IMG/VR virus record: IMGVR_UViG_3300032087_000761
Location: 1-30,107 of that record
Reading direction: 5' to 3' (one strand)
Origin: a virus
Taxonomy: Duplodnaviria > Caudoviricetes
Length of the DNA stretch: 30,107 nt
Position numbers and translations under genes: made by a program. The notes below the pieces were generated by a model that was not told the DNA's origin, did not search any database, and was given only the letters and a program-made list of their open reading frames with translations. How positions within the stretch are numbered: the stretch's first letter is position 1; every line of letters begins with the position of its first letter. Shown piece by piece: positions 1 to 30,107 of the stretch.

Positions 1-2
1 TC

Positions 3-2060
3 TCTCCATTCGATCCTACTGCTTTACAGCAACAAATCTCAGAGTTGCGGAATGTAGAGCAGTTCGATCCCTCTGCATTGACTGAGCGCCTTGCAGGATT
101 AGAAGGTCGTGTGGGTGGCATAACGCAGTTCGATCCCACGAACCTACAACAACAGATTGCTGAGTTAAGAGGTCAGCCGCAATTCGATCCTAGCGATCTT
201 ACAGCGCGCCTTGCTGGCCTTGAGGGGCGAGTTGGTGGCATGCAACAGTTTGATCCAACTGATCTCCAAACTCGATTGGGTGCGTTAGAGGGCCGACAAG
301 GCTTTGACCCTACAGCCATCTATGAGCAGATCGGTGATATTAGGGGCCGTGTTGAAAGCTTCTCACCATTCGATCCTACCGCACTGCAACAGCAAATCGC
401 TGAACTGCGTAATGTAGAGCGCTTTGACCCATCTGGCCTACAGCAACAGATTGCCGGCTTACAGGGTCGCGTTGAGGGCATAACGCCGTTTGATCCAACA
501 AACATTCAACAGCAGCTTGCAGAATTACGCGCCAGAGAAACCTTTGACCCATCTGGGCTTCAGCAACAACTAGCGGGCTTACAAGGCAGGGTTGAAGGAA
601 TTCAGCAATTTGATCCTACTGACATACAAGCGCAGCTTGCAGAGTTGCGAGGCCGCGAGACCTTCGATCCTTCTGGGCTTCAGCAGCAACTTGCCGGATT
701 GCAGGGTCGAGTAGAAGGCATGCAGCCTTTCGATCCTAGCGGCTTACAAGCAAGGCTAGGTGCATTGGAGGGACGTCAGGGCTTCGACCCAACGGCTATT
801 TACGAGCAAATTGGCGACATCCGTGGCCGCGTAGAAAGCTTCTCGCCATTTGACCCATCAGCGATACAGCAACGCTTAGGCGCACTCGAAGGCCGGCCTG
901 GCTTCGATGCCTCTGACTTGCAACAACGACTATCGGGATTAGAGGGCCAATTTAGTCAACTACAGCCATTCGACCCATCTGCCATTCAGCAACGACTTAG
1001 CGGCATAGAGCAGCAAGTTGGTGGCATTGAGCAATTTGATCCAAGCGGCTTATTGGGTCGCCTAAGTGGTTTGCAAGAGCAGGTAGGTGCATTGCAGTCA
1101 CGGCCCACGTTTGACCCATCGAGCTTACAGCAACAGATCACTGCGCTACAGCAACAGCCCGGCTTCGATCCGTCTGCTCTCACTCAGCGACTCAGCGCAT
1201 TAGAGTCTGCGCCCGGCTTTGATGCTTCAGGGCTTACTCAAAGACTCAGCGCCCTTGAGTCAGCTCCCGGCTTTGATGCTACGGGCCTACAAAGCCAGAT
1301 ACAGGGCTTACAGCAACAAATCGGTGGTATAACGCCATTTGACCCAACCGGCCTACAATCGCAAATTGCGGCCTTACAGCAACGTCCAGGCTTCGACCCC
1401 TCTGGTATCTTAGGGCGTCTTGGTGCGTTAGAAACTGCTCCGGGCTTTGATGCCAGCGGCTTGACGCAAAGACTCAGCGCGCTCGAATCGGCACCGGGTT
1501 TCGATGCTAGTGGATTGACGCAGCGCCTTAGCGCTTTAGAGTCTGCGCCTGGTTTTGATGCATCTAGTCTGCAACAACAGATTGCCGCTTTACAGCAACG
1601 TCCCGGTTTCGACCCTTCTGGCTTGCAGTCTCAGATACAGGGGCTTCAACAGCAAATAGGCGGCATCGAGTCATTCGATCCTACTGGCCTACAGTCGCAA
1701 ATCAACGCACTGCAACAGGCTCCGGGCTTTGATGCATCGGGCATATTAGGTCGATTGGGCGCATTAGAAACAGCGCCTGGTTTTGACGCAAGCGGCCTTC
1801 AACAGCAGATAGCAGCTAACCAATTAGCTATCGGTCAAATTCCTATGTTTGATCCTAGCGGTTTGCAGGGCCAGATTGCAGCTCTACAGCAAGCACCAAG
1901 CTTCGATCCTAGCGGCTTGGCAAGTCAAATAGCGGCTTTGCAACAGCAAATATTAGGTTTACAAACATCATTCAACCCAATGATTACAGATGGTTTTGAT
2001 CCGAATGGTGGAACTATTAACACAGGCACCTTTGATGGTGCGCTTAAATTAGTAGGCTGA
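3..2060 (+). CDS. FDP-repeat Q/G/A-rich helical protein, putative virion/ejection-associated (5'-truncated)
   Basis: Frame is open from position 3 (SPFDPTALQQQISELR...), so the true start lies upstream of the window. About 33 units of FD[P/A][S/T]x[L/I]xxx[L/I]xxL, mostly 18 or 22 aa. Lies directly upstream of ejection-type genes. Function is inferred. Confidence 0.8.
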   Translation, partial: SPFDPTALQQQISELRNVEQFDPSALTERLAGLEGRVGGITQFDPTNLQQQIAELRGQPQFDPSDLTARLAGLEGRVGGMQQFDPTDLQTRLGALEGRQGFDPTAIYEQIGDIRGRVESFSPFDPTALQQQIAELRNVERFDPSGLQQQIAGLQGRVEGITPFDPTNIQQQLAELRARETFDPSGLQQQLAGLQGRVEGIQQFDPTDIQAQLAELRGRETFDPSGLQQQLAGLQGRVEGMQPFDPSGLQARLGALEGRQGFDPTAIYEQIGDIRGRVESFSPFDPSAIQQRLGALEGRPGFDASDLQQRLSGLEGQFSQLQPFDPSAIQQRLSGIEQQVGGIEQFDPSGLLGRLSGLQEQVGALQSRPTFDPSSLQQQITALQQQPGFDPSALTQRLSALESAPGFDASGLTQRLSALESAPGFDATGLQSQIQGLQQQIGGITPFDPTGLQSQIAALQQRPGFDPSGILGRLGALETAPGFDASGLTQRLSALESAPGFDASGLTQRLSALESAPGFDASSLQQQIAALQQRPGFDPSGLQSQIQGLQQQIGGIESFDPTGLQSQINALQQAPGFDASGILGRLGALETAPGFDASGLQQQIAANQLAIGQIPMFDPSGLQGQIAALQQAPSFDPSGLASQIAALQQQILGLQTSFNPMITDGFDPNGGTINTGTFDGALKLVG
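9..1970 (+). repeat. Coding tandem repeat array, 54/66-nt units
   Basis: Recurrent TTYGAYCCN/TTYGAYGCN every 54 or 66 nt (one 75-nt unit), all in frame and synonymously diverged. Confidence 0.9.
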
Positions 2061-2070
2061 GGTAAGTAAC

Positions 2071-3204
2071 ATGGCAGGAGCAGGAGCAGGGGCAGCACAA
2101 GCACCTCAAATGGGCATGAAGCCACAACCGGGCATGACGCCGCCATTCGATCCAGTAGCTGGGCCAGTCGCCGGTTTCCCGCCTAAGCAAGCGCCAATAC
2201 CGCAGGCGCCAGTCGATGCGGGCGCAAGAGGTGGCAGTATTTATGATCGCGCTTCTCGCGGTCTAAGTGCGGCAATGGGCGCTACCGGCACAGAGATGGG
2301 CTTCCAGCCTTCTCGTGTACAAGGTTATGGCTACCAGGCACCGACTATTGCTAGTCAAATCGGCCAGTTTGTAAACCCTTATGAGCAACAAGTCGTTTCC
2401 GGTGCATTAGGTGATATCGAGCGCCAACGTCAAATGCAGGCTAATCAGCTCGCAGCTCAGTTCCAAGGCGCACGAGCATTCGGCGGATCACGAGAGGCTA
2501 TCCAGCAGGCAGAGCTAGGACGTCAGGCATTAGAGCAAGGCGCAAGCACAGCGGCATCACTGAGACAGCAAGGCTTCGGTCAAGCACTACAGGCGGCCGC
2601 ACAGCAAGCAGGCATGGGTCAGCGCGCACAAGAGTTTGGTTTGGGTCAAGGTATGCAGGCGCAGCTTGCTAACCAGGCAGCACGTCTAGCAGGATCTCAG
2701 CAACGCTTAGGAGCGGCTTCTCAGCTTGGCAGCCTAGCTAACCTTGGCTTTGGCATGGGCCAGACAGTACAGCAACAAATGGGACAGCAGGGCGCTATGC
2801 AACAAGCGCTTCAGCAGCAGATCATGGATTCTGCACGTCAGCAGTTTGAAGGCTTCCGTAACTACCCAGCTCAGGCGCTTGGTTACTACGCTCAAGCATT
2901 GGGTGCTACACCTACACCGCAGTCTCAGCAAACCACTAAGCAGCTTGGCCTTATGGATTACCTGACGGCTGCTGCGACAGCTGCACCTCTTTTCTCTGAC
3001 AGACGGCTGAAGTCAAATATTACGCAAGTCGGTAAGTTGCCATCGGGTCAAAATGTGTACTCGTGGACATGGAACGACAAGGCAGGCGAGATTGGCTTAT
3101 CAGGTAACTCAATGGGTGTGATGGCCGATGAGACAGATCCATCGATGGTAAGCGTCGGTGAAAATGGTTATCAGATGGTGAACTACGGAGCATTGCTGGC
3201 GTGA
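2071..3204 (+). CDS. Putative DNA pilot/ejection protein with C-terminal peptidase S74-like intramolecular chaperone domain
   Basis: Q/A/G-rich body with NPYEQQVV and GAR-AFGGSR motifs typical of podoviral internal proteins. C-terminus FSDRRLKSNI...VYSWTW...GVMADE...GYQMVNYG resembles the S74 autocleavage domain. RBS GAGGT upstream. Confidence 0.7.
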   Translation: MAGAGAGAAQAPQMGMKPQPGMTPPFDPVAGPVAGFPPKQAPIPQAPVDAGARGGSIYDRASRGLSAAMGATGTEMGFQPSRVQGYGYQAPTIASQIGQFVNPYEQQVVSGALGDIERQRQMQANQLAAQFQGARAFGGSREAIQQAELGRQALEQGASTAASLRQQGFGQALQAAAQQAGMGQRAQEFGLGQGMQAQLANQAARLAGSQQRLGAASQLGSLANLGFGMGQTVQQQMGQQGAMQQALQQQIMDSARQQFEGFRNYPAQALGYYAQALGATPTPQSQQTTKQLGLMDYLTAAATAAPLFSDRRLKSNITQVGKLPSGQNVYSWTWNDKAGEIGLSGNSMGVMADETDPSMVSVGENGYQMVNYGALLA

Positions 3205-3497
3205 GCTTTCTTGATGAGCTAAAGAAAGTTATGGAGGTTGACGCTCAGGGTACTTACTCTGGGTTTAAGCCTTTACCTACAGTTGAAGAAACAAACCCAC
3301 AGACAGGGATTAACCAATACATTGAAGCTTTGCAACGTCAGACAATGCGCCAAGCGCAGCCAATGAACGTTGGGCTATTAGAGATGCAACGAGGTGGCGG
3401 CATGATCCCGATCACACCTGTAGAGCTAGAAAGCACTGAGGAAAAAATGCAAGGCTTATTAGATTTGATGGCAATGATTAAAGGGCCACAAGGATAG
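3201..3497 (+). CDS. Hypothetical protein (virion module)
   Basis: 98-aa ORF with GTGA overlap with the previous stop; fills the gap exactly. Confidence 0.6.
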   Translation: MSFLDELKKVMEVDAQGTYSGFKPLPTVEETNPQTGINQYIEALQRQTMRQAQPMNVGLLEMQRGGGMIPITPVELESTEEKMQGLLDLMAMIKGPQG

Positions 3498-3501
3498 AAT
3501 T

Positions 3502-4722
3502 ATGGTTGCGAATTTAGGTTTTGGCTCTACACAACAAGATGATCGAGAGCTGATGCGCATGCTTGAAGCCCGACAGCGACAAGCAGTGCCTGACGCTTCA
3601 GCATATGCAAAAGCTATGACTCGTGCAGAAAGCCCAGAGGGCGTTGCGTTACAGAAGCAAATGCAAGCAGCAAGACAGCAAGCAATGAAACCGGCCGTTA
3701 GCGTTGCTGGAGGCTCTACAACTGCACGGCCAGAAAAACCCGGTTTACTCAGCCGCATCACACGCAGGACAATGGATGCACTACAAGATCCTGTGGCAAA
3801 CGCACAAATTGTCGCAGCTTTGAATTCTTTACGATTTCAACCAGACCCGAATTTAACAAAAGCAGTGCAAGCGCGAGCAACTGGCGTGCAGGAGCGACGT
3901 CAGCAAGCACAGACTGCCAACCGCACTGTTGAGTATTTAAAGAATATGGGCCGGCCAGATCTTGCACAAGCTGTGGAACTAAATCCAGCTATGGCAGGCG
4001 AGGCGCTTACTCTCGCATTGACGCCAGCCAAAGGCGTGGTGCTTGGAAAAGATCAGCGTTACATCGACCCAACCACCGGCAAAGTTTTGTTTGGGCCAGA
4101 AGACACGGCAGGCTTGACTGAAGAGCAAACTAAGCAAATTTCAGACTTGAGAAAAGAATACACCGGACTGCCAGCAACAAAAGATTTTGCAAAGCAAGCA
4201 ACCGCTTATGATCGTGTTGTGCAGTCAGCAACCGATCCAAGCGCCGCTGGCGACTTGTCATTGATTTTCAACTTTATGAAAGTTCTCGATCCCGGATCAG
4301 TGGTACGTGAAAGCGAGTTTGCGACAGCAGCAAGAGCGAGAGCTGCTTTGACGCGAGCAGAGGGCGCAGGCACGGTTGTTCCTGCTTTTGTTGCGCAAGC
4401 AGTGCAAAGGCTTGAGACAGGTCAAATGTTGTTGCCAGAGCAAAGAAATGATTTCTTGAATAGAGCGGGAATGCTGTATAGCGGCGCAGAAGAGATGCAC
4501 CAAGGACTGCGCTCTTATTACGAAACTGAATCTACAAAAATCTCACCGTCGGCGACGTTGCCCAACTTCGGGTTTTTAGGAGAAGTATTTAAGGCCGGCG
4601 AAAGCACTGCAACGGTAGAATTAGCAACACCTCCAGCAACGTGGACGCTTGGGTCAGATGCGTGGAATGCTCTAACGGCAGAAGATCGCAAAGCCTACTT
4701 AGAGGATGACAACAATGGCTAA
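3502..4722 (+). CDS. Putative internal virion/DNA ejection protein
   Basis: Ala/Gln-rich helical protein with motif AGDLSLIFNFMKVLDPGSVVRESEF, reminiscent of podoviral injection proteins; operon context. Confidence 0.65.
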   Translation: MVANLGFGSTQQDDRELMRMLEARQRQAVPDASAYAKAMTRAESPEGVALQKQMQAARQQAMKPAVSVAGGSTTARPEKPGLLSRITRRTMDALQDPVANAQIVAALNSLRFQPDPNLTKAVQARATGVQERRQQAQTANRTVEYLKNMGRPDLAQAVELNPAMAGEALTLALTPAKGVVLGKDQRYIDPTTGKVLFGPEDTAGLTEEQTKQISDLRKEYTGLPATKDFAKQATAYDRVVQSATDPSAAGDLSLIFNFMKVLDPGSVVRESEFATAARARAALTRAEGAGTVVPAFVAQAVQRLETGQMLLPEQRNDFLNRAGMLYSGAEEMHQGLRSYYETESTKISPSATLPNFGFLGEVFKAGESTATVELATPPATWTLGSDAWNALTAEDRKAYLEDDNNG

Positions 4723-6100
4723 AACTCAAAGGCAGCTCGAAATTGAAGCAAAAGCGCGAGCTAACCTTGCTCGGCAAAGCTTGCCTGCAAGAGAGGCTGG
4801 AATCGGTGACCGTGAATACACATATACCGGCGCTTTGGCAAACATCGCCCCTTCGGCAAAACAATATGCGAGCGATTTAGCCACAGTGTTTACTGATCCT
4901 TTGTTAGTCGCTCAAGGCGTCAAAGAGATGTTTACAGGTGAAGGTCTCGATGCATTAGGCGGGTATTACACAAGACGTTACGGAAGCGTGCGTAAAGCGA
5001 TGCAAACAGCTTATGACGATCCTATAGGATTTATGTCAGATGTCGCACTCGTTGGAGCGCCTGTAAAAGTTGCAGCAAACTTAGCCAAAGTTGCAGCTAA
5101 AAAAGCAGGGAAAGGACAAACGGCAGCTCAAGCGCTACAAAGGACTGGTAGCGTATTAGAAGCTACTGACCCATTAGCAGCCGCAACTGGTTTAGCTGTT
5201 AGCGGATCGGCAGTTGTGCCAATGGTGCGCAGTTTTCCAGAGTCTACCTATGAAACTAATTTAAAGATGGGGACAAGCCCACGCTCACGCATGGGGCAAC
5301 AAGCCACGCGCCAACAAGTTATTGGCACCCTGTTAGAGGAAGGCATACCTGTCAGCCCAGAAGGCTTAACGCAACTCAATAAAATTATTGATAGTAGGAC
5401 GGCAGACCTCGATCGATTAATCAGCATGGCGGAAAAAGAAGGCAAAACTATCTCGCTATTTGAACTAACACGGCCCGTTGCACAGTTGCGTGAAGAGCTA
5501 TCTGACCCATTCGTTAATCCTACTGCGCAAGCTGATGCGCGCACAATTACTTCATATTTGTCAGAGTGGTCAAAAGAAGTAGGCACCGGCACACAAGAGT
5601 TTACGCCATCGCAAGTGCGTAAGCTTAGGCAAGAGCTAGATAAGAAGCTGAATTATGATCGTATCACTCCAACCACGCCGCCGTTGAGTACGCGCATTAC
5701 AGAAGAGGCAGCCGCAGGGGCGCGTGGAGCGTTAAGAGAAACGATAGAAGGCTACGGCGAAACAGGGATGGATATCTCTAAGTTACTGACAGCGCAAGAG
5801 GCTTTAGAGCGCGCCGTTAACAGATTAGGCCAGAACCAAACAATAGGCTTGAAGCAGACTATAGCCGCAACTGGCGGATTTGGTGCAATGGGCGGCACAG
5901 AAATATTCCAGCAGTTATCGGGCGCTTTGTTGGCCGGCGGTGCTTTATTGATGACGCCACAGAATAAAGAACGCATCGCTCGTATCATCTATAACGCAAG
6001 AGATTTAACTTCGGAGCAAAAACGCAGTTTGGTTAGTCAGCTTGCATCACAGACTGGGCCAACAGCGCAACGCATCGCGGAAGGACAGGAAGAGCAATAA
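4715..6100 (+). CDS. Putative internal virion/DNA ejection protein
   Basis: Ala-rich helical protein of about 461 aa with hydrophobic segments near the C-terminus. ATG 4715 is preferred over 4706 because GAGGA at 4702-4706 gives good RBS spacing. Confidence 0.6.
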   Translation: MAKTQRQLEIEAKARANLARQSLPAREAGIGDREYTYTGALANIAPSAKQYASDLATVFTDPLLVAQGVKEMFTGEGLDALGGYYTRRYGSVRKAMQTAYDDPIGFMSDVALVGAPVKVAANLAKVAAKKAGKGQTAAQALQRTGSVLEATDPLAAATGLAVSGSAVVPMVRSFPESTYETNLKMGTSPRSRMGQQATRQQVIGTLLEEGIPVSPEGLTQLNKIIDSRTADLDRLISMAEKEGKTISLFELTRPVAQLREELSDPFVNPTAQADARTITSYLSEWSKEVGTGTQEFTPSQVRKLRQELDKKLNYDRITPTTPPLSTRITEEAAAGARGALRETIEGYGETGMDISKLLTAQEALERAVNRLGQNQTIGLKQTIAATGGFGAMGGTEIFQQLSGALLAGGALLMTPQNKERIARIIYNARDLTSEQKRSLVSQLASQTGPTAQRIAEGQEEQ

Positions 6101-8193
6101 TGGAATTGAAACCAATGACAGAGCAGGACATTGAGGGCATTGCACGCGAGGCCGTGCAGGATGCTGTCGATTTCTGCGAATCTGAGATTGCTGAAGACCG
6201 TATCAAGGCGCAGCGTTACTTCGATGGTGAGACAGATATCGGTGAAGAGGATGGCCGGTCTAAGGTCGTATCTACAAAAGTGCGCGACACCATACGCGCT
6301 ATTAAGCCTTCTCTCATGCGCGTGTTTCTATCGACTGACAAGCCGGTAGAGTTTGTACCGCGCAACCAAGAAGACGTACCAATGGCCGAACAAGCCACTA
6401 AGTACATGCACTACCAGTTCAACGAGCTGAACGGCTACCGGGTGCTTAACGATGTCTTTCACGACGCGCTTATCAAGAAAGTGGGCATTGCAAAGGTCTA
6501 CTGGGATATGTACCAGGAGCAAGAGGTCTTTGACTTTCAAGATCTCAACGAGATGGAGTTTTCTGTCTTGGTCAACGAGGAAAACGTTGAGGTCATTAAG
6601 CATACGACCAAAATGGTTATGGAAATGGATCAGTTCGGCATGGAGGTGGAATCGCCACGCCATGATCTTAAAATTGCTCGCACGGTTGATCGCGGCAAGA
6701 TGTGCGTTGAGAGCGTACCTCCAGAAGAGTTTTTCATTGATCGTAACTCTCGCTCTATCGACGATTACTACGTTGTTGCTCACCGTACTGAGATGCGTGT
6801 GGGCGATCTGGTGGCTATGGGTTACGACTACGAAGAAGTCTACGATCTAAGCGGCCTACAGCACTCTGACACCTTCTCTGAGGTCGAAGAGTACCAGCGT
6901 AGGGGCTACGAGGAAGATTACTCTGATGAGGACGTACAAGACCCCTCAATGCGCTTGGTGGCAGTTACTGAGGCGTACATCAAGATTGACGTAAATGGCA
7001 CTGGAGTACCCACGTTACATAAGGTAACACTTGGCGGTAACCAATATAAGCTTTTGGATTACGAGCCATGTGGTCATATCCCATTCGCAGTGTTTGAGGT
7101 AGACCCAGAGCCACACACATTTTACGGCCGGTCAGTTGCCGATCTAATTCTTAACGACCAAGACGCAGCCACAGCTATGCTCCGTGGTGTCCTCGATAAC
7201 GTTGCACTAACCAACAACCCGCGTGTCGAGGTAGTTGATGGCGCGGTGAATATCGGCGACCTACTGAACAATGAGATCGGTGGTATTATCCGGGTGAAGC
7301 AGTCAGGCGCTGTACAGCCACAAGCTGTCCCATTCGTCGCTGGTCAGACCCTTTCTGCCTTACAGTATTTCGATCAGCAGGTAGAAGATAAGACCGGCGT
7401 TACTAAGGCGTCTACTGGCCTGTCACCTGATGCACTACAAAGCACTACTGCAACGGCTGTAGCGGCCACTATGCAGGCTCAGGCGGCACAGATTGAGGTC
7501 ATGGCTCGTAACCTTGCAGAAGGCGGCATGCGCCAGATGTTTAAGCTCATGTTGAAGACGATGGTTGAGAACGTCGATGAAGAGCAGATGATGCGCTTGC
7601 AAGGCCAAAGCTATGTGCCAGTTGATCCCCGGTCATGGAATCTTGGCATGGATGTATCTATCAACGTCGGCCTCGGTACTGGACGCGAAGATCAAAAGGT
7701 TGCTGTGCTTAACCAGGCGCTACAAATGCAGATCCAAATATTCCAAAGCTACGGCCCCGGTAACGGCATGGTCTCACTGTCTAACATCCGCAACACACTG
7801 TCAGACATCTTAGCGGTCAATGGTGTACGCAATAGCGAGCGTTACTTCATGCCCATCAACCCAATGATGGAGCAGCAGATGATGATGCAGCAACAGCAAG
7901 GACAAGGACAGCAACAAGGCGATCCTAACGCGGCTTACTTGCAGGCAGAGCAGATCAAGGCACAAGCTAAGATGCAGTCTGATCAGCTCAAGCTACAGCT
8001 AGAGGCACAGAAGGCAATCGCAGACGATGACCGCAAGCGTGATCAAATGGATCAAGACCTGTTGATTGCGGCCGCAGAAGTTATTGGCAAATACGGCACA
8101 GCCGTTGATGTAGAGCGAATCAAACAGATGCAAAACGCACCACGATATCCACAGGCAGAGCCGGCAGCAGCGGCAGTGGGTAGTACGTTTTGA
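6100..8193 (+). CDS. Portal protein (P22-like podoviral type)
   Basis: 697 aa; motifs GRSKVVSTKVRDTI, VEFVP, DALIKKVGIAKVYW, ESVPPEEF, HTFYGRSVAD, MLRGVLDN; Q-rich barrel-like C-terminus; precedes scaffold and capsid. Confidence 0.9.
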   Translation: MELKPMTEQDIEGIAREAVQDAVDFCESEIAEDRIKAQRYFDGETDIGEEDGRSKVVSTKVRDTIRAIKPSLMRVFLSTDKPVEFVPRNQEDVPMAEQATKYMHYQFNELNGYRVLNDVFHDALIKKVGIAKVYWDMYQEQEVFDFQDLNEMEFSVLVNEENVEVIKHTTKMVMEMDQFGMEVESPRHDLKIARTVDRGKMCVESVPPEEFFIDRNSRSIDDYYVVAHRTEMRVGDLVAMGYDYEEVYDLSGLQHSDTFSEVEEYQRRGYEEDYSDEDVQDPSMRLVAVTEAYIKIDVNGTGVPTLHKVTLGGNQYKLLDYEPCGHIPFAVFEVDPEPHTFYGRSVADLILNDQDAATAMLRGVLDNVALTNNPRVEVVDGAVNIGDLLNNEIGGIIRVKQSGAVQPQAVPFVAGQTLSALQYFDQQVEDKTGVTKASTGLSPDALQSTTATAVAATMQAQAAQIEVMARNLAEGGMRQMFKLMLKTMVENVDEEQMMRLQGQSYVPVDPRSWNLGMDVSINVGLGTGREDQKVAVLNQALQMQIQIFQSYGPGNGMVSLSNIRNTLSDILAVNGVRNSERYFMPINPMMEQQMMMQQQQGQGQQQGDPNAAYLQAEQIKAQAKMQSDQLKLQLEAQKAIADDDRKRDQMDQDLLIAAAEVIGKYGTAVDVERIKQMQNAPRYPQAEPAAAAVGSTF

Positions 8194-8450
8194 ACATTAA
8201 GGACAAGGCAGCGCATGTAAAGCGACTTCAGGAAGATGAAAGCTTTAACACGCTGATCGACGAAATTAGAGAAGACACAGCCAATGTCTTCCTAAACCCG
8301 CACTCTTCTACGGAAGACCGGGAGGAAGCCCATCACATTATTAGGGCGTTAGCGAAGATTGAAGATCGTATGGCAGTCATCCTCACAGATGAAGCGATCT
8401 TTGATAGACAACAAAGGAGATCAGTACCGTGGAAACGACTGATGAATTGA
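8190..8450 (+). CDS. Conserved small head-module protein
   Basis: 86 aa, TTG start overlapping the portal stop; helical with a DREEAH motif; typical position between portal and scaffold. Confidence 0.65.
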   Translation: MNIKDKAAHVKRLQEDESFNTLIDEIREDTANVFLNPHSSTEDREEAHHIIRALAKIEDRMAVILTDEAIFDRQQRRSVPWKRLMN

Positions 8451-9385
8451 AATTCGATGGCACCATCGAATCGGCAGTAGACCTACTCGTTCAGAACGAG
8501 GAACCAGAGCAGGAGGAAGCGCCCGTAGCTGAAGTTTCTGAAGAACCTGAAAAGGAAGCAGAAGAAGAGGTAGCGGAGCAACCTGACACTGAAGAGGAAG
8601 ACCAAGAAGAACCCGAAGAGGAAGAGGTCGCAGAGCAGCCTAACACCTTCACCGTCAAGATAGATGGAACGGAGGTAGAGGTCACGCTAGACGAGCTTCA
8701 ACGTGGTTACAGTGGTCAGAAGTACATTCAGAAAGGTATGCAGGAAGTCGCTGACCTGCGAAAGAAAGCCGAAACCGCTAATGCGACACTGGCATCGGCG
8801 GGCGAAGCGGTACTTGCCTTGTATCAAAAGATGCAAGCACCCGGATTTGCCCAGGCACCGATTCCGCCAGACGAGACACTTATTGAAAGTGATCCTATTG
8901 GATACACCCAAGATAAAGCTCGATACGACGCTGCAATGGAGAAATATCAAAAAGATATGTCTCAAGTGCAGTACACGCTTGCTTACCAGCAAAAAGCTCA
9001 ACAGCAAGCACAACAAGCCTATTTGGAACGCGAAATGGAGACGCTACGTCAGGTTATGCCTGAGTTTTCCGATCCAGAAAAAGCAACCAAAACACGCGAC
9101 TCTATGCTCAGAATGGGTACAGAGATATATGGCTATCAGCCAGAAGAAATCTCCGCTGTGATGGATCACCGGGCAATACGTGTATTGAACGACGCCATCA
9201 AGTATCAAGAGATTATGCGTGGTAAAGACAAGGCGGTCGAAAAGGCCACCAAAGGCCCACGGGGCAAGGTTGTTAAAGCTGGATCTAAAAAGACAGCATC
9301 CAATCGCAATGATAGTAGGCAGGCTCGATCTAAACTTAAACGCTCAGGAAGCATCCAAGATGCTATGAGCTTAATTCTTGAATAG
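8429..9385 (+). CDS. Capsid scaffolding protein
   Basis: Acidic N-terminus, FTVKIDGTEVEVTLDELQRGYS motif, coiled coil, DHRAIRVL, basic C-terminus LKRSGSIQDA; RBS AAGGAG; directly before the capsid gene. Confidence 0.85.
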   Translation: METTDELKFDGTIESAVDLLVQNEEPEQEEAPVAEVSEEPEKEAEEEVAEQPDTEEEDQEEPEEEEVAEQPNTFTVKIDGTEVEVTLDELQRGYSGQKYIQKGMQEVADLRKKAETANATLASAGEAVLALYQKMQAPGFAQAPIPPDETLIESDPIGYTQDKARYDAAMEKYQKDMSQVQYTLAYQQKAQQQAQQAYLEREMETLRQVMPEFSDPEKATKTRDSMLRMGTEIYGYQPEEISAVMDHRAIRVLNDAIKYQEIMRGKDKAVEKATKGPRGKVVKAGSKKTASNRNDSRQARSKLKRSGSIQDAMSLILE

Positions 9386-9396
9386 AGGTAATTATC

Positions 9397-10353
9397 ATGG
9401 CACAGCCAACTAACTCTTTTGACAGCTATGATGCTGTCGGTATCCGGGAAGACTTGGAAGACGTCATCTATGACGTATCGCCGGAGGAAACTCCCTTTTA
9501 TTCAGCTTGCGCGAAAGTAAAAGCTGCTAACACACTGCACGAGTGGCAGACAGATGCACTTCGTTCTTCAGCGGCTAACGCCCACATTGAAGGCGATGCA
9601 ACTACTGCAACTGCGCGTACTGCGACTTCACGTTTGGGTAACTACACTCAAATCTTTAAGAACGCAGTAAACATTCCTGACACAGACGAAGGTCTGAAGA
9701 AGGCAGGTCGTGCAGCAGAAATCGCTTACCAGATGCTTAAGACTGCTAAAGAGCAGAAGCTTGACATTGAGAAGGCGCTTTTCGACAACAACGCGCGTGT
9801 AGCTGGTAACTCAACTACAGCTCGTGAGCTTGCTGGTGCGCCAGCGTGGATGATCACCAACACTAGCTTCGGTGCTAACGAAGGTGCTGATCCTACTGGT
9901 GATGGAACTGACGCACGTACTGATGAGACTACAACTTTGCTTGCATTCTCACAGACTCGTTTTGACAGCGTAATGCAGTCAATTTGGGAGCAAGGTGGAA
10001 ACCCTGACTCTGTTTACTTGTCAGCTTTCCAGATGAACGTAGCTCTTGGCTTTGCTGGGAACAACAACCAGCGTTCAACTGTTAAGGCAGAAGACGAGCG
10101 TGTAATCAAGCACATGGATGTCTACGTTACACCTTGGGGTACAGTAGAGTTCATTCCTTCGCGTGAGAACCGTTCGCGTGACGTCTTCATTATGCAAGAC
10201 GACATGTGGGCCGTTGGTGTTCTTCGTCCAACCAAGAACATCGCGCTTGCGAAGACTGGTGACTCAACTACACGCCAGGTGACTACTGAGCTAACTCTTA
10301 TTTGTAAGAATGAGAAGGCTTCAGGCATCATCGCAGACTGCACAACTTCATAA
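9397..10353 (+). CDS. Major capsid protein (SU10-like/DUF5309 type)
   Basis: 318 aa; GIREDLEDVIYDVSPEETPF, HEWQTDAL, NYTQIF, LAKTGDS motifs; RBS GAGGT; strong codon bias; followed by a terminator. Confidence 0.9.
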   Translation: MAQPTNSFDSYDAVGIREDLEDVIYDVSPEETPFYSACAKVKAANTLHEWQTDALRSSAANAHIEGDATTATARTATSRLGNYTQIFKNAVNIPDTDEGLKKAGRAAEIAYQMLKTAKEQKLDIEKALFDNNARVAGNSTTARELAGAPAWMITNTSFGANEGADPTGDGTDARTDETTTLLAFSQTRFDSVMQSIWEQGGNPDSVYLSAFQMNVALGFAGNNNQRSTVKAEDERVIKHMDVYVTPWGTVEFIPSRENRSRDVFIMQDDMWAVGVLRPTKNIALAKTGDSTTRQVTTELTLICKNEKASGIIADCTTS

Positions 10354-10368
10354 GTCTGATTGTGGCTT

Positions 10369-10393
10369 AGGGGGCTTCGGCCCCCTCTTTTTT
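10369..10393 (+). terminator. Rho-independent terminator after the capsid gene
   Basis: AGGGGGC-TTCG-GCCCCCT stem with cUUCGg tetraloop, followed by CTTTTTT. Confidence 0.9.
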
Positions 10394-10404
10394 GGAGCTT
10401 AAAT

Positions 10405-10578
10405 ATGTATAAAGTAACTATCAGCACGCTGTTTATAGACGGCAAGAAGCATGTCCGTGGCGACATGGTAGACATTACTGAAGAGCAAGCTGTTCCACAT
10501 GGAACAAATTTGGAACTTGTTGCAGTAAAACGAAAGCGAGCAGCGCGGAAGAAAAAGGCAGAAAACAGTGAAGACTAA
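10405..10578 (+). CDS. Small hypothetical protein (57 aa)
   Basis: ATG 10405 follows RBS GGAG at 10394; the track start 10360 would run through the terminator; basic C-terminus. Confidence 0.65.
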   Translation: MYKVTISTLFIDGKKHVRGDMVDITEEQAVPHGTNLELVAVKRKRAARKKKAENSED

Positions 10579-10855
10579 AGAAAAGTTTCATAACAATCAC
10601 GACGGCACTTTTACTGTCGAAAAAGAATTTGACAACACGCCCTACTTAGAGCGCACACAAATGCTTCGCTCAATGGGTGCCGGTAAGCTCCCAGAGTCAT
10701 GGTGTGTTGGCTCTATTCCTATGCACCTACTGGCGCAATGGATGAAGGAAGAAAACGTGGCTTGGGATGATCGTGATGCTCGAAGCAAGCTAATCATGCG
10801 TAAGCTCAATGATCCAGACTTTAAAAAATTGCGGATAGTTGAAGGAAAAATTTAA
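10568..10855 (+). CDS. Conserved phage protein following the capsid gene
   Basis: 95 aa; VGSIP...W...KLNDPDFKKLR pattern familiar from capsid-adjacent genes of such phages; overlapping stop/start. Confidence 0.7.
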   Translation: MKTKEKFHNNHDGTFTVEKEFDNTPYLERTQMLRSMGAGKLPESWCVGSIPMHLLAQWMKEENVAWDDRDARSKLIMRKLNDPDFKKLRIVEGKI

Positions 10856-11490
10856 TGCGAGTCTGTGTTTTGCTCTTGCTTTTAGCATTGCCTGTCGGCG
10901 CGCAAGAAATACGCACTAACCCAGAAGCACCAGACAACAATCCAGAGACGCCCGATAATTATTTAGAGGGCGATCTTTCGCAGCAGAACTCCAACAACAA
11001 TAACTCTACAACTACCTATAACGGCAACGCTCCTAAATCGATGCCAACTAGCACCGCCATAGCCCCTAGCCTAATAAGCTCAGGGGTGCAGTCGTGTTTG
11101 AAAAGCACATCAAACGGCGTGCAGGGATTTACTTTTGGTATATCGCGCGGCTCATATGAGCAAGACCCGTTGTGTAACAAGCGAGCAAACGCCTTGGTCT
11201 TATCGCAACTTGGATTAAAAATAGCTGCCGTAAGTCTAATGTGCCAAGACAGTGATGTTTACAAAGCTTTATTAGTAAGTGGAAGTCCATGCCCATTAGT
11301 GGATCGTGGTAAAATAGTAGTGGGACGTCGGAGCTACCTCAAACTGAAACAAGCACCAGAATTGTATATACCGGGGTACGCAGACGATAAAGAGTGGTAT
11401 GACCGTATTTTAGGCGTAGGGGAAGAGGATGTCGAAGAAGTGGATACTGGCAGTTTGTCTGATCGTTTCCGCACCGCTGAGAGCAAATGA
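10855..11490 (+). CDS. Putative exported Cys-containing protein
   Basis: Signal-peptide-like N-terminus (MRVCVLLLLLALPVGA/QE), N/T-rich linker, four Cys in the mature domain (SC, LC, MC, PCP). Confidence 0.7.
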   Translation: MRVCVLLLLLALPVGAQEIRTNPEAPDNNPETPDNYLEGDLSQQNSNNNNSTTTYNGNAPKSMPTSTAIAPSLISSGVQSCLKSTSNGVQGFTFGISRGSYEQDPLCNKRANALVLSQLGLKIAAVSLMCQDSDVYKALLVSGSPCPLVDRGKIVVGRRSYLKLKQAPELYIPGYADDKEWYDRILGVGEEDVEEVDTGSLSDRFRTAESK

Positions 11491-12286
11491 ATTAGACAGC
11501 CTCGTTACCGCCAGTAGAGATTTACGCCAGCAGTTTTCAAACGGCATTATCGCTGTAGGCGGTATGTTAAATGTAGCGCAAAACGGCGGCATACCTGGCA
11601 ACGATATCCTTGCAAACAAAGACGCCTACATTACTGCTGAAAAACAACTAGCTTACAACGCCGCCATTCAAGCTATGCAAGCTGGCTCGTTTACTAACAT
11701 GGGCGCACAAGAATTTTTTGACCAGCAAGCTGCCGATCAAATGAGCCTGTTAGACGCTGCAATTGATAGTTATGTAGACGCGGCTACTGCATTAATAGAA
11801 GTTGCTACGTTGTCTGACCTTGCTGAGAGCTTACAAGATAGCCCCGATGACTCAGGAGCCTTGGAAGTGCAAAACTACATAAACGACAATCAAGATGCTG
11901 TAGTTTTAACAGATGAGGAAGTTACTGCGTATAACCAATCGATGGATGATGTCGTTGAAATCGCACAACAGGCTGCTAGTTTTTTTGCAGTAGCGAATGA
12001 CGAGACGTTGATAGCAGAAGCAAACGACGCCGCCGCACAATACACTGCAAGTTACTCAGAGGCCGGTGACGCATTTTTTGACAACATGACAGGCATCGTC
12101 AGTGTTGATTTTATCGACTACAACATGACAGTAATGCTGGATGTGAACCCTTATTTCATGCAAGACACTGAAATTATGTCAGTGGGCGCAGAGTCTGTTT
12201 TTTACTATACAAGCCCTGAAGGCGGATGTTGGTTTGCCGCAGACAGAGAAGCGTGCTTAGAGGAGTTAGGCGTCTATGGCCCTTGA
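11429..12286 (+). CDS. Putative exported acidic helical protein
   Basis: RBS GAGG; signal-peptide-like MSKKWILAVCLIVSAPLRA/NE; very D/E/A-rich; C-terminal Cys pair. Confidence 0.7.
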   Translation: MSKKWILAVCLIVSAPLRANELDSLVTASRDLRQQFSNGIIAVGGMLNVAQNGGIPGNDILANKDAYITAEKQLAYNAAIQAMQAGSFTNMGAQEFFDQQAADQMSLLDAAIDSYVDAATALIEVATLSDLAESLQDSPDDSGALEVQNYINDNQDAVVLTDEEVTAYNQSMDDVVEIAQQAASFFAVANDETLIAEANDAAAQYTASYSEAGDAFFDNMTGIVSVDFIDYNMTVMLDVNPYFMQDTEIMSVGAESVFYYTSPEGGCWFAADREACLEELGVYGP

Positions 12287-12806
12287 TGACCTAGAGCTAA
12301 ATGTAGGCGGAACCTCTATTAAAGGGGTGTACATAGCAATTTTGTTTTCGTTTGCCGGCACTATTGGATCAGGAATCTGGGCCGCAAGTGAGTTTTTTTC
12401 GCGTTTAGACGCTCAGGAAGACGCTGTAAGAGACGCTGAGGAAAGGGCAAAGGTTATAGAGGGCAAGTTTGAAATGCTTTCTGAGGGGCAATCTACGGCC
12501 TTACAGAAGTATGAGGTAACAATATCGAACATGGAGCAACAGCTAGTTGATAACGACATTGCCTCTTTGCAAGGAAAATTAGCCGAGCTTGGCGCTAATT
12601 TAGAAGCTATAATGCAAGCACAGAAAGAGTTACTGGATCTGCGGGACCGGATTTCCGCCGTGGAGAAATCAAATGCGGAGGCTGTGCTAACGGTAGAATC
12701 CCGTGTGCAGTCATTGGAAAAGAGTGAGCGCGTGTTGCAGCGCGTGGACACGGAAATCGAGAATCTTTGGCAGGCGCTAGATTCTCTTCCATTTAGCAGT
12801 GGATGA
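12276..12806 (+). CDS. Membrane-anchored coiled-coil protein
   Basis: One N-terminal TM segment (GVYIAILFSFAGTIGSGIWAA) followed by long heptad repeats. Confidence 0.7.
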   Translation: MALDDLELNVGGTSIKGVYIAILFSFAGTIGSGIWAASEFFSRLDAQEDAVRDAEERAKVIEGKFEMLSEGQSTALQKYEVTISNMEQQLVDNDIASLQGKLAELGANLEAIMQAQKELLDLRDRISAVEKSNAEAVLTVESRVQSLEKSERVLQRVDTEIENLWQALDSLPFSSG

Positions 12807-13044
12807 CGACATGGAAAACGTAGGCCGGGAAGCAATTATACGATTAGAGGCGCATGAAAAAGAGTGTCTCGTGAGATACCAGAACATACAAGACACACTT
12901 AACAAGCACCACGAACGCTTTGATAAATTAGAAAGCAAAACAGCCTATGGTTTCGAGCGCATTGAGAAGTTTATGATGTGGGGCGGCACCATCGTTATCG
13001 CTGTTATTTCCGTTCTGTTAACTATCTTGGAATTTATGCGATGA
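12799..13044 (+). CDS. Coiled-coil plus C-terminal TM protein (holin/XhlA-like)
   Basis: RLEAHEKECLVRY...RFDKLE then a hydrophobic C-terminal helix; sits in the lysis cluster. Start may be ATG 12811. Confidence 0.6.
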   Translation: MDDDMENVGREAIIRLEAHEKECLVRYQNIQDTLNKHHERFDKLESKTAYGFERIEKFMMWGGTIVIAVISVLLTILEFMR

Positions 13045-13517
13045 AGTTCGATGCAATCAAAGGTTTGGTTGGCGACCTGGCTCCTACCATTGGCGCGGCG
13101 CTTGGCGGCCCTGTAGGTGGTGCAGCGGCTGGCATGCTGGCTAACGTATTAGGCTGTGATCCTACGCCTCAGAAAATTGAAAAGGCTCTCCAGCAGGCTA
13201 CTCCAGAACAGTTAGCTGAAATTAAAAAAGCTGAACTTGACTTTGAAGTCAGGATGAAAGAGCTTGAGGTTGATGTATTCGCATTAGAAACAAAGGATGC
13301 TCAACATGCTAGAGAGTCTTTCAGAGAAGATTGGACAGCTCGCACTATTGCGCTCATTTCGATTTTGCTTTTCGGTGGCTATGTTTTGCTTGTTACTATT
13401 CAGCCTCCAGAAGCAAATGACGATGGGATCGTTAACTTGGTGTTGGGATATTTGGGGGGGATTGTGTCTTCGGTAATCTCTTTCTACTTCGGTGCCAGTC
13501 AGTCTAAAAACAAATGA
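13041..13517 (+). CDS. Putative holin (3TM/GTA-holin-like)
   Basis: ATGA overlap at 13041; APTIGAALGGPVGG N-terminus, AR...DW, two TM helices, FYFGAS C-terminus; immediately before the endolysin. Confidence 0.7.
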   Translation: MKFDAIKGLVGDLAPTIGAALGGPVGGAAAGMLANVLGCDPTPQKIEKALQQATPEQLAEIKKAELDFEVRMKELEVDVFALETKDAQHARESFREDWTARTIALISILLFGGYVLLVTIQPPEANDDGIVNLVLGYLGGIVSSVISFYFGASQSKNK

Positions 13518-13930
13518 GCAAATTAATCGAGCAGTTGAAGCGGCATGAAGGCGTCAGGACGCACGCTTATAAGTGCAGCGCTGATTACATTACTGTCGGC
13601 GTCGGTCGCAACATAGATGAAGATGGCGGCTTAGGTTTATCAGACGATGAAATCGATTACCTGCTCGCTAATGATATAAAACGGTGCAAGCAAGAACTGG
13701 TCGCACTATCTTGGTTCGTAGATCTTGATGAGGTGCGCCAAGACGCCCTAACCAATCTTTGTTTTAACCTTGGTCTAACCCGGTTGCTTGGGTTTCGTAA
13801 CGCTATGGCCGCAATGGCAGAAGGCGATTACGAGAAGGCGGCTGATGAGTTTTTAGACTCCCGGTGGGCTACCCAAGTGGGTCAGCGCGCTATCGAAGTC
13901 ACTAACATGATTCGCTCTGGATCGTATTAA
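13514..13930 (+). CDS. Endolysin, T4-lysozyme-like muramidase (GH24)
   Basis: HEGVRTHAYKCSADYITVGVGRN (E-x8-C-x5-T catalytic pattern), NLCFNLG, DSRWATQVGQRA. Confidence 0.9.
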   Translation: MSKLIEQLKRHEGVRTHAYKCSADYITVGVGRNIDEDGGLGLSDDEIDYLLANDIKRCKQELVALSWFVDLDEVRQDALTNLCFNLGLTRLLGFRNAMAAMAEGDYEKAADEFLDSRWATQVGQRAIEVTNMIRSGSY

Positions 13931-13934
13931 TTAA

Positions 13935-13970
13935 ATAACAATAGTTGTTATCTATAACATGAACTGTTAT
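13935..13970. promoter_or_regulatory. Two tandem 17-bp palindromic operators ATAACA-N5-TGTTAT
   Basis: ATAACAATAGTTGTTAT (13935-13951) and ATAACATGAACTGTTAT (13954-13970), overlapping the -35 and -10 boxes. Confidence 0.75.
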
Positions 13971-13973
13971 TGT
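13945..13973 (+). promoter_or_regulatory. Sigma70-like early promoter
   Basis: TTGTTA (13945-13950), 17-nt spacer, TATTGT (13968-13973) with extended -10 TG; AT-rich gap at the lysis/early boundary. Confidence 0.6.
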
Positions 13974-14010
13974 ATCCCTGTGCAATGTTGCACATAAGGG
14001 AGACTTAACC

Positions 14011-14346
14011 ATGTTTAGAAGTGTAGAAGTGATGTATGACGCGGTTGATTTGTACGATCAGGTAGGCGGCGACCTGGAGCGAATTAATGAGTTGAGCATG
14101 CAAGACCGTGGCTATCTTATTTTAGAGGTAGAAGAGCAGTACGGAGAGATCCTTTCCGAGGCTTTGTTGCGTGCCAACAATCCCGCAGAGTTCCTAATCA
14201 ACTTGTTTGCGCCTGAGCGTCCAAGCGATCCGTTTATCGACGGTTTGCGCGACACGCTATGGACTTATGCCTATCCGACTGTCGAAGAAAACTTAGAGCG
14301 TCAATTCGACATCATCATCAACGCGCGCGCTTACGGAGGTTGCTAA
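14011..14346 (+). CDS. Hypothetical acidic early protein
   Basis: RBS AAGGGAG; first gene after the early promoter; 111 aa. Confidence 0.7.
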   Translation: MFRSVEVMYDAVDLYDQVGGDLERINELSMQDRGYLILEVEEQYGEILSEALLRANNPAEFLINLFAPERPSDPFIDGLRDTLWTYAYPTVEENLERQFDIIINARAYGGC

Positions 14347-14597
14347 TGTTTGATTACGAGCAGGTAATGAGCGAAGGCTGGAAGCAGGTATCACAAGTGT
14401 TAGCCAGGGAGTATCGCCACGGCTTTGAGTGTGGCTACTCTGGTCGGTACTTGGATGTAAGGCCACGCATGAGCGATGCGTTCTCGCAAGGCTACGCGGC
14501 TGGCGAAGAGCTTGCGCGTGTTGAGTATGCGCAGAGCGCAGCACCACAACAGGGTTACGAGGACGTGACCTACGAAGAAATGGCAAAGGGAGTTTGA
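14346..14597 (+). CDS. Hypothetical early protein (83 aa)
   Basis: TAATG overlap and RBS GGAGGT support ATG 14346 rather than 14259; YxxGFxxGYxG...FxxGYxxG pattern. Confidence 0.65.
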   Translation: MFDYEQVMSEGWKQVSQVLAREYRHGFECGYSGRYLDVRPRMSDAFSQGYAAGEELARVEYAQSAAPQQGYEDVTYEEMAKGV

Positions 14598-14598
14598 G

Positions 14599-15192
14599 AT
14601 GACCGAAGGAATTGTGCCGATTCACGGCAAACAGTACAAAACGGTTGCGTACCGAGTGAATGAGTTTAGGGAAAAGCATCCTGACTACACCATCAGTACG
14701 GAGCTGGTAGAGGCTAATGACGCGCTTGTGGTTATGAAGGCGAGCATTAGCAATCAAGAGGGCAGGTTGTTAGCCACAGGCTTTGCAGAAGAGGTTAGGG
14801 CCGCGAGCAAAATTAACCGCACGTCTGCCTTAGAGAATGCGGAGACGTCAGCTATCGGTCGCGCATTGGCTGCGCTGGGCTTGGCTGGTACTGAGTATGC
14901 GTCTGCCGATGAGGTAGCTAATGCTATTAGTCAGCAGAACGATACAGGGCCGTTGATGGCTCACAACGAAGCACTACAGCGCAACTATGCGTCTGTGTAC
15001 TTCATCAAAGAACACCTCGCATTACAGGCATGGGAGGCCGTGGCAGAGGCGTGGGGCGAGATCAGTAACGAGGACAAAAAAGCGTTATGGGTTGCGCCCA
15101 GTAAGGGAGGGATCTTTACAACTGCTGAGCGTAATGATCTTAAGAGCAACGAGTTCAACGAAGCTAGAAAGCTAATTTTAGGAGAAAGCTAA
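14599..15192 (+). CDS. Single-strand annealing recombinase (Rad52/Sak-like)
   Basis: IHGKQYKTVAYRVNEF, ATGFAEE, INRTSALENAETSAIGRALAALG motifs; adjacent to SSB. Confidence 0.7.
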   Translation: MTEGIVPIHGKQYKTVAYRVNEFREKHPDYTISTELVEANDALVVMKASISNQEGRLLATGFAEEVRAASKINRTSALENAETSAIGRALAALGLAGTEYASADEVANAISQQNDTGPLMAHNEALQRNYASVYFIKEHLALQAWEAVAEAWGEISNEDKKALWVAPSKGGIFTTAERNDLKSNEFNEARKLILGES

Positions 15193-15461
15193 TGGAGTAT
15201 GACAACACTAACCGGGGCGTTCTATTCAAGAACGACAAAAAAACCGATGAAAAGCATCCTGACTACAAGGGCAGTTACATGGATGCGAATGGCGCTGACC
15301 ACTGGCTAAATGCGTGGTTAGCAAAAGATAAGAATGGCAATACCTACATGCGTCTTAGCACTAAGCTTAAGGATGAGGCGCACAACAAGGGCATGCAGCA
15401 AGCGCGTGCAGCTCTGGCTCCACAATCAGAAGGATTCCTTTCGGATGACATTCCATTTTAA
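15192..15461 (+). CDS. Single-stranded DNA-binding protein
   Basis: GVLFKND...KHPDYKG...WLNAW core; acidic C-terminal tail SDDIPF; RBS AGGAG; follows the SSAP. Confidence 0.8.
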   Translation: MEYDNTNRGVLFKNDKKTDEKHPDYKGSYMDANGADHWLNAWLAKDKNGNTYMRLSTKLKDEAHNKGMQQARAALAPQSEGFLSDDIPF

Positions 15462-15663
15462 GGTCGGTGAGCAAATCACCGCATTATTAGAGTCGTGTGG
15501 TGACCCTCATGGTCATGTAATGGCTAAAGAAATGGGGGTTACTCCTATGACAATCCACCGATGGAAAAAAGCCGAAGACATGAAGCTTTCTCGAATGATC
15601 GATGTTTGCGAATACTTTGGTTTGACGTTTGAAGAGTTTTTAGCTTGGGAGGAAGAGCAATGA
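15445..15663 (+). CDS. Cro/XRE-like HTH transcriptional regulator (72 aa)
   Basis: MAKEMGVTPMTIHRWKK HTH followed by LSRMIDVCEYFGLTFEEF; ATG 15445 preferred over 15334. Confidence 0.75.
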   Translation: MTFHFKVGEQITALLESCGDPHGHVMAKEMGVTPMTIHRWKKAEDMKLSRMIDVCEYFGLTFEEFLAWEEEQ

Positions 15664-15962
15664 GTTTTGATCCAACAACTGCAAAACAAATACCAAATTT
15701 CGATGGCGCAGACTATCAGCCAGGACGTGACAATCCTCGGTTGAGAGGTCAGTTGTTGCGTGTATGGAATGAGGTTAAGGCTGGCGAGTGGAAAACGTTG
15801 CGCAGCATTGCAGACTGTACCGGTGACCCTGAGGCATCAGTGTCCGCTCAATTACGACACTTGCGCAAAGATCGTTTTGGCGCGCACGAAGTAGAGCGAC
15901 GTCACAAAGGCAATGGTGTTTATGAATATCGTTTGCTTATAAATAAAAAGCCCCTCGAGTGA
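15660..15962 (+). CDS. Winged-helix DNA-binding protein
   Basis: WKTLRSIADCTGDPEASVSAQLRHLRK helix-turn-helix plus beta wing (VERRHKGNGVYEYRL); ATGA overlap at 15660. Confidence 0.75.
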   Translation: MSFDPTTAKQIPNFDGADYQPGRDNPRLRGQLLRVWNEVKAGEWKTLRSIADCTGDPEASVSAQLRHLRKDRFGAHEVERRHKGNGVYEYRLLINKKPLE

Positions 15963-15968
15963 GGGGCT
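15945..15968 (-). terminator. Minus-strand intrinsic terminator
   Basis: AGCCCCTC-GAGT-GAGGGGCT hairpin (15949-15968) preceded by AAAAA on +, i.e. a U-tract on the - strand only. Confidence 0.7.
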
Positions 15969-16046
15969 AAGGGAGTCACTTGTACCGTGGCGGTAGTTAG
16001 TGATAGTCTTAACTCGGCTAAGTAAGACATGAGTAGTATACACGAA

Positions 16047-16095
16047 GGGACGTCTCTGGACACCCTTGGACACCCCATAACTACTTATTTCTTCC
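16047..16095. other. Putative replication origin (iterons plus AT-rich tract)
   Basis: Three 10-bp phased repeats GGGACGTCTC/TGGACACCCT/TGGACACCCC followed by ATAACTACTTATTTCTT, between a wHTH gene and an initiator-like gene. Confidence 0.45.
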
Positions 16096-16105
16096 CTTTG
16101 TCAGA

Positions 16106-16228
16106 GATTACTGGGCGTTAGGCCGAGGAACCAAAGAACCTCGGAGACGGAGTTGACCCTCTTCATGATGCGCCCCGTTGGCCGAGAGCAGGTCAAGCGG
16201 ATAGATGTCAAGATTCGATACAGTAATC
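16106..16228. ncRNA. Putative structured non-coding RNA or ssDNA element
   Basis: Closing stem GATTACTG/CAGTAATC with nested stems CCGAGG/CCTCGG and TTGACC-CTCT/AGAG-CA-GGTCAA; no credible ORF; family not recognised. Confidence 0.45.
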
Positions 16229-16292
16229 AACGCTCGTCATTATTAACTAATTGATTGCTTGTCGCGTAGCGACATCAAAAGGGAAAGTGTGG

Positions 16293-16682
16293 ATGATTAT
16301 TTTGAATGACGGTACATACTTCGAGGTAGACGATGAATACTCTATCTACCTGCAACAGAGTTACCCAGACATTGACGTGTACCGGGAGCTTCTGGCAATG
16401 GCCGCGTGGAGCGATGCCAACCCTTCTAAGCGTAAGACGCCGAAAGGCATAAAAAGGTTTATCACAGCTTGGTTAAACAAGGCCAGCAAAGAGGAGCGCG
16501 GTATCTCTCCCTTTGCGGCCCAGATACCTCATAACGAAGTTCGTGGTAAAATCGGGCTGAAGGCTTGGACATCGGTGGATTGTTTGACCCACGATTTTAT
16601 GGAATCAGAGGCGTTTCGCAAGCGATGCCTAAAGCAATACGGCCAGTATGTGACGCTGAACGGCGATAGGGTAGAAGCATGA
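16293..16682 (+). CDS. Replication initiator C-terminal-like domain (helicase-recruiting), stand-alone
   Basis: YPDIDVYRELLAMAAWSDANPSKRKTPKGIKRFITAWLNKA resembles the C-terminal domain of phage replisome organisers; ATG 16293 follows AAGGGA. Confidence 0.6.
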   Translation: MIILNDGTYFEVDDEYSIYLQQSYPDIDVYRELLAMAAWSDANPSKRKTPKGIKRFITAWLNKASKEERGISPFAAQIPHNEVRGKIGLKAWTSVDCLTHDFMESEAFRKRCLKQYGQYVTLNGDRVEA

Positions 16683-17062
16683 GCGAGCGCTGGGTGGTGA
16701 ATAATAAGTACCAGGCCGAGCAGTTTTGTCAGTACATTATGGAACACCGGGATGCTGGCAAGGTGTACGAAATCCTCGAGCCGAAATTAACTACGCAACA
16801 AATGAAAGCAATTCATGCTTACTGTGATGACATTGCTAGAGCTTTAGCAGCAAGTGGTCATGACATGCAACAGGTTGTAACACTGCCGATAGAGCCAACG
16901 GGAAAGCTAGTGAAGGAGATCATTTGGCGACCCGTACAGAAAGCGCTGTTTGGTAAGAAATCCGTGACGCAACTAAAGATGCACGATGTAGACGACGTGT
17001 TTCGAGTCATTGCCAAGCACATGGCAGAAACTCATGATATCGATGTGAGGTTCGGTCGCTAA
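16679..17062 (+). CDS. NinB/Orf-like recombination protein
   Basis: TxxQxKAIHAYCDDIA...SVTQL pattern and position in a nin-like region. Confidence 0.55.
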   Translation: MSERWVVNNKYQAEQFCQYIMEHRDAGKVYEILEPKLTTQQMKAIHAYCDDIARALAASGHDMQQVVTLPIEPTGKLVKEIIWRPVQKALFGKKSVTQLKMHDVDDVFRVIAKHMAETHDIDVRFGR

Positions 17063-17077
17063 TTTCTCTGGGGGGAG

Positions 17078-18298
17078 ATGATGCGCAATCTAGCAAAAGC
17101 GTTCACGCCACATGAAGCAGAACAAGTAATAGAAAAAATAACGCTCACAGAAAAACAAAAAGAAGCCGCAGAGATGTGCTGGATACAAGGGCATTCTTTG
17201 CACAAAGCGGCAGAGATGCTTCATGTAACTCGCGGTACGATTAAAGAACGATTGCAGATGGTCGTAAAGAAAAGCGCACTGCAAGGCTTCTCACCACGCC
17301 ACGATCAAGTAAACCCCGTACCTGAAGGCCAGGTAATCAGGGGCGAGTCAATTTTATACGACGCTGATAATAAGCCCATCATGACGTGGGTTAAGACGCG
17401 CGCAGACACCGAAAAGCAACTGGAGGTTATGCGTGAAATCGTAAAGGGCATGGCCGACGAGATAGAGCCGGCCCAGCCCGTCAAAGCACCAAAAGTTAAC
17501 GCAGCCAACCTATGCAACTGCTTTGTTATTACTGATTACCACATGGGTATGTTAGCTGATAAAGATGAGGTTAACGCCTCTGGTCAGACGCAAAACGATG
17601 ACTGGGATTTAAAGATAGCGGAAAGGACGTTGGTTAAATGGTTTGCAGAAGCTATCAGAATAAGCCCAGAGGCCGATACAGCGGTATATGCACAGTTAGG
17701 CGACTTTCAGCATTTTGATTTAGAGCCGTTAACGCCAGCGTCTAAGCATTTACTTGATGCTGACTCACGGGCCTTCAAAGTAGTAAGAGCAACGATCCGT
17801 GTCACCCGGCAAGTTATTAAGATGCTTCTCGAAAAACACAAAGAGGTCCACGTTAAGTGGTGTGACGCTAATCATGACCCATACTCTGCTATCTGGATGC
17901 GTGAGTTACTGACGGCTTTGTATGAAAATGAGCCGCGCGTTTACATCGACAACTCAGCAGACACTTACTACTGTTATGAGTTTGGCAAGACGGCTTTATT
18001 CTTCCATCACGGCCACAAGCGTAAAGTCGCTAACGTGGACACCGTGTTTGCCGCAAAGTATCGAGAGGTGTTTGGTAGGACAGAACACGCCTACGCTCAC
18101 ATGGGACACTATCACTCCATTGACAAGAAAGAGACAAATCTTATGGTCGTGGAGCAACATAGAACACTTGCAAGTGCTGATGCTTACTCAAGCCGGGGCG
18201 GCTGGCTTAGCGGACGCGAAGCAAATGTCATCACTTATCACAAAGACTACGGTCAGGTAGCGTATAATACGATCTCATACAAAATGATTAATAAGTGA
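17078..18298 (+). CDS. HTH plus calcineurin-like metallophosphoesterase
   Basis: N-terminal sigma-region-4-like HTH (LTEKQKEAA...SLHKAAEMLHVTRGTIKERL); motifs DYH, GDFQHFD, ANHD, HHGH, GHYH. Confidence 0.8.
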   Translation: MMRNLAKAFTPHEAEQVIEKITLTEKQKEAAEMCWIQGHSLHKAAEMLHVTRGTIKERLQMVVKKSALQGFSPRHDQVNPVPEGQVIRGESILYDADNKPIMTWVKTRADTEKQLEVMREIVKGMADEIEPAQPVKAPKVNAANLCNCFVITDYHMGMLADKDEVNASGQTQNDDWDLKIAERTLVKWFAEAIRISPEADTAVYAQLGDFQHFDLEPLTPASKHLLDADSRAFKVVRATIRVTRQVIKMLLEKHKEVHVKWCDANHDPYSAIWMRELLTALYENEPRVYIDNSADTYYCYEFGKTALFFHHGHKRKVANVDTVFAAKYREVFGRTEHAYAHMGHYHSIDKKETNLMVVEQHRTLASADAYSSRGGWLSGREANVITYHKDYGQVAYNTISYKMINK

Positions 18299-18555
18299 GG
18301 CAGCCTATGATCGATCTAATTGTTGTGCCAATGGCAAGAGGGGGATCGGTCGTATTACTAATTACAAGTATTGGTGGCGCAGTCACAAACAGAGACAACC
18401 CTGAATACACAGATGTTTACGCGGAGCCATTCATTGAGCCAGTCACCATCGACATGGAGCTGGATGCGTTTAGCGAAGTGTGGTTCACGGCGTTAGCGGG
18501 GGATTCAGATAGCATCGATGAGTACATCACGCATACCGCAACAGCGTTGCATTAG
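18295..18555 (+). CDS. Hypothetical protein
   Basis: GTGA overlap; an alternative start at ATG 18307 follows GAGG. Confidence 0.6.
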   Translation: MRQPMIDLIVVPMARGGSVVLLITSIGGAVTNRDNPEYTDVYAEPFIEPVTIDMELDAFSEVWFTALAGDSDSIDEYITHTATALH

Positions 18556-18709
18556 GTGCAATAAGCGAATGGACATAATCGTCACAAACGAGCCGCCATA
18601 TCAACTACGTGGCTGGCACTGTGAGTGTGGTACAGTCGAGAAAGCTATTTTTAGAGAGAGGAAGTTCGCGCTTGCCGAAACGCAAACCCAAGACAGTAGC
18701 AAAGCTTAA
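18518..18709 (+). CDS. Small zinc-ribbon protein
   Basis: CIRC...CEC motifs; bridges the gap to NinG. Confidence 0.5.
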   Translation: MSTSRIPQQRCIRCNKRMDIIVTNEPPYQLRGWHCECGTVEKAIFRERKFALAETQTQDSSKA

Positions 18710-19091
18710 ACAAGAAGCCGCAGCGCTATTACAACGCTTGGTACGCATGAAATACTCGAACGACAACGGGATGTGCGAGTGCGTAACTTGTGGAAAAGTG
18801 GGCCATTACAAGGACATGGATGGAGGCCACTTTGTCAGCCGAAAACATAATAGCGTTTTACTATTAGAGGAAAACATCCATCCGCAGTGTAAGCATTGCA
18901 ATAAATATCTGAACGGCAATATGGATAGCTACTCGCTGTTTATGATTGACACTTATGGCATGGATGCCATGAGAGAACTGATCCAGTCTAAACACCAGGT
19001 TAAGAAGTTCACGGAAGTAGAGCTGTTAGACCTCATCGGTGAGTACAAATTACGTATAAAAGAACAAGAAGATAGATTAGCTGGCGTATAG
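18672..19091 (+). CDS. ninG: NinG/Rap-like HNH endonuclease (junction resolvase)
   Basis: CVTCGK, MDGGHFVSR, ENIHPQCKHCNKYLNGN; probable TTG start at 18672 after GAGG. Confidence 0.8.
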   Translation: MPKRKPKTVAKLKQEAAALLQRLVRMKYSNDNGMCECVTCGKVGHYKDMDGGHFVSRKHNSVLLLEENIHPQCKHCNKYLNGNMDSYSLFMIDTYGMDAMRELIQSKHQVKKFTEVELLDLIGEYKLRIKEQEDRLAGV

Positions 19092-19093
19092 CC

Positions 19094-19115
19094 ATAACAT
19101 AAAATGTAGTATAAT
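19094..19115 (+). promoter_or_regulatory. Operator-like 17-mer abutting a TATAAT box
   Basis: ATAACATAAAATGTAGT (19094-19110) resembles the 13935/13954 operators; TATAAT at 19110-19115; no good -35. Confidence 0.5.
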
Positions 19116-19139
19116 TACCTAGCCTATTTGGAGGTGATT

Positions 19140-19334
19140 ATGTGTACGACAGTTAAGCGTGCCATGTTCTGTACTCGCAACGGCTACAAGCACATCGAGA
19201 AGCTAGAAGAGGTTTGTGTTCTCGTTGGGCGATTGAAAGGACTTACTGAGTCCGAGTACCTCGATCTCTGTGCTGTTAACAAGCTAGAGAATGCGCGGGC
19301 GCTAGAACTTGCTAAACATTACCCAGCCCGGTAA
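19140..19334 (+). CDS. Hypothetical protein (64 aa)
   Basis: Strong RBS GGAGGTGA before ATG 19140. Confidence 0.65.
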   Translation: MCTTVKRAMFCTRNGYKHIEKLEEVCVLVGRLKGLTESEYLDLCAVNKLENARALELAKHYPAR

Positions 19335-19410
19335 GTAAACGGGAATTCGCTGAGTGGTTAGCACTCCAGACTTCTGCCCCTCAAAAACCACAAAAACACG
19401 TCCAAATGTA

Positions 19411-19439
19411 TTGTGCGCCATAACGAAACACGTTAGTCT
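19411..19439 (+). promoter_or_regulatory. Sigma70-like promoter with overlapping 17-bp operator
   Basis: TTGTGC-17 nt-TAGTCT; ATAACGAAACACGTTAG (19420-19436) has the same geometry as the operator at 13954. Confidence 0.5.
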
Positions 19440-19459
19440 GTTTGTAAGGGGGTGCATTA

Positions 19460-19753
19460 ATGTCATTAAAGCTTGCTATCTACGGGTCTCTCGCTGCTGT
19501 GATATTGATCGCTTTTCTTGTACAAGAATTTATAGAGTGGCGGAGAAACGAAATGATTGCGAAAGACACACTACAGGCTGGCGCGCTGATTTTTATCATA
19601 CTATTGGCGCTGGGCTTTGTTGGTAACCTAGACTACGAAGACGCTGTGATAGAGGAACGTCATTATTGCGCAAGCGTCAAGCTGTTCAACGATAGTAACG
19701 GCGAGCGCGGGCATCCTAACTTCAAAGAACTCGACTGCAATGAAAGTCCTTGA
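19460..19753 (+). CDS. Membrane protein with two hydrophobic helices
   Basis: RBS AAGGGGGT; two TM segments; GFVGNLDYED and a Cys pair; second in-frame RBS and ATG at 19553. Confidence 0.65.
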   Translation: MSLKLAIYGSLAAVILIAFLVQEFIEWRRNEMIAKDTLQAGALIFIILLALGFVGNLDYEDAVIEERHYCASVKLFNDSNGERGHPNFKELDCNESP

Positions 19754-20504
19754 CCTATTTGCTGGTATTGGTGGATTCACTTTAGGGTTAGAGCGCGCAG
19801 GGTTTGAGACTGCGGCGTTTTGTGAAATAGACCCTTATGCACAAAAGGTATTGCGCAAGAACTGGCCTGGAGTACCAATATATGACGACGTTCGAGACAT
19901 CACAGCAGAGCGACTTGTTTCCGATGGAATTAGAGTCGATGTCATCACAGGCGGATTTCCCTGCCAAGACATCTCAGTCGCAGGAAACCAAGCAGGAATA
20001 CACGACGGAACGCGCAGTGGTTTATGGTCAGAGTGCGCCCGTCTTATTGGGGAGCTTCGACCCCAATACGCCATCTTTGAAAACGTCACAAACCTGCTTA
20101 ATGGAGAACGGGGAGCTTGGTTTAAGCGAGTACTCTGGGACATTTCCGCGCTCGGGTATGATGCGGAGTGGCACTGTATACCAGCTAGTTACCTTGGTGC
20201 CTCACATAGAAGGGACAGAGTATGGATCATTGCTTACCCCATCGGCACAAGGGTGGAAGGCTTGGACATTCAGAAATCCATACGCACTTATCCGCAAAAA
20301 TCATGCAGATGGCAATTTGCAAGAGCAATTAATGAGGCTTTACCAGCGGATGATTACACCAGAATTCGAGGAGCAGTTGATGGGGTTCCCGAAATCATGG
20401 ACAGACTTAAATGCTTAGGTAATGCTGTAGTACCACCAATACCAGAATTGTTAGGGGGCGCAATTTATGAAGATTACAAAAAAAGAACTATCGGAGGCCG
20501 TTAA
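19740..20504 (+). CDS. DNA cytosine-C5 methyltransferase, alpha (large) subunit
   Basis: Motif I DLFAGIGG, IV GGFPCQD, VI ENV, VIII HRRDRVWI, X LGNAVVP; no recognisable motif IX or TRD in this frame. Confidence 0.92.
   Translation: MKVLDLFAGIGGFTLGLERAGFETAAFCEIDPYAQKVLRKNWPGVPIYDDVRDITAERLVSDGIRVDVITGGFPCQDISVAGNQAGIHDGTRSGLWSECARLIGELRPQYAIFENVTNLLNGERGAWFKRVLWDISALGYDAEWHCIPASYLGASHRRDRVWIIAYPIGTRVEGLDIQKSIRTYPQKSCRWQFARAINEALPADDYTRIRGAVDGVPEIMDRLKCLGNAVVPPIPELLGGAIYEDYKKRTIGGR
19882..20418 (+). CDS. Nested +1-frame methyltransferase beta subunit (M.EcoHK31I-beta-like), 178 aa
   Basis: Own RBS GGAGT (19869-19873) and ATG 19882; C-terminal ITPEFEEQLMGFPKSWT is a C5-MTase motif IX. Confidence 0.8.
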   Translation: MTTFETSQQSDLFPMELESMSSQADFPAKTSQSQETKQEYTTERAVVYGQSAPVLLGSFDPNTPSLKTSQTCLMENGELGLSEYSGTFPRSGMMRSGTVYQLVTLVPHIEGTEYGSLLTPSAQGWKAWTFRNPYALIRKNHADGNLQEQLMRLYQRMITPEFEEQLMGFPKSWTDLNA

Positions 20505-20661
20505 ATTACGTGATAAAGGCGTAGATATATGGAGTCTTGCGAAGATTTATAACGTTCATTATGACACCATGCGCAAGTACCTACGCCATTACGACCTGTA
20601 TGGTGTGTCAATATTTAGCTCATCACCACAATATATTGATCAAGCCACCAATAACCCCTAA
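20467..20661 (+). CDS. Small HTH protein
   Basis: LRDKGVDIWSLAKIYNVHYDTMRKYL HTH pattern; RBS AGGGG. Confidence 0.65.
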   Translation: MKITKKELSEAVKLRDKGVDIWSLAKIYNVHYDTMRKYLRHYDLYGVSIFSSSPQYIDQATNNP

Positions 20662-20664
20662 AAT
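20636..20664 (+). promoter_or_regulatory. Sigma70-like promoter upstream of packaging genes
   Basis: TTGATC-17 nt-TAAAAT; the -10 is enclosed by the inverted repeat TAACCC...GGGTTA (20652-20674). Confidence 0.5.
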
Positions 20665-20694
20665 GCAAGGGTTACTAGCAGTGAGGCGGGGGCT

Positions 20695-20901
20695 ATGCTG
20701 CAAGTGGTAGAAATCGAATGGCACCCCATTCGACAGGGCAACATGCCAAAAGAGGAAGACACTGTACTTGTCGCGTTTGACGACATGACAGTCGAGTCTT
20801 GGCCGCTAACTTCTAGTGACATTATGGACGGTGAGATAAGAGCAGGACACAGCATGGGGCTGTACTGGGCTACCTCAATACCGCACCCAGACGAGGAATG
20901 A
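20695..20901 (+). CDS. Hypothetical protein (DUF551-like)
   Basis: EWHPI...MP...VLV...YWA..P.P pattern. Confidence 0.55.
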   Translation: MLQVVEIEWHPIRQGNMPKEEDTVLVAFDDMTVESWPLTSSDIMDGEIRAGHSMGLYWATSIPHPDEE

Positions 20902-20905
20902 CACG

Positions 20906-21211
20906 GTGGCAGCTACAAGACGGCACAAGATACGCGCTGTTAAGGACGAGGAAAACAGACGCGCATTAAGCATCAGGGGTAAAGCTGAGTATATCTTTGA
21001 TTTGATTGATGAAATCGGAGAGCTTGACCCTAAAGAAGATGAGCATTTCCAAGCTAAGGTACAGCAGAAGAAAACACAGGCTGAACTAAGGCTTAAAATG
21101 CTTGCTAAGACGCTACCTGACCTCAAGCAAGTGGATGCTGATCTGACAAGTAGCGATGGCTCTATGACTCCACCAATGGTGATTGAACTTGTCGCAAAAG
21201 GTCTCGATTGA
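20906..21211 (+). CDS. terS: Putative terminase small subunit
   Basis: Immediately upstream of and overlapping TerL; LAKTLPDLKQV and LTSSDGSM C-terminal motifs. Confidence 0.65.
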   Translation: MAATRRHKIRAVKDEENRRALSIRGKAEYIFDLIDEIGELDPKEDEHFQAKVQQKKTQAELRLKMLAKTLPDLKQVDADLTSSDGSMTPPMVIELVAKGLD

Positions 21212-22469
21212 ACTACCGCCTAAACTAGCCAACCTGTTTACCGGGGAAGCTAGATACCGTTGCTCATACGGTGGCCGGGGAAGCGCTAAGACTCGCTCAT
21301 TTGCTCTAATGACTGCTGTATGGGGTATGCGTTGGGGCGTAGCAGGAAAGCAAGGTCAGATACTCTGCGCACGAGAACACCTTAACTCTCTTGATGAATC
21401 CTCTATGGAAGAGGTCAAGTCGGCTATACGGTCTGTTCCTTGTCTCATGGATTACTACGAGATAGGCGAGCGATACATCCGATCTAAGGATGGGCGCATC
21501 ACTTATGTCTTTGCCGGTCTGCGTAGGAACCTTGATAGCATTAAGTCTAAGGCCCGTATTCTTCTGTGCTGGGTGGATGAGGCAGAGACCGTTACTGAGA
21601 CAGCCTGGCAGAAGCTTATCCCTACAGTGCGAGAAGATGACTCTGAGATATGGGTAACGTGGAACCCTGAGAACAAACACTCCGCTACGCATTATCGCTT
21701 TCGGGTAACAGAGCCTGAGCAGTGCAAGATCGTAGAAATGAACTGGCGTGATAACCCGTGGTTCCCTGATGTATTAGAACAGGAGCGCCAGGAAGACCTT
21801 AAGAAACGCCCGGATGTTTACGATCACATATGGGAAGGCGACTTCAGAATCTTCTCAGAGGGCGCGTATTACACCAATGAAATGGCTAACGCCTTACACG
21901 AGAACCGTATCGACCGTGTGCCATATGAGCGCGCAGTGGGTGTAGTGACAGCGTGGGACTTAGGTGTAGGCGATTCTACAGCTATCTGGTTTGCACAGTT
22001 TGTCGGCCCTGAAGTGAGGCTGATTGACTACTACGAGAATGCCGGGGTCGGGCTAGACCATTACGCACGCATACTCCAAGAGAAAGGCTACGTCTACGAG
22101 CAGCACGTCTTACCTCATGATGTGAGGGTCAGAGAGCTGGGCAGTGGCCGGTCTCGATTAGAGGTGTTAGATAACCTGGGTGTGCGCCCGGTCAGTATCG
22201 CACCGCAGCTCAACGTAGACGATGGCATCCAAGCCGTAAGGTCTATGCTCGATCTCTGCTACTTTGACAAGGATAAGTGCGAGAGAGGTATTGATTGTCT
22301 TAGGCAGTACAGGCGTCAATACAACGAATCAATGATGGTCTGGAATGAGCGACCATTGCACGACTGGACATCACACTGTGCGGATGCTTTCCGCTATCTC
22401 GCTATCGGGTACAAGAAAACCTCAGATTGGGGTGAGCCTATACGTAGGAATCTTGCAGGCATTGTCTGA
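21183..22469 (+). CDS. terL: Terminase large subunit (PBSX/Sf6-like)
   Basis: Walker A YGGRGSAKT, Walker B CWVDEAE, TWNP, nuclease AWDLGVGDSTAIW, HDWTSHCADAFRY; exact start uncertain. Confidence 0.95.
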   Translation: MNLSQKVSIELPPKLANLFTGEARYRCSYGGRGSAKTRSFALMTAVWGMRWGVAGKQGQILCAREHLNSLDESSMEEVKSAIRSVPCLMDYYEIGERYIRSKDGRITYVFAGLRRNLDSIKSKARILLCWVDEAETVTETAWQKLIPTVREDDSEIWVTWNPENKHSATHYRFRVTEPEQCKIVEMNWRDNPWFPDVLEQERQEDLKKRPDVYDHIWEGDFRIFSEGAYYTNEMANALHENRIDRVPYERAVGVVTAWDLGVGDSTAIWFAQFVGPEVRLIDYYENAGVGLDHYARILQEKGYVYEQHVLPHDVRVRELGSGRSRLEVLDNLGVRPVSIAPQLNVDDGIQAVRSMLDLCYFDKDKCERGIDCLRQYRRQYNESMMVWNERPLHDWTSHCADAFRYLAIGYKKTSDWGEPIRRNLAGIV

Positions 22470-22475
22470 TATAAT
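22467..22475 (+). promoter_or_regulatory. Extended -10 promoter TGATATAAT
   Basis: TG-n-TATAAT directly after the TerL stop and about 15 nt before RBS GGAGG. Confidence 0.55.
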
Positions 22476-22498
22476 CGGGCTTCCATACTGGAGGCTTT

Positions 22499-24385
22499 AT
22501 GGCTTTACTGTCTGCAATCACAAAGGCCGTTGATGAACTAGTGCAGCTTGGCTACCCGCGTGAGGTGGCAGAGCGCATTGTTTCTGGCGACTTGCCGATG
22601 GACACGGCCTCTCGTATGCAGCGTGCTGAGGCCATGGGCTTCGACCCTTCCGATGTGCAATATCACGGCACCAAAGCATACTTCACAGAATTTGCACCTA
22701 GCGAATTTGGAAATGTTGGCCCCGGCATTTATATGAGTACAAATCCTGAAGTGGCGTCAGGATATGCAAGTCGTAATTTGTACAATCCAGAAGAGGGTGC
22801 GCAGGTCATGCCGCTTATAACGCGCGGCGAGACAATCGGAATGCGTGATTACTTTGCACAGTATCCCGATACCGCCATTTCGCAGATGCCTGACACAAAT
22901 GCAGAGCTGAGAGAGCGAGGTATAACTGCAATCAATGAAGCCGCAGGAGCGCCTGACAAAGCCGTTTTTGACCCGAGAGATATCCGCTCACTGTTTAGTG
23001 CTGCATTCGACCCTGAATACAAAGGCTCCAATATTCTTGGCGGAGCTGCTACGGCAGCAGTAGGCGCTGGACTATTAGCAACACCAGAAGAGGCAGAGGC
23101 TGGCGTAGTAAAGACATTTGGCCGGGCGTTCGATCCTCGCTTCGATCCTCGTGTGAAAGAGCAGGAAAAGCTACGAGACACTACGTTTACGATAGAAGAA
23201 CGTGGCACGCAGGACGCACCTCGTATACCGCTGGCTGACTTAGAAGGCCGTCCGTTCGTAACGACTATGTCAGATCGCACACAGGCTGGCGGATTGCTGA
23301 CTGGCATTGACGATGTAGCTCTTGATAGACCGATCAACCTACAAGGCGGTCAGGGCTTCATGTTTGAGAATCCCGGCATGGTGTGGGCGTCAGCTCCGGG
23401 CGTTGTTAATCAAATCATGCGTGCGGCGTCTGAAGTGGGCGATAACCCTGTTTACCTGCCTTTCCGTATGGCTCCTACAGGCGGTGACTTTGCCACTATG
23501 ACCGGCGAAACCATGCTTAGTTTTGCGTCTAGCAATATGAATAAGACGCAGAAAAAAGCGCTCGATCAGGCTATTAAAGACTACGAAAGCGTTGGGTCAA
23601 TGGTCAAAGGCAAGCGTGTAGGCGCTGGGCTGAAGATTAAAGACTGGAAAGGCGTCGATGATCCTAGCTCCGTGGAGGTATGGCGCAACACGCCAGATAC
23701 CTTGCGCAAAGAGCTGATGAACATGATGGACGTGCAATTCCGTGATAAAGGCGGCCTCAGTGTTGGACAAGCGCGCCTAGCAGTCACTGAGCCGGGTCAG
23801 GCAGATGCACTCGATGCGCAGATACAGAACATCGGTGAGATATTCACGGGCAAGGATGTTGTGCAGGCTAGTGGGCATCCCTCGTATCCAGCAGGCGTCC
23901 CCGGTCAAGGGTTAGGGCGTACTGATCAAGAAGTAGGCATTTTCGAGCTGTTAACTGACGCACGTTTCGGTGGTCAGCAAAAGCCTGTTGGCGATCCACA
24001 AAAACCAACTGCGCAAGAAATACGTGCATTGCAGATGAAGCCTTATACAGGCCGCATCACGGAAGATATATTGCGTGGCTTAGAGACTCGAGGTGTCAAT
24101 GTCAACGCCAATCCGATGGTTACAGCGGCAGCCGTAGCGGCAGGGCAAGAGGCAGAAGGCTTGCTTGCACAACTACCGCAAAAAGACTTGGAGGCGTATA
24201 ACTACAGCGATGTACTGCCGGTCAAGCGCTCTAAAGACCCAGAAGAACGTGAGGGGCTGCTAGGCGGCTACAGCCCGGCATACACCGGAATCGTTGAAGA
24301 TATGGTAGAAGGATTGCTTAAGTTCAGCACGCAAGCAAAGCGTGGAATTTACAACCCTACAGCAGCAACTGAATTCTTACTGTAA
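22499..24385 (+). CDS. Polyvalent-type protein with ADP-ribosyltransferase-like (ART-PolyVal) N-terminal domain, probably virion-delivered
   Basis: QYHGT...FTEF...GPGIYMSTNPEVASGYA...VMPL...AVFDPRDIRS matches the ART-PolyVal pattern; hydrophobic linker ending PEEAEAG; second domain not recognised. Confidence 0.65.
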   Translation: MALLSAITKAVDELVQLGYPREVAERIVSGDLPMDTASRMQRAEAMGFDPSDVQYHGTKAYFTEFAPSEFGNVGPGIYMSTNPEVASGYASRNLYNPEEGAQVMPLITRGETIGMRDYFAQYPDTAISQMPDTNAELRERGITAINEAAGAPDKAVFDPRDIRSLFSAAFDPEYKGSNILGGAATAAVGAGLLATPEEAEAGVVKTFGRAFDPRFDPRVKEQEKLRDTTFTIEERGTQDAPRIPLADLEGRPFVTTMSDRTQAGGLLTGIDDVALDRPINLQGGQGFMFENPGMVWASAPGVVNQIMRAASEVGDNPVYLPFRMAPTGGDFATMTGETMLSFASSNMNKTQKKALDQAIKDYESVGSMVKGKRVGAGLKIKDWKGVDDPSSVEVWRNTPDTLRKELMNMMDVQFRDKGGLSVGQARLAVTEPGQADALDAQIQNIGEIFTGKDVVQASGHPSYPAGVPGQGLGRTDQEVGIFELLTDARFGGQQKPVGDPQKPTAQEIRALQMKPYTGRITEDILRGLETRGVNVNANPMVTAAAVAAGQEAEGLLAQLPQKDLEAYNYSDVLPVKRSKDPEEREGLLGGYSPAYTGIVEDMVEGLLKFSTQAKRGIYNPTAATEFLL

Positions 24386-24398
24386 GCGGTGATATAAT

Positions 24399-24653
24399 AT
24401 GGCAAAGCCTCCAAAAGGTAAGGCAAAGGTAAAGAAATTGGCTTCCGGCAAAAAAGTCCCGTATGGACAAGCCGGCAAGGCCAAGGATGGTGGCCCGCGA
24501 GTAAGGCCCGGAACCAAGAAGGGTGATGCTTATTGTGCGCGCTCTGCTGGTCAGATGAAGAAACACCCGAAAGCGGCTGCCAATCCTAACTCACCACTAA
24601 GGCTTTCACGTAAGCGCTGGAAGTGTTCCGGCACTAAGTCGAGGAGAAAGTAA
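24399..24653 (+). CDS. Small highly basic conserved phage protein
   Basis: K/R-rich; YCARSAGQMK...PNSPLRLSRKRWKC. Confidence 0.75.
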   Translation: MAKPPKGKAKVKKLASGKKVPYGQAGKAKDGGPRVRPGTKKGDAYCARSAGQMKKHPKAAANPNSPLRLSRKRWKCSGTKSRRK

Positions 24654-24832
24654 TGGGCATGGGCGTCAAACATTACTCGAAGGACGGTAAAGAGCATAAA
24701 GGCGGTTACCACAAGATGCCTGATGGCTCGTTGCACTCCGGTAAGGCGCATACAAAATCTAGTAAGCCGCTGTTTCATTACGGCGACTTAACGCAAAAAG
24801 CCAAGCGCAAAGCGCGGGAGGGCTGGAAGTAA
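24653..24832 (+). CDS. Small basic His-rich protein (59 aa; not in ORF track)
   Basis: RBS GAGGAG, TAATG overlap; MGMGVKHYSKDGKEHKGGYHKMPDGSLHSGKAH... Confidence 0.75.
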   Translation: MGMGVKHYSKDGKEHKGGYHKMPDGSLHSGKAHTKSSKPLFHYGDLTQKAKRKAREGWK

Positions 24833-24894
24833 TGCCATACGATAAAGGTAAAAAGAAAAAAGGTAAAAAGCGAGGCAAGCCATATGCCAAGTAA
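24832..24894 (+). CDS. 20-aa Lys-rich peptide (not in ORF track)
   Basis: TAATG overlap, GGAGG upstream; MPYDKGKKKKGKKRGKPYAK. Confidence 0.55.
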   Translation: MPYDKGKKKKGKKRGKPYAK

Positions 24895-25042
24895 GCGAGG
24901 ATTGTATGCGAACATTCATGCTAAGCGTGAGCGCATTAAAGCAGGCTCTGGCGAGAAGATGCGAAAGCCTGGCGAAAAAGGCGCGCCTACAGCTAAACAG
25001 TTTAAGAAAGCGGCTAAAACAGCTAAAAAGAAGCGTAAGTAA
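24884..25042 (+). CDS. Small basic protein (52 aa; not in ORF track)
   Basis: RBS GAGG; MPSKRGLYANIHAKRERIKAGSGEKMRKPGEKGAPTAKQFKKAAKTAKKKRK; stop overlaps the next ATG. Confidence 0.75.
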   Translation: MPSKRGLYANIHAKRERIKAGSGEKMRKPGEKGAPTAKQFKKAAKTAKKKRK

Positions 25043-25665
25043 TGGCACTGACTAACTATTCTGAGCTGAAAAGCTCTATTGCTGACTTCCTAAACCGTGA
25101 CGATCTGACATCGGTTATCCCGACGTTTATCTCACTGGCAGAGGCTCAGTTTGCGCGTGATCTACGTCACTACAAGATGGAGAACCGGGCTACTGGGACT
25201 ATCGACAGTCAGTACATGACAAAGCCCAGTGATTGGCTTGAGACTATCCGCATACACCTAACAAGCAACAATACACGCGCGTTAGACCTTGTAGATGCTC
25301 AGACAATGGCTGATAAGCGTTCAGGCGCATTGGATACAGCGGGCATACCACGGTACTACCGGCACTCAGAGAATCAATTTGAGTTCTTCCCGTCACCTGA
25401 TGGGTCGTATGGTGTAGAGCTGTTGTACTACCAGCGTGTACCGGCATTGTCAGATTCAAACACTACCAACTGGTTACTCACTGAGGCACCAGATGTGTAT
25501 CTATATGGCTCATTGGTACATAGCGCGCCATATCTAGCTGATGACGCTCGAACAGCGGTATGGGCGCAAATCTTTGGTGCTGCTATGCAGCGTCTTAATC
25601 AATCATCCGATGAGGCCGTCCATTCTGGCGTTGGTCTCGTTATGAAAAACAGGGGACTTGGATGA
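25042..25665 (+). CDS. Head-tail adaptor protein
   Basis: MALTNYSELKSSIADFLNRDDLT, FFPSPD, TNWLLTEAPDVYLYGSL motifs of podoviral adaptors. Confidence 0.75.
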   Translation: MALTNYSELKSSIADFLNRDDLTSVIPTFISLAEAQFARDLRHYKMENRATGTIDSQYMTKPSDWLETIRIHLTSNNTRALDLVDAQTMADKRSGALDTAGIPRYYRHSENQFEFFPSPDGSYGVELLYYQRVPALSDSNTTNWLLTEAPDVYLYGSLVHSAPYLADDARTAVWAQIFGAAMQRLNQSSDEAVHSGVGLVMKNRGLG

Positions 25666-26042
25666 GCTTCACTAACTATCTAGAGACTGAGATTCTTGAT
25701 CACGTCTTTGGCGGTAACGCTTACACTGCGCCAAGCACTCATTATCTCGCACTATATACCGCAGCTCCCGGCGAGACCGGCGGCGGCACTGAGTGTACTG
25801 GCACAAGCTATGCGCGTGTTGCTGTTACCTTTACCGTATCGGGCAATGAGGCCACAAACAGCGCAGCCGTAGAATTCGCTACAGCCGGCAATAACTGGGG
25901 TACGATTACGCACGTAGGTGTGTTTGATGCGGCCAGTAGCGGCAACCTCATGGCCTATGGAACGCTTACAGCCAGTAAAACAGTAGAAACCGGCGATGTG
26001 TTTCGTGTCCCTGCTGGTGACTTAGACATCACCTTAGACTGA
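25662..26042 (+). CDS. Tail-associated structural protein
   Basis: YLALYTAAP, YARVAV, WGTITHVGVFDAASSGNL beta-rich pattern. Confidence 0.7.
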   Translation: MSFTNYLETEILDHVFGGNAYTAPSTHYLALYTAAPGETGGGTECTGTSYARVAVTFTVSGNEATNSAAVEFATAGNNWGTITHVGVFDAASSGNLMAYGTLTASKTVETGDVFRVPAGDLDITLD

Positions 26043-26680
26043 TGCTTTACGGACAGTGGAGATATGGCTATGCCGCTTACTCCACTGCGGACTTGGAGAA
26101 TGCCGCTAGTTTAGGCCCGGCGACATCTTCTACCGTAGTAGCTGGTCAGCGCGTCAGAGAGTCTTCTAGCGCAATTGCGGCCAGCTCTACTGCCTCATGC
26201 ACTGCCGGCGTTATACGTCAAGTAGAGAGCGTTATAGCGGCCTCTGCGACGACTTCTGGCTCAGGCGCACGCACTTTCAGCGTTAGCTCTTCTGTTAGTG
26301 CTACAGCTTCATTTGCCGTTTCTGGCGCTCGCACACGCAATGTAGCGTCAGACATCTCTGCAAGTGGTATAATCAGTGCGACAGGATCGCAAAAGCTAAA
26401 TGCAGGCTCTGCGATTGCAGGTATCGCCGCTGTCACTATAGTGGGCGCTGCAACTCGAAATGTAAGCTCTGCAATTGCCGGGGCATCGACTACCACGGGA
26501 TCAGGAATCATCCTGTGGATCGATCAACCGATTGATGCAGAGACATGGACTGATCAGCCTGAACCAGGCGGTGATTGGTCAAACGTAGTTATTAGCAGCG
26601 CGACTTGGACAGATACGACGGAAGATAGCGCTACATGGACAGATCAAACCATTACCGAAGAGATATGGGAGGCCGCTTAA
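26042..26680 (+). CDS. Ser/Ala-rich structural protein with WTD repeats
   Basis: About 20-aa S/A-rich repeats, then W at 10-aa spacing (WIDQ, WTDQ, WSNV, WTDT, WTDQ, WEAA). Confidence 0.65.
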   Translation: MLYGQWRYGYAAYSTADLENAASLGPATSSTVVAGQRVRESSSAIAASSTASCTAGVIRQVESVIAASATTSGSGARTFSVSSSVSATASFAVSGARTRNVASDISASGIISATGSQKLNAGSAIAGIAAVTIVGAATRNVSSAIAGASTTTGSGIILWIDQPIDAETWTDQPEPGGDWSNVVISSATWTDTTEDSATWTDQTITEEIWEAA

Positions 26681-29600
26681 ATGGCTGACACTACAACTAC
26701 CACCTACAGCCTGACTAAGCCCGAAGTAGGCGCATCGGAAGATACGTGGGGAACCAAATTAAACACTAACTTCGATACGATCGACGACTTGCTCGATGGT
26801 ACTACTGCGATCACCGGCATCGATATCAACTCAGGTACTATCGACGGTACTGTCATTGGTGGCACTACTCCTGCCGCTGTCTCTGCTACTACTGTTTCTG
26901 CTACAGGCAACATTACTGTAGGCGGTACTGTAGACGGACGTGACGTTGCTACTGATGGCACTAAACTAGACGGTATCGAAGCCTTAGCAGACGTAACGGA
27001 CACAACTAATGTTACTGCCGCTGGTGCTTTGATGGACAGTGAGTTGACTAACATTACTGCTGTCAAGGCTTTGGATCAAGGCGTAGCTACTACTGACTCA
27101 CCTACCTTTGCCGCTGTTACTGTCAACGGTAACGTAGAGTTTGACGGCCTGTCAGGCACAGGCGCTGTCACAGTTACAGACATCCTTGACCAAGACGACA
27201 TGTCTAGCAACAGTGCGACTGCATTGGCTACTCAGCAGTCGATCAAGGCGTATGTCGATTCTCAGGTAGGTACAGTAGACACACTGGCTGAGGTTCTTGC
27301 TAACGGTAATACCACTGGCGGTACAGATATTTTATTCGGTGACAATGATAAAGCTATCTTTGGTGCTGGCTCTGACCTACAGATTTATCACGATGTTTCT
27401 TTGGGTCAATCTCGTATTCAAGACGTAGGTACTGGTTCACTTTACCTTCAAGGTGATGGTGGAGTAGTAATAACGAACTCAGCCGGAACTTCTACGTCGG
27501 CCACTTTTGCTTCGACTGGGGCAACTAGCCTTAGTTTTAATGGTGCAACTAAGTTTGCCACAACCTCATCAGGCATCGACGTAACGGGCAGTATTTCTGC
27601 TGATGGTTTAGGTGTTGGTGACAATGCTTCTATTACTTTAGGAGCTAGTTCTGACTTACGCCTAAAACACACTGGCTCTGAGTCTTTTATTGCAGACGAA
27701 GGTGCAGGAAATCTTAACCTTGTTAGTAATGCCGCCGCTGTTACTTTGGGAATAGGTACTATTGCGTCTAGCAGTACAATTCTTTCTGCAACCTCCACAG
27801 GCATCGACGTAACCGGCACAGTGACTGCTGATGCTTTGACTGTTAGCAACTCAAGCGGTGCTACGCTAAACATAAACACCGCTGGTGGCGCAACAGACGC
27901 TAAAATCCTTTTGCATGAGACTGCGACAGCTACATCTGAATATGGTGCAAGCCTTAAATATTCAGGTGCATTTAATCGGTTTGAAATTGGTGTTGGTCAA
28001 GACCCAGAAACCAAAAGATTGTCTATTGACAGAGATACAGGCGACATTAGTTTCTATGAGGATACGGGGAGTACTGCGAAGTTTCACTGGGATGCCGCTG
28101 ATGAACGGTTGGGTATTGGCACTAGCACTCCATCGTCACAGCTACACTTGTCAAACGCTGGCGGGACTACTATTAAGTTAGGCACATCGTTAAACACCTC
28201 GGAGATTGAGGCTCGTGAAAGCGGAGGTGCTAACCTTTTAGTTCTTAGTTCTAATAACTCTGCTGACCATATGGTCATTAACGGTAACGGCAACGTCGGT
28301 GTTGGCACTAGTAGTCCGTCTACGAAGCTTCACGTCAATACAGGAGCGGCAGGTTACGGCTTAACTATAGCGGCTAATACCCAGACAAGTCTAACGTATC
28401 AAATGGGAATAGACTCTAGCAGTAACTTTGCTATTTATGATTCCTTTGCGGCTAGTCAGCGTATGGTCATTGATACTAGCGGCAACGTAGGTATCGGTAC
28501 AAGCAGTCCAGACACCCTGCTGAATCTTGCGGGTGATGAAACTGCCGTTATAAGACTTGAAAACACTAATGGCTCTGCTTCTGATGGTGATGTAATCGGT
28601 GCTTTGCAATTTTATAAAGCAGACGGCTCTGGCGCAGGCGCAGGAGTTGTTGGGCAGATTAAAATGCTTACGCAAGGTGTTGGCTCAGGCGGACACTTAA
28701 CTTTAAGTACAGGAGATTCAAGCGGTAATGATGTCGAGCGTATGCGCATTACCTCAAACGGCAACGTCGGCATCGGCACCGGCACCAGCAGTCCAGCTAC
28801 ACAAACACATATCCAAGGAAGCAATGCTGTTACTGCAAGCGCAGGTCTTTTGTACATAACGGCAAACTCAGCGGCTCAAAACAACGGCGGTCAAATAAGC
28901 CTAGGAACTAGTTCTGCAAGACACGCGGCAATTGCAGGAAGGCAAGAGTCTACAGGCGGCTCTGCGGGCTATTTACAACTTAGCACCAGAGGAAGCTCAG
29001 GTGATATTACTGAACGCCTGCGCATCGACTCCAGCGGCAACTTGCTGGTTAATCGTACAGGTACGTCAGGACTTGGAAAACTAAATGTTGAAGGCGGTGC
29101 AGATTTCACAGGAGGCGATGTTTATCTGTGTCGTGATTCTGGCAACGTGCTGGTTGGTACTACTTCTGAATCAACATGGGAAACAGCCAAAGGATTTAGA
29201 GCAAGAAATTCAGGCTCCACGACTATAACTCGTGACGGTAATCCGCCTTTGTATGTCAACAGGCTTAACTCAGACGGGACGCTTTTGCAGTTCCAAAAAG
29301 GGACGGCTGTCGTCGGTAGTATTGGTGTTAACAACGGAACTAACTTTTACATAGGCGCTCAAGGACAAACTGGCTTAAAGTTTGGTAGTACAGATATTGT
29401 TCCAGCAGATTCAAATAATAGTGGCGCATCTAGTGATGCTGATATGAATCTGGGTAACTCTAGTACACGCTTCAAAGACCTCTACCTGTCAGGCGGTGTG
29501 TACCTCGGCGGCACAGGTTCAGCCAACCATCTGGATGACTATGAAGAAGGGACGTGGAGTCCTGTTTATGCACCCGCTTCAGGCGCTTTCGCTTCTATAA

Positions 29601-29950
29601 CAATGGATGATCAAGAGTGTGCCTACGTAAAAATCGGTAGTTTAGTATCTGTATCGGGGATTATCAGAACGGATGCCGTTGACATAACCGGCGGCTCTGG
29701 GCTTCTTCGCATAACAGGATTACCTTTCACCGCTACAAGGTGGTCAGCCGCAAATATAGGGCGCATAACGGGATTTGCAGGTCAAACTCCGTTAACCGGA
29801 TATGTAGGTGGAAATTCATCTTTTGTTATTTTGTATTACAGAACTGCCGTGGATGGTCCAACAATAGGTTCAGACGTAACTGATTTAACGACTGGAACAA
29901 ACGACAATGCAAACTATATGTTTTTCCAGTGCACTTATAGCACTCAATAA
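26681..29950 (+). CDS. Tail fibre protein
   Basis: N-terminal [18 protein letters not shown] anchor; repeated (ERMRI)[13 protein letters not shown] modules; C-terminal [11 protein letters not shown]...GLPF domain. Confidence 0.9.
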
Positions 29951-29953
29951 TTA

Positions 29954-29986
29954 TCTCAAGTGGATTCTTGAGACGGACTAAAGGAG
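29954..29986 (+). promoter_or_regulatory. Leader hairpin with three GGA motifs
   Basis: TCTCAAG-TGGATT-CTTGAGA, then ACGGA and AAGGAG (the RBS); no U-tract. Confidence 0.4.
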
Positions 29987-29993
29987 AAAGACA

Positions 29994-30107
29994 ATGGCAT
30001 TAACTAAAGCAGTGGTAGCAGACAAAGTAGAAGTAGTCACAGGACAAGACGAGGACGGCAACGACGTAACCTCTGTTCAAGTACGGACTGCTACTAAGGT
30101 ACTCGAA
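29994..30107 (+). CDS. Tail-fibre-associated protein (3'-truncated)
   Basis: RBS AAGGAG; MALTKAVVADKVEVV...VQVRTATKVLE, open to the window end. Confidence 0.7.
   Translation, partial: MALTKAVVADKVEVVTGQDEDGNDVTSVQVRTATKVLE

Follow-up and report, generated by a model that had tools for sequence, protein, structure and literature searches.

Background

The window analysed here, an entire virus record of 30,107 bases, contains a C5 methyltransferase gene whose 254-aa reading frame shows motifs I–VIII together with X and lacks motif IX. According to published descriptions, the large domain of a C5 enzyme holds motifs I–VIII as well as X, and the small domain, which makes base-specific contacts, holds the variable region and motif IX (PMC3404938, PMC2790894). 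The variable recognition region lies between motifs VIII and IX (PMC3404938, PMC2790894). Is the missing part of the window's enzyme encoded elsewhere? Or is the long open reading frame that lies within the gene, in the +1 frame, an accident?

Two-chain exceptions among the C5 enzymes, EcoHK31I and AquI, are described in the literature (PMC2836561, PMC3404938). M.EcoHK31I is a two-chain C5 methyltransferase of E. coli with the target YGGCCR (PMC2836561, PMC3404938). The reports state that EcoHK31I alpha is inactive when the beta starts are removed, that beta in trans restores full protection (PMC2836561), and that the recognition domain was placed in alpha (PMC2836561, PMC3404938). Here we investigate the two frames of the window's gene, alpha and beta, and their relatives in viral and cellular genomes.

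Results and discussion

Layout of the locus

The first-pass annotation of this DNA had described an alpha frame of 254 aa lacking motif IX, with a second ORF nested inside it in the +1 frame, and this layout is confirmed (Table 1). The C5 hallmarks in alpha, including the catalytic Pro-Cys, ENV and RxR, belong to motifs I–VIII, which occupy residues 1–167 and are followed by a linker of about 50 residues and then by motif X. The linker is overprinted on the module and motif IX of beta. The Pfam DNA_methylase match to alpha is limited to residues 1–177, and motif X aligns with low score to residues 292–318 of M.HhaI. Motifs IX and X of a C5 methyltransferase are thus both present at the locus, IX in beta and X in alpha. 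In the AlphaFold model of alpha the pLDDT is mostly above 90 over residues 1–170 (four blocks are at 74–86), about 90 over residues 231–250 and 47–73 in the linker, which is modelled as partly helical at a pLDDT of 52–73. Alpha models confidently as a large domain with a low-confidence linker.

Table 1. Features of the nested methyltransferase gene and the gene that follows it
Feature	Position in window	Strand	Remarks
Alpha chain, 254 aa	19740..20504	+	C5-methyltransferase motifs I–VIII, linker, motif X
Shine-Dalgarno-like GGAG	19869..19872	+	9 nt ahead of beta start ATG 19882
Beta chain, 178 aa, +1 frame, nested wholly in alpha	19882..20418	+	phrog_1008, E=1e-17
Catalytic Pro-Cys-Gln of motif IV, alpha	19959..19967	+	Without variation among the 61 alpha chains aligned
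Conserved T(W/F)PRSG-x4-G segment of beta	20137..20184	+	Lies over alpha motif VIII; alpha four-fold divergence 0.28, against 0.61 outside the overlap
Single module of beta (LLTP...MITP, residues 117–160)	20230..20361	+	Likely target-recognition domain
Motif IX, beta frame	20353..20403	+	Aligns with EcoHK31I-type beta motif IX, E=7e-7 pairwise; alpha four-fold divergence 0.11
Motif X, alpha frame (LGNAVV...)	20415..20468	+	Begins where beta stops
Downstream 64-aa HTH-like gene	20467..20661	+	Weak HTH matches below cut-off; context, outside the enzyme

From alpha codon 31 the +1 frame stays open as far as 20418, and it offers two ORFs, one of 193 aa from the ATG at 19837 and one of 178 aa from the ATG at 19882. 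No Shine-Dalgarno-like match lies upstream of the ATG at 19837. The shorter ORF does have the ribosome-binding site of its own and the terminal motif IX that were claimed for it. Among the relatives, a Shine-Dalgarno-like site precedes a start at alpha codons 44–70 in 33 of 74 genes, compared with 31 of 474 internal +1 ATG or GTG codons, and in several of them a stop stands immediately ahead of such a beta start. The doubly coding stretch, put earlier at about 540 nt, measures 537 nt. Beta ends in ITPEFEEQLMGFPKSWTDLNA, and the LGNAVV of alpha follows 12 codons later.

Public sequencing runs cover the locus in part. Contigs from three runs of unrecorded library type cover the gene piecewise with no net frameshift, and no piece spans the whole stretch. 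One public run covers the module with 0 differences. Two have a coverage gap over it with loose ends at the borders, which fits module exchange and is no proof of it. Coverage of the locus in one RNA run is limited to 19666–19815.

Both reading frames are conserved and selected

The viral set comprised the best 80 loci of 597 IMG/VR matches. Motif IX is in the +1 frame in 77 of these 80 loci and in alpha in none; the other three are cut before motif IX. Of those 77 loci, 76 have a +1 frame that opens no later than alpha codon 69. Stops were counted in 75 genes, which are the viral 80 without 4 truncated loci and 2 duplicates and with the window's gene added. Interruption of the +1 frame in close homologues would speak against a nested gene; the frame is kept, with 1 stop seen against 382 expected from synonymous recoding. 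One relative, L025, has a stop in beta. A +1 run of 150 codons occurs in 74 of the 75 genes, compared with 8 of 139 neighbouring ORFs, and none of 20,000 synonymous recodings of the window's alpha keeps the +1 frame open (mean 8.5 stops). Stops are abundant in the +1 frame before codon 60 and after codon 217, and in the +2 frame throughout.

Suppression of synonymous variation in the overlap, suggested earlier as a check, was measured across 37 disjoint pairs. The four-fold divergence of alpha is 0.61 (0.56–0.67) over codons 1–46, 0.48 over codons 67–110, 0.28 (0.23–0.33) over codons 111–166, 0.11 over motif IX and 0.54 past the end of beta. The silent sites of alpha are therefore suppressed over the overlap only. 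Because changes at these four-fold sites alter beta residues, it is the sequence of beta, beyond its mere openness, that is selected. Both frames are coding and selected, and the motifs of the enzyme are divided between them.

A second set was drawn from genome assemblies of bacteria and archaea and again took the best 80 loci. A single open +1 gene runs through motif IX in 70 of these. Motif IX lies in alpha in 2 others, and in the remaining 8 beta is only partial, being truncated in some and broken in others. Since loci in both sets were chosen by likeness to the query, these fractions describe this nested family and not the C5 enzymes overall. One of these 8 (L156, 3001–3693) has an alpha with motifs I–VIII and X, but its +1 frame is closed, and both the module and motif IX are missing; it is a relic or else a chain relying on a borrowed beta. 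In L114–L117, members of the L090–L122 subfamily described below, the alpha frame is interrupted upstream and beta is still open.

Beta carries a conserved T(W/F)PRSG-x4-G segment. Across 53 betas its residues S91, G92 and G97 hardly vary or do not vary at all. Four single-chain relatives (L128–L131) have a homologous segment as a normal C-terminal tail in frame, which makes the segment a real protein element. It probably docks beta on alpha. In those four relatives the last 120 residues, past motif X, are homologous to the middle of EcoHK31I-type beta, and the +1 frame is closed. The beta profile has no match among solved structures. The structure model of beta is poor (pLDDT 59, pTM 0.32); its comparison with viral models gave only matches with TM-scores below 0.3, and look-alikes of beta in the Atlas are clusters without names.

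Exchangeable units in the beta chain

After the T(W/F)PRSG segment, the betas carry units that start with W/L-P-T-P. A census found 315 units in 205 genes, with a median length of 41 aa and 1–5 units per gene (6 genes scored 0). At 60% identity they form 171 clusters, in a set that is enriched for the window's unit, which was itself a search query. Among 369 pairs of cores that are at least 80% identical, 190 share no module cluster, and the core nearest to the window's (L001, 95%) carries two different units. Conversely, the window's unit is found on cores down to 37% identity, and it is scattered across several branches of a quick tree of 66 cores, which was used only for this scatter. A subfamily (L090–L122) with motif IX EILMMWPEGW and motif X TGNGWV also carries the window's module.

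Which frame do the units serve? Of 41 DNAs of the window's unit that were examined, 33 are distinct. Over these 33, amino-acid identity is 0.60 in the alpha frame and 0.88 in the beta frame, and beta third positions account for 65% of the differences. Gains and losses of units leave both frames open. Between motifs VIII and X, beta is the selected frame and alpha is a tolerant linker.

Three loci from the Rickettsiaceae (L162, L166 and L222) have motif IX moved into alpha, with the units still in the +1 frame. Over the units of L222, L166 and the truncated L163, +1 is better conserved than alpha in every interval compared; L166 has a stop within its last unit. Because these units stay selected in the +1 frame after motif IX has left it, beta must be kept for more than motif IX. 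In this Rickettsiaceae/Candidatus Megaera variant (L162:3001–4215, L166:3001–4029, L222:2498–3523) the +1 gene is shorter. L162 and L166 were considered as single-chain monomers and rejected, as their modules remain in the +1 frame. No single-chain form with modules in frame was found among 17 longer hits or 148 top profile hits.

We infer that the modules are target-recognition domains. The first-pass annotation had called the segment starting with LLTP TRD-like, and this is upheld indirectly, by selection in the beta frame and by exchange between cores. Against recognition regions from SPbeta MtbP and from nine further enzymes, a profile of 141 modules scored no higher than shuffles. Its best stretch in MtbP, L133 and L134 is PTLT, with scores in the shuffled range, and PTPTA resembles the TL motif by eye only. 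L133 and L134, with L135, L136 and L140, are of another nested type, in which the +1 frame over motifs IV–VIII has only the arm and a CSLSDILE...KY segment and then a stop, and motif IX and the recognition segments are apparently in alpha or in the following gene.

Comparison with known enzymes

M.EcoHK31I had been named as the precedent for this gene. One published EcoHK31I primer matches an E. coli gene in 81 of 5,426 genomes; a primer search of plasmids gave no match. The representative used here (L082) has an alpha of 309 aa, a +1 beta of 176 aa and a convergent restriction enzyme alongside, and the ends of its beta fit the published primers, with one residue differing from one primer. It is homologous to both chains of the window in the same frame relation. 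The alphas are 46% identical over 166 aa, and the beta profile matches the EcoHK31I-type beta with E=2e-7 in a small set. As in M.EcoHK31I, alpha has motifs I–VIII and X, beta is fully nested in the +1 frame and carries motif IX, and motif IX lies 12–14 codons ahead of motif X. The counterpart of the T(W/F)PRSG segment in EcoHK31I is a WSNSG segment, and the beta truncations that weaken association start near it, according to the primer table in PMC2836561.

The two systems also differ. Beta starts at alpha codon 48 in the window and at codon 104 in the EcoHK31I-type gene, and the EcoHK31I clade is a separate supported branch of the quick tree. The window's gene is a phage orphan, whereas L082 adjoins its restriction enzyme. 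M.EcoHK31I has the YGGCCR target and a cognate restriction enzyme; for the window's gene no restriction enzyme is among the neighbouring proteins scanned, and GGCC counts give no signal. The precedent holds for a nested +1 beta with motif IX and does not extend to the recognition segment. In EcoHK31I this segment lies in alpha, and motif IX is the only conserved motif of beta; in the window's gene it is the beta frame in which the middle is under selection, in the form of modules that can be exchanged.

M.AquI (CYCGRG) is likewise made of two chains, and its small chain has part of the variable region and motif IX (PMC3404938). That small chain has motif X too, in a simple cut into N- and C-terminal parts (PMC3404938), whereas here one gene is nested in the other and alpha keeps motif X. 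The multispecific enzymes of the Bacillus phages SPR, H2 and phi3T are phage orphans of the C5 class too, and their variable region contains units in tandem (PMC8936443). The nested family has 1–5 tandem exchangeable units between motifs VIII and IX, and the window's gene has one. In the Bacillus phage enzymes, however, the recognition domains and motif IX are in frame in one chain, and several targets have been demonstrated, according to the published account (PMC8936443). The modules have no significant sequence match to MtbP of the Bacillus phage SPbeta. Hidden out-of-frame coding and within-gene recombination are shared with actinophage methylases that have HNH insertions (PMC11855218, PMC9957025). 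Unlike the nested beta, that insertion is described as a selfish nuclease (PMC11855218, PMC9957025). The searchable portion of PMC11855218 gives 0 hits for subunit, EcoHK31I and target recognition, and the main text of PMC8788219 does not mention methyltransferases.

A probable two-chain enzyme and its alternatives

It is probable that the gene encodes a two-chain enzyme in which the nested beta supplies motif IX and, likely, a recognition cassette. By analogy with EcoHK31I, alpha and beta are likely to assemble into one enzyme. Beta would be translated from its own start, would use motif IX and the T(W/F)PRSG segment for docking, and would act as the small, DNA-reading domain in the form of a separate chain. 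One unit would specify one target, and several modules several targets. The arrangement could plausibly have originated when two compensating frameshifts came to flank the variable region and were rescued by a +1 start.

The most serious alternative follows the published EcoHK31I model. Beta could be a structural partner that supplies motif IX only, with specificity in alpha or relaxed and with the modules serving another role such as binding of a partner protein. The placement of the EcoHK31I recognition domain in alpha, as given in the published accounts (PMC2836561, PMC3404938), fits this model, as do the failure of the module profile to detect a canonical recognition domain and the partly helical model of the alpha linker. 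In three genes of the EcoHK31I clade, selection on the segment around YTLDSRG does act in the alpha frame (0.97 there, 0.58 in the other frame). Over the window's module the reverse is seen and alpha drifts, and modules persist in beta after motif IX has left. We regard this alternative as unlikely.

Far less probable is a beta that is real but separate, with alpha acting alone or with another partner. The intact-looking alpha without beta in L156 would suit such an arrangement. Against it, what alpha is missing, namely motif IX and a conserved variable region, is just what beta contains, and in the correct order; EcoHK31I alpha by itself is reported to be inactive (PMC2836561).

A single polypeptide made by programmed frameshifting, from alpha to +1 and back, is marginally less probable still. 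The first-pass annotation had allowed for such a fusion product, the segments are collinear with a normal single-chain enzyme, and two database proteins (P0005 and P0210) join alpha motifs I–III to beta. Two shifts would be required, however. An X_XXY_YYZ heptamer lies between motifs IX and X in 0 of 73 genes, and a run of 6 lies near motif VIII in 1 of 75. The beta stop wanders from 4 codons before the motif X glycine to at least 21 after it, and the +1 frame is open and selected some 100 codons upstream of any needed shift. P0005 and P0210 both lack the catalytic Pro-Cys and look like frameshifted copies, and the joined form is 1 of 148 top hits. The fusion is thus not borne out.

A chance open frame, a sequencing error or a decaying, doubly frameshifted pseudogene can be dismissed: the +1 shadow of a conserved protein is partly conserved itself, and some neighbouring ORFs have a long +1 run, but the stop-codon and silent-site tests refute these explanations, independent contigs agree and the catalytic residues are invariant.

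Target and restriction pressure

The two-chain enzyme may have an anti-restriction role. Orphan status, claimed from the start, is corroborated by PADLOC, which found no restriction enzyme among 16 neighbouring proteins; its defence-family matches were alpha itself and weak matches to NinG. Of the 64 six-base palindromes 17 are absent from the window, and GGWCC is avoided (3 sites). Palindrome loss is a sign of restriction pressure and is common to all 21 genomes examined. The absence of 17 palindromes and of a restriction enzyme nearby counts in favour of an anti-restriction setting. The avoidance is equally strong in phages with other modules, and it shows restriction pressure and not the role of this enzyme.

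What might the enzyme's target be? Counting GGCC sites gave no encouragement to the GGCC-type specificity put forward earlier, as GGCC is mildly low with or without the window's unit and is not relieved. TCGA and CCGG are over-represented in the window. In a post hoc screen of 776 words none passes Bonferroni correction, and CCGG has the largest effect among the top words. CCGG stands at 0.92–1.27 of expectation in all 11 genomes with the window's unit and is below 1 in 9 of 10 genomes with other units, including three close relatives (0.82, 0.67 and 0.21). The pattern agrees in a comparison of 29 with 68 unused loci (p=3.5e-5), and GCGC agrees more weakly. CCGG is a weak post hoc lead and rather unlikely to be the target, because 7 of the 11 genomes fall in a single clade and the window continues to avoid ACCGGT and CCCGGG.

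More broadly, a very large phage family may carry its specificity on an overprinted subunit built of cassettes that recombine in and out with both frames still open. Such a subunit would reprogram alpha by exchange, by stacking or by another beta acting in trans, and the window's cassette would read a CCGG-like site. Such a reading is possible, and taken as a whole we lean slightly against it.

Annotation and extent of the family

Gene callers appear usually to pick one frame, which may be either one. The first-pass annotation expected that they would miss beta. This holds for mycobacteriophage Che9d, where alpha alone is annotated, and fails for the window's own contig, where beta is a called protein matching phrog_1008; the contigs that yield identical copies of alpha are no longer than 21,970 bases. 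In Che9d (L081:523–1882) two tandem near-duplicate amino-methyltransferase-like genes lie just upstream of the nested C5 gene.

Beta matches 63 GenBank phage records, including phages of Mycobacterium, Vibrio, Synechococcus, Bacteroides and Porphyromonas. Clusters matched by the beta profile, at 50% identity, number 35,228 with a cut-off of E<=0.001 and 5,604 with one of E<=1e-30, counts that are inflated by module diversity. Full-text searches, covering few subscription papers and neither REBASE nor the original EcoHK31I papers, turned up no description of a phage family whose second chain is nested and modular. Treated in the literature cited here as a rare exception, the layout is widespread among phages and prophages from many phyla, where annotation records half of the enzyme. 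Predictions of specificity and cloning based on the annotated frame would therefore fail, and codon optimisation of alpha would erase beta. Reciprocal overprinting can also be studied in this family as a large natural data set: where one frame has its functional part, the other is tolerant. If the modules are recognition domains, the family would provide natural specificity cassettes by the hundred, on an enzyme that is already split in nature.

Setting of the gene

The window has genes for an SU10-type capsid and portal, a terminase, a lysozyme and NinG, and the nearest cultured capsid is that of an Octadecabacter phage (74%). The methyltransferase gene sits amid small genes, with NinG on one side and the terminase on the other. 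The HTH-like gene that follows it is in the +1 frame as well and overlaps the final 38 nt of alpha. Promoter and terminator signals in the window did not exceed those in shuffles, and a tRNA search of it found none.

Three other genes of the window have unusual features. A long ORF that is open at the contig start (3–2060) has FDP-x-x-L-Q-x-x-I repeats of about 20 residues and no credible family match. Directly past the terminase, a 628-aa protein (22499–24385) has an ART-PolyVal (ADP-ribosyltransferase-like) domain at residues 54–106. A 406-aa protein (17078–18298) has an N-terminal HTH like that of sigma-70 region 4, followed by motifs that, by eye, we take to be metallophosphoesterase-like.
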